Part shown: piece by piece, positions 1 to 64,000 of the stretch
How the letters are laid out: each line of letters opens with the position of its first letter
Position numbering within the stretch: position 1 is the stretch's first letter
NCBI GenBank assembly: GCA_900551015.1
Contig: URUI01000001.1
Location: forward strand, 400-64,399
Length of the DNA: 64,000 bases
Source of the DNA: an uncultured Collinsella sp.
Lineage (GTDB): Bacteria; Actinomycetota; Coriobacteriia; Coriobacteriales; Coriobacteriaceae
Reading direction: 5' to 3'
The notes under the pieces: generated by a model
Told to the model about the DNA's origin: nothing
The model's database searches: none
What the model saw: the letters and a program-made list of their open reading frames with translations, nothing else
Position numbers and translations under genes: made by a program

Positions 1-1743
1 GCGGATGACCTTACCGCCGGAACCGATGACGTCGCGGATCTTGTCGGTCGGAACCTGGATGGAAACGATGCGCGGAGCAGTGCTGCGCGTGGTGTGGCGC
101 GGCTCGGGGATCACATCGAGCATCTTCTGCAGGATGAAGGCGCGACCCTCCTTGGCCTGCTGCAGAGCGCGGGCCAGGATGTCGAAGGTGAGGCCGGTGG
201 CCTTGTTGTCCATCTGCAGGGCGGTGATGCCCTCGGTGGTGCCGGTGACCTTAAAGTCCATGTCGCCAAGGAAGTCCTCGAGACCCTGGATGTCGGACAG
301 GACCACGGTCTTGCCCTCCTCCTGGATCAGGCCCATGGCGATACCGGAGACCGGGCGCTTAATGGGCACGCCGCCGTCCATAAGGGCGAGCGTGGAGCCG
401 CAGGTCGAGGCCATCGAAGAGGAGCCGTTGGACTCCATGACCTCGGAGACCACGCGGATGGCGTAGGGGAACTCGTTCTCGTCGGGGAGCACCGGAAGCA
501 AAGCGCGCTCGGCCAGGTTGCCGTGGCCGATCTCGCGGCGCTTGGGGCTGCCCATGCGGCCGGTCTCGCCGGTGCAGAACGGCGGGAAGTTGTAGTGGTG
601 CATGTAGCGCTTGCCCTCGGTGGGCTCGATGGTATCCAGACGCTGGCCCTCGTTGAGCATACCGAGCGACAGGACGGAAAGCACCTGGGTCTGGCCACGC
701 TGGAACAGACCGGAGCCGTGAACGAGCGGCAGGTAGTTATCCTTCACCATGATGGGGCGAATCTCATCGGCGGCACGGCCGTCGACGCGCTCGCCGGTCT
801 CGACGACCATGGTACGCATAGCCTTCTTCTCGAGCTTCTTGAGCGCCACGGGGATCTCGCGCTCCCAAGCGGCCTGCTCCTCCTCGGTGAACTCGGCACG
901 GATGGACTCCTTCAGAGCCTCGACCTTACCGATACGGGAGAGCTTGTCGGCGTCGCGAAGGGCGGCGGCCATCTCGTCGTAGTGGGCGAAGATGCGCTCC
1001 TGGACCTCCTCGACGGGCTGGTCGAGCGGGTACTCCTTCTTGACGATGGCGCCATTGACCTGCTCCCACTCGGCAACGAACTCGTCCTGGGCCTGGCAGA
1101 AGGCGGCAAGGGCTTCCTGGCCAAACTTCATGGCGGCGAGCATGTCGTCCTCGGAGATCTCCTCGGCGCCGGCCTCGACCATCGAGATGAAGTCGGCAGA
1201 GCCGCCCAGCTCCAGGTCCAGATCGGAGTTCTCGCGCTCCTCATAGGTGGGGTTAACGATAAACTCGCCGGTCTCCACGTTGCGGCCGATGCGCACGCAG
1301 GCAAGCGGGCCCTCGAAGGGCACGCCGCCGAGCGTCATGGCCAGGGAAGCACCCATGACGTTGATGACGTCAAAGGGGTTGACCTGGTCGGCGACGAGCG
1401 AGGTAGCGACGATGTGCACCTCGTTGCGGAAGCCGTCCGGGAAGCTCGGGCGAATCGGACGGTCGATCATGCGCGCGGTGAGCGTGGCCTTCTCGCTGGG
1501 ACGGCCCTCACGCTTGAGGTAGCCACCCGGGATGCGGCCGGCTGCGTACATCTTCTCGTTGAAGTCGACGGTCAGCGGGAAAAAGTCGTAGTTCTTGCGC
1601 TCCTTGGAGACAACCACGGTGTCGAGCATCGTGGTGTCGCCCTGCTTGACCAGGCAGGCGCCGGTGGCCTGCTTGGCAAGCTCGCCCGACTCAAAGGTGT
1701 AGGTCTTGCCGTACAGCTCAAAGGTCTTGGATACGAGTGTCAT
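1..1743 (-). CDS. pnp: Polynucleotide phosphorylase (PNPase), N-terminal ~580 aa; the 3' end runs past the window start
   Basis: Reverse translation from the ATG at 1743 reads MTLVSKTFELYGKTYTFESGELAKQATGACLVKQGDTT..., a typical PNPase N-terminus. A GGAGAA RBS lies 3 nt upstream. No stop codon occurs before coordinate 1, which is why this gene is absent from the ORF track. Confidence 0.9.
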   Translation of the reverse strand, partial: MTLVSKTFELYGKTYTFESGELAKQATGACLVKQGDTTMLDTVVVSKERKNYDFFPLTVDFNEKMYAAGRIPGGYLKREGRPSEKATLTARMIDRPIRPSFPDGFRNEVHIVATSLVADQVNPFDVINVMGASLAMTLGGVPFEGPLACVRIGRNVETGEFIVNPTYEERENSDLDLELGGSADFISMVEAGAEEISEDDMLAAMKFGQEALAAFCQAQDEFVAEWEQVNGAIVKKEYPLDQPVEEVQERIFAHYDEMAAALRDADKLSRIGKVEALKESIRAEFTEEEQAAWEREIPVALKKLEKKAMRTMVVETGERVDGRAADEIRPIMVKDNYLPLVHGSGLFQRGQTQVLSVLSLGMLNEGQRLDTIEPTEGKRYMHHYNFPPFCTGETGRMGSPKRREIGHGNLAERALLPVLPDENEFPYAIRVVSEVMESNGSSSMASTCGSTLALMDGGVPIKRPVSGIAMGLIQEEGKTVVLSDIQGLEDFLGDMDFKVTGTTEGITALQMDNKATGLTFDILARALQQAKEGRAFILQKMLDVIPEPRHTTRSTAPRIVSIQVPTDKIRDVIGSGGKVIR

Positions 1744-1845
1744 TGTTCTCCTTTACCCCGCAGGCCCCTTGCCTGCAGGCTCCTCATGTGACGCGGGCCC
1801 CCTGCCCCCGCCACGCTTCAGAGCGTGATTGTTCACGCCCTTACA

Positions 1846-1879
1846 CAAAAAGAGCGCCCCGCTGCGCAGGACGCTCCTT
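1846..1879 (-). terminator. GC-rich hairpin followed by UUUUUGUG between rpsO and pnp; rpsO terminator and/or pnp leader hairpin
   Basis: The minus-strand RNA reads GGAGCGUCCUGCGCAGCGGGGCGCUCUUUUUGUG, beginning 14 nt after the rpsO stop. Confidence 0.4.
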
Positions 1880-1892
1880 GCATGTACAAATC

Positions 1893-2171
1893 CTACTGGA
1901 TGTTGTCGCGGATGCCCAGAGCCTTGATGAGCTCACGGTACTCGACGATGTCGTTCTTCTTGATGTAGGAGAGAAGACGACGACGACGGCCGACGAGCAT
2001 GAGCAGGCCACGACGGGTGTGGAAGTCCTTCTGGTGGGACTTCATGTGCTCGGTCAGCTCCTTGATGCGCTCGGTCAGGATGGCGACCTGAACCTTGGGG
2101 TTGCCGGTATCGACCGGGGTGTTACCGAACTGGGCAGTCAGCTCCGCCTTGCGCTCTTTGGAAACAGTCAT
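1893..2171 (-). CDS. rpsO: 30S ribosomal protein S15
   Basis: MTVSKERKAELTAQFGNTPVDTGNPKVQVAILTERIKELTEHMKSHQKDFHTRRGLLMLVGRRRRLL... is a classic S15. I chose the internal ATG at 2171, which has an AAAGGTGA RBS. The track ORF extends 32 codons further upstream with no RBS. Confidence 0.92.
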   Translation of the reverse strand: MTVSKERKAELTAQFGNTPVDTGNPKVQVAILTERIKELTEHMKSHQKDFHTRRGLLMLVGRRRRLLSYIKKNDIVEYRELIKALGIRDNIQ

Positions 2172-2309
2172 TGTTTCACCTTTCGTTTTGCGTCGCCCAC
2201 GGGCGACTCGATTCGCCTCGGACTGGGAGGCCGCCGGTGGAGCGAGCAACCAAGGTCGAGGTACCAACAGGTCAGTATGTTACCACAAGCAGACCGCCCA
2301 TGCGCATCA

Positions 2310-3059
2310 TCACCGACCCAACATGAATTCCATCGCACGGAGGCGCTGGTCGGTATGCGTCGCCGCCCACACATGCGAAAGCCCGAGCAAAAAAGCTGCT
2401 GTATGGGGGTCGATCCTCTCGGTCATAAGCACATCGAAGGTCATGGACATGAGGGCGCGCAGCCACGCGACCTCACCGGTCGACACCAGCTCAGCACCCG
2501 GAACGCTCGACGCGCACGACCCGCACATGAGACCGCCCGCCTGGGGCGAAAAATACGACAGCATGGGGTCTCCGCACAGCACGCAGGCCGAAAAATCGGG
2601 TCGATAGCCAACGTGCGACAGCAGCTTAAAGACATATGCCGCCACAAGTAGATCCATATGCGCCGCGTCGAGCCCGCTGCCCACCAGGGCAAGCGCTCGC
2701 TGCGTTATGGCAAAGGTAAACGGGTCCTCGGCGTCCTCGAACGAGCACACGCGCGCGACCTCGGCGATCGCGCTTGCGGCGCATGTCATCTCGTAATCGG
2801 GAGCAGCGCCGAGCGGCGCCTCCATAAGCTCGGCCTGGGAAACCACGTCGAGCGACCGTCCATGCGCAAGCAGCAGATCAACGGTACAGAACATCTCGCA
2901 GCGCGCAGCCAGGCGTCCGCCGGGTTTGCGGGCGCCCTTTGCCACGGCACGAACCTGCCGACCCCGCTCGTCAAGCATCGTCAGGATCAGGTCCGTCTCT
3001 TTGAGCTTCGTCTTATCGAGCACGAGCACTTTCGTGCGATATGTACGAGAACCTGCCAT
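2310..3059 (-). CDS. recO: DNA repair protein RecO
   Basis: 249 aa. An N-terminal OB-fold-like region is followed by the C4 zinc motif CVLCGD...CGSC that is typical of RecO. The position directly downstream of era matches the conserved era-recO arrangement. Confidence 0.85.
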   Translation of the reverse strand: MAGSRTYRTKVLVLDKTKLKETDLILTMLDERGRQVRAVAKGARKPGGRLAARCEMFCTVDLLLAHGRSLDVVSQAELMEAPLGAAPDYEMTCAASAIAEVARVCSFEDAEDPFTFAITQRALALVGSGLDAAHMDLLVAAYVFKLLSHVGYRPDFSACVLCGDPMLSYFSPQAGGLMCGSCASSVPGAELVSTGEVAWLRALMSMTFDVLMTERIDPHTAAFLLGLSHVWAATHTDQRLRAMEFMLGR

Positions 3060-3074
3060 TCGCGCCGCGTGTCC

Positions 3075-4142
3075 CTAATCCTCGGCGTTATAGCCAAAGC
3101 GGCGAATCTGGGCCTCGTCGTCACGCCAGCCGGCCTTGACCTTCACGTCCAGCTCCAAAAAGACCTGGGTGCCAAAGATGCGCTCAAGGTCGCGACGGGC
3201 GTCAATGCCGATATGTTTGATCATCTCGCCGCCCTTGCCGATGATGATGCCCTTTTGGCCCTCGCGCTCGACGTAAATGGTGGCGTGCACGCGCAGCACC
3301 TTCTTGGTCTGCTCAAGCGCATCGCAAATCACGCCCACGGAGTGCGGGATCTCATCACGGGTGCGGCGCAAGACCTTCTCGCGCACAAACTCGGCAACGA
3401 GCGTCTCATCGGAAGCGTCGGTACCCATGTCCTCGGGGAACCAACGCGGACCCTCGGGCAAAAAGTGCGCAACGGTCTCGATGAAGGCATCGACGTTAAA
3501 GTTCTTGACCGACGACGTCACGATCTCGTCGTCATATTCCATAAGCTCGTGGGCGGCCTTAAGCTGCTCCATGACCTGTGCGGGGTCGGCTTCATCGGCC
3601 TTGGTGAGCACCAGGACCTTCTTGGAACGGGCATTCTTGACACGCTCGGCAACCCAGGCGTCTCCCCTGCCGATCGGTTTAGTGGCATCAATCAAAAACG
3701 CGACAACATCGACATCGTTCAGCTCGAACAGCGCGCTCTTGTTGAGCTCGGACCCAAGACCGTCCTTGGGCTTGTGGATACCCGGGGTATCGACAAAGAC
3801 CAGCTGGTAGCCGGGGCGGTTGACGACGGCGCGCATGCGACGGCGGGTCGTCTGGGCCACCGGCGAGGTGATGGCGACCTTTTTGCCATAGCAGGCGTTG
3901 AGCAGCGTTGACTTACCGGCGTTGGGGCGGCCGACCAAGGCCACGAAGCCACTGCGGAAACCGGGCTCAACGTCGCCAAAGCCCGCGAGGCTGTCGTCCT
4001 CGTCGCACAGGGCGTCGAGTTCCTCGTCGCTCATGCCCTCAAACGGGTCGAACTCCTCGGCTTCCTCATAGGCCTCGGTCGCCTTAGCATCCGGGGACTC
4101 GTCGTCCAAAATTTCATCGATAGGCTGCATATTGTCGGACAA
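3075..4142 (-). CDS. era: GTPase Era with an unusual ~55-aa acidic N-terminal extension
   Basis: The G1 motif GRPNAGKST, DTPG, TKAD and a C-terminal KH domain (IIGKGGEMIK) are all present. The start is a TTG preceded by an AAGGGA RBS. Confidence 0.9.
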   Translation of the reverse strand: MSDNMQPIDEILDDESPDAKATEAYEEAEEFDPFEGMSDEELDALCDEDDSLAGFGDVEPGFRSGFVALVGRPNAGKSTLLNACYGKKVAITSPVAQTTRRRMRAVVNRPGYQLVFVDTPGIHKPKDGLGSELNKSALFELNDVDVVAFLIDATKPIGRGDAWVAERVKNARSKKVLVLTKADEADPAQVMEQLKAAHELMEYDDEIVTSSVKNFNVDAFIETVAHFLPEGPRWFPEDMGTDASDETLVAEFVREKVLRRTRDEIPHSVGVICDALEQTKKVLRVHATIYVEREGQKGIIIGKGGEMIKHIGIDARRDLERIFGTQVFLELDVKVKAGWRDDEAQIRRFGYNAED

Positions 4143-4154
4143 GGGAATCCCTTT

Positions 4155-4532
4155 CTAAATAAAGCCGAGCGCGTGGGCAAATACCAGCAAGCCCACAATC
4201 GCGGCGGTGATTGAAAGTACGTATACCGAGGCGGCGGCGATGTCCTTGGCGCGTTTTGCCAGCGGATGGAGCTCCTGGGTCGCCAGATCGACAATGGCCT
4301 CCATGGCGGTATTGCACAGCTCGCCGTGAATCACCAGGCCGCAGCAGATGATAATCGTGGCCCACTCGGCAATGTCGAGCCCCACGATGCAGCCGGCAAT
4401 GATGGTGCACACGCCCGCTACGAGCATAACCTTAATGTTGCGCTCGGTCTTGACGGCGGTGACGAAGCCCTCCATGGCGTAGGAGAACGACTTTAAAAAG
4501 GACGGATGGTCCTTGTTCGATCCGGGAATCAT
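4155..4532 (-). CDS. dgkA: Diacylglycerol / undecaprenol kinase, DgkA family
   Basis: A 125-aa, three-TM protein. The motifs SFSYAMEGF...ERN are typical of DgkA. The position between ybeY and era is conserved. Confidence 0.85.
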   Translation of the reverse strand: MIPGSNKDHPSFLKSFSYAMEGFVTAVKTERNIKVMLVAGVCTIIAGCIVGLDIAEWATIIICCGLVIHGELCNTAMEAIVDLATQELHPLAKRAKDIAAASVYVLSITAAIVGLLVFAHALGFI

Positions 4533-4541
4533 AAGCGGCTC

Positions 4542-5051
4542 CTAGTCGTGGGCATGATTGGTGATGGGGCCGACGTGAACGAGTTTGGGGTCCTCGCCGC
4601 GCTCGAGCGCCAGATCGCGCAGGATAGCGTCCTCGCGGGCCTCCATGACCTCGGCCTCGTCGTCCTCGATATGGTCATACCCCAGCAGGTGTAGCATGCC
4701 GTGTACGAGCATCAGGCGGCACTCGTCGGCAGGGCTATTGCCAAAGCCGGGGGCCTGACGGGCAATGACCTGCGGGGCCAAGATGATATCGCCGAGCTCG
4801 AGCGTCTCGTCGGCGGGAATATCCTCGTCAAAGGCCGAGTCGCATTCAAACGAGAGCACATCGGTGGTGCGGTCGATGCCACGCCACTCGTGGTTGAGCT
4901 CGTGCATCTCGTCCTCGTCGACATACGAAAGGGAAATCTCGACTTCACGTTCAACGCCCTCGGCGGCAAGCACAACCTCGCAGATGTGCTCCACCTCCTG
5001 CGCGTCGAGCAGCGTATCGAGCTCAGCATCGTTGCTGATCAATACACTCAA
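4542..5051 (-). CDS. ybeY: rRNA maturation endoribonuclease YbeY
   Basis: It contains the zinc motif HGMLHLLGYDH. The start is TTG, and the gene overlaps the phoH stop by 4 nt. Confidence 0.9.
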   Translation of the reverse strand: MSVLISNDAELDTLLDAQEVEHICEVVLAAEGVEREVEISLSYVDEDEMHELNHEWRGIDRTTDVLSFECDSAFDEDIPADETLELGDIILAPQVIARQAPGFGNSPADECRLMLVHGMLHLLGYDHIEDDEAEVMEAREDAILRDLALERGEDPKLVHVGPITNHAHD

Positions 5052-6034
5052 CGGGACTCCTTTCGGTCGCGCGAGCGCTGCTCGCGCACGTCATCATAAG
5101 CATCATATGCCTCAACGATACGACCCACTAGGGCATGGCGCACCACGTCGGCGCGCTCCAGGTGTGCAAACGCCACATCGTCGACACGGCCCAAAATCTT
5201 CTCAACATCCGCCAAGCCACCACGACGACCCACCAGGTCGCGCTGGCTGAGGTCGCCGGTAATCACGAACTTGGAGTTGAATCCAAGGCGTGTCAGGAAC
5301 ATCTTCATCTGCTCGGGCGTAGTATTTTGCGCCTCGTCGAGCACCACGAAAGCATCGCTCAGCGTACGACCGCGCATATAGGCAAGCGGGGCGATCTCGA
5401 TCACGCCGCGCTCCATAAGCTCATCGGTGCGCTCGCGATCCATCATGTCAAAAAGGGCGTCGTAGAGCGGACGCATGTACGGATCGATCTTTTCCTCGAG
5501 GGTGCCAGGCAAAAAGCCCAGGTTCTCCCCCGCCTCGACAACAGGACGCGTCAAGATCAAACGGCCCACCTCATGGCGCTTGAGCGCGGCAACGGCGAGC
5601 GCCATGGCCAGATAGGTCTTACCGGTACCGGCAGGACCCAAGCCAAAGGTGATGGTATGCGAGCGAATGGCATCCACATAGCGCTTTTGCCCGAGCGTCT
5701 TGGGGCGAATGACGCGACCGCGATACGAAAGCAGCACGTCATCGCGAAGCGACGTAGCCTCGTGCTCACCATCGCGCAAGACGGCCAGGCAGCGAGAGAC
5801 ATCGTCGGCAGACAGGGTACGACCGGCCGCCGCCTCGCGAAAAGCATGTTCGAAAAAGCGAGCCACGAGTTCGACCTCGTCCGGGTCACCGCTCACGGCG
5901 ATGCAATCGCCACGGGCGACCACATGGGCGCGAACCAAGCTCTCGAGTGCACGAAGGACGCCGTCGCCGGCGCCCAAAACGCACGAGGGATCAATTCCCT
6001 CGGGAACGGTAAGTCTAATCTTCGAGGCTTCCAT
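5048..6034 (-). CDS. phoH: PhoH-like ATPase
   Basis: The Walker A motif GPAGTGKT and the PhoH signature are present. I chose the internal start MEASKIRL, about 6034 by arithmetic from the track. The track ORF extends to 6139 and would overlap mtaB by 125 nt. Confidence 0.85.
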   Translation of the reverse strand: MEASKIRLTVPEGIDPSCVLGAGDGVLRALESLVRAHVVARGDCIAVSGDPDEVELVARFFEHAFREAAAGRTLSADDVSRCLAVLRDGEHEATSLRDDVLLSYRGRVIRPKTLGQKRYVDAIRSHTITFGLGPAGTGKTYLAMALAVAALKRHEVGRLILTRPVVEAGENLGFLPGTLEEKIDPYMRPLYDALFDMMDRERTDELMERGVIEIAPLAYMRGRTLSDAFVVLDEAQNTTPEQMKMFLTRLGFNSKFVITGDLSQRDLVGRRGGLADVEKILGRVDDVAFAHLERADVVRHALVGRIVEAYDAYDDVREQRSRDRKESR

Positions 6035-7307
6035 GGACCTCCCTGCGCGCATGGACCAAGCCGGAATCATCGACTCCGATGATAGCAACATCGAGCAGGC
6101 ACGGGGCTGTAAGTCCACAGGTATCGTCAAGACGGGCATGATGGAACGAACCGAGCGTCAGGTTGTCACCATACTCGAGCACGGCACGCTCGACAGTGCC
6201 CACGCGACGACGAGCATCGGCAATAGCGAGCTCCTGCGCCGTATCTCGCATACGACGGCTGCGCTCGGCCATAACCTCGGGCGGCACCTGGTCGGGCATG
6301 TCGGCAGCAAGGGTACCGGGACGCTTGCTGTAGCGGAACACGTGCATACGCGAGAAACCCACACGGCGGCACAGCGCCAGCGACTCCTCGAACTCCTCGT
6401 CCGTCTCACCAGGAAAACCGACGATGACATCGCACGAAAGAGACGCCTGGGGCAAGTTGGCGCGAATCATACGCACCGTGTCCTCAAAGGCCTCCGCGCT
6501 ATAGGGACGACCCATGCGATGCAGGGTCGCCGTACAGCCGGACTGCACGGGCAGGTGCAAAAACGGGGCGATACGCTGCGGATAGCGCGCCATAACCTTA
6601 AGCAGGCGCTCAGAGATATCCATGGGCTCGACCGAGGAAATGCGCACATGCGCAATAGTCGTGCGCTCCATGATGGCCTCGAGCAGCTCATCGATTTCGA
6701 CATGCTCGTCGGTCGCGCTCTTGCCATCGTAGGCACCCAGGTTCACACCGGTCAGCACCACCTCGGGCACGCCGGCCTCCTGGGCCTCGCGAACTTGTTC
6801 AAGCACGGACTCGACGGGCACGGAGCGCTCGGGGCCGCGCGCCTTCCACACAATGCAATAGGTGCAGCGATGGTTGCAGCCGTCCTGGATCTTCACGCCC
6901 AGGCGAGAGCGACCGAGCGCATCGACCACCTCGCCATCGCTGCAGGCGGGAACGCTATCGGACTCAACGCCCAGCACCTCGCAGACACGTTCGGCGACAT
7001 CAATCTTGGACGGCTCGGCGATCACGCGATCCGAGAGCTCCAACAGCTCCTCGGGATGCAAATTGACCACGCAACCGGTCACGAGCACATAAGGCTCGTT
7101 TGGATGGGCCAGCGCATGACGGACGGCCTTGCGGGTCTTAGCCTCGGCCTCGCCCGTCACGGCACAGGTATTGATTACGATCAGATCGGCATCCTGGGGC
7201 TCCACAATAGCAAAGCCCAGGCGCATAAGATCGGCAGTGATACGGTCAGACTCAACCCGGTTGACGCGGCAGCCGAGGTTGACAACAGAGATATGGGGTG
7301 CGAGCAC
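6015..7307 (-). CDS. mtaB: Radical-SAM methylthiotransferase of the MtaB/YqeV type (MiaB family); no obvious TRAM domain
   Basis: An N-terminal MTTase domain (NLGCRVN...INTCAVT) is followed by the radical-SAM motif CNHRCTYC. The position between dnaJ and phoH matches yqeV of Bacillus. Confidence 0.8.
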   Translation of the reverse strand: MLAPHISVVNLGCRVNRVESDRITADLMRLGFAIVEPQDADLIVINTCAVTGEAEAKTRKAVRHALAHPNEPYVLVTGCVVNLHPEELLELSDRVIAEPSKIDVAERVCEVLGVESDSVPACSDGEVVDALGRSRLGVKIQDGCNHRCTYCIVWKARGPERSVPVESVLEQVREAQEAGVPEVVLTGVNLGAYDGKSATDEHVEIDELLEAIMERTTIAHVRISSVEPMDISERLLKVMARYPQRIAPFLHLPVQSGCTATLHRMGRPYSAEAFEDTVRMIRANLPQASLSCDVIVGFPGETDEEFEESLALCRRVGFSRMHVFRYSKRPGTLAADMPDQVPPEVMAERSRRMRDTAQELAIADARRRVGTVERAVLEYGDNLTLGSFHHARLDDTCGLTAPCLLDVAIIGVDDSGLVHARREVHGSLED

Positions 7308-7316
7308 GCGGGCTCC

Positions 7317-8465
7317 TTAATCGAGGATGTCGTCGAGGGCACTCTTGATGCGATCGGTAACCGATTTCTTGCCGGGAGCGACGTCGTCGCCGGACTCGGC
7401 GGCGAAGGCCTCGAGCAGGTCGCGCTGCTTGGCCGAAAGGCTCGTGGGAACGAGCACGCGCAGCTGAACGACCAGGCGGCCACGCGAGCCGCCACCGCCA
7501 ATGCGGGGCATGCCGAAGTTACCGACGCTCACGGTGTCGCCGTACTGCGTGCCGGCGGGGACCGTGACCTTAACGACCTCGTCAGGCATAATGCCCTCGA
7601 CCTCGATCTCGCAGCCGAGAGCCGCCTGCGCAATCGAGATATCGCTCACGAGGTACAGGTCGTCGCCGTTGCGCTTAAAGCGCTCGTGGTCGGCGACGCG
7701 AACGTTGACGATCAGGTCGCCCGAGGGCTCGCCGCGAAGGCCGGCCTCGCCAAAGCCGCTCACGCGCAGCTGGCGGCCGGTCGAAACGCCGGCGGGAATA
7801 TCGATGTCGATCTTTTCGTGGGAAGGCGTGCGGCCCTGACCATCGCAGGTCTCGCAGGGATGATCGATGACCGTGCCCTCGCCGTGGCAGTCGGGGCAAG
7901 GCGAAGAGGACTGGACCTGGCCCAAGAACGAACGCTGGACCGTCGTGACATAGCCCGTGCCGTGGCAACGGCTGCACTGCTTTTCCTGTGCACCCTCGGC
8001 CCTACCGGTACCGTTGCAGTCCTCGCAAGGAGCAAGGCGATCATAGCTGATCGTCTTTTTGCAGCCGAGCGCCGCCTCCTCGAGCGTCACCGAAAGCGAG
8101 ATGGCCATGTCACGTCCGCGACGACGCTCACGACGGCTGCGGGCACCACCACCGGCACCGCCGCCAAAAAACGACGAGAACAGGTCGTCCATGCCCATGC
8201 CACCAAAGATATCGTTGATGTCGACATAGCCCGAACCACCAGGGCCGTCCGCGGTGCCGTAGCGGTCGTAGTTTGAACGCTTCTGCTCATCGGAAAGAAC
8301 GGAATATGCCTCGTTGAGCTCTTTGAACTTGGCCTCGGCCTCGGGGTCGTCCGAAACGTCCGGGTGTACGGTACGGGCCTTCTTTAGAAACGCGCGCTTA
8401 ATCGTCCGCGCGTCGGCATCCTTTTCGACGCCAAGTACCTCGTAGTAATCCCTATTTTCCGACAC
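7317..8465 (-). CDS. dnaJ: Chaperone DnaJ, canonical type I
   Basis: It has a J domain (YYEVLGV...HPD), a G/F-rich region, 4x CxxCxGxG zinc fingers and C-terminal CTD I/II. I chose the GTG start (VSENRDYYEV) with a GGAAGGA RBS. The track ORF extends 22 codons upstream. Confidence 0.85.
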   Translation of the reverse strand: MSENRDYYEVLGVEKDADARTIKRAFLKKARTVHPDVSDDPEAEAKFKELNEAYSVLSDEQKRSNYDRYGTADGPGGSGYVDINDIFGGMGMDDLFSSFFGGGAGGGARSRRERRRGRDMAISLSVTLEEAALGCKKTISYDRLAPCEDCNGTGRAEGAQEKQCSRCHGTGYVTTVQRSFLGQVQSSSPCPDCHGEGTVIDHPCETCDGQGRTPSHEKIDIDIPAGVSTGRQLRVSGFGEAGLRGEPSGDLIVNVRVADHERFKRNGDDLYLVSDISIAQAALGCEIEVEGIMPDEVVKVTVPAGTQYGDTVSVGNFGMPRIGGGGSRGRLVVQLRVLVPTSLSAKQRDLLEAFAAESGDDVAPGKKSVTDRIKSALDDILD

Positions 8466-8546
8466 GACCGAATCCTTCCGACTTTCATTATTGTCACAGT
8501 GCGTCCTATACCCAAGCTGGGGCGGCCGCAAACAGAGGGTTTGATG

Positions 8547-9650
8547 TTAGTACATTCCGTACGGCGAAAGCATGGCACGCTGCGAGCAGCTCGCAAACCA
8601 AACCGACACGAGTGCGAACATGAAGCCGTTGGCAAAACCGTTGGCAAACTGCATCGCGCCGCGTTTCCACCACAGCAGGCTGCGATGAAGCACGCCGTCC
8701 GAGAGCACCATGAACAGGCCCATGGCAAACGGAATAAAGCACATCATGGCAAAGGCCGAGAACACGCCCGAGATGGCCGACAGCACCAAAAACGGCGCCA
8801 CAATGCCCATCAGGTAAAAGCCAGTACGAGCTTTGCCTTCCAAGCGCTCGGCCTCAACATGGGCGCGGCCGACCAGGTCGCCGCCCGCGGCACCGTTAGT
8901 GCCTGCGTGGCCCATGCCGCTAATGCGGACCTCGTCGCCATCGTGCGTGCCGGCAGGAAACTCAATCGTCTGCTCGGAGGTCACACGGGTTCGCCCGCTG
9001 CCACCGCAATCGGGGCAGGGGTCGGCCACGACCTTACCGGAACCGCCGCACTCGGGGCAGACCGACTGGAACGTGCCCGCACCAAACAGGAAGGACAGGT
9101 CGACGTCGATGTGGCCGCGGCCACCGCAGCTCGGACAGGTGTGGGCATGCTCTGAAGAAACGGAGCCCGATCCGCCACAATGCCCGCAGGTGTCAAAGCG
9201 GGTATATCGAACGGTCTTGTGGGCACCGCTCTTGGCCTCCTTGGCGTCGAGCTTGATATCGACGACCACGTTGGCGCCGTTCTCGGGATTGTAGGCAGCC
9301 TGCCCGCGACGCTGCTGGCCCCAGGCGCCACCAAAGGGAAAGCCGCCCTCAAAGGGATTGCCATAGCCCGTGCTGCCGGCGTAGCCGCCACCATAGGGCG
9401 AAGCCGTAGGAGCACCGGCAAAGGGATTGCCAGATCGCATGGCGTCGTAGCGCGCACGTTTTTGCTCATCCGAAAGCACGGCGTAGGCCTCGGAAACCTC
9501 TTTAAACTTTTCCTCGGCATCCGGTTCTTTGTTGACGTCCGGATGGAGCTTACGGGCCTTTTGCTGGAAGGCCTTTTGAATATCACGCGAGGTGGCGTCC
9601 TTGGAGACACCCAGAATCTCGTAGTAATCTTTTTCGTTCATCGTCGCCAT
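8547..9650 (-). CDS. DnaJ-like protein: J domain, G/F region and 4x CxxCxGxG zinc finger, then a C-terminal polytopic membrane anchor in place of the peptide-binding CTDs
   Basis: The N-terminus reads [15 protein letters not shown]...HPD, and the four zinc-finger repeats are [32 protein letters not shown]. The last ~100 aa are strongly hydrophobic ([35 protein letters not shown]...[11 protein letters not shown]). I chose the ATG with an AGGAGG RBS 9 nt upstream. Confidence 0.8.
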
Positions 9651-9708
9651 GCGCGGCAACCTCCTGCTCACAGCAGCGTATATATTCCGGTAATTCTACC
9701 CGAGCGGC

Positions 9709-10941
9709 CTAAGCTAGATCCCAAAACAGCTCGAACAGAACATTTCCATCGAGCCAGCCCAGATGGGTCGGCGCCAGACGAGCTCGAACATGGCCCGCGA
9801 CGACATCTGCCGTAGTGAAGAGTCCCTCATGACCCCAGAGCGTCTCGGGCACCCAAGTGGCAAGATCCAATTCGAGCGCACGATCGCAGGCAGCTGCCAG
9901 CTCGCCCGTTGGGATGACGCAAGCTGCACGAGCCAACAGGTCGGACGCAACACCGCGCGTCATGCGACAAGCGAGCATCAAGTCTTCGGCGACAGCCTCG
10001 CGCTGCGACAGATATTCGGCCTCGAACGCCGTCGCGTCATCGTCGCGTTGCACCAGACGCACACGGTACGCATCGCCTCGAGCAGACACGCCGGGGAACA
10101 AACCTGCAAGACGGTCGAAATCCTCGGCATCGAGCATACCCGCGGCAGAACGACCCAGGCCCAGGTAGCCCCGTCCGGTCCAGTAGGCAATGTTATGGGC
10201 GCACTCATGGCCGTCGAGCGCATAGCTTGCCACCTCATAGGGGTGATAACCGGCCGCACCCAGGAGCTCGCGTGCCACGTCCATGCATGCGGCCTGAAAA
10301 TCCTCATCAGGCTCAAGCGACTCGTCGCGGCACGCCATGCGATAAAGGGGCGTCCCCTCCTCGAGCGTGAGCGGGTACACCGATACATGATGCGGCGCCG
10401 CCGCCAGCACGCCATCGAGCGTGCTCCGCCAGCTTGCGGCCGTCTGCCCGGGAAGGCCGCACATCAGGTCGCACGACACATCGAGGCCAGCGTCCTTCAC
10501 CGTCGCGATAGCCGCAAGTGCCCGATTAGCATCGTGAATGCGGCCAATAGCAGCCAGCTCGGTATTGTCGAGGGTTTGCACGCCCAGAGAGATGCGCGTG
10601 ACGCCCGCCTCGGCAAGCGCGGTGGCGAGCTCAGCAGTCAGCGACTCGGGATTGGCCTCGCAGGTAAACTCAACGGGCTTGCACCACATGGAGATACGAC
10701 GGGCAAGTTCTACCAGGCGCTCCCCTGCCAGCGACGGCGTGCCGCCGCCTACGTAGACTGTGCGGATCTGCCTGAGTGCCCCAGCGTTGCCAAAGGCATC
10801 GAGCCGCGCATACAACTGCTCAAAATAGGCATTGAGCGCAGCGTCCAGGTCGCACGGGGCAAAGCTGCGCGAGTCAAAGTCGCAATAGCGGCATTTTTGA
10901 GCGCAAAACGGTACGTGCACATACAGTGCGGTAACGGCCAC
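9709..10941 (-). CDS. hemW: Radical-SAM heme chaperone HemW (HemN-like, oxygen-independent coproporphyrinogen oxidase family)
   Basis: It carries the motif CAQKCRYC and a HemN-like C-terminal domain. The position downstream of lepA matches the Firmicute lepA-hemN arrangement. Confidence 0.85.
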   Translation of the reverse strand: MAVTALYVHVPFCAQKCRYCDFDSRSFAPCDLDAALNAYFEQLYARLDAFGNAGALRQIRTVYVGGGTPSLAGERLVELARRISMWCKPVEFTCEANPESLTAELATALAEAGVTRISLGVQTLDNTELAAIGRIHDANRALAAIATVKDAGLDVSCDLMCGLPGQTAASWRSTLDGVLAAAPHHVSVYPLTLEEGTPLYRMACRDESLEPDEDFQAACMDVARELLGAAGYHPYEVASYALDGHECAHNIAYWTGRGYLGLGRSAAGMLDAEDFDRLAGLFPGVSARGDAYRVRLVQRDDDATAFEAEYLSQREAVAEDLMLACRMTRGVASDLLARAACVIPTGELAAACDRALELDLATWVPETLWGHEGLFTTADVVAGHVRARLAPTHLGWLDGNVLFELFWDLA

Positions 10942-10943
10942 CC

Positions 10944-11987
10944 TTAGGCCTCCAGCGGATGGGCGGGCACCGACTCGCCAGCTGCAAGTGCGGCCTCGCA
11001 GGCCACCACATCGCGCTCGATATCATCGACCAACGCCATGAACTCCTCGTATGTGGAGCAGCGCACCACCTGGGCGCGCCAGGCGGCAGCATGGGGCATG
11101 CCCTTGAGATACCAGCTTGCGTACGTACGGGCACGCGACATGAGCGGCAACAGCTCGTGCGTAAGCGTCAGGTGCTCGCGCAGGGCATCCAGACGCTCGA
11201 CCGAGGTGCGAGACGGCACCGGCGTGGCGTCGAACGCAAGGGCGCGAGCATCGCCGAACACCCAAGGATTGCCATAGATACCGCGCGCGATAAACACGGC
11301 ACGGGCGTCGGAGCTGCGCAGACGCTCCGCCGCATCCTCAGCCGAGAACACATCGCCCGAACCGATCACGGGAATCTCAACGGCGTCGGCAACCTCATCG
11401 ACGACCGACCAATCGGCCTGGCCCGTATAGAGCTGCGTGGCGCAGCGGCCATGCACCGCCACCGCGGCGGCACCGGCGCCTTCGAGCATCTGGGCAAACG
11501 TCGCGGCATTACGGTCCTCAGCATAAAAGCCCTTGCGAATCTTGACGGTCACGGGCACGTGCGCCGCGCCCACCGTCGCCTCGACGATCTTCTCCGCCAG
11601 GTCGGGCGTGCGCATGAGCGCCGAGCCCTCGCCCTTGGTAACGACCTTGCGGGCGGGACATGCCATATTGATATCGATGAGCGACAGGCGATCGCCAACG
11701 CGCTCCTCGACGGCGGCGACGGCACTCGCAAATTGATCGGGCTTGGAGCCAAAGAGCTGCACGCAAATCTGCTGCTCCTCGTCGGCCGGCAGCACCAGGC
11801 GCCACGTTTTGTTGCTGGCATAGGCAAGGCCTGCCACGCTCACCATCTCGCTGTAGGCAAGGTTGGCACCGCGGCGGCGGCACATGATGCGGTAGGCAGG
11901 GTCGGTCACACCCGCCATGGGAGCCATAAGGAACGGCTGCTCGGCATAGGCGCCCAGCAGCCGCTTGCTGTATTCAGAAAGCACCAT
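10944..11987 (-). CDS. dus: tRNA-dihydrouridine synthase
   Basis: A TIM-barrel Dus family fold with PMAGVTD, the conserved Cys region INMACP and KIRKG. Confidence 0.85.
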   Translation of the reverse strand: MVLSEYSKRLLGAYAEQPFLMAPMAGVTDPAYRIMCRRRGANLAYSEMVSVAGLAYASNKTWRLVLPADEEQQICVQLFGSKPDQFASAVAAVEERVGDRLSLIDINMACPARKVVTKGEGSALMRTPDLAEKIVEATVGAAHVPVTVKIRKGFYAEDRNAATFAQMLEGAGAAAVAVHGRCATQLYTGQADWSVVDEVADAVEIPVIGSGDVFSAEDAAERLRSSDARAVFIARGIYGNPWVFGDARALAFDATPVPSRTSVERLDALREHLTLTHELLPLMSRARTYASWYLKGMPHAAAWRAQVVRCSTYEEFMALVDDIERDVVACEAALAAGESVPAHPLEA

Positions 11988-11991
11988 AGAC

Positions 11992-13803
11992 CTACTCGTC
12001 CACCTTGAGGATCGCCATAAAGGCCTCCTGCGGGACCTCGACCGATCCGATGGCCTTCATGCGCTTCTTGCCCTCTTTCTGCTTCTCGAGCAGCTTGCGC
12101 TTACGCGAGATATCGCCGCCGTAGCACTTGGCAAGTACGTCCTTGCGACGCGCCTTGACGGTGGAGCGGGCAATAATCTTGTTGCCGATAGCACCCTGGA
12201 TGGGCACCTCGAACAGCTGACGCGGGATGATCTCCTTAAGCTTGTCGCACAGGCCACGGGCCAGGCCATAGGCCTTGTCCTTGTGGACGATAAACGACAG
12301 CGCGTCCACCTCATCGCCCGAAAGCAAGATATCGAGCTTAACGAGCTCGGAGGGACGGTACTCGTTGAACTCGTAGTCGAGCGAGGCATAACCCTTGGTA
12401 CGGCTCTTGAGCTGGTCAAAGAAGTCCAAGATGAGCTCGGCGAGCGGCATATCGAAGCGCATCTCGACCGATTTGCTCGTGAGGTGGATCATGTCGGTCG
12501 TGACGCCGCGGTGCTCGATGGCGAGCTGCATGACGGCACCCGTGTACTCAGGCGGGCAGATGATCTTTGCCTTGAGGTAGGGTTCCTCGATACGCTCGAT
12601 GCGCGTGGCCTCGGGAAGGTCCTGCGGACTGCGGACATCGATCATCTCGCCGTCGGTCTTGTAGACGTGATAGTCGACCGAGGGGCTCGTGGCAATGAGG
12701 TCCAGGTTGAATTCGCGCTCCAGGCGTTCCTTGACGACTTCCATGTGTAGCAGGCCCAAGAAGCCCACGCGGAAGCCAAAGCCGAGCGCCACCGAGGTCT
12801 CGGGCTCCCACACCAACGATGGGTCGTTAACGTGCAGCTTATCGAGCGCGTCACGCAGGTTCTCGTAGTCCTTGTTATCGATTGGGAACAGGCCCGTATA
12901 GACCATGGGCTTGGCCTCGCGGTAACCCGGAAGCGGCTCGGGGCAGGGGTTCGACGCCCAGGTAAGGGTGTCGCCCACGCGAACGGCCTCGGGGTCCTTC
13001 AGGCCCGTGACCACATAGCCGACCTCGCCAACCGTCAGCGCGTCAACCGGGGTCTCGGCAGGACGCTTGACACCCACGCCGTCGACCAAAAAGTCGCCCT
13101 CTGCCTGCATCATGCGCAGGGTATCGCCCTTTTTGATGGAGCCGTCAAAGACGCGCACCGTGGCGACGACGCCACGATACTCGTCGAAGTACGAATCCAG
13201 AATAAGTGCCTTGAGAGGGGCATTTGCATCGCCCTTGGGAGGCGAGATCAAAAAGACAATGGACTCCAGCAGATCATGGATGCCCTCGCCGGTCTTGCCC
13301 GAGACACACACGGCATCATCGGCAGGAATCGCCAGGTCATCCTCGATCTCGGTCTTAACCTCATCGGGATGGGCAGAGGGCAGGTCGATCTTGTTGATGG
13401 CCGGCACAATGTCCAGATTGGCGTTCATGGCGAGCGTCGCGTTGGAGACGGTCTGCGCCTCGACGCCCTGCGTGGCGTCGACAACGAGCACCGCGCCCTC
13501 ACAGGCTGCCAGCGAGCGCGAGACCTCATAGGTAAAGTCAACGTGGCCCGGCGTATCGATCAGATTGAACTGATACGTCTCGCCATCGTCGGCGTCATAG
13601 GACACGCGAACGGCATTGGACTTGATCGTGATGCCGCGCTCGCGCTCGATATCCATGGTGTCGAGCAGCTGCGACTCCATGTCGCGTTCGTCGACGGTAT
13701 GGGTGAGCTCGAGGATGCGATCGCTGATCGTGGACTTGCCATGGTCGATGTGCGCAACGATTGAGAAGTTGCGGATGTGGGAAATGTCAATTGAAGTATT
13801 CAT
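11992..13803 (-). CDS. lepA: Elongation factor 4 (LepA)
   Basis: [29 protein letters not shown]... is a classic LepA. The ATG at 13803 was verified directly in the sequence. The track ORF extends 20 codons upstream. Confidence 0.93.
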
Positions 13804-13824
13804 GCGGACTATCTTACCCGAGCG

Positions 13825-13864
13825 GTACAAAAAATGGAGCCTGTTCCATAAAACAGGCTCCATT
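13825..13864 (-). terminator. Rho-independent terminator after rpsT
   Basis: The minus-strand RNA reads AUGGAGCCUGUU-UUAU-GGAACAGGCUCCAU followed by UUUUUUG: a ~13-bp perfect stem. Confidence 0.75.
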
Positions 13865-13899
13865 TATGCGCGCAATCTGTGTGGTGTGAAATTTACAAC

Positions 13900-14166
13900 T
13901 TAGGCGTTGATGCTGTTCACGAGCTTGGCAAGACCGGACTTGCGGTTGGAAGCCTGGTTCTTGTGGATAACATGCTTGGCGGCAGCCATATCGAGACGCT
14001 TGGTGACGGTCTTGAGGGCAGCCTGGGCCTTCTCGGCGTCGCCCTCGGCGACGGCAGACTGGACGTGCTTGGTCAGCGTCTTGAGCTCGGACTTGACAGC
14101 CTTGTTACGCATGCGAGCTGCCTCATTGGTGCGGATACGCTTCTTCTGAGACTTGATGTTTGCCAC
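13900..14166 (-). CDS. rpsT: 30S ribosomal protein S20
   Basis: [30 protein letters not shown]... I chose the GTG start with an AAAGGAA RBS. The track ORF extends 23 codons upstream. Confidence 0.9.
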
Positions 14167-14241
14167 TTCTGGAGTTCCTTTCGAGTTCCTTGCAAAAAAT
14201 GTATGACACCTCTGAGACACGGTGAGGTCATGCAAGCGCCT

Positions 14242-14275
14242 ACTATAGCACGCTCCCCCTCAAAGGGATAGAACG
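14242..14275 (-). promoter_or_regulatory. Putative rpsT promoter with an extended -10 (TGCTATAGT)
   Basis: The minus-strand sequence GCGTGCTATAGTAGG lies ~85 nt upstream of the rpsT start. Confidence 0.3.
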
Positions 14276-14299
14276 AATTTGTCAAATAGGCAGGTATCA

Positions 14300-15262
14300 T
14301 CACGATTTTCTCAAGATGTTCGTAATCCAGAGCAAAAGCGCGGTCTGAGAATCGGCCGAACCCTTCAGCGCGAGCTCCACATCGACCGCGCCCTCGAGCG
14401 CGGCAACGAGCTCTGCCATCGAAAAGCGACGTGCCCAGGTCAGGTGATTCTTGACCTGCCAGGACTGGAGCTTAAGTGTTGCGGCCAGCTCACGACCCTG
14501 TCCGCGCGCCTCGAGCGCCTTGGCAACGATAAGCTCGCGGATGCGGCCGCACAGCAATGTGTAAGTCCACACATAGCTCTTGGCGGGCAGTAGATTGAAG
14601 AGCTCGAGCGAGCGTCGCATGTCACGGGCCGAGACCGCATTGAGAAAGTCCCAGGGTTGAACCTCGGCCGTACGGACAATCCAGCGCTCAACGTCGGCAA
14701 GCTCAATCTGGGGCGCCTCGACCATCTGGGCAAGCTTAGCCAAGTCGTTATCGAGCATGCGCGTGTTTTCGCCCGAACGCGAGACGAGCTCCTCGGCGGC
14801 CGCCGTCGAAATCGACTTACCGCGCTGCGTCGCCATCTGCTGAACACGGCGCGGCAGTTCCCAGCGCTTGGTACCCGAGCAATCGACGATAGCCTTCTTG
14901 TCGATCTTGGCGATTGCCTTATACAGGCGCGTATTCTTGGCAAGTGAGTCGGCGATGATGAGGCAGACCGTAGTGGGGCTGGGACTCGCCAGATACCCAA
15001 CGAGCGGCTCCGAGACCGCCTTGGCGAGCTTTGAGCAGCCATCGAGGATTACCAGACGAAACTCGCTGCCCATCGGAAAGGTGTTAAGCGATCCGATAAT
15101 GGACTCGATATCGGGGTCCTTGGTCATGTCTCGCTCGTCGAGGTTGAACTCGACCATACCCGACTTTTCCAGACGCGCTTTCATACGCGAGACGGCGTGA
15201 TCGCGCTTAACTCCGTCGGTACCGACGATCAGATATGCCGGCAGCAAACCGGTTTCGGACAT
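14300..15262 (-). CDS. holA: DNA polymerase III delta subunit
   Basis: A HolA-like AAA+ N-terminus (AYLIVGTD) and C-terminal domain. The position upstream of rpsT and downstream of comEC is as in Firmicutes. I chose the ATG at 15262 with a GGGAGGGGAG RBS. Confidence 0.8.
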   Translation of the reverse strand: MSETGLLPAYLIVGTDGVKRDHAVSRMKARLEKSGMVEFNLDERDMTKDPDIESIIGSLNTFPMGSEFRLVILDGCSKLAKAVSEPLVGYLASPSPTTVCLIIADSLAKNTRLYKAIAKIDKKAIVDCSGTKRWELPRRVQQMATQRGKSISTAAAEELVSRSGENTRMLDNDLAKLAQMVEAPQIELADVERWIVRTAEVQPWDFLNAVSARDMRRSLELFNLLPAKSYVWTYTLLCGRIRELIVAKALEARGQGRELAATLKLQSWQVKNHLTWARRFSMAELVAALEGAVDVELALKGSADSQTALLLWITNILRKS

Positions 15263-15340
15263 TGCGCTCCCCTCCCGCAGGCCTTCGCATTCGTTCCGTG
15301 CCATTCTAGCCCAGGGGCCCACCACACGCCAACGACGTCG

Positions 15341-17656
15341 TCACGGTCGCTGGCATCGCATCACAAAGCCATTCGCAGTCGGTGCGACGGTAATGTCGCC
15401 GTGTTCGATGGTACACGCGAACACACCACCCGCTTCCTTAACGGCATCGATGCAGGCATCGGACGGATGGCCGTATCGATTCCCCTCACCGGCGCTTGCG
15501 AGGGAAAGCTCGGGCTTCAGGACGTCCAGCAACTCACCATCGACTGAAACCTTGGAGCCGTGATGCCCAAGTTTAAGTACATCGATATCCCCCACCTCCT
15601 GCACGAATTCCCGTTCTTGGTCGAGCTCGGCATCACCGGTGAGAAGTATTCGCAGGCCCTTACCTTCCTGAACATAAGAGAGCAGCAGGACAAGCGAGTC
15701 CTCATTTCCCTCGCCATCCACGGACTCGAATGGCCACATCACGCGGGCGCAAAATGAGCCGATGTCGACCGTATCCCCACGGCGCACCTGCCGATACTCC
15801 ACGCCGGGTCGGTTCAATACCTCGGCAGGAGCATCCTCCAGCGCATCCGCCGCCACGGCAATCGTTCCGACCGAAAACTGTTCGAGCACGGCAGGCAAAC
15901 CACCCCAGTGGTCCTCATCCCAATGCGTCACAAAGACGGCATCGATATGGTGCACGTTATTGCGAACCAACGCCGCCACCACGCGCTCGTCGAGCCCGCA
16001 GTCGACGAGAGCTACTGCGCCGCCTTGGCGGATAAGAATCGCATCGGCCTGGCCCACATCGAGCACCGTCACCGAAGGCGGAGCGAATCGATCCCAATAG
16101 ACGTACGGAATCGCAGCCAAGAGCATCAGGCATGCAAGCCCCGCCGCCATAGGACGTGCACGGGGACGCGGCCACCAGACCAGCAGAACCGCCAGAAAAC
16201 ACGGCAATAGGTAAATCCACATGCTATCGGGCGGCACGCTCACGTATGCACCCGGCACGGCGGCAAACAGCTGCTCGAAGAACAGCGCGCAACGGGCGGC
16301 AATCATGGGCACAACGAGCGCCCAAGTCCGCAACGGTCCCACGAGCGAAAAGGGAGCCAGCACGATCGACACAGCGAGCAGAACGCTCACCACCGGACCG
16401 ATGACCGCATTTGACAACGGAGCAATGAGCGAGAATGTACCGAAGGCAGGAATGGTAATGGGAAGTGTCGCCAGTTGCGAGCACAGCGTGACGGAAAACA
16501 CGCTGGCAACGCCCGATGGCACACCCAGCTCACCCAAAGCATAGGTCGCATAGGGGCAAAAGCACAGAATGGCTAAGACGCTGGCACATGATAGCTGAAA
16601 GCCCATCTCGAACAGCACCGTCGGCCGCAGTAGCACAAAGATGGACATGGTTACGAAGAGTGCCGAAAGGCCGTGCCGACGACGCCCCGCGTCGTTTACG
16701 ACAAGCGTCACGAACACCATGCAGCACGCGCGCACGGCCGAGGGAGACGCGCCCGTAAATGCAGTGTAGCCCACAAGCGTTATCGCCAATATCGCCCGCT
16801 GAAGACCACGTGAGCACCGAGTCTTTTGCAATACGCCCTCGATTACAAACCCCACGATAGCCAAATGGCTGCCCGAGACGGCGATAAGATGTGCCGTTCC
16901 CGTCACAGAAAACCAGTCGCCCGCCGGCTGGGCGCGCAGCTCGGCCGAACGACCGCAGACGACACCGGCTATGAGCGCACGCGCCGGGTCGGTCGCAGGC
17001 GCGATGGACGCAAGCAGCCCATTTCGCAGCCGAAGCAGCGGCCCCGGAGAACCCTCATCGACCGACACAATCCGAACGGCTTTAACCTTACGCACCTCGC
17101 CTCGGAGCACGCGCGATCGTCCATATGCATCGTTCTCAAAACGCGAAACGCGACCGATAACACGCACGTGCGCCCCGACCTTGAGCTCACGATCACACGA
17201 TAGGCGAACCGTTGCCAAGTTCTTACCGTCCGCGCGTGCCTCGCAGGTATAGGAATACACGTCGTCGTTTATGGATGGATCACCCTGCACGACAAACTCG
17301 AGGCCGCTTGCCGCTCGACCGTCGAGCGCCTTCGAGGCGCTGAGCACACCCACAGCCCACCACGCCGAGACGACCGCTCCCGCCACGAGACCGGTGGACG
17401 CGGCATACAGCCACCGCTTCAAAGGGGCAAGCCGCGCACAAGAGTGAGCCAGCACAACGAAAACCGCTGCCGCAACGGGAATGGCCCATAGCGGCCCGAC
17501 CGCCGTCGCCCGCTCCCTCAGCAGCGCATCAGCGGCTATGCTGAGCACCAAGGCGCAGCTCACGCACATGCCGGCACACAGGGCCATCGTCCACGGAATC
17601 AGGGGTCGCGGAGGCATCACGTGCTCGCGCTCGGTCGCGCTCATACGCAGATGCAA
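15341..17656 (-). CDS. comEC: DNA internalisation competence protein ComEC/Rec2 with a C-terminal metallo-beta-lactamase domain
   Basis: 771 aa. The competence domain is polytopic and is followed by an MBL motif (HWDEDHWGG...GHHGS). The start is uncertain: the annotated ORF overlaps the comEA stop by 16 nt. Confidence 0.85.
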   Translation of the reverse strand: MHLRMSATEREHVMPPRPLIPWTMALCAGMCVSCALVLSIAADALLRERATAVGPLWAIPVAAAVFVVLAHSCARLAPLKRWLYAASTGLVAGAVVSAWWAVGVLSASKALDGRAASGLEFVVQGDPSINDDVYSYTCEARADGKNLATVRLSCDRELKVGAHVRVIGRVSRFENDAYGRSRVLRGEVRKVKAVRIVSVDEGSPGPLLRLRNGLLASIAPATDPARALIAGVVCGRSAELRAQPAGDWFSVTGTAHLIAVSGSHLAIVGFVIEGVLQKTRCSRGLQRAILAITLVGYTAFTGASPSAVRACCMVFVTLVVNDAGRRRHGLSALFVTMSIFVLLRPTVLFEMGFQLSCASVLAILCFCPYATYALGELGVPSGVASVFSVTLCSQLATLPITIPAFGTFSLIAPLSNAVIGPVVSVLLAVSIVLAPFSLVGPLRTWALVVPMIAARCALFFEQLFAAVPGAYVSVPPDSMWIYLLPCFLAVLLVWWPRPRARPMAAGLACLMLLAAIPYVYWDRFAPPSVTVLDVGQADAILIRQGGAVALVDCGLDERVVAALVRNNVHHIDAVFVTHWDEDHWGGLPAVLEQFSVGTIAVAADALEDAPAEVLNRPGVEYRQVRRGDTVDIGSFCARVMWPFESVDGEGNEDSLVLLLSYVQEGKGLRILLTGDAELDQEREFVQEVGDIDVLKLGHHGSKVSVDGELLDVLKPELSLASAGEGNRYGHPSDACIDAVKEAGGVFACTIEHGDITVAPTANGFVMRCQRP

Positions 17657-18354
17657 TCTTTGATTTTGGCAAGCTTCTTCTCGCCGATTCCCGACACACG
17701 CATCAGATCGTCAACCGAGGCGAAAGCACCGTTCTTTGTCCGCTCATCGATAATCGACTGGGCCATGGAGGGGCCGATGCCCGAAAGCGTCTGCAGCTCT
17801 TCTGCGCTTGCCGTATTGATGTTTACTAGGCCTGTTGCGCCACTAACGCCCGACGATGCGGAAGTCCCACCATCAACACCGGCTTCCGCAATGGACGCCT
17901 GCTGCTCCCCTACCGTTGGAACGTGAATTTTTTGTCCATCAGTGACCTTGGATGCACGATTAAGCCCCGTAACGTCTGCTTCGGGCGCCAGCCCGCCGGC
18001 GGCATCAATCGCCTGAGCCACCCGCGCCCCGTCTTTGAGGCGATATACACCGGGTGACACCACGGCGCCATCAACATCGACATAGACCTCTGCCGCGGCA
18101 GACGCCTTAGGCGAAGAGCCTTCGGATGTCTTTCCGCTCGAAGCATCGCCGGATCCCGGCTCCACTAACGTGCCCGAACCATCAGTGCGCTCAAACGACA
18201 CACCGCCGGCACCGCCGCCAAGGTTCGCCATCGCCAGCCCACTCGCCATCGCAATGACGACCAGTATCGCCATCACCACTGCCTTATGACCGAGCAGTTT
18301 GCCCGCCCAGCGGTCCATCTTTTTGACTCGTTCGTGTTGTTCGCGCTGCGCCAT
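17641..18354 (-). CDS. comEA: Competence protein ComEA (membrane anchor plus helix-hairpin-helix DNA-binding domain)
   Basis: A TM segment is followed by a SLBB-like region and a C-terminal HhH motif (INTASAEELQTLSGIGPSMAQSII). I chose the ATG (MAQREQ) with a GGGAGG RBS. Confidence 0.8.
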   Translation of the reverse strand: MAQREQHERVKKMDRWAGKLLGHKAVVMAILVVIAMASGLAMANLGGGAGGVSFERTDGSGTLVEPGSGDASSGKTSEGSSPKASAAAEVYVDVDGAVVSPGVYRLKDGARVAQAIDAAGGLAPEADVTGLNRASKVTDGQKIHVPTVGEQQASIAEAGVDGGTSASSGVSGATGLVNINTASAEELQTLSGIGPSMAQSIIDERTKNGAFASVDDLMRVSGIGEKKLAKIKDCICV

Positions 18355-18521
18355 AGCAAAACCTCCCAACACCATCGTGTCAGGAAAGGAGCTCCACAAC
18401 AGCCACGCCCCAAAACCGGTTTTTGCGGTCAAACCAAAAACCGACCAAAACCTTGCACAAATCTGTCCATTTATTCAGGCACACGTCAGCAAATGAACGC
18501 TTAGCCGCAAAATGCCCAGAT

Positions 18522-18558
18522 AGCAAAAGACCGACGATGCAGGCGCATCGTCGGTCTA
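18522..18558 (-). terminator. Rho-independent terminator after thiI
   Basis: The minus-strand RNA reads AGACCGACGAUGC-GCCU-GCAUCGUCGGUCU followed by UUUUGCUAUCU: a 13-bp perfect stem 10 nt after the thiI stop. Confidence 0.8.
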
Positions 18559-18567
18559 TGCACAAAT

Positions 18568-19812
18568 TTACTCGTAATCTTGGTAAATCTCACGCGGAGC
18601 AAGCTCCGAATGTTTGCGTTTTAAGGTCTTAGGGGCCTTATATGTGTTGCTCTCGAAGTCGATGTACTCGGTCTGCTTGAGCAGGCGCTCAATCATCTCC
18701 TCGTGATCAAACAGTTCCCAGGCCTCATGCACGGCATCGAGTTTAGCGTGCGTCTCGGGTCGGCGCGGCATAAACAGCGTGCAGCAGTCGGGAGCGGCCT
18801 CAGTCGAGATATCGAACGTACCGATCTCCTCAGCACGCGCGATGATCTCCTGCTTGTCCGAACCGATGAGAGGACGGAACACGGGGATCTTCACGGCCTC
18901 GTTGACGGCCATGATGTTCTCAAGCGTTTGGGAGGCAACCTGCCCAAGCGATTCGCCCGTAACGATGGCCTTGGCGCCCTCGATGTGCGCAATGCGCTCG
19001 GCAACCGAATACATAATGCGACGATACATGATCACACGCAGGTTGCTGGGGCAGGTGACCGAAATCTCACGCTGGCAGTCGCCAAACGGCACCACGTACA
19101 GGCGGCCGATCTGGACACCCGGCTCAAGCGCACGGATGATGTCCTGCACCAAATACTCGCTCGTATCAGGCGTCTGCGGACGACCGGAGAAATGCACCGG
19201 CACGCACACCGCGCCGCGACGCGCGAGCATCCAGGTCGCCACCGGAGAATCGATACCCGACGACAGCAGCGTCACGACCTTGTCGGCAGAACCCACCGGC
19301 AGACCGCCCACGCCGCGCTCGGAGCGCGCATACACGTAGACACTACCCTGAACCACCAGAACGTGCACCATCGCGTCGGGGTCGTGCATCTGAACCTTTT
19401 TATCGGGGAAGGCCTCACACAGTACCTCGCCCACCTGACGATTGATATCGATCGAGGTGAGCTCATAGTCAGTATTGGAGCGCTTGGCGTGCACCTTAAA
19501 CGAATCGAAGGAACCAAACTCGCGCAGCGCCTTCACGGCGGCGGCGCAGTACTCCTGCGGGTCGCGGTTGGTGTGATACGCCAAAGACACACGGGCAACG
19601 CCGGGAACGGTGCGAATGACACGCGCCGCCTCGTCGGCCTGATGTTCGTTAAAGGTCACGAGGATATAACCGGAAATTCGAGACACGGCATTCACGGAAA
19701 AGGCGGCCAAGGCCGCCTTGATGTTATCCATGAGGATATGCTCAAAATGTGCGCGGTTCTTGCCCTTCAGCCCAACCTCGTGATAGTGGACTAGGCAGAC
19801 GCGAGCCGCCAT
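18568..19812 (-). CDS. thiI: tRNA 4-thiouridine(8) synthase ThiI
   Basis: A THUMP-like N-terminus and the PP-loop LSSGIDSP. 414 aa. Confidence 0.85.
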   Translation of the reverse strand: MAARVCLVHYHEVGLKGKNRAHFEHILMDNIKAALAAFSVNAVSRISGYILVTFNEHQADEAARVIRTVPGVARVSLAYHTNRDPQEYCAAAVKALREFGSFDSFKVHAKRSNTDYELTSIDINRQVGEVLCEAFPDKKVQMHDPDAMVHVLVVQGSVYVYARSERGVGGLPVGSADKVVTLLSSGIDSPVATWMLARRGAVCVPVHFSGRPQTPDTSEYLVQDIIRALEPGVQIGRLYVVPFGDCQREISVTCPSNLRVIMYRRIMYSVAERIAHIEGAKAIVTGESLGQVASQTLENIMAVNEAVKIPVFRPLIGSDKQEIIARAEEIGTFDISTEAAPDCCTLFMPRRPETHAKLDAVHEAWELFDHEEMIERLLKQTEYIDFESNTYKAPKTLKRKHSELAPREIYQDYE

Positions 19813-20094
19813 TTAGGCTTCAGCAACCTTGTGGCCGAGCGCCTTCTCGTAACGGGCCTCGTCGTAAGAGATGTCACCGTCGACAATCTCGTCCATAGCC
19901 ATCGAGATGGTATCGGCACCGGAAAGCCCGATGGTGATGTCATCGACATCCTGGACGGCAAGCACGCGGTTGTGCTGGCCACGCAGCATGCTATTGATGT
20001 CGCAGGCGCGCTTGGAGGCAAGCGAAGCGAGCAGGAAGCGGTTGTGATCGGTCTTCTCCAGAAGATCGTCAATGCAAGGCTTTACAACGGACAC
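19813..20094 (-). CDS. rpoZ: DNA-directed RNA polymerase omega subunit
   Basis: 93 aa, MSVVKPCIDDLLEKTDHNRFLLASLASKRACDIN... The position after gmk is conserved. Confidence 0.85.
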   Translation of the reverse strand: MSVVKPCIDDLLEKTDHNRFLLASLASKRACDINSMLRGQHNRVLAVQDVDDITIGLSGADTISMAMDEIVDGDISYDEARYEKALGHKVAEA

Positions 20095-20099
20095 GGACC

Positions 20100-20669
20100 T
20101 CAGATCCTTTCATGCATATCGAGAACGCGAACGAGCTCATCGGTCGCGCGGTCGAGATCGTCATTCACCACGACGTCGTCGTAGCGGTCGGCAAGGGCAA
20201 GCTCATCGGCGGCGTTTGCCATACGCAGCTCAATCGTCTCGGGCGTCTCGGTACCGCGACCGACTAGACGCTCGCGGAGCACCTCAAGCGAAGGCGGCTT
20301 GATAAAGATCAGCACGGCCTCGGGGAAACGCTCCTTCACCTGCAGGGCGCCCTGGACATCGATCTCCAAAATCAGAGACGCGCCCGAGGCGAGCTTGGAT
20401 GTGACCTCGCTCACCAACGTGCCGTAGCAGTTACCGTGGACCTCGGCCCACTCAACAAACTCACCGTTTGCCACGCGGCGGTCGAACTCCTCGCGCGTCA
20501 GAAAAAAGTAGTTGACGCCGTCGACCTCACCTTTGCGTGGTGCTCGCGTGGTAGCCGAAACCGTCAGACCCAGGTTCGAGCGGCGCTCGCGCACACGAGT
20601 GACGAGCGTACCCTTGCCTGCGCCTGACGGTCCAGAAATCACAAAGAGCTTGGAATCCTGAGCGCTCAC
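20100..20669 (-). CDS. gmk: Guanylate kinase
   Basis: The P-loop GPSGAGKGT and guanylate-kinase motifs are present. The start is GTG. Confidence 0.9.
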   Translation of the reverse strand: MSAQDSKLFVISGPSGAGKGTLVTRVRERRSNLGLTVSATTRAPRKGEVDGVNYFFLTREEFDRRVANGEFVEWAEVHGNCYGTLVSEVTSKLASGASLILEIDVQGALQVKERFPEAVLIFIKPPSLEVLRERLVGRGTETPETIELRMANAADELALADRYDDVVVNDDLDRATDELVRVLDMHERI

Positions 20670-20978
20670 TTATTTGGTCAGCTGCTCGAGGAGCTGCTCG
20701 CGCTGACGGACGCCGAGGCCCTGGACGCGACGAGTAGCGGAGATACCGAGCTCCTCCATGATCTTGGCGGCCTTGGCCTTGCCATAACCGGGGAGAGACT
20801 CGATGAGGGTGGAAACCTTCATGCGGGAAGCGATGGGGTCATCGGAGTTGAGCACGGACTCGAGGGACTTCTCGCCCTTCTTGATCTGCTCGCGAAGCTC
20901 AGCGCGGGCGTGACGTGCGGCAGCAGCCTTCTCAAGAGCCTGCTTGCGCTGCTCGTCGGTAAGCTGAGGGAGTGCCAT
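20670..20978 (-). CDS. mihF: Actinobacterial integration host factor MihF-like DNA-binding protein
   Basis: A ~100-aa basic protein, MALPQLTDEQRKQALEKAAAARHARAELREQIK... The mihF-gmk-rpoZ synteny with pyrF upstream matches Actinobacteria. Confidence 0.75.
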   Translation of the reverse strand: MALPQLTDEQRKQALEKAAAARHARAELREQIKKGEKSLESVLNSDDPIASRMKVSTLIESLPGYGKAKAAKIMEELGISATRRVQGLGVRQREQLLEQLTK

Positions 20979-21022
20979 TCGTACCTCCAAATAGTTGGGT
21001 TATATCTGATTCAATAATTGGC

Positions 21023-21050
21023 ATTTTAGCACGTAGAACGTACAAAATGC
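21023..21050 (-). promoter_or_regulatory. Putative mihF promoter with an extended -10 (TGCTAAAAT) in the AT-rich spacer
   Basis: The minus-strand sequence CGTGCTAAAATGCC lies ~45 nt upstream of the mihF start. Confidence 0.3.
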
Positions 21051-21217
21051 CTAATCGCGGCTCCATAGGTTAGACGATACCCGCAAAAAGTGCAATATAC
21101 TGCGCCCAAAGTTAAGCCCCTGACCTGCGATTCCACACAAAGGATGGGAAAGTTTACGCAGGCACAGGGGCTATTTTGTGCTAATGAGACCCAAAAGTGG
21201 TGACTTAGGGGAATCTT

Positions 21218-21934
21218 TTACGCGACGTTTTCGACCAGCTCGGCGACGATAGCGTCAAAGGCGGCAACCGGATCGTCGGCACCGGTGATGGGACGGCCCA
21301 CCACAATGTGGCTTGCGCCACGCTCGATAGCCTGGGAAGGCGTCGCCACGCGGGACTGGTCACCAAGGGCGGCACCCACCGGACGCACACCCGGAGTCAC
21401 GATCAGGGCATCAGGACCCAGCAGCTCACGCATGTCGTGAGCCTCCATCGGTGAGCACACGATGCCATCGATGCCGTTGGCCTGAGCAAGCTTTGCCAAG
21501 CGGGCGGCCTCCTCGGCCACGGGAGACTCGACGCCGATCTCGCTCAAGGCATCCTGATTCATGCTCGTGAGCACGGTGATGGCGACGAGCTTGGCGCGGT
21601 CCTCACGCGCCTCCTCGGCACCCTCGCGGCAGGCAGCGAGCATAGCACCCGAGCCCAGGCCGTGGACCGAAAGCAGGTCGGCACCGGCAAGCGAGGCCGA
21701 GCGGGCAGCGCCGCGCACCTGATGCGGAATGTCATGGAACTTAAGGTCGAGGAAGACCTTAAAGCCAAGGTCCTTAAAGGTCTTGACGATCTGGGGACCC
21801 TCAGCGTAATAGAGCGTCATGCCGACCTTGAGCCAGGCGGCATGGCCCGAAAGCTCGTGGGCGAGATCGAGCGCGCGCTCACGGTCGCAGTCGAGGGCGA
21901 CGATAACACGGTCGCGGGCATCATTCTCTAGCAT
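21218..21934 (-). CDS. pyrF: Orotidine 5'-phosphate decarboxylase
   Basis: The motifs DLKFHDIP and the C-terminal VVGRPI are present. 238 aa. Confidence 0.9.
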   Translation of the reverse strand: MLENDARDRVIVALDCDRERALDLAHELSGHAAWLKVGMTLYYAEGPQIVKTFKDLGFKVFLDLKFHDIPHQVRGAARSASLAGADLLSVHGLGSGAMLAACREGAEEAREDRAKLVAITVLTSMNQDALSEIGVESPVAEEAARLAKLAQANGIDGIVCSPMEAHDMRELLGPDALIVTPGVRPVGAALGDQSRVATPSQAIERGASHIVVGRPITGADDPVAAFDAIVAELVENVA

Positions 21935-22851
21935 TCGAAAGCACCCACCAGCTCGTTGATGTCCTTTACGCCCTGGGACTCGGCCCAGGCCTCGAGCTCA
22001 TGCGCGATCTTAAGCGAAGCACACGGATCGACGAAGTTGGCCATGCCGACCGACACGCAGGTGGCGCCGGCCAGGATAAACTCAGCCGCATCCTCGCCAG
22101 TCATGACACCGCCGACACCGTTGATGGGGATATCGACGGCCTGGGCAACCTCCCAGACCATGCGCACGGCGATGTGGTGGCACAGCGGGCCCGAAAGGCC
22201 GCCCTTGGGCTTGGCCACGCGGGACTTGCGGGTATGGACGTCGATGGCCATGCCCTGGATGGAGTTGATGACCGAAAGGCCGTCGGCGCCGGCAGCCTCG
22301 AGGGCCTTGGCGATCTCGGCGACGTTGACCGGCGCCATCTTCACGAACAGCGGCTTATCAGTCACCTTGCGGCAGGCAGCCATAACGGAAGAGGCGCCCT
22401 CGGGCGTGGAGCCCATGGCGGCACCGCCGGCGGCGATGTTGGGGCAGCTCACGTTGATCTCGTAGCCGGCAGCCCAGGGGCATAGCTCGACATACATCTC
22501 GAGTGCGCGGACAAACTCGCCAACGGAGTGACCGGCAACCTGACAGATGACCTGGCAGCCGTCCTTGGACAGCTGTTCGAGCCACGGACCGGACTCGCGG
22601 GCAAAGGCGGCCACGCCGGGGTTCTGAAGACCCACGGAGTTGATCATACCGCCGGGAATTTCGGCCATGCGGGGCGCGGGATTGCCGGGCCAGGGCTCGG
22701 CAGCGCAACCCTTGGTGGTGATGGCGCCCAGCTGGGAAACATCAAAGAAGTTCTGGAACTGCCAACCGTAGCCAAAGGTACCGGCTGCGGTGTTAATGGG
22801 GTTCTGCATCTTGACGCCGCCGAAATCGACGGCCATGTTCACGGTACCCAC
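21928..22851 (-). CDS. pyrD: Dihydroorotate dehydrogenase, class 1B catalytic subunit
   Basis: 307 aa of the PyrD family, paired with pyrK. Confidence 0.9.
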   Translation of the reverse strand: MGTVNMAVDFGGVKMQNPINTAAGTFGYGWQFQNFFDVSQLGAITTKGCAAEPWPGNPAPRMAEIPGGMINSVGLQNPGVAAFARESGPWLEQLSKDGCQVICQVAGHSVGEFVRALEMYVELCPWAAGYEINVSCPNIAAGGAAMGSTPEGASSVMAACRKVTDKPLFVKMAPVNVAEIAKALEAAGADGLSVINSIQGMAIDVHTRKSRVAKPKGGLSGPLCHHIAVRMVWEVAQAVDIPINGVGGVMTGEDAAEFILAGATCVSVGMANFVDPCASLKIAHELEAWAESQGVKDINELVGAFEC

Positions 22852-23642
22852 TAGAAGACCACCACCTTAGAAGCATCGAACACGGGACCGCACATACAAG
22901 CACCCTTCATACCGTCGACCGTCTCGACATTACAGGTGTTGCAGGCGCCAAAGCCACAGCTCATCATGCGCTCGAGCGACACCTCGCAGTACACACCGGC
23001 CTCGGCGGCAGCGGCGGCGACCTTCTTCATCATGACGGCGGGGCCGCAGCTGGCGACGTAGTCGTAGCCGCCCTCTCCAAGCAGCTCGGCTGCCGGATCG
23101 GTGCAAAAACCGTGCGTGCCGAGCGAACCGTCGTCGGTGCACACGTTAACCGTGGCGCCCAGCGCACGGAACTCATCGACACCCACGACTTTGGAAGCGG
23201 TGCCAAAGCCCAGGCACACGTCCACATCAACACCCTGCTCGGCAAGCATGCCGGCAAGACACAGCACAGGCGGAACGCCGATGCCACCGGCGACGAGCAG
23301 TGCCTTCCTGGTGCCCTCGGGTACCATCCAGCCACGGCCACCGGGGCCCAACAGGTTAGAGGTGGAGCCAGGGCCCATCTGGGACAAACGGCGGGTATCG
23401 TCGCCCACGACGGCGTACCACAGCTCGACGGTGCCGGCCTCGGCGTCGGCGCGATAGAAGCTCAGGGGCACGCGAAGCAGCGAGGAGGCATCGCCGGGCA
23501 CGGCAATGTTCACAAACTGACCGGGCTTGAGCGCACTTGCAAGCTTGGGGGCCGAGATTACGAGCGAGAAGATGCCGTCGGCGATCTCCTGGTTCGAGAC
23601 GACCTCGAAGTCGTGCATGCGTGCAGTGGAAGGTGTGGGCAT
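22851..23642 (-). CDS. pyrK: Dihydroorotate dehydrogenase electron-transfer subunit (FAD/[2Fe-2S])
   Basis: An FNR-like fold with a C-terminal cysteine cluster (CGFGACNTC...CMCGP). Confidence 0.88.
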   Translation of the reverse strand: MPTPSTARMHDFEVVSNQEIADGIFSLVISAPKLASALKPGQFVNIAVPGDASSLLRVPLSFYRADAEAGTVELWYAVVGDDTRRLSQMGPGSTSNLLGPGGRGWMVPEGTRKALLVAGGIGVPPVLCLAGMLAEQGVDVDVCLGFGTASKVVGVDEFRALGATVNVCTDDGSLGTHGFCTDPAAELLGEGGYDYVASCGPAVMMKKVAAAAAEAGVYCEVSLERMMSCGFGACNTCNVETVDGMKGACMCGPVFDASKVVVF

Positions 23643-23734
23643 AGACGCTCCAATCCCCCATGCGGTTGCATGGTCTAAACGAACAGAAAGCGCGGCACCG
23701 CAAGGGCGCCGCGCACAAAAGCGATAAGGCTATG

Positions 23735-25039
23735 CTAGCAGATGCAGCCGTCGGCGAGCGTCTGCTTGCCACCGACAAATACATCGGTGGCACGACCGGT
23801 GAGCGTGCGGCCGGCAAAACCGGAGTTCTCGGCGCGCGACTCGTAACCGTCCTCGCCAACCGTCCAGGTTGCGGAGGGGTCGAACACGGTCAGGTCGGCG
23901 ACAGAGCCCGCCTTGACCTGAACCTGATCGAGGCCCAGAATCTCACGCGGCTTGATGGCCATGAGCTCGACCATGCGGCTCACGCTCATCTTGCCCGTGT
24001 TGACCAGCTCAGTGAGCACGAGCGACAGCGAAGTCTCGAGGCCAATCATTCCAAAGGGCGCGAGCTCGAACTCGCGGGCCTTCTCCCACGGGGTGTGGGG
24101 AGCGTGGTCGGTAACGATAGCGTCGACGGTACCGTCGATGACACCCTGACGGATTGCCTCAGCGTCCTCATCGGTACGCAGCGGCGGATTGACCTTGAGA
24201 GAGGTGTTGTAGGTCTCGTCCAGGTCGTTCTCGGTCAGGAACATGTGGTGCGGGGTGGCCTCGCAGGTAACCTGAACGCCAGCGGCCTTACCGGCACGCA
24301 CGATCTCCAGGCCATGGGCGGTGGAGATGTGCTGGATGTGCAGCTTGGCACCAGTCAGCTTGGCGATCTCGATGTCGCGGGCGATCTGGAGCTCCTCGCC
24401 GGCAGCCGGCCAGCCCTCGAGAGCCAGACGGGTCGAGACCTTGCCCTCGTTGATCTGGCCGTGGCCGACCAGGTCCTCGTCCTGGCAGTGGCTCATAAAG
24501 ACCTTGCCGAACATCTTGCCGTAGTCCATGCAGCGACGGAGCATGCCCGCGCCCTGCACGCCGCGACCGTCGTCGGTGAAGGCGACGGCGCCATGGGCGA
24601 CCATATCGCCCATCTCGGACATGGCCTCGCCCTTAAGACCGCGGGTCATGGCGCCCGACGGATAGACGCGGCAGTGACCGACCTCGGCAGCACGGGACTT
24701 GACGAACTCCACGACGGTGCCGTTATCGGTGACGGGATCGGTGTTGGGCATGGAGCACACACCGGTAAAGCCGCCCTTGGCAGCTGCGCGAGTGCCGCTC
24801 TCGATGTCCTCTTTGACCTCGTAGCCGGGCTCGCGAAGGTGAACGTGCATATCCACCAGGCCGGGGACGAGGTACTTGCCGGAAAGGTCGCGGACCTCGG
24901 CTCCCTCGACGGCGAGATTCTCGCCGACCTCGGCGATCTTGTCGCCGTCAATCAGGACGTCAACGACACCGTCAAGCTCGACAGACGGGTCGACGACGTG
25001 GGCATTCTTAAGAAGCAAGGCCATTATCGGCACCTCCAA
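23735..25039 (-). CDS. pyrC: Dihydroorotase
   Basis: The metal-binding motifs HVHLRE and DHAPH are present. The start may be the internal MALLLKN. Confidence 0.9.
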   Translation of the reverse strand: MEVPIMALLLKNAHVVDPSVELDGVVDVLIDGDKIAEVGENLAVEGAEVRDLSGKYLVPGLVDMHVHLREPGYEVKEDIESGTRAAAKGGFTGVCSMPNTDPVTDNGTVVEFVKSRAAEVGHCRVYPSGAMTRGLKGEAMSEMGDMVAHGAVAFTDDGRGVQGAGMLRRCMDYGKMFGKVFMSHCQDEDLVGHGQINEGKVSTRLALEGWPAAGEELQIARDIEIAKLTGAKLHIQHISTAHGLEIVRAGKAAGVQVTCEATPHHMFLTENDLDETYNTSLKVNPPLRTDEDAEAIRQGVIDGTVDAIVTDHAPHTPWEKAREFELAPFGMIGLETSLSLVLTELVNTGKMSVSRMVELMAIKPREILGLDQVQVKAGSVADLTVFDPSATWTVGEDGYESRAENSGFAGRTLTGRATDVFVGGKQTLADGCIC

Positions 25040-25952
25040 GCAGCAGATACAGGATAGCCATACGCACGCAGATACCGGCGTAGACCTGCTCCAGGATGAC
25101 GGAGCGTTGCGGGTGGTCGGCCATATAGGAGTCGAACTCGACGCCGCGGTTGATGGGGCCCGGGTGGCAGATGATCGTATCGGGCTTCATGAGCTTCTCG
25201 CGGTCCTTGGTCAGGCCGAAGAGCTTGTGATACTCGCGAATCGTGGGGAACGGAGCGCCCTCAAGGCGCTCCTGCTGCACGCGCAGCATGTAGACGACGT
25301 CCAGCTCGGGCAGGACGGAATCGAGGTCGCTCGTCACGTGGTCGCAACCCAGAACCTCGGGCGCCGGCGGCAGCAGCGTGCCGGGGGCGACAGCGTAGGT
25401 CTCGCAGCCCATGATCTTAAGGGCGGGGATCAGCGAGCCGCAGACACGGGAGTGCGCGATATCGCCGACGACAGCGACCTTCAGACCGTGGAAGTCACCC
25501 TTGTGCTCCCAGATGGTGTACAGGTCGAGCAGGGCCTGCGTAGGATGGTTGTGCTTGCCGTCGCCGGCGCAGATAACGCTCGCGGGCGAGTTCTGCGTGA
25601 CGATGTAGGGAGCACCGGCGTGCTTATCGCGAACGACGATGCAATCAATCTTGTAGGCGTTGAGGGTCTCGACGGTGTCGACGAGGCTCTCGCCCTTGAC
25701 CGTGGAGGTCGAGGAGCCGCCAAAGTTGAGGCTGTCGGCCGAAAGGCGCTTCTCGGCGAGCTCGAAGGAGCTGCGGGTGCGCGTCGAGGGCTCGTTGAAC
25801 ATGTTGACGATGGTCTTGCCCTTGAGCGTGGGGACCTTCTTGATCGCACGCTCGTTGACCTCGGAGAACGCCTTGGCGGTCTCGAGGATGAGCTTGATGT
25901 CCTCTTCGGAGTACTCGGTAATGTCGATCAGGTGCTTATGGTTGAACGCCAC
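25008..25952 (-). CDS. pyrB: Aspartate carbamoyltransferase catalytic subunit
   Basis: The motifs STRTR and HPTQ are present. I chose the GTG start (VAFNHKHL) with a GGAGGTGA RBS. The track ORF extends 12 codons upstream and would overlap pyrR. Confidence 0.88.
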   Translation of the reverse strand: MAFNHKHLIDITEYSEEDIKLILETAKAFSEVNERAIKKVPTLKGKTIVNMFNEPSTRTRSSFELAEKRLSADSLNFGGSSTSTVKGESLVDTVETLNAYKIDCIVVRDKHAGAPYIVTQNSPASVICAGDGKHNHPTQALLDLYTIWEHKGDFHGLKVAVVGDIAHSRVCGSLIPALKIMGCETYAVAPGTLLPPAPEVLGCDHVTSDLDSVLPELDVVYMLRVQQERLEGAPFPTIREYHKLFGLTKDREKLMKPDTIICHPGPINRGVEFDSYMADHPQRSVILEQVYAGICVRMAILYLLLGGADNGLAS

Positions 25953-25956
25953 GGTA

Positions 25957-26553
<597 letters not shown>

Positions 26554-26793
26554 TCACATGTCTTGACTGCTGACACAGTCAAAAAAATAGATGCCCAACC
26601 GCTTAAGCGGACCAGACACCCACAGGAAAGGCTGCTCTTTGGCAGCTATGTAATTCCATGTGGGTATCTCGTACCCCTTTAATGGTCAAGGGATAGTGTA
26701 GCCAACCTCGAGCTTAATTGCGAGCATAAATACAGAGCAATCCGTAAACGTGCGCAGGCGCTCCATAAACCTATATATATTTGTGGGACGAGC

Positions 26794-26822
26794 TTGAAAA
26801 CACACGCACGAGCTGGCATAAT
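26794..26822 (+). promoter_or_regulatory. Putative sigma-70-type promoter for rpmB (TTGAAA-17-CATAAT)
   Basis: The sequence is cTTGAAAacacacgcacgagctggCATAAT. A ~170-nt leader follows that contains small hairpins. Confidence 0.35.
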
Positions 26823-26991
26823 CCCCTCTGCTGCACGCAAATCGGATCTACGTCCAGGGCCGTAGCGTGGGCACTATCGCCAAAAGAGGAATATCTCTGT
26901 GTAGATTGCGCACAGGGAGCGACTTCTGTGCTATAGTTCAGGCTTGTTTGCTAACGCGACATGTTCGTTTGTCGCCCAAGGAGGGTCAGTT

Positions 26992-27180
26992 ATGTCCAAA
27001 GTTTGCGAAGTTTGCGGTAAGCACCCCGTTGCCGGTCGCTCCATCAGCCACTCTCACCGCGTCACCAACCGTAAGTTCCGCCCCAACATCCAGCGCGTCT
27101 ACGTCGTCGTCGATGGTCACCGTCGCAAGATGAACGTTTGCTCCACCTGCCTTAAGTCTGGCAAGGTTGCGCGCTCCTAA
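26992..27180 (+). CDS. rpmB: 50S ribosomal protein L28 (C4 zinc-ribbon type)
   Basis: MSKVCEVCGKHPVAGRSISHSHRVTNRKFRPNIQRVYVVVDGHRRKMNVCSTCLK... I chose the ATG with an AAGGAGGG RBS. Confidence 0.9.
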   Translation: MSKVCEVCGKHPVAGRSISHSHRVTNRKFRPNIQRVYVVVDGHRRKMNVCSTCLKSGKVARS

Positions 27181-27249
27181 ATAAGGTCTTACCAACAAGT
27201 ACCTCGGACTCTCCGGGTCAAAGACCTCGCGTTCATATAGAACTTACCA

Positions 27250-27281
27250 AAGGCGTCCTCCCCCACGGAGGGCGCCTTTTT
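27250..27281 (+). terminator. Rho-independent terminator after rpmB
   Basis: The plus-strand hairpin GGCGTCCTCC-CCCAC-GGAGGGCGCC is followed by TTTTT. Confidence 0.7.
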
Positions 27282-27282
27282 G

Positions 27283-27343
27283 CACTCATTGGGGACAGAC
27301 TTACATGAGTGTTTTCACGCATTGGGGACAGACTTAGATGAAT
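27283..27343. repeat. Left terminal inverted repeat of the RAYT element
   Basis: See the mobile-element entry. It contains 2x CATTGGGGACAGAC and the palindrome CACTCAT-N15-ATGAGTG. Confidence 0.8.
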
Positions 27344-27387
27344 GCTTTCCTAAGCTCACAGTGCATCGATCGGCCCCAATCCATACC

Positions 27388-28164
27388 TCAGGCCGCCTCG
27401 TTCCAGCCTGTGGTGGCCTTGGTTACGCTTGTAGCGCCGATACCGGTGATACGGGCAATTTGCTTGACCGTAAGATGGGCCCGCCTGAGCCTTAGCAGAC
27501 AGGCATCGCGTTCGGGGCGTGGCAGGGCCTTGAGCAGCGCAGGATCAATGCTCGGCAGGGCCTCGTGTGCGACGGTAAGGGCATCCTCGTCGGGAATCCG
27601 TCGACGCGGAAGAATCTCAACTGACCAGATCCGCTCGGCAACTTCCTTAAGATGCTCGCAATAGCGACGGGAACCCCCGACAATATCGAGCATGGGGGCC
27701 GCATCGCAGATATCAAAGGGATCGTATCCCAGCTGGTATGCCTTGTAGCTTGACCAGCGGTAGGCATCAAGCGAGTCGAGCGCACCTTTCACGGGATTGA
27801 GATGGATATAATCGAGCAACTGCACCGCCTGCGTGTCCGACTCGACCGCGACCCGCGAATAGCGATTATCAAACAGGTGGCCCGTTCTTCCGGTTTTCCC
27901 ATTGAAATACTTGGCATAGGCCGTCAGCGCGCACTGCATTGCCTTTGAAAGGTTGTCAAATGGATCATCAACCATCAAATGAAAGTGGTTGTCCATAAGG
28001 CACCAAGCCAACACCGCCACTTCAAGGCGCGCAAACCTGTCCGAGATATCCGATAGGAAACGATAGCGGTCGGAATCATCTTCAAAAATAATCTGTTTGG
28101 AGTTGCCGCGGTCAAAGACGTGGTAATAGCCGGTAATCGAAACGGCGCGGGCGCATCGGGGCAT
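27388..28164 (-). CDS. REP-associated tyrosine transposase (IS200/IS605 Y1 family, TnpA_REP-like) with a C-terminal helix-turn-helix extension
   Basis: It has the HuH motif NHFHLMV and the downstream catalytic Tyr region (RWSSYKAY). A C-terminal ~60 aa (LLRLRRAHLTVKQIARITGIGATSVTKAT) looks like an HTH. I chose the ATG (MPRCARA) with an AAGGAGAG RBS. Confidence 0.8.
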   Translation of the reverse strand: MPRCARAVSITGYYHVFDRGNSKQIIFEDDSDRYRFLSDISDRFARLEVAVLAWCLMDNHFHLMVDDPFDNLSKAMQCALTAYAKYFNGKTGRTGHLFDNRYSRVAVESDTQAVQLLDYIHLNPVKGALDSLDAYRWSSYKAYQLGYDPFDICDAAPMLDIVGGSRRYCEHLKEVAERIWSVEILPRRRIPDEDALTVAHEALPSIDPALLKALPRPERDACLLRLRRAHLTVKQIARITGIGATSVTKATTGWNEAA

Positions 28165-28294
28165 AATCTCTCCTTTCAAAGCTGTACAGGCAACACCTAA
28201 AAGGAGAGAAGCAACGCGAAATGCTGAGCCTGTGACCTATTTATATCCAATGAGCGGCAAAAACAGGCCCAGAACGGCAAAATGGCAAATCGAT

Positions 28295-28345
28295 GTCTGT
28301 CCCCAATGAGTGAAACCACTCATGTAAGTCTGTCCCCAATGAGCG
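28295..28345. repeat. Right terminal inverted repeat of the RAYT element
   Basis: Plus strand GTCTGTCCCCAATGAGTGAAACCACTCATGTAAGTCTGTCCCCAATGAGCG. A partial extra copy, TCCAATGAGCGGC, lies at ~28246. Confidence 0.8.
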
Positions 28346-28374
28346 GGACGATGCACTGGCAGATAGTTTTAGTT

Positions 28375-28402
28375 AAAACGCTTCAGTTTGTTAAAGCGTT
28401 TT
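28375..28402. promoter_or_regulatory. 9-bp perfect inverted repeat (AAAACGCTT-N10-AAGCGTTTT) upstream of adhE; candidate operator
   Basis: Seen directly in the sequence. It lies ~95 nt upstream of the adhE start, between the RAYT right end and the putative adhE promoter. Confidence 0.3.
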
Positions 28403-28445
28403 AGTGTGCCTTTTACGGGAATCTTACCGTTCGCCGAATAATTTC

Positions 28446-28474
28446 TTGCTATCATGCAAGACGTAGGGTAAATC
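28446..28474 (+). promoter_or_regulatory. Putative adhE promoter (TTGCTA-17-TAAATC)
   Basis: The sequence is tTTGCTAtcatgcaagacgtagggTAAATC, ending ~22 nt before the adhE ATG. The -10 is weak. Confidence 0.25.
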
Positions 28475-28495
28475 TCCGATCGCAAGGAGACACAA

Positions 28496-31144
28496 ATGGT
28501 GAAAAAGTCACCGGAAAACACTACTCCCGCAATTGTGGACAACGTAGAGGCGCTTGAGGCTAAGCTCGCTCAGATGCGAGAGGCCCAGGCGCTTTTTGCT
28601 ACGTACACGCAGGAGCAGGTCGACAAGATCTTCTATGAGGCCGCCATGGCCGCCAACAAGGCTCGTATCCCGTTGGCGAAGATGGCCATCGAGGAGACCG
28701 GCCGCGGCGTTCTTGAGGACAAGGTCATCAAGAACCACTACGCCGCAGAGTACATCTACAACGCTTACAAGAACACCAAGACCTGTGGTGTCCTGGAGCG
28801 CGACGAGGCCTACGGCATCACCAAGATCGCCGAGCCCATCGGCATCGTGGGCGCCGTCATCCCGACGACCAACCCCACCTCCACTGCGATCTTCAAGACG
28901 CTGATCAGCCTGAAGACCCGCAACGGCATCATCATCTCCCCGCACCCGGCAGCCGCCAAGTGCACCATCGCCGCCGCCAAGCTCGTGCTTGACGCCGCCG
29001 TCAAGGCCGGCGCCCCCGAGGGCATCATCGGCTGGGTCGATGTCCCCTCCATCGAGCTGACCAACATGGTCATGCGCGACGTCGACATCATCCTCGCCAC
29101 CGGTGGCCCGGGCATGGTCAAGGCCGCCTACTCCTCGGGCAAGCCCGCCCTGGGCGTCGGCGCCGGTAACACCCCGGTCGTCATCGACGACACCGCCGAC
29201 GTGCTGCTCGCCGTCAACTCCATCATCCACTCAAAGACCTTCGACAACGGCATGATCTGCGCTTCCGAGCAGTCCGTGACCGTCATCGACACCATCTATG
29301 ACCAGGTCAAGGCCGAGTTCCAGAAGCGTGGCTGCTACTTCGTCAAGCAGGGTGCCGAGATGGAGGCCCTGCGTGCCGCCATGTTCAAGAACGGCGCCCT
29401 CGATCACCGCATCCCCGGCATGGCTGCCGCCAAGATCGCCGAGCTCGCCGGCATCGAGGTTCCCGCCAAGACCAAGATCCTGATCGCCGAGGTCACCTCC
29501 ACCGACCCCGCCAAGGAGGAGTTCTCCCACGAGAAGCTCTCCCCGGTCCTGGCCATGTACCACGCCAAGGACTTCCAGGAGGCCGTCGACAAGGCCGAGC
29601 ACCTGGTGCTCGCCGGTGGCCCGGGCCACACCGCCTCTCTGTATGTGCACCCCGCCCAGGCCGAGAAGATCAGCCTGTTCGAGCACGTCATGAAAGCCTG
29701 CCGTATCGTCATCAACACCCCGTCCTCGCACGGCGGCATCGGTGACCTGTACAACTTTGGCATGAAGCCGTCTCTGACCCTGGGCTGCGGCTCCTGGGGC
29801 GGCAACTCCGTCTCCGAGAACGTTGGGGTGAAGCACTTGATCAACGTTAAGACTGTGGCCGAGCGCCGTGAGAACATGCTGTGGTTCCGCGCTCCCGAGA
29901 AGGTCTACTTCAAGAAGGGTTCCACGCCCGTCGCCCTCGACGAGCTCGGTACCGTCATGGGCAAGAAGCGCGCCTTCATCGTCACCGACCAGTTCCTCTT
30001 CAAGAACGGCAACACCCGCGCCATCGAGGCCAAGCTCGACGAGATGGGCATCGCCCACGATTGCTTCTACGACGTCGAGCCCGATCCGTCGCTGCAGTGC
30101 GCACGTCGCGGCGCCAAGCAGATGGCCCTCTTTGAGCCTGACGTGATCATCGCCGTCGGCGGTGGCTCCGCTATGGACGCCGGCAAGATCATGTGGATGA
30201 TGTACGAGCACCCCGAGTGCAAGTTTGAGGACATGGCCATGGACTTCATGGACATCCGCAAGCGTATCTTCACCTTCCCCGAGATGGGCAAGAAGGCCTA
30301 CTTCGTCGCCGTCCCGACCTCTTCGGGTACCGGCTCCGAGTGCACGCCGTTCGCCATCATCACCGACAAGGAGACCGGCATCAAGTGGCCGCTCGCCGAC
30401 TACGCGCTGCTCCCCAACATGGCTATCGTCGACGCCGACAACTGCATGACCGCCCCGCGCGGCCTGACCGCTGCCTCCGGCATCGACGTCATGACCCACG
30501 CCATTGAGTCCTACGTCTCCATCATGGCTTCCGACTACACCAAGGGCCTCTCCGAGCGCGCTGCCAAGCTCGTCTTCGAGAACCTGCCCTCCAGCTTCGA
30601 GAACGGCGCCAAGGACCCGCACGCCCGCGAGGAGATGCACAACGCCTCCTGCATGGCCGGTATGGCCTTCGCCAACGCCTTCCTGGGCCTCAACCACTCC
30701 ATGGCTCACAAGCTCGGCGCCTTCCATCACCTGCCCCACGGCCTCGCCAACGCCGTCATCCTGACTCGCGTCATGCGCTACAACGCCGCCGAGGCTCCCG
30801 TCAAGATGGGCACGTTCTCCCAGTATCCTTACCCCAACGCGCTGCACAACTACGCCGAGATGGCCAAGTACTGCGGCATCGAGGGCAAGGACGACAAGGA
30901 GGTCTTCGAGAACTTCATCACGAAGCTCGAGGAGCTCAAGGACTTCATCGGTGTCAAGAAGACCATCGCCGACTACGGTGTCGACGAGCAGTACTTCCTC
31001 GACACCCTCGATGAGATGACCGAGCAGGCATTCAACGACCAGTGCACCGGCGCTAACCCGCGCTATCCGCTCATGAGCGAGATCAAGGAGCTCTACCTGG
31101 ACGCCTACTACGGCCGCGAGCCCCAGGATTACGCCGTCTGCTAG
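28496..31144 (+). CDS. adhE: Bifunctional acetaldehyde-CoA / alcohol dehydrogenase AdhE
   Basis: 882 aa. The N-terminal half is an aldehyde dehydrogenase domain; the C-terminal half is an iron-containing ADH domain with GGGSAMD and the metal-ligand histidines. A GCAAGGAGA RBS is present. Confidence 0.93.
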   Translation: MVKKSPENTTPAIVDNVEALEAKLAQMREAQALFATYTQEQVDKIFYEAAMAANKARIPLAKMAIEETGRGVLEDKVIKNHYAAEYIYNAYKNTKTCGVLERDEAYGITKIAEPIGIVGAVIPTTNPTSTAIFKTLISLKTRNGIIISPHPAAAKCTIAAAKLVLDAAVKAGAPEGIIGWVDVPSIELTNMVMRDVDIILATGGPGMVKAAYSSGKPALGVGAGNTPVVIDDTADVLLAVNSIIHSKTFDNGMICASEQSVTVIDTIYDQVKAEFQKRGCYFVKQGAEMEALRAAMFKNGALDHRIPGMAAAKIAELAGIEVPAKTKILIAEVTSTDPAKEEFSHEKLSPVLAMYHAKDFQEAVDKAEHLVLAGGPGHTASLYVHPAQAEKISLFEHVMKACRIVINTPSSHGGIGDLYNFGMKPSLTLGCGSWGGNSVSENVGVKHLINVKTVAERRENMLWFRAPEKVYFKKGSTPVALDELGTVMGKKRAFIVTDQFLFKNGNTRAIEAKLDEMGIAHDCFYDVEPDPSLQCARRGAKQMALFEPDVIIAVGGGSAMDAGKIMWMMYEHPECKFEDMAMDFMDIRKRIFTFPEMGKKAYFVAVPTSSGTGSECTPFAIITDKETGIKWPLADYALLPNMAIVDADNCMTAPRGLTAASGIDVMTHAIESYVSIMASDYTKGLSERAAKLVFENLPSSFENGAKDPHAREEMHNASCMAGMAFANAFLGLNHSMAHKLGAFHHLPHGLANAVILTRVMRYNAAEAPVKMGTFSQYPYPNALHNYAEMAKYCGIEGKDDKEVFENFITKLEELKDFIGVKKTIADYGVDEQYFLDTLDEMTEQAFNDQCTGANPRYPLMSEIKELYLDAYYGREPQDYAVC

Positions 31145-31231
31145 TTCTAGCACGGTTTTAACGGTGGGGGTGCCCGGGTGTTTCACACACCCCCGCCGTA
31201 GCTTCTATCGCATCGTTGAAAGGATGCAACC

Positions 31232-31996
31232 ATGCTGCTACCCGATTCCAAGACCGAGCTCGTCCGCCGTGGCAACAAGGTCGTTTACGACCTGGGCGAT
31301 AAGATCGTCAAGGTCTTTAACGAGACCAAGCCCGTCTCCGACGTGTTCAACGAGGCTTTGAATCTTGCCCGCATCAATGAGTGCGGCATCCGCAGCCCCA
31401 AGGCGCTCGAGGTTTCTCAGCTCGAGAACGCCAACGGCTGGGCGCTCGTGACCGAGAAGGTCCCGGGTACCACCCTTGCCGAGAAGATGACTGCCGAGCC
31501 CCAGCGCTTCGGTGAGTACCTCGAGATGTTCGTCGACCTCCAGATCGAGATCCATGGCTACACCTCCCCGCTGCTCAACCGTCAGCGCGACAAGTTCGCC
31601 CGTATGATCGACAGTCTGGATCAGCTCAATGCCACCACGCGCTACAACCTTCAGGAGCGCTTGGACGGCATGACCAAGGAGTTCAAGGTCTGCCACGGCG
31701 ACTTCAACCCCTCCAACGTCATCGTTGGCGACGACGGCCAGCTGTACGTCTGCGACTGGGCTCACGCCACCCAGGGCTCCCCTGCTGCCGACGTTGCCAC
31801 CACCTACCTGCTCTTTGCCCTCAACAGCAAGGACCAGGCCGAGGCCTACCTGGAGCTCTACTGCGACCGCGCCGACATGCCCATGCAGGTCGTGCGTCAG
31901 TGGACGAGCATCGTCGCTGCTTCCGAGCTCGCTCGTAAGCGCAACGTGAACGATGAGTTCCTTAAGAACTGGATCGACGTCGTCGATTATCAGTAG
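31232..31996 (+). CDS. Small-molecule kinase of the APH / choline-kinase-like phosphotransferase family (eukaryotic-like kinase fold)
   Basis: A Brenner motif VCHGDFNPSNVIV followed by VCDWAHA (DFG-like), with an N-terminal Gly-rich region plus a Lys (DKIVKVF). An AAAGGA RBS is present. It lies 87 nt after the adhE stop with no terminator between them. Confidence 0.75.
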   Translation: MLLPDSKTELVRRGNKVVYDLGDKIVKVFNETKPVSDVFNEALNLARINECGIRSPKALEVSQLENANGWALVTEKVPGTTLAEKMTAEPQRFGEYLEMFVDLQIEIHGYTSPLLNRQRDKFARMIDSLDQLNATTRYNLQERLDGMTKEFKVCHGDFNPSNVIVGDDGQLYVCDWAHATQGSPAADVATTYLLFALNSKDQAEAYLELYCDRADMPMQVVRQWTSIVAASELARKRNVNDEFLKNWIDVVDYQ

Positions 31997-32039
31997 TATC
32001 TGAGCGATTTATTTCGCATCGGAGGCACAAAGGAAACCC

Positions 32040-32081
32040 CGCAGCTCACATGGGCTGTGGGGTTTCCTTTTAGCGATTGTG
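32040..32081. terminator. Bidirectional rho-independent terminator between the kinase gene (+) and proS (-)
   Basis: The sequence AAAGGAAACCCCGCAGC-TCACATGG-GCTGTGGGGTTTCCTTTT forms a 14-bp stem with one G-U pair and is flanked by T-runs on both strands. Confidence 0.75.
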
Positions 32082-32174
32082 CACGCCGTCAAGATTAAAG
32101 GACGGCCCCGCATCTCCCCGATCTGGAGAAATACGGGGCCGTCCCGTATATCGAACTGCAAGCGAAATCGCCGA

Positions 32175-33896
<1,722 letters not shown>

Positions 33897-34979
33897 TTAT
33901 TTCTCCTCAATAAGCTTGTCGACCTCGGCCATAAGCGCATCGACAATTTGATCCTCAGCTACTTTACCAATGATCTGGCCATGCGAAAAGAGCAGGGCCT
34001 GACCACGTCCACAAGCAACGCCCAAGTCGGCATCAGAAGCCTCGCCGGGGCCATTAACGGCACATCCCATGACGGCAATCGAAAGCGGCGCGGCATAGTT
34101 CTTAAGCCGCTCGGTTACCTCCTCGGCGATTACGATCAGGTTAACCTGACAGCGGGCGCACGTGGGGCACGAGACAATCTCGGGGCCACGGCGACGCAGG
34201 CCCAGCGACTGCAAAATTCCCCAGGCGACCGGCGGCTCCTCAACCGGATCGGCCGTGAGCGAGACGCGCATGGTGTCACCGATACCCTCAGACAGCAGGA
34301 TACCAAGACCCACCGAGCTCTTGATGGTGCCCTGCAGCTTGGTACCCGCCTCGGTAACGCCCAGGTGAAGCGGAACGTGGGGAATCTCACGCGACAGGGC
34401 TCGATAGGTATCGAGCGTCGTTTGCACGCTATGGGCCTTGGCCGAAAGCACAATGTTCGTAAAGCCGCGGTCTTCAAAATGCTTGACGAAACGCTCACTC
34501 GACATCACGAGCTTTTCGGGCTGCGTGAGGTCGTCGCGCTCGGCGATATCCTGCTCAAGCGAACCGGCATTGACGCCGATACGAATCGCACAGCCCGTGG
34601 CGCCCGCAGCATCGATCACCGCATCGACCTTGGCCCAATCGCCGATATTGCCGGGATTGATGCGCAGCTTGGCAGCACCGGCCTCGACGGCACCAATGGC
34701 GAGCTTATGGTTAAAGTGGATATCGGCGACAATCGGCACCGGGGATTCGGCACAGATGGTGCGGAAACCCTCAAGCGCGGCCTCGGTGGGCACGCTCACG
34801 CGCACGATATCGCAGCCAGCCTGCGCCAACGCGCACACTTGCGCAAGCGTTGCCTGGGCATCAGCAGTATCGGTGCAGGTCATGGATTGAACCACCACCG
34901 GCGCGCCGCCACCGATCTGCACGCCGCCCACACGCACGGGGCGCGTCAGCTCGCGAGGCAAAGGATGGGATAAAGACAA
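33897..34979 (-). CDS. ispG: 4-hydroxy-3-methylbut-2-enyl diphosphate synthase (IspG/GcpE)
   Basis: TRPVRVGGVQIGGGAPVVVQSMT is a typical IspG N-terminus, with C-terminal Fe-S cysteines CPTCARC. I chose the TTG start (LSLSHPL) with an AGGGGAG RBS. The track ORF extends 29 codons upstream and would overlap rseP. Confidence 0.88.
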   Translation of the reverse strand: MSLSHPLPRELTRPVRVGGVQIGGGAPVVVQSMTCTDTADAQATLAQVCALAQAGCDIVRVSVPTEAALEGFRTICAESPVPIVADIHFNHKLAIGAVEAGAAKLRINPGNIGDWAKVDAVIDAAGATGCAIRIGVNAGSLEQDIAERDDLTQPEKLVMSSERFVKHFEDRGFTNIVLSAKAHSVQTTLDTYRALSREIPHVPLHLGVTEAGTKLQGTIKSSVGLGILLSEGIGDTMRVSLTADPVEEPPVAWGILQSLGLRRRGPEIVSCPTCARCQVNLIVIAEEVTERLKNYAAPLSIAVMGCAVNGPGEASDADLGVACGRGQALLFSHGQIIGKVAEDQIVDALMAEVDKLIEEK

Positions 34980-34992
34980 TCCAAACACTCCC

Positions 34993-36369
34993 CTATAGAA
35001 TAAATCGAAGGATGTCGGAACGAAGCATATAGACAAACAGCAGCGCAAAGAGCGCGATGCCCACATAGCTCACAATCGTCTGGACCTTGAGCGGAAGCTC
35101 GCGGCCCGCAACCTTTTGAATGATCTCGATGACCAGCTTACCGCCATCGAGTGGCGGGATGGGCAGCAGGTTCATAAAGCCAAGCGAGAACGAAATGAGG
35201 GCGGCAAACGAAAGGAACGTGGCAGGGCCGGCAGCAGCAGCCTGTGAGGACATAACGCTAATGCCCACGATTGAAGAGGACTGATCGAGAATCTCCATCG
35301 TATGCTGCGGCTGGAGCAGGCGCATCACGCCCTCCGCTGTCTGCACGACATAGGAGAAAGACAGGCGAGCCGACGTGATAGGGTCTAAGCGGACCACCTG
35401 CGTAGAGGCATACACACCTAGGCGCTCGTCCTTTTTAAGCGCAACCGTGGTCGAATGCTGCTTGCCGTCACGCTCGTACTCAATGGCGATATCGTCCTTA
35501 CCGGCAGCCTTGCCGATGGCATCGTAAACGTCCATCCAAGTAGAGCACGATACTCCGTCGACCGAAAGGATCGCGTCGCCGCCCTCGATTCCCGCCGCGG
35601 CTGCAATCGAGCCTTCGTCAACCTGGCCGATCACATTGGTATCCTCCGGCATGGTGACGCCTGCGATGGAATAGATGCTCATAAGGAGCAAAAAGCCCGT
35701 CAGGATATTGACGATAATGCCCGCAAGCAGCATAAAGGCACGTTTACCAAAGCCCTGGCCCAAATAGGTATGCGAGCGCTCGCGTGCAAGGAATTCGGCC
35801 TCGCCGCACGGCAGTTCCCATACATCGCCCTCGGCAGTCGCGTGCTCGCGATCGAACCGACAGCCGTCAAAGGTGGTATAACCCGCCGCGTCGCGAGGCA
35901 GGGTCTGGTATTTGGTGGGATAGTAACTGGGCGAAGGCTTTTCCCCTTCTTCATACCAGGGAGCGATGGAGCCCCAGCCCAACAGCAAAGCACAGGCCTC
36001 GAGCACATCCTCCTCAGACAGCTCGAGCTCGACGGCAAGATCGGCCACCGTCACCCGGCCGTGGCGATAGATGGCCGCGAGCACGCGGCCGGCACACGAA
36101 ACATCGGTCGGGTCCATACCGCAAATGGCAGCATACCCACCCAGCAGCAGCGGGGTCACACCAAACTTGGTGCCGATACGGCGAGACGTGTGGTGGATAT
36201 CAAAGCGACACGGCAGGCCCAAAAAGAACTCAGTCACCCGGACGCCACAGGCACGCGCCGCCAAAAAGTGGCCGCCCTCGTGCAAAAACACGAGGACGGA
36301 AAGCATCAGCAGGCCCCAAAAGACCGATGAGAAAACGCTCAGAACAGTATCCATAAAACGAAAAAGCAA
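34993..36369 (-). CDS. rseP: Site-2 protease RseP/Rip family zinc metalloprotease with a PDZ domain and an unusual ~150-aa insertion after the HExxH helix
   Basis: HEGGHFLAARACGV is followed much later by the LDG motif (NLLPIPPLDGGKLV). One PDZ-like region is present (IGQVDEGSIAAAAGIEGGDAILSVDG). Confidence 0.85.
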   Translation of the reverse strand: MLFRFMDTVLSVFSSVFWGLLMLSVLVFLHEGGHFLAARACGVRVTEFFLGLPCRFDIHHTSRRIGTKFGVTPLLLGGYAAICGMDPTDVSCAGRVLAAIYRHGRVTVADLAVELELSEEDVLEACALLLGWGSIAPWYEEGEKPSPSYYPTKYQTLPRDAAGYTTFDGCRFDREHATAEGDVWELPCGEAEFLARERSHTYLGQGFGKRAFMLLAGIIVNILTGFLLLMSIYSIAGVTMPEDTNVIGQVDEGSIAAAAGIEGGDAILSVDGVSCSTWMDVYDAIGKAAGKDDIAIEYERDGKQHSTTVALKKDERLGVYASTQVVRLDPITSARLSFSYVVQTAEGVMRLLQPQHTMEILDQSSSIVGISVMSSQAAAAGPATFLSFAALISFSLGFMNLLPIPPLDGGKLVIEIIQKVAGRELPLKVQTIVSYVGIALFALLFVYMLRSDILRFIL

Positions 36370-36379
36370 TCCTTATGGG

Positions 36380-37567
36380 TTAAGAACAGGTTGCGGCGAG
36401 CACCTGCGCGGCCTTTTCACGCGCCCAGCCATCGATGTCGCGAAGCTGTTCAAACGAATCGACCGTCTGCGCATCGTGAGCATCCATGCAGGATTCCACA
36501 ATGCGGTCGATATCGGTAAAACTGCAGCCATCATGCAGGAAGGCATCGACGGCCACCTCGTTGGCGGCATTGAGCACGCACGGCATGGTGCCGCCCGTCT
36601 TGCCGGCACGATCGGCCAGCGCAAGGCAGCGGAAGGTATCCATATCGGCCGCGTCAAAGGTAAGCTGCCCCAACTCGCGGAAATCGATACGCGGAGCCGG
36701 CGTATCCCAACGCTCAGGATACGAGAAGGCAAACTGAATGGGAATGCGCATGTCGGAGGCACCGAGATGAGCCATCACAGAGCCGTCGGCAAACTCGACC
36801 ATGGAGTGAATCTTCGACTGGCGCTGCACGACCACGTTAATGAAATCGAGATCGCAGCCAAACAGATGCATGGCCTCGATACGCTCCAGGCCTTTGTTCA
36901 TGAGGGTGGCGGAGTCAATCGTGATCTTGGCCCCCATAGCCCACGTAGGATGCGCCAGGGCATCGGCGCGCGTCACGCGATCGAGCTCGTCACGCGTGCG
37001 GCCAAAGAACGGACCGCCCGAGCAGGTGAGCCAAATACAGTGAGCCTCGCGCGGATTCTCGCCCAGATAACACTGGTAGATGGCAGAATGCTCGGAGTCG
37101 ACCGGGATAAGCTGACCCGGCTGTGCCAACGGCATCAGGAGATCGCCACCGACGACGAGTGACTCCTTGTTGGCCAGGGCAAGACGCTTGTTCGAGGTCA
37201 GGGCAGCATGGCTCGCCTCGAGACCGGCAGCGCCCACGATGGCCACGACCACGCAGTCGACATCATCGCGGCATGCGAGCTCGCACACGGCCTGCGCGCC
37301 AACGCCGAGCTCCGTGCCCTCGGGCAGTTCCTGCAGTACCGCGTCGGCGCCATGGGAGGCGTCCGCCACGGCAACCGCCGAAACCGAGAACTCACGGGCG
37401 GCGGCAACGAGCTCGGGGGTGCTGGAGTTAACGGACAGCGCCGTCACCTGCAGACGATCGGCATGCTGGCGGCACACGTCGAGCGCCTGAGTACCGATAG
37501 AACCCGTACAGCCCAGAATGGCAACGCGAAGACGCCCATCGGGACCGTAGGTGGTCTGATACGCCAT
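36380..37567 (-). CDS. dxr: 1-deoxy-D-xylulose 5-phosphate reductoisomerase
   Basis: The NADPH motif ILGCTGSIG and the Dxr family core. 395 aa. Confidence 0.92.
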   Translation of the reverse strand: MAYQTTYGPDGRLRVAILGCTGSIGTQALDVCRQHADRLQVTALSVNSSTPELVAAAREFSVSAVAVADASHGADAVLQELPEGTELGVGAQAVCELACRDDVDCVVVAIVGAAGLEASHAALTSNKRLALANKESLVVGGDLLMPLAQPGQLIPVDSEHSAIYQCYLGENPREAHCIWLTCSGGPFFGRTRDELDRVTRADALAHPTWAMGAKITIDSATLMNKGLERIEAMHLFGCDLDFINVVVQRQSKIHSMVEFADGSVMAHLGASDMRIPIQFAFSYPERWDTPAPRIDFRELGQLTFDAADMDTFRCLALADRAGKTGGTMPCVLNAANEVAVDAFLHDGCSFTDIDRIVESCMDAHDAQTVDSFEQLRDIDGWAREKAAQVLAATCS

Positions 37568-38466
37568 TACAGCACGCCTCCGATCATCAGCAGCAGCTGC
37601 GCGGTAATGCAGCCAAAGATAAGCGAATCGCTACGGTCGAGCATGCCGCCGTGGCCCGGGATAAGATTGCCGGAATCTTTGACGCCCACACCGCGCTTGA
37701 TACGCGACTCGATGAGGTCGCCGATAACGCCCAGGATGGAGACGACCACGCCGCACAGCAGTGCATAGGGCAGGCTCAGCTTATAGAAGTGCGTCGCCCA
37801 CAGGATGAGCCAGATCAAGACAGAGCCCAAAATGCCGCCGACAAAGCCTTCCCAGCTCTTTTTGGGAGAGATCTTGGGGACCATCTTATGCTTGCCGATG
37901 CGGCTGCCCACGATGTAGGCAAACGAGTCGGAGACCCAAAGGGACGCGCAAACGCCCACCGAAAGCAGGGCGCCGGCAAAACCGGGCACGGCATCGCGCA
38001 GCAGCACGATAGCCGACAGCATAAAGCCAGTGTAGATAGGGCCCATGAGCGTCACGGCAACGTCAGAGATGCGAGTACGCGGAGACCAGACATACCAGAT
38101 ACCAACCGCAAGCATCAAAGCGAACAGCAGGGCGTTCAACAGCAGCGAATCGCCCAGTGCCGAGAGCGGAAAGAGTACGGCGGCAGCGATTCCAAGGCGC
38201 TCATTGGCAACCTTGCCGTCGAGCCTCGTCATGCGGAAGAACTCATAGCAGCACAGACCGCTCATGACGGACACGAAGATGGCCGTGGGAACAATACCCA
38301 AAACCAGGCACAGGATAAAGACAACAGCATAGACGATACCGGCGGCGGCACGGGTGATGAAGCCCGCCAGCCACGAACCGGAGCCGCTCTTCGCTGCAGG
38401 CGCTCCTGCAGTGGCAGCCTTACGCGCGGACGTCGCGGAAGTAGGCGCCTTGGGACGTTCGGACAC
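37567..38466 (-). CDS. cdsA: Phosphatidate cytidylyltransferase
   Basis: A polytopic membrane protein with the CTP-transferase C-terminal signature (GHGGMLDRSDSL). Confidence 0.88.
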   Translation of the reverse strand: MSERPKAPTSATSARKAATAGAPAAKSGSGSWLAGFITRAAAGIVYAVVFILCLVLGIVPTAIFVSVMSGLCCYEFFRMTRLDGKVANERLGIAAAVLFPLSALGDSLLLNALLFALMLAVGIWYVWSPRTRISDVAVTLMGPIYTGFMLSAIVLLRDAVPGFAGALLSVGVCASLWVSDSFAYIVGSRIGKHKMVPKISPKKSWEGFVGGILGSVLIWLILWATHFYKLSLPYALLCGVVVSILGVIGDLIESRIKRGVGVKDSGNLIPGHGGMLDRSDSLIFGCITAQLLLMIGGVL

Positions 38467-38468
38467 GA

Positions 38469-39263
38469 TTAAGCCTCCTCGGTCTTACTCAGTCCACCAA
38501 ACCTACGGTCGCGACCCTGGAAGGCCAAAATGGCCTCGACAAGGCCCCAACGATCAAAATCGGGCCAATAGGTATCGGTGACATAGAACTCGGAATAGGC
38601 AACCTGCCACAGCAGATAGTTCGAAAGACGCAACTCGCCAGAAGTGCGAATCACGAGCTCCGGATCGGGAAGACCGGCGGTGTAGAGGTGAGAAGCCACC
38701 ATGTCGTCATCAATTGCGGCAGGATCGATCTTACCGGCAGCCGCATCGAGCGCGATCTGACGGACAGCGCGGGTGATCTCGGCACGGGCACCGTAGTTAA
38801 CGGCCAGCGCCAACGTCATACCGGTATGGTCGGCGCACTCGGCAAGGCCGCGCTCAAAGACGTCGCGGGTCTTCTTGGGCAGCGCGGTAATATCGCCCAA
38901 AAAGACAACGCGAACATTCTCGCGCTTAAGCAGCGGCAGCTCATCGATAAACGTCTTGGCAAACAGGTGCATCAGAACGTTGACTTCGTGCTGCGGGCGA
39001 TTCCAGTTCTCGGTCGAAAACGCATAGGCCGAAAGCACGTCGACGCCCAGACGCACGCAGGCGGTAATGATCTCGCGCAGCGAGACGATGCCGGCCTTGT
39101 GGCCTTCGGTGCGGGCAAGACCGCGCGCTGTGGCCCAACGGCCGTTGCCGTCCATGATGCACGAAATATGGTGCGGAATGTTATTGAGGTCAAGGTCGGA
39201 AAAACCGACGCCCGCAGGGGCGTCGGCAAAGTACTCGACCAGTTTATGCTCGTCGTATTGCAC
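38469..39263 (-). CDS. uppS: Isoprenyl transferase (undecaprenyl-diphosphate synthase family)
   Basis: The motif HISCIMDGNGRWA and the cis-prenyltransferase fold. Confidence 0.9.
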   Translation of the reverse strand: MQYDEHKLVEYFADAPAGVGFSDLDLNNIPHHISCIMDGNGRWATARGLARTEGHKAGIVSLREIITACVRLGVDVLSAYAFSTENWNRPQHEVNVLMHLFAKTFIDELPLLKRENVRVVFLGDITALPKKTRDVFERGLAECADHTGMTLALAVNYGARAEITRAVRQIALDAAAGKIDPAAIDDDMVASHLYTAGLPDPELVIRTSGELRLSNYLLWQVAYSEFYVTDTYWPDFDRWGLVEAILAFQGRDRRFGGLSKTEEA

Positions 39264-39264
39264 C

Positions 39265-39801
39265 TTAGATCTCCATGACCTCGGCTTCTTTTTCCTTCAG
39301 AAGCTCCTCGACCTTGGCAACATACTCATCGGTATGCTTCTGGACCTTGGCCTGCTCGCGACGGACATCGTCCTCGGTGAGCTCCTCGTCGCGCTCGAGC
39401 TTGTTGTTAAAGTCGCGGCGGATGTTGCGGATGGAGACCTTGGCCTGCTCGGCGTACTCGCGGCACTCCTTAACGAGCTCGCGACGACGCTCCTCGGTGG
39501 GAGCCGGGAACGGCAGACGCACGACGGTACCATCGGAATTGGGGGTAATGCCCAGGTCGGAGGCACCGATGGCCTTGACGATGGCATTGATGAGTGCCTT
39601 GTCCCACGGCTCGATAAGCAGCATGTGGGCCTCGGGGGTCTTAACGGCGGCAACCTGCGTGACGGGCGTGGGAACACCGTAGTAGTCGACGGTGATGTCG
39701 GAAAGGATGTTGGCGTTAGCGCGGCCAGTGCGGACCTTGGAGAAGTTGTGCTTGAGGGACTCGAGTGACTTGTCCATGTGGGCGGTGATGTTCTCTGCCA
39801 T
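39265..39801 (-). CDS. frr: Ribosome recycling factor
   Basis: 178 aa of the RRF family. Confidence 0.92.
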   Translation of the reverse strand: MAENITAHMDKSLESLKHNFSKVRTGRANANILSDITVDYYGVPTPVTQVAAVKTPEAHMLLIEPWDKALINAIVKAIGASDLGITPNSDGTVVRLPFPAPTEERRRELVKECREYAEQAKVSIRNIRRDFNNKLERDEELTEDDVRREQAKVQKHTDEYVAKVEELLKEKEAEVMEI

Positions 39802-39803
39802 GC

Positions 39804-40526
39804 TTAATCCTCCTGATAGACGAGCGTGCCGACGGGCTCACCCGCGAGCGCGCGCTTGACGGTGTCCTCGCCATCGATGTTGAGGACCAAAATGGGCATA
39901 CGGTTGTCCTGGCAAAGAGCCGTAGCCGTGGAATCCATAACCTGCAGACCGCGAACGAGCACCTCGTGATAGGTGATCTTGTCAAATCGGACGGCGTCGG
40001 CGCACTTGACGGGATCCTTGTCGTAGATGCCATCAACCTTGGTGGCTTTAATCAGAATCTCGGCACCGATCTCGCAGGCGCGAAGGGACGCAGCGGTGTC
40101 AGTCGTAAAGTACGGATTACCCGATCCGGCGGCGAAGATAACGACGTTGCCCTTGGACAGATGGTTGATGGCACGGCGGCGAATATAGGGCTCGCAGATC
40201 TCGTTCATCTGGATAGCGCTCATCACGCGGCAGGGAACATCGTTGTGCTCGAAGGCATCCTGCAGGGCAAGCGCATTCATAACGGTAGCGAGCATGCCCA
40301 TGTAATCGGCCTGGGCGCGCTCCATACCACCGGCAGCACCGGCCATGCCGCGGAAAATGTTGCCGCCGCCGACAACGACGCCGACCTCATGACCAAAGGC
40401 GAGCAGCTCCTTGACCTGCTTGGCAAGATGATCGGTAACCTTGGGGTCGATGCCGTAGTTGCCATCGCCCATCAGCGCTTCGCCGGAGAGCTTCAGAAGC
40501 ACGCGTTTATATCGGATGTCGGACAA
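39804..40526 (-). CDS. pyrH: UMP kinase
   Basis: [18 protein letters not shown]... with the amino-acid-kinase fold. Confidence 0.92.
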
Positions 40527-40584
40527 AGCGATCCTCCTTTAATTAGACTCACAACATAATATCAAAGGCTCAACGGGGAGCCAT

Positions 40585-40621
40585 GAAAAAGCAGGCTGTG
40601 AGTAAAACCCACAGCCTGCTC
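40585..40621 (-). terminator. Rho-independent terminator or attenuator between tsf and pyrH
   Basis: The minus-strand RNA reads AGCAGGCUGUG-GGUUUUACU-CACAGCCUGCU followed by UUUUUC: an 11-bp perfect stem. Confidence 0.75.
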
Positions 40622-40643
40622 ATTACCAGCTACAAGAGCTTAT

Positions 40644-41513
40644 TTACTCGCCACGGACCAGACGGTCAAAGGCAACGACGGTAATGGTGTCGCCGAGCTC
40701 CTTGGAGACCTGCTCAGCGTACTTCTTGATGGTGAGGGAGCTGTCCTTGATGAACTCCTGCTCGGTGAGCACGGACTGCTTGTAGAACTTCTCCAGACGG
40801 CCAACAGCCATCTTCTCCTGGATAGCCTCGGGCTTGCCGGACTCGGCAGCCTGAGCCATGTAGATCTGCTTCTCGTGCTCGACGGTCTCGGCCGGAACCT
40901 GATCGCGGGTAGCGCAGATCGGGGCGACGGCGGCAACCTGAAGGGCAACGTCATGAGCAAAGGTCTTGAAGGACTCAGCCTGAGCGGTCTCGGCCTTCTC
41001 GAAAGCGAACTCGACGAGCACGCCGATCTTACCACCCATGTGGATGTAAGAAGCGAGAGCGCCGTTCTCAGCCTTGCGCGCGGCGAAACGAGAAATCTTC
41101 ATGTTCTCGCCCATGATATGAATCATCTCGGTGAGCTCGGAGGAAACGGTCTCCTCGCCCATCGGCTTCTCGAGCAGAGCGTGGACGTCAGCGGGCTCGG
41201 TGGTAGCGACAACCTCAGCGACCTTGGAAGCAAAGCCGGTGAACTTGGCGTTGGAGCCGACGAAGTCGGTCTCGCAGGAGAGCTCGAGCAGAGCGCCGGA
41301 CTTGCCGTCCTCGGAGACGAACGCGGCGACAGCGCCCTCGTTGGTCTCACGGCCAGCCTTCTTGGCAGCCTTGGCGAGGCCGTTCTTGCGCAGAACGTCG
41401 ACAGCGGCGTCCATGTCGCCGTCAGCCTCGACGAGAGCCTTCTTGCACTCCATCATCGGGGAGTCGGTCATCTCGCGGAGCTGCTTGACCATAGCGGCGG
41501 TAATCTGGGCCAT
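40644..41513 (-). CDS. tsf: Elongation factor Ts
   Basis: MAQITAAMVKQLREMTDSPMMECKKAL... I chose the ATG with an AAAGGAAC RBS. Confidence 0.92.
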   Translation of the reverse strand: MAQITAAMVKQLREMTDSPMMECKKALVEADGDMDAAVDVLRKNGLAKAAKKAGRETNEGAVAAFVSEDGKSGALLELSCETDFVGSNAKFTGFASKVAEVVATTEPADVHALLEKPMGEETVSSELTEMIHIMGENMKISRFAARKAENGALASYIHMGGKIGVLVEFAFEKAETAQAESFKTFAHDVALQVAAVAPICATRDQVPAETVEHEKQIYMAQAAESGKPEAIQEKMAVGRLEKFYKQSVLTEQEFIKDSSLTIKKYAEQVSKELGDTITVVAFDRLVRGE

Positions 41514-41558
41514 TGTGGTTCCTTTCAAAGAGATGAAAAAGAATGAACTAAGACTGAT

Positions 41559-42287
41559 TTACTCGGCCTTGGGCTCAGCGGCCATCTCGGCCTCGGAGAC
41601 CTGCTCCTTGCCGGAGCCAGCGAGGCAGGCGTCAGCCATGAGCTCGCACATAAGGGTGACAGCGGAGATAGCGTCATCGTTGCAGGGGATGCCGTACTCG
41701 ACCTCGTCGGGATCGGAGTTGGTGTCGATCAGGGCGACGACGGGGATGTTCAGGCGCTGAGCCTCCTTGATGGCGTTCTCCTCGCGCTTGGTGTCGATGA
41801 CGAAGAGAGCCTGGGGCAGACCCTTCATGTCGCGGGCGCCACCGAGGTTGGTCTGAAGCTTGGTGAGCTCCTTACCGAGCACAGCCTGCTCCTTCTTGGG
41901 GAGCACTGCCATGCGGCCGTCCTCGACCATGGCCTCGAGCTCCTCCATGCGGTTGATGCGGGAGCGGATGGTGACGAAGTTGGTCAGCATGCCGCCGAGC
42001 CAACGCTGGTTGATGTAAGGCATGTTGGCGCGCTCAGCGGCGTTCTTAACGGCCTCCTGAGCCTGCTTCTTAGTGCCGACGAACAGCACGTTGCCACCCT
42101 TGGCGACGTTCTTGACGAAGGTGTAGGCCTGGTCGGCGTCGAGGATGGTCTGCTTGAGGTCGAGGATGTAGATGCCGTTGCGCTCACCGAAGATGAACGG
42201 CTTCATCTTGGGGTTCCAGCGACGGGTCTGGTGACCGAAGTGGCAGCCGGCCTCGAGCAGGGTGCGGATATTAATCTTGGTAGCCAT
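41559..42287 (-). CDS. rpsB: 30S ribosomal protein S2
   Basis: [28 protein letters not shown]... 242 aa. Confidence 0.93.
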
Positions 42288-42503
42288 GTTAAACCTCCTG
42301 TGGTTTGCCTCCGCGCGGGGTCATCCTCCAAAACCAACCCGGACATGTGCTACCAAAGCCCGGGCACCACGGTATGAAGTAGCCGCGCGTGCGTGATAAA
42401 AACCTGTTGCCGTGAAGCAACCCGATGAATGATAGCAGGATTGCCTCTTCCTGCCAACCCGCAATCAAAACCACACACCTAAGCGTAACGCGAGCCGCCC
42501 AGC
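42288..42503 (-). other. Long (~216-nt) 5' leader of rpsB-tsf
   Basis: No credible ORF: the 61-aa track ORF has no homology features. Just upstream of the Shine-Dalgarno the leader contains repeated GGUUUUGGAGG / CCACAGGAGG elements. Confidence 0.4.
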
Positions 42504-43346
42504 TTACTCGCCCCGGGGATGGGCTTGGGCCACGGCGCGCTTAAGCCGGTCGGGCGTGAGATGCGTGTAGATCTGCGTCGTGGATAGGCTCGCATGCCCC
42601 AGCAGCTCTTGAACCGAACGAAGGTCCGCGCCGCCCTCAAGCAGATCGGTCGCAAACGTATGACGCATCGCATGCGGCGCGATGTCGGCCGGAATGCCGG
42701 CGAGCGTCGCCAACATATGGAACCGTCGCCTGAGCATGGCGGCACTCATGCGGTTGCCGCGCACAGATATCAACAGCGGATGGGGACCGTTTACGGCATC
42801 GCGACGCTTTGCCTGCGCAAGCAGCGCCGGTCTCCCCTCCTCGACATAGGTGCGCGTCGCCTCGAGTGCGCGACGATACAGAGGAACGATACGCTCCTTG
42901 CTCCCCTTGCCCCATAGCCGCACCGTGCGCTCGGACCATGAGATGGATTCAACATTGAGCGCCGCAAGCTCTGAGATGCGCGCGCCGGATGCATAAAGAA
43001 GCTCGAGCATCGTCGCATCGCGCAATCCAGCGGGCGTTGCGGTGTCGGGGGCTTGGAGCAGTGCCTCGACCTGCTGGGTCGTCAGCACACCAGGCAGGTC
43101 GCGCGGCAGCTTGGGCGAGGAAATCGCCGAGACCGTATCACCCTCCACGATTCCCTCGGCAGCCATCCAACGATAGAACGACCGAATAGCCGACAAATGT
43201 GCCGCAAGGGTGCGAGGCGCCACCTGCTCGCGCGAAAGCTCGGCCAAATACGCGCGGACGATACGCACGTCGGTCATACGCGCATCGACACCCGTACGCT
43301 CGCACCAGGCAGCAAAGCGCTCCAACCGCGATCCATAGGCCATCAC
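42504..43346 (-). CDS. xerC: Tyrosine recombinase of the XerC/XerD family; the N-terminus is probably longer than the track ORF
   Basis: The catalytic residues R..K..HxxR..H..Y are all present (ARISELAAL, GKGSKER, HAMRHTF, LLGHASL..IYTH). The in-frame upstream sequence encodes a conserved core-binding helix (FIAYIARVEGLSPNTV) but contains no ATG/GTG/TTG. Confidence 0.8.
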   Translation of the reverse strand: MMAYGSRLERFAAWCERTGVDARMTDVRIVRAYLAELSREQVAPRTLAAHLSAIRSFYRWMAAEGIVEGDTVSAISSPKLPRDLPGVLTTQQVEALLQAPDTATPAGLRDATMLELLYASGARISELAALNVESISWSERTVRLWGKGSKERIVPLYRRALEATRTYVEEGRPALLAQAKRRDAVNGPHPLLISVRGNRMSAAMLRRRFHMLATLAGIPADIAPHAMRHTFATDLLEGGADLRSVQELLGHASLSTTQIYTHLTPDRLKRAVAQAHPRGE

Positions 43347-43420
43347 CGTATTGGGAGAGAGCCCCTCGACACGGGCGATGTAGGCGATAAACGAGTCGAC
43401 GGTATCGTACAGGTCAAAGG

Positions 43421-44758
43421 CTATGACCGGTCGCCTCCAAACAAGTCGGAACGCGTAGCCAAGTAGACATCGAGGGCCTCGAGGGCGCGATCCGCATAAG
43501 CCTGGTAGCGGTCGCGCTTACTGCGGCGCTTGCCGTCCTCGAGCGGCGGTACCAGGCCAAAATTGACATGCATGGGCTGGTAGCCCACGGTTGCCGGATC
43601 GGTCGCATAGCCCACGAGCGCACCCAGGGCGCCCACGCGCGGCAGTTCGACGGGAGCAACCTCAATGGCCTCGGCATAGGTATTGAGCGCGGCGAGCAAA
43701 CCCGTCGCCACGGCCTCCATGTACCCCTCGGTGCCGGTGATCTGACCGGCGAGGCGCACGCCCGTGCCAGGCACGGCAAAGGTGCCGTCAAGAACGTGCG
43801 GCGCATCGACAAAGGTATTGCGGTGCATGACGCCATAACGGAAGAACTCGGCATTCTCCAAACCGGGAACCATATGGAAGACACGCTTCTGCTCGCCAAA
43901 GGTCAAATTAGTCTGGAAGCCCACCAGGTTATAGGCGGTCTTCTCCTTGTTCTCGGCTCGAAGCTGAATCGCTGCCCAAGGGCGACGGCCGGTTCGCGGG
44001 TCGGTGAGGCCGACGGGCTTCATGGCGCCAAAGCGAATGGCATCCTTGCCGGTGCGGGCGACTTCCTCGGCAGGCTGACAGGCCTGGAACAGGTCGCCGC
44101 CCTCAAAGTCCTTGAGCACCACGCGGTCGGCGGTGGTGAGTGCCCCGATAAAGGCCTCGTACTCCTCCTTGCTGAACGGAGCGTTGAGATAGTCGCCGCT
44201 CCCCTGCTCCTCGTAGCGCGACTGCGAGAACAGCACGTCCATATCGAGCGTGGAGGCATCGACGATTGGCGCGGCAGCGTCAAAGAACGCCAGGGCGTCG
44301 CCACCGACGAGCTTCATGACCTCTTCGCTCAATGCCGGTGAACACAGCGGGCCCGCGGCAATGACCACGTGGCCCTCGGGAATCTGCGTGACCTCGCCGT
44401 GCACGACCTCGATATTGGGTCGGGCGGCAACCTCGGCCTCGACAAGCACGGAAAACGTGACGCGGTCGACCGCCAGGGCACCGCCAGCGGGAACGGCCGC
44501 ACGATGGGCGCAATCGAGCAGCACCGAGCCCATGCGCTCGAGCTCGGCCTTTAGCAGGCCAGCAGCGGAATCCGGACGGGTTGACTTAAACGAATTTGAG
44601 CAGACGAGCTCGGCCAAGTGGTCGGTATGGTGGGCCGGAGAGCTCACCTGGGGACGCATCTCGCACAGCTTTACGGCAAACCCGCGATCTGCCAGCTGGA
44701 TCGCACATTCCGAACCCGCCAAACCGCCACCGATAACCGTCACCTGATCGAACCGCAT
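43421..44758 (-). CDS. trmFO: Methylenetetrahydrofolate--tRNA-(uracil54-C5)-methyltransferase TrmFO (Gid)
   Basis: The FAD motif VIGGGLAGSE and the TrmFO family core. ~445 aa. Confidence 0.88.
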   Translation of the reverse strand: MRFDQVTVIGGGLAGSECAIQLADRGFAVKLCEMRPQVSSPAHHTDHLAELVCSNSFKSTRPDSAAGLLKAELERMGSVLLDCAHRAAVPAGGALAVDRVTFSVLVEAEVAARPNIEVVHGEVTQIPEGHVVIAAGPLCSPALSEEVMKLVGGDALAFFDAAAPIVDASTLDMDVLFSQSRYEEQGSGDYLNAPFSKEEYEAFIGALTTADRVVLKDFEGGDLFQACQPAEEVARTGKDAIRFGAMKPVGLTDPRTGRRPWAAIQLRAENKEKTAYNLVGFQTNLTFGEQKRVFHMVPGLENAEFFRYGVMHRNTFVDAPHVLDGTFAVPGTGVRLAGQITGTEGYMEAVATGLLAALNTYAEAIEVAPVELPRVGALGALVGYATDPATVGYQPMHVNFGLVPPLEDGKRRSKRDRYQAYADRALEALDVYLATRSDLFGGDRS

Positions 44759-44772
44759 CTGCAAACACCTTT

Positions 44773-45705
44773 CTAATTGACACGCTTTCCATTGTGACCG
44801 AAGGGCGTCTGGGCGTGAAGCGCAAACTTTGAGGGCGCATACCTTCCATCCATCATGCGCTCGATGAGGCCCTCGAGCTCGAGCGAGCCCAAGAGCTTGA
44901 GCACGCCGACAGCATCAAGCGAGACGAGCGCGGCAATGTCGTCGACCTTGAGCGGCGAGGCGATAAGCGCGTGCATCACGGCCTGCTGCGTGGGGTCCAG
45001 ATCGGCAATACCGGGCGCATCGGGACGCGAGTAGCGCAGCGTGCCGTAGATGCGCGAGATAGCCATCTCGATAGATTCCTCGTCGATGATGCAGCAGGCT
45101 CCGTTAGCGATGAGGTAGTTGGTCCCGCGTGACTCGGGCGAAAGGATGGAGCCCGGCACGGCAAGGAGCTCTCGTCCCAAGTCCATAGCAGCCTCCGCCG
45201 TGGAGAACGTACCCGAGGGCATGCCCGCCTCGGAAACAAAGAGCGCCTGCGACAGGGCGGCGATAACGCGATTGCGCCGCGGAAAGGCGAACTTACGCGG
45301 TCCCATACCCCACGGCGAAATCGAAACGACCGCGCCGCCCGTATCGAGTGTGCGCGTGATGAGGCCGGCGCTCGAGCGCGGATAGACAACATCGGCGCCG
45401 GTCCCCAGCACCACGACGTGTTTGCCCCCGGCGTTGACCGCAGCCCAACCCGACGCCTGGTCGCAGCCGACCGCACCGCCCGAGACCACCATCACTCCCG
45501 CCTCAACCGCCACCTTGGCCGCAAGTTCTGCCACGGCGAGACCATACGGCGATGCCTTGCGTGCACCGATGATGGAGAGCGCAGGCGTCGATAACACGGC
45601 GGGGTCGCCACGCACATAGAGGGTCCGGGGCACATCCGGGAGCTCCAAGACGGTCTCGGGATACAACGCATCACCGGGATGCAACTGATAAGTCTCCTCG
45701 CCCAT
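44773..45705 (-). CDS. dprA: DNA-processing protein DprA (Smf)
   Basis: A Rossmann-like DprA domain with a C-terminal winged helix. I chose the ATG (MGEETYQL) with a GGAGGGA RBS; it overlaps the comM stop. The track ORF extends 53 codons upstream in low-complexity Arg/His-rich sequence. Confidence 0.8.
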   Translation of the reverse strand: MGEETYQLHPGDALYPETVLELPDVPRTLYVRGDPAVLSTPALSIIGARKASPYGLAVAELAAKVAVEAGVMVVSGGAVGCDQASGWAAVNAGGKHVVVLGTGADVVYPRSSAGLITRTLDTGGAVVSISPWGMGPRKFAFPRRNRVIAALSQALFVSEAGMPSGTFSTAEAAMDLGRELLAVPGSILSPESRGTNYLIANGACCIIDEESIEMAISRIYGTLRYSRPDAPGIADLDPTQQAVMHALIASPLKVDDIAALVSLDAVGVLKLLGSLELEGLIERMMDGRYAPSKFALHAQTPFGHNGKRVN

Positions 45706-47228
45706 TATTGGTCCCTCCTTCCCTGGTACATCGCCGCCTCGAGCACGTGATCCTGCATCACCCGTTCGCTTTCGGCAACATCGGCGATCGTGCGTGCGAT
45801 GCGTACCAGGCGCACGATGCCGCGGCCCGTGAGATGCGTGCGCTTCGACAGGCCGAGCACGCATTTCTCGGCGGCCTCATCAAGCCCAAAGGTCGAGACG
45901 ACGCCGTCAATGGACCGCGACTCATCTTCCTCGGCCTCGGTGTCCGCATCGTCCATACGGGACTCGCGCCAGGCACGAAAGGCGCGACCGCGCACAACGT
46001 AGTCACGCAACTCGGCCGACGACATACCCTCCGCGCCCTCAATGATCACCTGAGGGTCGGGACGGGTCACATCGATCATCATGTCGATACGGTCGGCCAA
46101 AGGACCGCGCAGCTTTGCCCGATAGCGCTCCACCATCGATGCCGAGCAGCGGCATGGCACCTCGCGATCGCCCAAAAAGCCGCAGGGGCAGGGATTGCTC
46201 GCAGCGAGCAGCTGAAAGCGCGACGGGAAGGTAAAGGCCCCGTCGACACGCACGATCCTCACATAGCCGCGTTCGATAGGCTGACGCAGCGTCTGCAGCA
46301 CACCCGTGGGAAACTCGGCAAGCTCGTCCAAAAAGAGCACGCCGCCATGAGCCAGGCTGATCTCACCCGGATGCACCGGGCGTCCTCCGCCAATGAGGCC
46401 CGCCGTTGAAATACTGTGATGGGGGCTTCGAAACGGCCGATGACCTGCCAATAAGCCATCGATGTTCTCGCCCAAGACCGAATGGATGCACAGCGCCTCC
46501 TGCTGATCCTCAACGGAAAGCTCGGGCAGGATGCCGGTCATACGGCGCGCAAGCATCGTCTTGCCCGATCCCGGGGACCCAATCATGAGCAAGCCGAGTT
46601 CTCCTGCCGCCGCAAGCGCCATGCCGCGTTTGGCAACCTCCTGCCCCAGCACGTCGGCATAGTCGAGCTCAGGCTCAAAGGTCGCCTCGACGACCTCGGA
46701 ATCCAGATAGTGCCGAGCCGCCTCGCCCATGCCATGGGCAAGCTGAGACAAATGATCGATAAATCCGCAATCCACGCCCGCAAGCGGCACATGCTGATCG
46801 GACCTGCCGGCGATAAAGGACAGCCCCATATCACGCGCCAATAGCTGAAACGCCACCTCGCCCTTGACGGGAAGCACCGTACCGTCCAAGCCGAGCTCGC
46901 CGGCGATAAGGCAGCGATCGAGGTTGTCACGGGGAATCTGCCCATCGGCCGCCAGAACCGCGATGGCGATGGGCAGATCAAAGCCGCTACCGGTCTTGCG
47001 AATATCGCCAGGCGCCAGATTGACCGTAATGCCCGAGCGCGGGATTTCGAACCCGGCGGAGCGCATCGCGCAGCGAATACGACCGCGTGACTCCATCACC
47101 TCCATACTCGGAATGCCGAGCATCTGAATGCCCGGAACGCCGCCGGCAAGCGAGACCTCGACCGTGACGTGAATCGCCTCGACGCCACGGATGCAGGCCG
47201 CGTGAACGGCAAACGTCTCGAACGCCAT
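45705..47228 (-). CDS. comM: Mg-chelatase-like AAA+ ATPase ComM/YifB
   Basis: A Lon-like N-terminal domain, Walker A GSPGSGKT, and ChlI-type AAA+ and C-terminal domains. Confidence 0.85.
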   Translation of the reverse strand: MAFETFAVHAACIRGVEAIHVTVEVSLAGGVPGIQMLGIPSMEVMESRGRIRCAMRSAGFEIPRSGITVNLAPGDIRKTGSGFDLPIAIAVLAADGQIPRDNLDRCLIAGELGLDGTVLPVKGEVAFQLLARDMGLSFIAGRSDQHVPLAGVDCGFIDHLSQLAHGMGEAARHYLDSEVVEATFEPELDYADVLGQEVAKRGMALAAAGELGLLMIGSPGSGKTMLARRMTGILPELSVEDQQEALCIHSVLGENIDGLLAGHRPFRSPHHSISTAGLIGGGRPVHPGEISLAHGGVLFLDELAEFPTGVLQTLRQPIERGYVRIVRVDGAFTFPSRFQLLAASNPCPCGFLGDREVPCRCSASMVERYRAKLRGPLADRIDMMIDVTRPDPQVIIEGAEGMSSAELRDYVVRGRAFRAWRESRMDDADTEAEEDESRSIDGVVSTFGLDEAAEKCVLGLSKRTHLTGRGIVRLVRIARTIADVAESERVMQDHVLEAAMYQGRRDQ

Positions 47229-47713
47229 CACGACACCTGCCAATCGAACGCGTTGTACTGATGCTCGATCTCAGCGATATGCCCGCCGCGAATGGTGACA
47301 CCCACGGCATCGAAGCGAATCGCCTTGAGCGGATAATGATCCATGAGATAGCAACTTGCGATGCGGCGGTAGCGGCGTTGCTTTTGGGCGTCCACGGCCT
47401 CCTCGGGAAAGACCCGCGTGCTGCAATCCAGTGCGACGCGTCTGGTCTTGACCTCGGCCATCACCACGACATCGTCGAGCTCATCGAGCAGCACCAGATC
47501 GGCCTCGCCCTCGGTGCAACGATAACCCTGCTCCAGCAAGGTGTAACCGCGCTCGTTAAAGTAGTCGATGGTGATCAGCTCGCCCAGCATGCCCAGCTCG
47601 CGGGGACTGAGCCCCTTGATAAACTCGGGCGTCATCGCCCCGCAGTCGAGCTCGCCGTTTTCCCAACGCTCCTTGAGCTGCTGCGTCTTGCTCTTTTTGC
47701 TTGCGGCACTCAT
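47228..47713 (-). CDS. yraN: UPF0102 / YraN family endonuclease-like protein
   Basis: A YraN core (LDLVLLDELDDVVVMAEVKTRR) downstream of rnhB, as in many bacteria. I chose the ATG (MSAASKK) with a GGAAAGGAGA RBS. Confidence 0.7.
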   Translation of the reverse strand: MSAASKKSKTQQLKERWENGELDCGAMTPEFIKGLSPRELGMLGELITIDYFNERGYTLLEQGYRCTEGEADLVLLDELDDVVVMAEVKTRRVALDCSTRVFPEEAVDAQKQRRYRRIASCYLMDHYPLKAIRFDAVGVTIRGGHIAEIEHQYNAFDWQVS

Positions 47714-47902
47714 GGGGTCTCCTTTCCCGCACGCTGCATTGCCCCGATGATGAGGGCACCTTTCATGCGGGTAAGTACCGGAAGCAAACCAAAAGCTGAC
47801 CAAATGCCGTCAAAAAACGGGCCGTACGCAGCAATGGTGTTGCATACGGCCCGCTACCAGCAGGTTTATAAAACCCCTGAGGTCCCTGTCTCCACAATTG
47901 AC

Positions 47903-48691
47903 CTAGAAAAGGCGCTCAGTCTGCAGAAAGTTTCCGCAAAAGCTCACGCGGTGCAGTGGACAAAGTCCATGTTTGCGAATGGCCTCGATATGCTCGGGGC
48001 TTGCATAGCCCTTCGACTCGGCCAGATGGTACTCGGGATACTCGGCGTCGTACTCGACCATCATCTCGTCACGCGTGACCTTGGCCATGATGGACGCCGC
48101 GGCGATGCAGGCGATTTTGGCATCACCCTTCACCACATCGCGCTCGTTAGGAACGGCGCCCAAGGGGTTGCCATCCATGAGGACGCAGTCGGGTTCAAGT
48201 CCCGTATCGGCCACGGCGCCCGCAACGGCAGTACGGATAGCACGGGCCATGCCCATCTCATCGATATCCGCAGGAGCGATATGGCAAAAGCCGATGGCAG
48301 TCGCCACCTCGGCTATCTTCACCGAGAGCAGCTCGCGGCGCGCGGGCGTGAGCTTTTTGGAATCGTTGATGCCCCAGATGCGCGGCTCCATCGGAAGACA
48401 CACGGCACACACGGTCAAGGGACCCGCTACCGAGCCACGGCCCACCTCGTCGACGCCCACGACCACACCATCACCGCCGAGCTCATGCATAAGCTGATAC
48501 ATGCCGTTGACGCGCTCGCGCTCGGCAAGCTCTTTGGCATGGCGTTTGAGGGCACGCTCGCAAGCCTTGATCACCTGCTGGCGCGGATCCTCGCGATAAT
48601 GCTCCACGAGGGCAGGAATCTCCTCAAACGTAGCGCTCGCCAACTCACCGGCAACCTGCGATGCCGAAACCGAGCTCGTCATGTTGGCCAT
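47903..48691 (-). CDS. rnhB: Ribonuclease HII
   Basis: VGVDEVGRGSVAGPL...DSKKL are RNase HII motifs. I chose the ATG with an AAGGAGGG RBS. Confidence 0.9.
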   Translation of the reverse strand: MANMTSSVSASQVAGELASATFEEIPALVEHYREDPRQQVIKACERALKRHAKELAERERVNGMYQLMHELGGDGVVVGVDEVGRGSVAGPLTVCAVCLPMEPRIWGINDSKKLTPARRELLSVKIAEVATAIGFCHIAPADIDEMGMARAIRTAVAGAVADTGLEPDCVLMDGNPLGAVPNERDVVKGDAKIACIAAASIMAKVTRDEMMVEYDAEYPEYHLAESKGYASPEHIEAIRKHGLCPLHRVSFCGNFLQTERLF

Positions 48692-48718
48692 ACCAGGCCC
48701 TCCTTGCATGCAAATCAG

Positions 48719-48750
48719 ATAAAAAGAAGGGCCACCCGAAGGTGACCCTT
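48719..48750 (-). terminator. Rho-independent terminator after rplS
   Basis: The minus-strand RNA reads AAGGGUCACC-UUCG-GGUGGCCCUU followed by CUUUUUAUCUG. Confidence 0.7.
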
Positions 48751-48784
48751 GTGTCCAAACGAGTGGACAGACGCTGCGATCTTC

Positions 48785-49126
48785 TTAGCGCTTCTCGGGG
48801 ATGCGAGCAGCCTTGCCCACCTTGTCGCGGAGGTAGTACAGCTTGGCGCGACGGACGCGACCATGACGAACGACCTCGAGCTTGGCGATCTTGGGGCTGT
48901 GAAGCGGGAAGGTACGCTCAACACCGACACCGAAGGACATCTTGCGGACGGTGAAGGTCTCGCGGGCACCGGCGCCGGCCATGCGGATGACGTCGCCCTG
49001 GAAGACCTGGATGCGCTCGCGGTCGCCTTCCTTAATGCGGTAGTGAACCTTGACGTTGTCGGCGACGCGAACCTGAGGAATGTCCTCGCGGATCTGCTGA
49101 CGCTCGATTGCGCGGATGTAATCCAT
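48785..49126 (-). CDS. rplS: 50S ribosomal protein L19
   Basis: [34 protein letters not shown]... I chose the ATG with a TAAGGAAT RBS. Confidence 0.92.
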
Positions 49127-49195
49127 GTGCAATTCCTTACTCTTCTAGAGGTGCCGTACCACCTTGGCCGGCACGTAGTTGAACAAACGTATTCG

Positions 49196-49223
49196 AGTAT
49201 ACACGCGCGGGTTTCCGCTGCAA
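49196..49223 (-). promoter_or_regulatory. Putative rplS promoter (TTGCAG-16-TATACT) followed by a structured ~70-nt leader
   Basis: The minus-strand sequence is TTGCAGcggaaacccgcgcgtgTATACT. The leader hairpin is GUGCCGGCCAAGGUGGUACGGCAC. Confidence 0.4.
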
Positions 49224-49239
49224 GAACAATTTTTTACGC

Positions 49240-49297
49240 AGACAAAAAGACAAAACCCGCACATGATAACCGCCCGCCTCACGAATGAGACGGGCGG
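49240..49297 (-). terminator. Terminator after ppdK
   Basis: The minus-strand RNA reads CCGCCCGUCUCA-UUCG-UGAGGCGGGCGG followed by the U-rich UUAUCAUGUGCGGGUUUUGUCUUUUUGUCUG. Confidence 0.6.
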
Positions 49298-49336
49298 CAT
49301 GAAGGGGGGCTACGCTAGGCGTCTAAACCCAAAACG

Positions 49337-52087
49337 TTAGGCGGAACGCTTGGCCTCGAGCTTGGCCTGAGCGGCGGCCAGGCGTGCGAGGGGCACGCGG
49401 TAGGGCGAGCAGGACACGTAGTCCACATCGGCCACGTTAAACAGGCTCTTGATGGACTTGGGGTCGCCGCCGTGCTCGCCGCACACACCAAAGTGCATAC
49501 CGGGGTTGGTGGCGCGGCCCGTTTCGACGGCCACGCGCACGAGCTCGAGCACCGCCGTGTCGATGGTCTCGAAGGGGTTGTCCTTCAAGATCTTCTTGTG
49601 CATGTACAGCGGGATGAACTTGGCCTCGGCATCGTCGCGGGAGAAGCCGAAGGTCGTCTGCGTAAGGTCGTTGGTGCCAAAGCAGAAGAAGTCAGCGTGC
49701 TGGGCGATCTCGTCGGCGACCATGCAGGCGCGCGGCAGCTCGAGCATCGTGCCCACGGGAATGTTGAGCTCGACGCCCTCTTCGGCGGAAACCTCGGCGA
49801 TCACGCGCTCGATGACCTCGCGGGTCTGGACATGCTCGCCCGTGATGGAAACGAGCGGGACCATAATCTCGGGGCGCGGGTCGACGCCCTCCTTGATAAG
49901 GCGGGCGGCAGCCGTGGCGACGGCGCGGACCTGCATGAGCGGCAGATCGCTAAAGACGACGGACAGGCGCACGCCGCGTAGGCCGAGCATCGGGTTGGAC
50001 TCGACCATGCCGTCGATACGACGCAGGCGGGTGCGCAGGACGGCAAGCTCTTCCTCGCTGGCGCCAGCGGCTTCCTTCTTGGTGATGGCGACCTCGAGCT
50101 CGCGAGGATTATCCAGGAACTCATGAAGCGGCGGATCGAGCAGGCGGACGACCACATCGCGACCAGACATGGTCTTGAACATCGCCAGGAAGTCCTCGGT
50201 CTGGACCTTAAGCAGGTCGGACAGGGCCTGCTGCTTCACGGCCTCATCGTCAGACAGGATAAAGCTCTGGATGATGTTCTTGCGATCGCCCAGGAACATA
50301 TGCTCGGTGCGGCACAGGCCAATAGCCTCGGCGCCAAACTCGAGGGCAAGCTCGGCGTCCTCGGGATTGTCGGCATTGACGCGCACATGGTTGGCATGAC
50401 CACAGGTCTCGTCCAGGCGAATCTCGTCGGCCCAGGACAGGATAGTGTCCAGGTCGCCGGTAAGCTCGGCGGAGACCAGGTCGACGGGACCGTCGACGAC
50501 GATGCCCTGGGTGCCGTCGATGGAGATGACATCGCCCTCATGCAGCACGCGGTCACTGCCCTCGATGCGCACGACCTTCTCGGCGGCGTCGATATGGAAG
50601 CGTTCGACGCCGCAGACGCAGGGCGTACCCATGCCGCGGGCGATAACGGCGGCATGGCTCGTCTTGCCACCGTGGCTGGTCAGGATGCCCTCGGCGGCGA
50701 CCATGCCCTTCAGGTCATCGGGGTTGGTCTCCCAGCGAACCAAAACGACCTTGTGACCCTCGTTGGCGCGCGCGACGGCGTCATCGCTCGAGAACACGAC
50801 CTCGCCCACGGCGGCACCGGGGCTGGCGTTCAAACCGCTGGCCAGGGCCTCGTACTTCTTGGAGGCGTCAAACTGCGGGTGCAGGAGCTGGTCGAGCTGC
50901 GCGGGATCGATGCGGTTTACGGCCTCCTCGCGGGTGATCAGTCCTTCCTCGACCATTTCGATAGCGATGCGCAGAGCGGCGGTTGCGGTACGCTTGCCCA
51001 CGCGGGTCTGGAGCATCCAGAGCTTGCCCTGCTCGATGGTGAACTCGATATCGCACATATCACGGTAATGATCCTCGAGCGTCAGGAACACGCGCTCGAG
51101 CTTTTCACCTGCGGACTCGAGGCCCGGGGTGGTCTTGAGGTCGGCAATGGGCTCGGTGTTGCGGATGCCGGCGACGACATCCTCGCCCTGGGCGTTGACC
51201 AGAAAGTCGCCGTAGAACTCCTTAGTGCCGTCGGCCGGGTTGCGCGTAAAGGCGACGCCGGTCGCGGAGGTCTCACCCTTGTTGCCAAAGGCCATGGCTT
51301 GGACGTTGACGGCAGTACCGAGCTCGTCAGAGATGCCGTGCTGTTTGCGGTAGATGCAGGCGCGCTCGTTCATCCAGCTGCCAAAGACGGCCTGGATGGC
51401 AAGGCGCAGCTGAAGCTCAGGATCGTGCGGGAAGGCGGGCTTGCCGTCGGCGACCTCGAGCTCGGGATACAGGGCGGCCTCGACGTTCTCGGAGAAGATG
51501 CCCTTAAAGGTCTCGACGAGCTCCTGCAGATCCTCGGCCGAAAGCTCGGAGTCGACGCGGACGCCAGCGACCAGGCGGGCCTGGGTCAGGGCATTCTCGA
51601 ATAGGTCGGCGTCAACGCCCATGACAACGTTGGAGAACATCTGGATAAAGCGACGATAGCTATCCCAGGCAAAGCGCGGGTTCTGCGTCTGCGCGATAAG
51701 GCCCTGGACGGAATCGTCGTTGAGGCCCAGGTTGAGGACCGTGTCCATCATGCCGGGCATGGAGAACGGAGCGCCCGAGCGAACCGACACGAGCAGCGGA
51801 TCGGAGGCATCGCCGAGTTTCTTGCCGCAACGGGCCTCGAGGTCCGCCCCAGCGGCAACGATCTCATCGAGTGCGCCTTCGGGCCACACATTGCCGGCAC
51901 CGGAGTAATCGACGCAAGTCTGGCAGGTAATGGTAAAGCCACCGGGAACCGGCAGGCCGATACGGCTCATCTCTGCAAGGTTAGCGCCCTTGCCACCAAG
52001 CACGAAGTTCATGGACTTGTCGCCCTCAGTGACACAGGTGCCCTGGGCGTCGGTTCCAAAACGGTAAACCCTCTTGCAATCGCTCAC
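49337..52087 (-). CDS. ppdK: Pyruvate, phosphate dikinase
   Basis: 916 aa with an N-terminal ATP-grasp domain, a central phosphohistidine domain (GGKTSHAAVIARGMGTPCV) and a C-terminal PEP-utilising TIM barrel. The start is GTG with a GGAAGGGGAAG RBS. Confidence 0.93.
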   Translation of the reverse strand: MSDCKRVYRFGTDAQGTCVTEGDKSMNFVLGGKGANLAEMSRIGLPVPGGFTITCQTCVDYSGAGNVWPEGALDEIVAAGADLEARCGKKLGDASDPLLVSVRSGAPFSMPGMMDTVLNLGLNDDSVQGLIAQTQNPRFAWDSYRRFIQMFSNVVMGVDADLFENALTQARLVAGVRVDSELSAEDLQELVETFKGIFSENVEAALYPELEVADGKPAFPHDPELQLRLAIQAVFGSWMNERACIYRKQHGISDELGTAVNVQAMAFGNKGETSATGVAFTRNPADGTKEFYGDFLVNAQGEDVVAGIRNTEPIADLKTTPGLESAGEKLERVFLTLEDHYRDMCDIEFTIEQGKLWMLQTRVGKRTATAALRIAIEMVEEGLITREEAVNRIDPAQLDQLLHPQFDASKKYEALASGLNASPGAAVGEVVFSSDDAVARANEGHKVVLVRWETNPDDLKGMVAAEGILTSHGGKTSHAAVIARGMGTPCVCGVERFHIDAAEKVVRIEGSDRVLHEGDVISIDGTQGIVVDGPVDLVSAELTGDLDTILSWADEIRLDETCGHANHVRVNADNPEDAELALEFGAEAIGLCRTEHMFLGDRKNIIQSFILSDDEAVKQQALSDLLKVQTEDFLAMFKTMSGRDVVVRLLDPPLHEFLDNPRELEVAITKKEAAGASEEELAVLRTRLRRIDGMVESNPMLGLRGVRLSVVFSDLPLMQVRAVATAAARLIKEGVDPRPEIMVPLVSITGEHVQTREVIERVIAEVSAEEGVELNIPVGTMLELPRACMVADEIAQHADFFCFGTNDLTQTTFGFSRDDAEAKFIPLYMHKKILKDNPFETIDTAVLELVRVAVETGRATNPGMHFGVCGEHGGDPKSIKSLFNVADVDYVSCSPYRVPLARLAAAQAKLEAKRSA

Positions 52088-52354
52088 GATACTTCCCCTT
52101 CCATGCGCTTACGCGCACGACCGTGGTAACGAATCGACCCGCCGGATGCGGGCCGTGAGGGAACTATACGGCGGGTTTTGGACAGGCTTGAGCAGAGGGT
52201 ACGCGGTTTGGTAAACGTGCTAAAACCGGCGGTAAACGGTAGGTAAAGGTGGCTACCTTATGAAGATACCACTACAAGGAAAGTGCAGGTCGAATGCGAT
52301 GTATTTGCTAAATCGCTTTACCATTTATCAGCATTATTTCCAAGTATTCTCTTT

Positions 52355-52417
52355 GGTTAGCTAAAAGAGCCCCGTCCCAAATTAGCTACCCAAACAACCT
52401 TGTCCCAAGTGAGCTAC
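52355..52417. repeat. Three copies of a TAGCTA/GAGCTA-centred motif, including a tandem 16-mer pair (GTCCCAAATTAGCTAC / GTCCCAAGTGAGCTAC, 28 bp apart) that overlaps the PDRP stop codon
   Basis: Seen directly in the sequence, in the AT-rich spacer between PDRP and ppdK. Confidence 0.5.
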
Positions 52418-53289
52418 TTTTGTTGAGCGCGGCGGGCGGCACGGCGGGCTCTTGCCTCTTGAATCTCTTCGAGGTGAGCAATGATCTCGGCAGCGCTTTC
52501 CTCGATGGCTTTGCCGTCGGTACGTACAACAAAGCAGCCTAAGCGCTTCATGAGGGCACGAGCTTCCTCAAGCTCGCTGCGCACGCTCTCAGGCTCGGCA
52601 TAGGAGCCGGCAACGGCACGGGCGTAGTCATCGCCCAAGCGGCTATCGCGAATCTCAGAAATAACGTCGACGGTCGAAATCAGGCCGAACAGGTGCATCG
52701 GGTCAACCTCGTAAATCGACTTGGGCGGCTCCATGCCATGCGCCAGTGGGACATTGGCGACCTTGTAGCCCTGATAGGCTAAATACATCGACAGCGGCGT
52801 CTTGGATGTACGCGACACACCCAGCAGCACGATATCGGCACCCGACAGATCGTCGCAACCACGACCGTCATCGTGCTCAACGAAATACTCCATGGCCTCG
52901 ATACGATGGAAATAGCGGTCATCGGTCTTGTGAATCACGCCCGCAACGCACTTGGGCGGCACACCGATGAGCGACGACAGCACGGCAAGCGTCGGGCCGA
53001 TCAGGTCGACCGAACGGATATGCAGCATACCCAGGTAATCGAGCACGCGGGCGCGAAGCGCCGGATCGACAATGGTATGGAACACGGCGACATCGCGATG
53101 GTCGGCATCGACGCGCGGCCCCACAAATGACTTGACCTGCTCCACCGAGGTCACCTTGGGCAGGCGCAAAACGCGAAAAGCCCCTTCATCAAATTGCCCG
53201 GACGCCGCAAGCACCACCTCACAAGCGGTATCGCCGAGCGAGTCGGAGATAACGATAACGGTGGGACGAGCGGTGACCGGGCAATCCAT
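52414..53289 (-). CDS. Pyruvate, phosphate dikinase regulatory protein (PDRP, DUF299; bifunctional kinase / pyrophosphorylase)
   Basis: The P-loop-like motif GVSRTSKTP and the PDRP family layout. It lies immediately upstream of ppdK. Confidence 0.85.
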   Translation of the reverse strand: MDCPVTARPTVIVISDSLGDTACEVVLAASGQFDEGAFRVLRLPKVTSVEQVKSFVGPRVDADHRDVAVFHTIVDPALRARVLDYLGMLHIRSVDLIGPTLAVLSSLIGVPPKCVAGVIHKTDDRYFHRIEAMEYFVEHDDGRGCDDLSGADIVLLGVSRTSKTPLSMYLAYQGYKVANVPLAHGMEPPKSIYEVDPMHLFGLISTVDVISEIRDSRLGDDYARAVAGSYAEPESVRSELEEARALMKRLGCFVVRTDGKAIEESAAEIIAHLEEIQEARARRAARRAQQK

Positions 53290-53323
53290 GCGGGGCTCCT
53301 TTTGCGCTTATGCGCAGGCTGGC

Positions 53324-55420
53324 TTACTTTTTGCGGGCAAGCTCACCGATGTTGGCAATGCCGGAGAAAACGGCCTCGAAGCGGTTGAGCAGCTTAAGGC
53401 GATTATCGCGAAGCTGCTCGTCCTTGTCCATGACCATGACCTCATCGAAGAAACGGTCGATGGGCGCGCGCAGGGCGGCGAGGGCGGCAAATGCGGCCGG
53501 GTAGTCCTCGACAGCAAGGGCGGCATCGACAGCGGTCTGAGCGGCCTCGGAGGCGTCGGCGAGCGCGAGCTCGACCTCGCCCATCAGGCTGCGGTCATAC
53601 TCCGCACCAAGCTCAGGCTTGGAGATATGCGCGGCGCGGGCATAGGCGGTCGCCAGGTTGTCGAACGTCTCAGCGTCGTTCTTGCGGGCCTCGTCGAGGG
53701 CGGCGCAGCGGGCGAAGAAGACGGACGGGGCGATAATGTGCACCGCGGAGACGGCGGCAACGGTATCGGCCGGGATCTTTTCGTCGCGGGCCATGCTCAC
53801 CAGGCGGCCATGGAAGAAGTCACGAACCTGCTGGGCGACCTCGGCGGCGTCGAACTCAATGCCCTGCTCGCTATAGAGCTCGAGCGCAAAGTCGATGAGC
53901 GACGTGGGATCGATCGGCAGACGGTCGCGCAGGATGTTGATGATACCGATAGCGGCACGACGCAGCGCGTAGGGATCGGAGGAGCCAGTCGGGGGCTCGC
54001 CGATGGCAAAGATACCGGCGATGGTATCAAGCTTGTCGGCGCAGGCCACGATGCAGCCAGCGGTGCCCTCGGGCAGCTCGTCACCGGCAAAACGGGGACG
54101 ATAGTGATCGCGAATGGCGTGGGCGACCTCGTCGTTCTCCCCCATCGCGGTGGCGTAGTAACCGCCCATCACGCCCTGCTGACTCGTGAATTCGACGACG
54201 GCGTTGGATACCAGGTCGGCCTTGCACAGGTGCGCGGCACGAGCAGCGTCGGCGGCAAGATGGGCGCCCAAATGAGCCTCGCGGGCAATAGCGAGCGCGA
54301 GCTGCTCAATACGCTCGGACTTGGCGAGCACGCTGCCGAGCTTCTCCTGGAAGGCAACCTTGGACAGACGCTCACGGAACTCGTCGAGGGAGATCTTCAG
54401 GTCCTCCTCGTAGAAGAACTTAGCGTCGTCCAGACGGGCGCGCACGACGCGCTCGTTACCGTCGATCACGCGCTCGGCATTCTCGGGCTTGCTGTTGGAG
54501 ACGACCACGAACTCACGCGTCAGCTTGCCCTCGCCGTCATAGATCGGGAAGTAGCGCTGGTTGGTGAGCATGGACTCGCAGATGATCTCGTGCGGGACCT
54601 TGAGGAACTCCTCGTCGAAAGTACCGACGAGCACCGTCGGCCACTCGCAGAGGTTGATAACCTCCTCAAAGACCTTCTTGGGCGTATCGACATGGCAGCC
54701 GGGACGGGCAGCCTCGACCTCGGCGATACCAGCTAGAATCGCCTCGCGACGGCGCTCGGCAGAAAGCACGCCGGCGTCCTCGAGCACCTGCTCGTAGGCG
54801 GCGGGGCTAGCGACAACGTGGTCACCGGGGCCAAGCACGCGATGGCCGCGCGTAGTGTTGCCGCTCGTCACGTCGGCAAACGACACGGGCACAACATCCT
54901 CGCCCAGAAGGCAGCAGATCCAGCGGACCGGGCGCACGAAGGTGGCGTGCTCGTGGCCCCAGCGCTGACTACGGTAGTTGGGCCACTGCAGGCCGGCGAT
55001 GGCCTTCTCGCACAGGGCCGTCAGGATCGGAGTAGCCGGAGCGGAAGGAATGTTCTTCTCGGCAAAGACGTACTCACGGCCGTCGGTGTCCTCGCGACGG
55101 ACCAGATCCTCGGCAGCCACACCGCACTTGCGGGCGAAGCCCTGGGCGGCCTTGGTGGCGTTACCGTCAGCGTCGAAGGCGATGTTGGCCGCAGGGCCAC
55201 GCTTGACCTCGTGAACCTCATCGGTCGCAGTGGCGACGTTGGCCACGAGCGCAGCCAGACGACGCGGACTCGAGATCACGCGGACCTCGCCATGGGCCAG
55301 ACCGGCCTCGTCGAGGCCCTTGGCGATCATGGTGCCAAGCTGCTTGACAGCATTGTTCAGCGGTGCGGAGGGCATTTCCTCCGTACCGATCTCAAACAGG
55401 AAATCCTTAGCGTCTGCCAT
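53324..55420 (-). CDS. glyS: Glycine--tRNA ligase beta subunit
   Basis: 698 aa of the GlyS family, 3 nt after the glyQ stop. Confidence 0.92.
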   Translation of the reverse strand: MADAKDFLFEIGTEEMPSAPLNNAVKQLGTMIAKGLDEAGLAHGEVRVISSPRRLAALVANVATATDEVHEVKRGPAANIAFDADGNATKAAQGFARKCGVAAEDLVRREDTDGREYVFAEKNIPSAPATPILTALCEKAIAGLQWPNYRSQRWGHEHATFVRPVRWICCLLGEDVVPVSFADVTSGNTTRGHRVLGPGDHVVASPAAYEQVLEDAGVLSAERRREAILAGIAEVEAARPGCHVDTPKKVFEEVINLCEWPTVLVGTFDEEFLKVPHEIICESMLTNQRYFPIYDGEGKLTREFVVVSNSKPENAERVIDGNERVVRARLDDAKFFYEEDLKISLDEFRERLSKVAFQEKLGSVLAKSERIEQLALAIAREAHLGAHLAADAARAAHLCKADLVSNAVVEFTSQQGVMGGYYATAMGENDEVAHAIRDHYRPRFAGDELPEGTAGCIVACADKLDTIAGIFAIGEPPTGSSDPYALRRAAIGIINILRDRLPIDPTSLIDFALELYSEQGIEFDAAEVAQQVRDFFHGRLVSMARDEKIPADTVAAVSAVHIIAPSVFFARCAALDEARKNDAETFDNLATAYARAAHISKPELGAEYDRSLMGEVELALADASEAAQTAVDAALAVEDYPAAFAALAALRAPIDRFFDEVMVMDKDEQLRDNRLKLLNRFEAVFSGIANIGELARKK

Positions 55421-55423
55421 GGC

Positions 55424-56335
55424 TTACGCCACCTCGCCTTCCTGGTCGGCATTCTCGTTGACTCCGGCGACCTCGGCCATATAGGCCTCGCAGCACGCCT
55501 TGGCGACGGCGCGGACGCGCAGGATGTAGTTGGCACGCTCGACCGCGGACAGGGCGCCGCGGGCATCGAGCAGGTTGAAAGCGTGGCTGCACTTCATGAC
55601 ACAGTCATACGCTGGCAGCGGCAGCTTGCGCTCCAGGCAGGAATGGCACTCGGCCTCGTAGTCGTCAAACTTCTGACGCATCATCTCGACGTTGGCGACC
55701 TCAAAGTTATAAGCACTGAACTCGCGCTCGTTCTCGAGGAACACGTCGCCATAGGTCATGGGCGTACCGTCGGGCAGGTAGCTCCACACCAGGTCGTAAA
55801 CGGAGTTGACGCCCTGGGCATACATGGCGATACGCTCCAGGCCATAGGTGATCTCGACGGGCACGGGGTCGACCTCGATGCCGCCCACCTGCTGGAAGTA
55901 CGTAAACTGCGTGACCTCCATGCCGTTGAGCCAAACCTCCCAGCCAAGGCCCCAGGCGCCCAGGGTCGGGCTCTCCCAGTCATCCTCGACAAAGCGGACG
56001 TCATGGTCGTTGGGGTCCAGGCCAATGGCGGCAAGAGACCCCAGGTAAAGCTCCTGAGCATTAACCGGAGAGGGCTTAATGAGCACCTGGAACTGATAGT
56101 AGTGCTGCATGCGGTTAGGGTTCTCGCCGTAGCGGCCGTCGGCGGGACGGCGGCAGGGCTGCGCATAGCAGGTGCGCCACTCGGCGGGACCGAGCGAGCG
56201 CAGCGTGGTCGCGGTATGGAAGGTACCGGCACCGACCTCGGAGTCATAGGGCTGCATAATGACGCAGCCCTGCTCGCCCCAGTACTGCTGGAGGCGCAGG
56301 ATGATGTCTTGGAAGGAAAGCGATGAAGCGTTCAT
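55424..56335 (-). CDS. glyQ: Glycine--tRNA ligase alpha subunit
   Basis: [31 protein letters not shown]... is a typical GlyQ. Confidence 0.93.
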
Positions 56336-56394
56336 GCCTCTAATATCCCCTCGTCGAAACGATTACACGGTTAGGTACTGTACTATAGCGGTTT

Positions 56395-56958
56395 TTAGTC
56401 GATAGCGCCGATGCGGTTGAGCGGCCAGTAGCGCACAAGCGCCACAGCGATCAAATCAGAGCGATCGACGGGACCAAAGTAGCGCGAGTCGGCAGAGTTT
56501 TCGCGGTTGTCGCCCATCACCCACACGCACCCGTCGGGAACGGTGTAGGGATAACTCACCTGGGCGCCAGGCGCTTGGACCGAAAGCGGCCAGCTCATGC
56601 CGGTCGTATAGTCCTCATCGAGCGCCTGGCCGTCAACGACCACGCGACCGTCCTGCAAATCGACCGTCTGGCCGGCCGTGGCGATAACGCGCTTGACAAG
56701 AACATCGTGCTCGGAGGTGCCATCGGGGTTGTGAAACACCACGATATCGCCCTGCTTGACGGGCTGGCCGAGCTCAAGGCTCACCTTTTGCGCCAAGATC
56801 TGGTCGCCAATCTCGATCGTGGACTCCATGGAGCCGGTGGGCACCACAAAGGGCTCGACCACAAAGGTGCGGATCAGGAAGGTGGCCACGAGCGCGATTG
56901 CGATGACCGCGATCCACTCAAAGGCGCCCCTCAACGCGGAATGCTGCGATGGAACCAT
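56395..56958 (-). CDS. lepB: Signal peptidase I
   Basis: A TM helix, then the catalytic Ser in PTGSMEST and the Lys box VKRVIA, plus GDNRENSADSR. I chose the ATG (MVPSQH) with a GAGGAG RBS. The track ORF extends 36 codons upstream. Confidence 0.88.
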   Translation of the reverse strand: MVPSQHSALRGAFEWIAVIAIALVATFLIRTFVVEPFVVPTGSMESTIEIGDQILAQKVSLELGQPVKQGDIVVFHNPDGTSEHDVLVKRVIATAGQTVDLQDGRVVVDGQALDEDYTTGMSWPLSVQAPGAQVSYPYTVPDGCVWVMGDNRENSADSRYFGPVDRSDLIAVALVRYWPLNRIGAID

Positions 56959-56960
56959 TC

Positions 56961-57719
56961 TCACTCCTCGCTCTGCGAATACGAAGCGTCCAGAATCTCC
57001 TGCGCGTATGCGCGCTCCTGGGGCGTAAGCCGCGCCGTCTCGATCAGATCGGGACGCCAACGACAAGTGCGCTCGATGGCATTCTTGCGGCGCCAGGCAT
57101 CGACCTTAGCGTGATCTCCGCTCACGAGCACCGGAGGCACACCCTGGCCATTGAACTCAGCGGGGCGGGTGTACTGCGCATACTCGAGCAGGCCTCCGTC
57201 CTCGGCGGTCGAGAACGACTCGTCGACGTTGCTCATCTCGTCGCCCAGGGCGCCGGGAATCAGGCGTACGACGGCATCGGCAACGACCATAGCGGGAAGC
57301 TCGCCGCCCGTGAGCACGTAATCGCCGATCGACAGGCGCTCGTCGGCATACGCATAGGCACGCTCGTCGACACCTTCGTAACGGCTGCACACAAACAGCA
57401 GGCGCTCGCTTTTGAGCAGGCGCTCGGCCACATGCTGCGTAAAAGGCTCGCCACAGGGGGTAAAAAACACCACGGTGGGCTTAGGACCCTCGGAGCTAAT
57501 AGCCTCGATGGCCTCGGCGATAGGCTCGACCTTCATGAGCATGCCCTGCCCGCCGCCGTACGGCTCGTCATCGACGGTACGATGGCGGTCGTGCGTCCAG
57601 TCGCGCAGGTTATACGCCTTAAAATCAAAAAGGCCGGCCTTGCGGGCGCGGCCCAAAATCGATGTGGACATGACGGGCTCAAACATCTCGGGAAAGACCG
57701 AAAGGGTCTCAATCAGCAT
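56961..57719 (-). CDS. trmD: tRNA (guanine37-N1)-methyltransferase
   Basis: 252 aa with the SPOUT fold (GYEGVDER..., LTGGELPAMV). Confidence 0.92.
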   Translation of the reverse strand: MLIETLSVFPEMFEPVMSTSILGRARKAGLFDFKAYNLRDWTHDRHRTVDDEPYGGGQGMLMKVEPIAEAIEAISSEGPKPTVVFFTPCGEPFTQHVAERLLKSERLLFVCSRYEGVDERAYAYADERLSIGDYVLTGGELPAMVVADAVVRLIPGALGDEMSNVDESFSTAEDGGLLEYAQYTRPAEFNGQGVPPVLVSGDHAKVDAWRRKNAIERTCRWRPDLIETARLTPQERAYAQEILDASYSQSEE

Positions 57720-57729
57720 GTTGTCCTCC

Positions 57730-58251
57730 CTACTTGTCCATATCGATCAGGCCGTCCATAACGTGGACGGAAATTGTTCCAGTGTCGGGAAGATCGAGCA
57801 CGACCCGCTCGATCACGGGAATCAGTACCTCGCCGTACCGATCACCCTCGACAACCCAAACATCGTTAGCGGGCGTCGACATGATCTCGACGATCGTGCC
57901 GAGCGAACCGAAGCGCTCATCGACCACCTCGCGACCCATCAGGTCGGTATAGGCAGCGTCGAGCGAATCGAGCTCAAAGTCGTCACGATTTGCCAGCACA
58001 TAGCATCCCGTGATGCCCTCGGCGGCCGTTAAGTCGTCAATGCCCTCAAACGAGACCAGATCGCCATCGCCCGTATCGGTGACGGACACGACCGTGCAAA
58101 AACGGTCGCGCTTGAGCGCCGGCGGCGTCAGGGCGACGCGCATACCCGGCTCTAATACAGAAGGAAGCCCCCGCAGCGGCTGCGCGAGGACCTCCCCCTT
58201 CCTTCCGTGCGGCTTGACCACACGGGCGATGTTTTTGTACTGGGACCTCAA
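57730..58251 (-). CDS. rimM: Ribosome maturation factor RimM
   Basis: 173 aa with a PRC-barrel C-terminus. Its position between the KH gene and trmD is conserved. Confidence 0.85.
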   Translation of the reverse strand: MRSQYKNIARVVKPHGRKGEVLAQPLRGLPSVLEPGMRVALTPPALKRDRFCTVVSVTDTGDGDLVSFEGIDDLTAAEGITGCYVLANRDDFELDSLDAAYTDLMGREVVDERFGSLGTIVEIMSTPANDVWVVEGDRYGEVLIPVIERVVLDLPDTGTISVHVMDGLIDMDK

Positions 58252-58255
58252 GGTC

Positions 58256-58540
58256 CTAGCCCAGAACCTCTACCTCGACAGCAGTGTCGAGGCGAGCGGC
58301 CAGTGCACGGGCGAGCGTGCGAATGGCCTTGATGGTACGGCCACGACGGCCGATGACCTTAGCGACGTCATCCTCGGCGACCGAAACCTCGATCGTAGAG
58401 GCGTCGTCACCATCGATGACCTCAAGGCTCACGGAATCCGGGTCGTCGACGATCTGAACAACGAGATATTCGACGAGATCGGCGATGCGATCTGAGAGCA
58501 TTGCCTCACCCTCGAGCTGTGCAGCGTCAACCTCAGGCAC
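58256..58540 (-). CDS. KH-domain RNA-binding protein (UPF0109, YlqC-like)
   Basis: 94 aa with a KH GxxG motif (IGRRGRTIKAIR). It lies between rpsP and rimM. Confidence 0.8.
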   Translation of the reverse strand: MPEVDAAQLEGEAMLSDRIADLVEYLVVQIVDDPDSVSLEVIDGDDASTIEVSVAEDDVAKVIGRRGRTIKAIRTLARALAARLDTAVEVEVLG

Positions 58541-58543
58541 GAT

Positions 58544-58885
58544 TTACTCCTCGGCGCCCTCAGCGGCCTCAGCGGCAGCCTTAGCGGCCTCGGCCTCTTT
58601 GGCGAGCTGCTTCTTGGACTTCTTGACGACGGTCTCGGTCTTCTCGCCCTCGTTGGCGGCCTTGACCAGAGCGGCGACAGCGTCGGTGAGCTGAGCACCC
58701 TTGGACTGCCAGTCGGCGATCTTCTCGAGGTCGAGGTTGATGGTCTTGGGGGCGGTCATCGGGTTGTAGCGGCCAACCTCCTCGATGATACGACCGTCAC
58801 GCGGGGCGCGGGAATCGGCGACGACGACACGGTAGTACGGACGCTTCTTAGCGCCGTGACGAGCAAGGCGAATCTTGACTGCCAA
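58544..58885 (-). CDS. rpsP: 30S ribosomal protein S16 with a C-terminal Lys/Ala/Glu-rich extension
   Basis: (M)[34 protein letters not shown]... I chose the TTG start with a GGAGGAG RBS 7 nt upstream. The track ORF extends 12 codons upstream. Confidence 0.88.
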
Positions 58886-59125
58886 AGGAAACTCCTCCAA
58901 CCAAGCAGCTTTAGGCTGCAACTACAAACAAACAGTTGAACATAATACGCCATCGACGCGGGCAGGTGAAGTCCGTGAGACCAACTTCTTCGGTGTAGTC
59001 GAGGGCAAATCCATATCTTAGACAAGAATTCGGGATTTGCAAGCACATACACGCACCCCACATGAGCTGCGCGGTATACTCATGACATGGAAAGACGCGA
59101 ACATACATACGGTTATGAGGATGCC

Positions 59126-60340
59126 ATGGGCGTCACGCCGCCTCCCTGGACGGGTCCGGCGGTGGGCCTCATGGACCTCGATGCGTTTTTTGCGAGCGTG
59201 GAGATGCTCGATCATCCCGAATGGCGCGGAAAGCCGCTCATCGTGGGCGGAGACGCCGATTCGCGTGGCGTCGTGTCCACATGTTCGTATGAGGCACGTC
59301 GCTTTGGCGTGCACTCTGCCATGGCCTCGGCCGAGGCGCGGCGCTTGTGCCCGCAAGCCATTTGGACGCACGGGCACTTTGATCGCTACCGCGAGGTGAG
59401 CGCGCAGGTCATGGCGATTCTTGCCGAGGAGACGCCGCGCGTTGAGCGCGTATCCATCGACGAAGCCTTTATCGATATCACACCGGGTCGCTTTGCGCCC
59501 GAAGACCCGCTGCTGGTTGCGCGGCGTATAAGCGACCGCGTGGCAGCGCTGGGAGTGACCTGCTCCATTGGCGTGGGCTGCAACAAGACGGTTGCAAAGA
59601 TCGCAAGCGAGCGTGATAAGCCGTTTGGGCTGACCATCGTGCGCCCCGGAACCGAGCAGCGCTTTTTGGCCGCGCTGCCGGTATCTGCCATGAGCGGCAT
59701 CGGGCGCTCGGCCGAGGAGCGACTGCGCCGCATGCGCATCTACACCCTCGGCGAGCTATCACGTGCACCGGAATCCACCTTGGCCTCTATTTTTGGCATC
59801 AACGGCGAACGCATGCGCCAGCGTGCGCTAGGACTCGAAATCTCCGAAGTCACGAGTCTCGATGAAGAGCGCGAGGTCAAATCGGTCAGCAATGAACGCA
59901 CCTTTGCTAAAGATTTGACTGAGCGTGGGGATATTGAGGCGGCGATTGCGCTGCTGGGCGAGTCAGTGGGACGCCGCCTGCGCCGTCAGGGACTAACGGG
60001 CGCCACGGTGACGCTCAAGCTCAAGTATTCGTATGGAAACGGTCGCTCGGCACAGCGCCGGCTGCCTCATCCGACCGACGATGAGAACATCTTCGTGGCG
60101 GTTGCACTCGAACTGCTCGACAACATCTGGCAGGAAGGAATGCACGTGCGCTTAGCAGGCATCGGCATGAGCGACTTCGACCACCAAGGCGGCATCCAAA
60201 CCGACCTGTTCTGCGAGATCGATGACCGCGGAGCCCAATCCAGCGACCGCCGCGACCTCTCCGTCGCCATCGACGCCGTCCGAGACAAGTTCGGCGACAC
60301 CGCGCTATCCTTCGGCCGCCAATCCCGCTTCAACGATTAA
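59126..60340 (+). CDS. dinB: DNA polymerase IV (Y-family)
   Basis: DLDAFFASVE, the catalytic SIDEAF and a little-finger domain. I chose the second ATG (MGVTPPP) with a GAGGA RBS. The first ATG at 59087 has no RBS. Confidence 0.85.
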   Translation: MGVTPPPWTGPAVGLMDLDAFFASVEMLDHPEWRGKPLIVGGDADSRGVVSTCSYEARRFGVHSAMASAEARRLCPQAIWTHGHFDRYREVSAQVMAILAEETPRVERVSIDEAFIDITPGRFAPEDPLLVARRISDRVAALGVTCSIGVGCNKTVAKIASERDKPFGLTIVRPGTEQRFLAALPVSAMSGIGRSAEERLRRMRIYTLGELSRAPESTLASIFGINGERMRQRALGLEISEVTSLDEEREVKSVSNERTFAKDLTERGDIEAAIALLGESVGRRLRRQGLTGATVTLKLKYSYGNGRSAQRRLPHPTDDENIFVAVALELLDNIWQEGMHVRLAGIGMSDFDHQGGIQTDLFCEIDDRGAQSSDRRDLSVAIDAVRDKFGDTALSFGRQSRFND

Positions 60341-60348
60341 CCGCCTTT

Positions 60349-60392
60349 GGGCAAAAAGAAAGCTGGGCAGGTACGGAAAACCGCAACTGCCC
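60349..60392 (-). terminator. Probable terminator of the obg-nadD-yqeK-rsfS operon
   Basis: The minus-strand RNA reads CCGGGCAG-N16-CUGCCCAG followed by CUUUCUUUUUGCCC. The stem is short and the loop long, so this is moderate at best. Confidence 0.4.
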
Positions 60393-60406
60393 GGCAAAAT
60401 GCGCGA

Positions 60407-60438
60407 GGCTAACTAAAAGCCCCGTATCAAATGAGCCA
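60407..60438. repeat. Second copy of the ~30-nt motif (minus-strand TGGCTCATTTGATACGGGGCTTTTAGTTAGCC) directly after the rsfS stop; related to the motif after the PDRP stop
   Basis: Direct comparison with 52355-52413 (see the findings). Confidence 0.45.
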
Positions 60439-60894
60439 CTAGAGGAGGTCGAGGGGGAGCTGGGGGGCGTCACCCCAGAGCTTTTCTAGACGGTAGAAGT
60501 CGCGGGCTTCGGGAGTGAAGACGTGAACGACGACCGAGCCGTAGTCCATGAGCATCCAGGTCTTCTGCTCGCGGCCCTCGATGGAGAACGGATGCTCGCC
60601 GCAAGCCGCGGCGACCTTCTCCTCGATCTCGTCGACGATAGAATCGACCTGGCGGTTGTTGGTACCGGTGGCAAGCACAAAGTAGTCGCACACGTCGGAA
60701 AGCTCGGTCAGGTCGAGCACCTGCACGTCCTCGCCCTTCTTGTCGTAGGCGGCCTGCGCGGCGGCGCGGGCGACATCCTCGGCGGCGACACCGCTCGCGG
60801 ACAGCGAGGCGGCGGTGCGGTCGGACGTGGCAACGAAACTCTTGTGCTCCACACCTTCAAGAATCTGCTCGTCAGTCATGGTCTCGTCGGCCAT
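60439..60894 (-). CDS. rsfS: Ribosomal silencing factor RsfS (Iojap)
   Basis: The Iojap core (QVLDLTELSDVCDYFVLATGTNNRQVDSIVDEIEEK). I chose the ATG (MADETM) with an AAGAGGT RBS. Confidence 0.85.
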   Translation of the reverse strand: MADETMTDEQILEGVEHKSFVATSDRTAASLSASGVAAEDVARAAAQAAYDKKGEDVQVLDLTELSDVCDYFVLATGTNNRQVDSIVDEIEEKVAAACGEHPFSIEGREQKTWMLMDYGSVVVHVFTPEARDFYRLEKLWGDAPQLPLDLL

Positions 60895-60922
60895 GGAATA
60901 CCTCTTTCTAGACACACCCGAG

Positions 60923-61546
60923 CTAGCGCAGCTGGGCGTAATGGTTGTAAATCGTAATAGCCGTGGGATAAAGATAGCGCCCGGACTGGATCACATAGAC
61001 CAGACCCTGCGCAAAACAGGAGAAGAACAACTCGTCGAGCGAGGACTTCCCCACCATCTTGCGCAGCGCATGGGCATAGTCGCCGTGGCGGTTGGGCTCG
61101 ATGGCATCTGCCACAAAGACCACCATATCGAGCGGCGTCATGTCGCAAGCACCCACGGTGTGACGGTCGACAGCCTGAAAGACTGCCGGCGACAGCTCGG
61201 GAAAAAGCTGCGGAAGCTCATAGGCGGCAACAGGGCCATGCAAAAGCGGCGTCGCGGCGGAAGGAGAGCCGGCAACCTTGATGCCATAGTGAAGCGCGCG
61301 GGCCACGAGCTCGTCATCGGAAAGCACCTTGTCCCAGTCGTGAATTAAGCCGGCGGCAGCGGCATCAAAGCGGTCAACGCCGTAGACCTCGGCCAGATGA
61401 AGTGCGGTCTCGGCAACACCCAGCGAATGCACATAGCGCTTGCGCTTATCTTTCATGCGAACATCGAGCAGCTCTTGAATGCGCTTGAGCAGCGCGCGCT
61501 CATCGCCCTCAAACTGATCCTCTACCGGCAACGTAGCCCCCATCAC
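60923..61546 (-). CDS. yqeK: HD-domain protein YqeK (bis(5'-nucleosyl)-tetraphosphatase family)
   Basis: HSLGVAETA...GLIHDWDK is an HD motif. The position between nadD and rsfS is conserved. Confidence 0.85.
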   Translation of the reverse strand: MMGATLPVEDQFEGDERALLKRIQELLDVRMKDKRKRYVHSLGVAETALHLAEVYGVDRFDAAAAGLIHDWDKVLSDDELVARALHYGIKVAGSPSAATPLLHGPVAAYELPQLFPELSPAVFQAVDRHTVGACDMTPLDMVVFVADAIEPNRHGDYAHALRKMVGKSSLDELFFSCFAQGLVYVIQSGRYLYPTAITIYNHYAQLR

Positions 61547-62220
61547 TCAAAATCTTCTTGACCCAGATCGACATACAAACTGCGCTTGCGAATGTAGCCG
61601 AGCACAGACTCGCTCGTAAGATAGCGCACGCTCATGCCGCGGGCAACTCGCTTACGAATGTTCGTCGAGCTGATCGCCAGCGCCGGAATCTGAATATAGC
61701 GCACGTCGAACGGCAGCCCCGACTCTTTGATTCGGGCACGCGCCGTATCGATATCAAAGCCCGGTCGCGTCGCCGCAATAAAGGTAGCAAGCTCAGCGAT
61801 TCGTTCGGCATCATGCCAGGTCACAATATCGATAATCGCGTCGGCGCCCGTAATAAAGTAGAGCTTTACCTGCGGCGGATAAAAGTCGCGAAGGGCATGA
61901 AGCGTATCGGCCGTATAGGTTACGCCCGGACGGTCAATCTCGAACCGGCTCGCCAAAAAGGCCGGGTTCGCGGCGGTGGCGAGGACCGTCATGGCATAAC
62001 GGTCCTCGGCAGGCGTCACCGGCTTGTCAAGCTTAAAGGCGGGAGAGCCCGCCGGCATAAAGAGCACAGCGTCCAAGTCGAGCGACTCGCGTGCCTGCTC
62101 GGCAGTCACCAGGTGCCCGTAATGAATCGGGTCGAATGTGCCGCCCATAATGCCAAGCCGAAACTCTTTGCCCTCTTTTATGGGCAGCTCGGGCAAACCG
62201 ATTCCACCGCGCAGCGACAT
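61543..62220 (-). CDS. nadD: Nicotinate-nucleotide adenylyltransferase
   Basis: GIMGGTFDPIHYGHL is the (H/T)xGH motif. Confidence 0.9.
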   Translation of the reverse strand: MSLRGGIGLPELPIKEGKEFRLGIMGGTFDPIHYGHLVTAEQARESLDLDAVLFMPAGSPAFKLDKPVTPAEDRYAMTVLATAANPAFLASRFEIDRPGVTYTADTLHALRDFYPPQVKLYFITGADAIIDIVTWHDAERIAELATFIAATRPGFDIDTARARIKESGLPFDVRYIQIPALAISSTNIRKRVARGMSVRYLTSESVLGYIRKRSLYVDLGQEDFE

Positions 62221-62223
62221 GGC

Positions 62224-63702
<1,479 letters not shown>

Positions 63703-63775
63703 CTACAAAAAAGAGGGAGACCCTTGAATCCAAAAACTCAAGTGCCTCCCACATATGTGCTCTATGAAGGGTGAA

Positions 63776-64000
63776 TTACGCGTTCGCGAGCGGGCGTACG
63801 CTGACCCTGTGCTTGATACCCTTGTGGAACTCAACGGTACCGTCGACCAGCGCGAACAGCGTGTCGTCCTTGCCACGGCCAACGTTCTCACCCGGGTGGA
63901 TGTGCGTGCCGTGCTGACGGACGAGAATCGTGCCCGTGGTTACCGTCTGGCCGGCATAGCGCTTCGTGCCAAGGCGCTGACCGCGGGAGTCACGGCCATT
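63776..64000 (-). CDS. rpmA: 50S ribosomal protein L27, C-terminal ~75 aa; the 5' end runs past the window end
   Basis: Reverse translation gives ...[74 protein letters not shown]. This gene is absent from the track because its start lies outside the window. Confidence 0.9.

Follow-up and report, generated by a model that had tools for sequence, protein, structure and literature searches.

A cassette of 1.06 kb, in which a transposase gene is enclosed by near-perfect terminal inverted repeats, lies between rpmB and adhE in the 64-kb stretch of Collinsella DNA that was analysed here (the window). The first-pass annotation had described a self-contained RAYT/IS200-like element. Is it an active insertion sequence or a domesticated resident of this spacer? 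Collinsella is an abundant human gut genus of extreme strain diversity. IS200/IS605 elements are multi-copy and mobile, and are characterized by different left and right subterminal hairpins, the lack of terminal inverted repeats and short dimeric transposases of 130–150 amino acids. In this study, we find that the cassette is best explained, with a probability of roughly 80%, as a TIRtron-type REPtron, in which a domesticated Y1 HUH single-strand DNA endonuclease/ligase is encoded by a gene that is fixed in the chromosome, inherited vertically and enclosed by tandem arrays, inverted relative to each other, of the cognate 29-nt hairpin repeat.

The cassette is bordered on one side by the rpmB terminator hairpin (27249–27279) and on the other by the conserved 150 nt upstream of adhE, which agrees with its annotated position between the rpmB terminator and the adhE control region. 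In an ungapped comparison, 27283–27339 and the reverse complement of 28289–28345 are identical at 52 of 57 positions; the inverted repeat reported earlier thus stands, with its figure of about 53/57 corrected. The repeat finder delimits arms of 55 nt (27285–27339 and 28289–28343) that are 93% complementary, and shuffles of the spacer (n = 20) reach at most 28/55 matches between the arm positions. Both ends are a tandem pair of 29-nt units with a 33-nt period (repeat-finder families D1 and D3; Table 1). The sequence CATTGGGGACAGAC occurs exactly four times in the window, the same count being obtained at two mismatches, with two copies per end, oppositely oriented, as annotated; 0.34 copies would be expected by chance, and four were reached in 0 of 100 shuffles. 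The stem ACTCAT/ATGAGT, previously assigned to each end, surrounds a loop containing GGGGACAGAC in the two outer units only, the stem of the inner left unit being degenerate (CACGCAT/ATGAATG) and the inner right unit lacking its 3′ half. All four units carry the loop motif GGGGACAG, and the GTAG tetranucleotide is absent from all four on both strands. As single-stranded DNA a single unit is predicted to fold weakly (about −4.8 kcal/mol, z = −3.7), and the predicted fold of the right-end tandem pair is a hairpin between the units (ATGAGTG-N4-CACTCAT) in place of the single-unit hairpin. The rpmB-side boundary coincides with the outer left unit in all alleles (described below), and on the adhE side homology between alleles ends just beyond the outer right unit, at approximately 28346–28362. 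No further GGGGAC-type hairpin was found in the window outside the cassette, no second gene copy or further repeat unit of this type (type A) was found in its remaining 63 kb, and a search of 26700–28700 against Rfam returned no family at E values up to 1.

Table 1. Features of the rpmB–adhE cassette, in window coordinates.
Feature	Coordinates	Strand	Remarks
Outer left REP unit CACTCATTGGGGACAGACTTACATGAGTG	27283..27311	+	7-bp stem, 15-nt loop with GGGGACAG; starts 3 nt past the T-run of the rpmB terminator
Inner left REP unit CACGCATTGGGGACAGACTTAGATGAATG	27316..27344	+	33-nt offset relative to the outer unit, which it matches at 88% (family D1)
Y1 HUH enzyme gene, RAYT/TnpA-REP class, 258 aa	27388..28164	-	Sole gene between the cassette ends
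5′ leader of the transposase gene	28165..28236	-	CUUCUCUCCUUU stretch predicted to pair with the RBS AAAGGAGAG; GGC...GCC basal stem
TATAAAT box (28239–28245) and CCGCTCATTGG (28247–28257)	28239..28257	-	Candidate promoter region; CCGCTCATTGG directly before the box on the gene strand
Inner right REP unit CACTCATTGGGGACAGACATCGAT (minus-strand reading)	28289..28312	-	5′ stem and loop motif only; no 3′ stem half
Outer right REP unit CGCTCATTGGGGACAGACTTACATGAGTG (minus-strand reading)	28317..28345	-	adhE-side edge of the variable cassette

The annotated single Y1 transposase gene is borne out by one gene of 258 codons, the product of which matches Pfam Y1_Tnp at 30.1 bits (cut-off 23). Its start is the ATG at 28164, following the ribosome-binding site AAAGGAGAG and yielding the conserved N-terminus MPRxAR. 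The HUH motif is H60-F-H62, the catalytic motif is Y119-IHL-N123-P124 (Y-x3-NP), the sequence YRWSS follows at 135–139 and a C-terminal helix–turn–helix (HTH) is placed at residues ~192–250. H60/H62, Y119, N123, P124, W137 and S138-S139 of YRWSS are invariant in 20 homologues with identities down to 40%. The protein scores 52 bits, under the cut-off of 80, against NCBIfam NF047646 (REP_Tyr_transpos; REP-associated tyrosine transposase), an equivalog model built around classical RAYTs. A single-sequence phmmer search of the PDB returned nothing relevant; with a profile search, the best match was 4ER8 (E. coli TnpA-REP; E = 2e-4), with ISDra2 at E = 0.17. The AF2 model has a pLDDT of 89 (above 90 for the helices in 192–250) and its top Foldseek match is again 4ER8 (E = 1.5e-6, TM 0.71), followed by the ISDra2 and IS608 TnpA proteins (E ~1e-3). 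As modelled, the protein has a Y1 HUH fold with its catalytic residues. For the C-terminal domain, HTH_23 matches at E = 0.045, under the Pfam cut-off, no HTH model reaches its threshold and a profile match is made to the PH1932 HTH at E = 0.024. Over 27 distinct alleles dN/dS is 0.105 at a median dS between alleles of 0.34, with 0.067 in the N-terminal catalytic half versus 0.15 in the C-terminal half, and this substitution pattern indicates that the gene is under purifying selection. In the classification of Y1 HUH proteins by Quentin et al. (2018), the class-2 signature is Y-x3-NP, and subclass 2.1, to which TIRYT/TIRtron corresponds, is marked by C-terminal HTH domains of the Bac_DnaA_C, HTH_23 or HTH_28 type and, beyond the tyrosine, by a serine motif (PMC6006769). 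The enzyme belongs to the RAYT/TnpA-REP class and looks like a protein of subclass 2.1 (TIRYT), and the earlier description of a RAYT-type gene with REP-like hairpin ends is supported for both the enzyme class and the hairpin units.

The leader of the gene holds a 10-nt perfect inverted repeat (28167–28176/28200–28209; repeat finder, I12) and its predicted RNA fold has a minimum free energy of −27.2 kcal/mol (z = −2.7). Alleles A, A2, B, D, E and F all retain the GGC/GCC stem, one pair of which varies (AU/GC/UA). The hairpin over the ribosome-binding site probably keeps expression of the gene low; in IS200, too, a leader structure can mask the ribosome-binding site. The segment CCGCTCATTGG is a copy of the 5′ half of the REP unit, and the repeat finder (D7) records CCAATGAGCGG both at 28247–28257 and at 28336–28346. 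Other alleles keep a TATAA-type box ~10 nt upstream of GGCTCAGCA. The segment 28239..28257 is likely to be the promoter region of the transposase gene, although a scan for sigma-70 and terminator consensus sequences found no promoter there; it gave one promoter-like match inside the gene and none above shuffles. The promoter of adhE probably lies outside the cassette, because ~150 nt upstream of adhE are conserved regardless of the cassette allele.

The distribution of the gene bears directly on its mobility. The exact 258-aa protein is found in 472 indexed blocks of the genome collection. The rpmB–adhE spacer was the location in 14/14 places found with the exact or a 92%-identical protein, in all 20 gene-bearing loci among the matches listed from the genome scan and in 10/10 places reached through the L28 protein, where it holds full genes or remnants. 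No empty spacer was found among these last 10 places, and neither a second gene copy nor a target duplication was seen among the 44 places examined. Inverted flanking units also bracket the gene in 16 other full-length loci. Internal-fragment remnants were considered as transposed miniature copies and this was ruled out, since 7/7 lie at the same rpmB–adhE site. Relatives occur in 15 of 72,556 plasmid records, all at less than 60% identity, and in one of 50,697 phage records. Since the gene occupies one site only and its alleles stand at a median dS of 0.34 with a dN/dS of 0.1, it is read as vertically inherited and domesticated. On the sequence evidence, the cassette is not a recent insertion. 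The annotated self-contained mobile insertion cannot be upheld, all places found lying in the same spacer, with neither a second copy nor an empty site seen among them and a dN/dS of 0.1, and the gene is an annotation case that should not be labelled as an active IS200-family transposase.

Copies of the repeat unit cACTCATTGGGGACAGACTTAAATGAGTg are also present at a distance from the gene, where they stand singly, in tandem or as inverted doublets. A genome scan for the unit gave at least 120 stretches, all but one of those listed being titled Collinsella, Coriobacteriaceae or uncultured bacterium. Outside the gene loci, at least 114 clusters were counted among the matches listed, including 50 singlets, 35 inverted doublets and 20 tandem pairs, and the ratio of non-gene to gene-locus clusters among these matches is ~5. 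The clusters listed group into ~18 orthologous sites, comprising the gene locus and ~17 non-gene intergenic sites across the genus. Orthology was assigned by clustering on flanks 250–900 nt from the units; other repeat families adjoin type-A units, and for this reason clustering by the adjacent 400-nt flanks merges unrelated sites. A genome probably holds ~5 dispersed sites and ~10 units, the former number being an estimate from the sampling ratios and one 0.9-Mb record, a C. aerofaciens chromosome fragment with one repeat site. At the same site the number of units varies between species in clean 33-nt steps, and in the flanks of the gene itself it ranges from two to four. Inverted doublets are predicted to fold at −29.6 kcal/mol (z = −13). 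The repeats often directly follow intrinsic terminators, for example those of rpmB here and of rplX. Most dispersed sites have orthologues in other species, so new sites are acquired rarely or were acquired long ago. A motif repeated elsewhere and a fixed domesticated locus had been set against each other as alternatives; both are true, the repeats recurring in other Collinsella genomes while the gene keeps its locus, and this combination is the normal state for RAYT systems. The orthologous, length-variable repeat sites, together with the multi-allelic cassette by rpmB, could act as Collinsella strain markers.

Alleles A, A2, B, C and F of the rpmB–adhE spacer each have a different repeat, as do D and E at a second locus (MatE/CobA), and some rpmB–adhE spacers contain a decayed transposase remnant instead of a full gene. 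In alleles A and A2, which are 69% identical, the same loop, TTGGGGACAGAC, stands on different stems; D and E (82% identical) likewise share TTGGGGACGTTC on different stems. The pattern extends to distant metagenomic relatives (29–49% identical), in 37 of 57 of which the gene lies between inverted hairpins that clearly exceed those of shuffled controls, with differing stems. GGGG[AT][CG] is present in the flanking hairpins of 26 of these 37, where the stems vary and remain complementary. The 1-kb contigs found for P0074 had no recognizable flanking repeats or neighbour genes. Across the relatives, every lineage of the protein has a repeat of its own at its flanks; the GGGGAC-type loop follows the protein, and the stem changes freely but stays self-complementary. 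A tentative extension, to which we assign somewhat less than even odds, is that the rpmB–adhE spacer (and the MatE/CobA locus likewise, for D and E) is a hypervariable specificity locus at which enzymes and repeats switch specificity together, through either diversifying selection or the exchange of entire cassettes at a docking site whose limits are the outermost hairpins. If true, such switching would be unlike the slow, clock-like vertical co-evolution described for REPIN–RAYT systems and would provide natural protein/loop pairs for reading the recognition code of subclass 2.1/TIRYT.

These alleles also invite a rival reading, namely that the whole cassette is exchangeable and its descent not simply vertical. 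Divergent cassettes would replace one another at the docking site, through either homologous recombination in the conserved flanks or exchange by the enzyme itself between outermost hairpins. Genomes with flanks that are 95–98% (adhE) and 94–98% (rpmB) nucleotide-identical have transposase alleles that are only 44–69% identical in protein and carry different repeats; allele C is no nearer to A than are the paralogues at the other locus; homology between alleles breaks exactly at the outermost repeat units in every allele; and a C-type stem fragment, GGTGCAT, persists just beyond the A-type array in locus L012. Against this, the class A gene co-occurs with its flanks in every sample, which fits vertical descent, and no allele was seen at a different locus. 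Moreover, A, A2, B and F are mutually 54–69% identical, slightly above their 46–53% to D and E, so that long divergence in place, the flanks being homogenized by recombination, is also possible. We regard general exchange of the cassette as unlikely. It is considerably more doubtful still that the protein now acts mainly as a sequence-specific DNA-binding regulator through its C-terminal HTH, with the hairpins serving as terminators, RNA stabilizers or operators and cleavage and joining being irrelevant. The HTH is conserved and confidently modelled, the repeats often stand directly behind terminators, a repeat half-site adjoins the gene's own TATAAAT box and new sites are rare; however, no homologue down to 40% identity departs from the HUH histidines, the tyrosine or the NP motif, the catalytic half is the more constrained and the stepwise shifts in unit number at the same sites fit ongoing DNA processing. 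Finally, a recent, active and autonomous IS200/IS605-type insertion that excises and jumps as a 1.06-kb unit, to which the Y1 transposase domain, the near-perfect terminal inverted repeats and the sharp edges at the rpmB terminator and the adhE upstream region might point, is scarcely tenable when 44 of 44 examined places are one site, the window has no second copy, neither an empty site nor a target duplication was seen among the places examined, the alleles at the site have diverged to a dS of 0.34 under purifying selection, close relatives are absent from plasmids and phages, sequence and fold are nearer to TnpA-REP than to IS608 or ISDra2 TnpA and IS200/IS605 elements have neither terminal inverted repeats nor enzymes of this length.

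For the REPtron that we favour, the following mechanism may be suggested. The enzyme would recognize the repeat once it has folded into a hairpin in single-stranded DNA, most likely that of the lagging-strand template, would bind it there and would read the loop motif, and the C-terminal HTH may add to recognition of the repeat. DNA would be cut and rejoined at the repeat through a 5′-phosphotyrosine intermediate at Y119. Repeat units could thereby be created, duplicated, inverted and deleted, both locally and at other sites, while the enzyme's own gene would not be moved; the flanking arrays would be its cis sites. For the Collinsella enzyme, these proposals on binding, the position of cleavage and strand transfer are modelled on E. 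coli TnpA-REP and IS608 TnpA; we know of no subclass 2.1/TIRYT enzyme with biochemistry, a substrate structure or a demonstrated activity. In the Collinsella locus and the 37 of 57 relatives, the GGGGWSAS repeats form short hairpins that present the motif in their loop, which offers a testable substrate model, and it is the loop that goes with the lineage of the protein, the stems being free to drift. Observations that count against the REPtron are the low copy number, the rare or ancient spread to new sites, the weak single-unit hairpin, the lack of a GTAG tag and an NCBIfam score below the cut-off.

Among known systems, the IS200/IS605 elements IS608 and ISDra2 share with the cassette a Y1 HUH catalytic fold and a dependence on subterminal DNA hairpins, and the leader of IS200, like that of the cassette, has a structure that can mask the ribosome-binding site. 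They differ from it in that the Collinsella cassette has one locus, terminal inverted repeats and a protein of 258 aa, and the earlier label 'IS200-like' is for these reasons misleading.

A closer relationship is seen with E. coli TnpA-REP and its REPtron (Ton-Hoang et al., 2012, PMC3333891; Messing et al., 2012, PDB 4ER8, PMC3479197). This protein is the best match of the Collinsella protein in both sequence and structure, and its single-copy gene is likewise flanked by its own inverted hairpin repeats, which are also dispersed between genes. However, identity across the aligned core is only 18%, the Collinsella protein exceeds TnpA-REP by ~95 aa and includes a predicted HTH domain, and its repeat has none of the GTAG tags on which E. 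coli TnpA-REP depends. In place of GTAG at the hairpin foot, as in classical REP sequences (subclass 2.2), the conserved Collinsella element is the loop TTGGGGACAGAC. The repeat occupies few sites per Collinsella genome, in contrast to hundreds for the E. coli REPtron and more than 100 per genome for classical GTAG systems.

With the REPIN–RAYT systems of Pseudomonas and Enterobacteria (Bertels & Rainey, 2011, PMC3116915; Bertels et al., 2017, PMC5581495) the locus has in common vertical inheritance at a fixed extragenic site under purifying selection of a housekeeping-like kind, inverted doublets capable of long-hairpin formation, several cognate protein–repeat pairs per genome and decay of the gene in some lineages. 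With ~10 units per genome, Collinsella resembles, by abundance alone, Group 1 or 4 (12–14 occurrences of flanking 16-mers), unlike the REPIN-rich Groups 2 and 3 (PMC3116915, PMC5581495).

The closest resemblance is to TIRYT/TIRtron, the terminal repeats of which carry the signature GGGG[AT][CG]A[CG], that is GGGGWSAS (PMC3733652), and which as subclass 2.1 forms the second largest Y1 HUH group, present in 14.9% of the strains surveyed (PMC6006769). Shared features are a long protein with HUH, Y-x3-NP, a serine motif past the tyrosine and, in Collinsella as modelled, a C-terminal HTH, long inverted repeats with the GGGG[AT][CG]A[CG] signature (in Collinsella, GGGGACAG) flanking the gene, and a moderately abundant repeat family occurring as singles, dimers and clusters. 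Two differences are noted: Quentin et al. saw no REP-like structures beside subclass 2.1 genes (PMC6006769), whereas the Collinsella repeats are short hairpins in 33-nt tandem arrays with the GGGG motif in the loop, and the host is a genus of the Coriobacteriia. The Collinsella cassette is a new example of a known domesticated transposase system.

The cassette between rpmB and adhE is a domesticated, fixed REPtron/TIRtron, that is, a REP-associated Y1 HUH transposase (RAYT) gene with its own repeats, and is not a mobile insertion. Public assemblies contain the exact protein of the window in 472 indexed blocks; its ten listed places are all in the adhE–rpmB spacer, and pyrR and pyrB follow past rpmB. 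A 92%-identical protein has the same neighbours at its four places wherever the contig extends that far. A scan of one genome per species gave, among the matches listed, the full gene at 16 loci and a remnant at four; rpmB adjoins all 20, and adhE lies on the opposite side wherever the locus reaches that far. Orthologous spacers were also compared in ten long contigs (1.1–2.5 Mb) reached via the entry for the L28 protein. Seven hold a full gene (one with an in-frame stop, another with an adjoining rve-family IS), three hold a remnant in the form of the decayed version described below and none has an empty rpmB–adhE spacer, which again indicates a fixed locus. The first-pass annotation was correct in outline in its RAYT-type classification; its proposal of a self-contained mobile insertion was not borne out, the cassette being fixed between rpmB and adhE in all places seen, with divergent alleles at this one site. 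Relatives occur in 15 of 72,556 plasmid records, all below 60% identity, and in one of 50,697 phage records, and record labels identify the hosts of the cassette as Collinsella, including C. aerofaciens. Across 27 distinct alleles of the window type (type A) the median dS is 0.34 and dN/dS is 0.105 (0.067 in the catalytic half and 0.15 in the C-terminal half).

The decayed version, which occupies this rpmB–adhE site (contigs L145, L146 and L148, 2390–2890; also L032, L091, L099, L105, L187 and L192) consists of an internal gene fragment (approximately residues 85–156) directly abutted by one repeat unit per side. The same junctions recur in different genomes and suggest that a clade inherited a single ancient double deletion. 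Many products of more than 90% identity but only 145–225 amino acids are truncated or chimeric (for example P0011, P0016, P0034 and P0037), and the gene of one long contig (L152, 2620–3396) has an in-frame stop; these records suggest that the gene is frequently inactivated in natural populations, although intact alleles are under purifying selection.

The spacer of 1,315 nt holds one minus-strand ORF, in agreement with the earlier description of a single Y1 transposase gene (Pfam Y1_Tnp, 30.1 bits; cut-off 23). A repeat finder reports the cassette ends as an inverted repeat with arms of 55 nt that are 93% complementary, and ungapped comparison of 27283–27339 with the reverse complement of 28289–28345 gives 52 of 57 identical positions, against at most 28 in any 55-nt window when the spacer was shuffled 20 times; the 57-bp inverted ends that had been described therefore stand with minor corrections. 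CATTGGGGACAGAC occurs four times within the 64-kb window, always in the cassette, even at up to two mismatches (chance expectation 0.34). Both ends carry 29-nt units in a tandem pair with a period of 33 nt, so the two units claimed per end are present on each side; the claimed stem is found in the outer units, but it is degenerate in the left inner unit, and the 3′ half of the right inner unit is missing. A single unit (dispersed consensus) folds weakly as DNA (about −4.8 kcal/mol, z = −3.7), and where two units lie in tandem, the 3′ stem half of the first can alternatively pair with the 5′ half of the second.

Features of the window, and divergent alleles in other Collinsella contigs (L, contigs or loci; P, homologous proteins)
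Feature	Position or record	Strand	Detail
rpmB	26992–27180	+	
adhE	28496–31144	+	
Inverted-repeat arms	27285–27339 / 28289–28343		
Outer units	27283–27311 and 28317–28345		stem CACTCAT/ATGAGTG, 15-nt loop
Gene leader	28165–28236	−	CUUCUCUCCUUU pairs with own ribosome-binding site AAAGGAGAG, 10 nt perfect
TATAAAT box and CCGCTCATTGG	28239–28257		CCGCTCATTGG, copy of repeat-unit 5′ half, directly adjoins box
CAGTGCATCG/CGATGCACTG pair	27359–27368 and 28349–28358		just inside left array; just outside right array
Allele A2	P0012 (L236)		69% to window; loop TTGGGGACAGAC retained, stem different
Allele F	P0044 (L235)		55% to window; repeat GGAATTGGGGACGGAGTTCC
Allele B	P0050 (L135/L136)		54% to window; units with GGGGACGTAG and GGGGACACAC
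Allele C	P0071 (L138/L140)		44% to window; GGTGCATTGGGGTCAGGTTACTTTGCACC three times in tandem
Second locus, alleles D (P0069) and E (L160)	L142/L143, gene 3001–3771; L160, gene 1501–2268		between MatE transporter gene and CobA/FtsH pair

Two further observations concern the arrays. The CAGTGCATCG/CGATGCACTG pair is a perfect 10-nt inverted pair similar to the allele-C repeat stem (GGTGCAT), which contig L012 carries at the equivalent place, about 20 nt upstream of its array; the pair may descend from an earlier generation of repeats or be a chance match, about one such pair being expected per 1.3 kb. In one genome (L153, ~3515–3570) an rve-family IS starts directly after the inner unit (ATGAGTG followed by GAAGCACGGGGG, the linker separating the two units on the adhE side), and the array may serve as an IS target.

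Several Collinsella contigs carry far more divergent alleles at the rpmB–adhE site, 44–69% identical to that of the window and each with a different flanking repeat, while their flanks remain 95–98% (adhE) and 94–98% (rpmB) identical in nucleotide sequence. At the second locus, alleles D and E are 82% identical and have nearly identical leaders and a common loop TTGGGGACGTTC, with stems AGTCATT and GCCGGCA, respectively. Exchange of whole cassettes at a docking site would explain why inter-allele homology stops exactly at the outermost units, why A is as distant from C as from the paralogues at the other locus and why a C-type stem fragment (GGTGCAT) persists outside the A-type array of L012; we consider such exchange improbable, though the best placed of the alternatives. 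The allele diversity at this one locus merits follow-up.

The ATG at 28164 was taken as the start codon (product of 258 amino acids), as indicated by the N-terminus MPRxAR, which is conserved, and by AAAGGAGAG as ribosome-binding site. The protein scores 52 bits with the NCBIfam REP-associated tyrosine transposase model, under its cut-off of 80. Twenty aligned homologues with identities as low as 40% all retain H60 and H62 (HUH), Y119, N123 and P124 (Y-x3-NP), W137 and S138-S139, together with residues of a C-terminal LTVKQIxRLTGIG helix-turn-helix. The profile of this alignment best matches E. coli TnpA-REP among solved structures (4ER8, E = 2e-4), with ISDra2 TnpA far behind; an AlphaFold2 model (mean pLDDT 89.3) likewise finds 4ER8 first in Foldseek (E = 1.5e-6, TM 0.71 on target), followed by the ISDra2, IS608 and IS200 transposases. 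The protein belongs to the RAYT/TnpA-REP class of Y1 HUH enzymes and has an additional DNA-binding-type C-terminal domain; since its catalytic residues are invariant, a purely regulatory role is unlikely. The leader has a predicted RNA structure of −27.2 kcal/mol (z = −2.7) and no match in Rfam; its basal GGC/GCC stem persists across alleles A, A2, B, D, E and F, although one of its pairs varies between AU, GC and UA. As the TATAAAT box directly adjoins CCGCTCATTGG, a putative binding site of the enzyme may overlap its own promoter.

The comparison was extended to 57 metagenomic relatives (29–49% identical) with sufficient sequence to either side of the gene. Inverted repeats scoring far above shuffled controls flank 37 of these genes, and GGGG[AT][CG] is present in the repeats of 26. 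Typical arms are GTGTCAA-GGGGACGGTTCT-CTTGACAC, GAAACAA-GGGGACGGTTCT-CTTGTTTC and ACCACCACAAA-GGGGACAGGCAC-CTTTGTGGTGGT. The stems vary by locus and remain complementary while the conserved loop core tracks the protein clade, and this covariation is the principal argument for the hairpin as the probable cognate site of the enzyme, with specificity carried by the loop. A subgroup of human-gut relatives, 31–34% identical over residues 9–249 (L184–L186, L188, L189, L191, L194, L195, L198 and L215), may represent a family branch that lacks repeats; no flanking inverted repeat above shuffled controls was found in L184, L185, L188, L195 or L215.

The unit also recurs elsewhere in the genus, a point on which the first-pass annotation had proposed a search. 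Genome contigs searched for CATTGGGGACAGACTTNNATG yielded at least 120 stretches; one lies on a contig binned as Sodaliphilus, and every other one listed is labelled Collinsella, Coriobacteriaceae or uncultured bacterium. Outside gene loci, the matches listed form 114 clusters, of which 50 are singlets, 35 are inverted doublets, 20 are tandem pairs and a few are larger arrays. The dispersed consensus cACTCATTGGGGACAGACTTAAATGAGTg has an 8-bp stem, one pair more than the gene-flanking units (TTACATGAG), and in the common stem variant AGTCATT/AATGACT both sides are altered together; an inverted doublet folds to a 26-bp hairpin (−29.6 kcal/mol, z = −13). Clustering by flanks 250–900 nt away from the units gave about 18 distinct sites among the matches listed, including the gene locus, most recurring across many species; unit number varies at one and the same site (+, ++ or +++, for instance), and in the flanks of the gene itself it ranges from 2+2 to 4+2. 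Non-gene clusters outnumber gene-locus clusters about 5.4:1 among the matches listed, a 0.9-Mb C. aerofaciens record has a single type-A site (two units that closely follow the rplX terminator) and the 64-kb window has no type-A units beyond the cassette; from these values we estimate, rather than count, about five dispersed sites per genome. D/E-type units are dispersed too and often adjoin type-A units.

Units tend to begin a few bases past the T-run of an intrinsic terminator, as at rpmB (window 27249–27283), rplX (L239, NZ_OY725717.1, 1455–1660) and several scan loci, often in mixed clusters with D/E-type units. NZ_OY725717.1 (899,693 bp) is labelled 'plasmid 6' of C. aerofaciens TSDC17.2-1.1 and is probably a chromosome piece, because it carries rpmC-rpsQ-rplN-rplX; it also encodes a 33%-identical transposase paralogue (221009–221749).

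The catalytic residues and fold, the pairing of gene with cognate repeat, the clean 33-nt steps in which unit number changes and the strong constraint on the catalytic half are established features of the system. The paradigms of E. coli TnpA-REP and IS608 predict that the enzyme binds the single-stranded hairpin, reads its loop, and cleaves and religates DNA via Y119; units would thereby be duplicated, inverted and deleted locally and new sites would rarely arise, while the gene itself would stay put. An active IS is rejected as very improbable because the position is fixed in all places examined and the alleles diverged at a single site. The ~150 nt upstream of adhE are conserved irrespective of the cassette present, and the transposase gene is transcribed away from adhE; the influence on adhE expression suggested in the first-pass annotation found no support.

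RAYT-like genes with long flanking inverted repeats sharing GGGGWSAS have been named TIRtrons and their proteins TIRYT, and some TIRtron repeats form moderately abundant families of singles, dimers and clusters (Di Nocera et al., PMC3733652); Collinsella GGGGACAG matches this motif. TIRYT has been equated with TnpA-REP subclass 2.1, whose long proteins combine the Y-x3-NP signature and a serine motif with a Bac_DnaA_C, HTH_23 or HTH_28-like domain at the C-terminus; no adjoining REP-like sequences were found for subclass 2.1 genes in that study, and the Actinobacteridae sampled had subclass 1.1 only (Quentin et al., PMC6006769). Flanking 16-mers of RAYT Groups 1 and 4 have only 12–14 genomic occurrences (Bertels et al., PMC5581495), and RAYTs are described as staying at fixed extragenic positions, being inherited vertically and having been lost in particular lineages (Bertels & Rainey, PMC3116915). 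The 15 best-ranked search results included no literature linking Collinsella with these systems, which is not proof of absence. The Collinsella locus fits the published TIRYT/subclass 2.1 and RAYT descriptions. It differs from classical REP systems in that its repeat lacks a GTAG tag and does not reach hundreds of copies, and it is TIRYT/subclass 2.1-like, as assigned by features rather than by place in a published tree.
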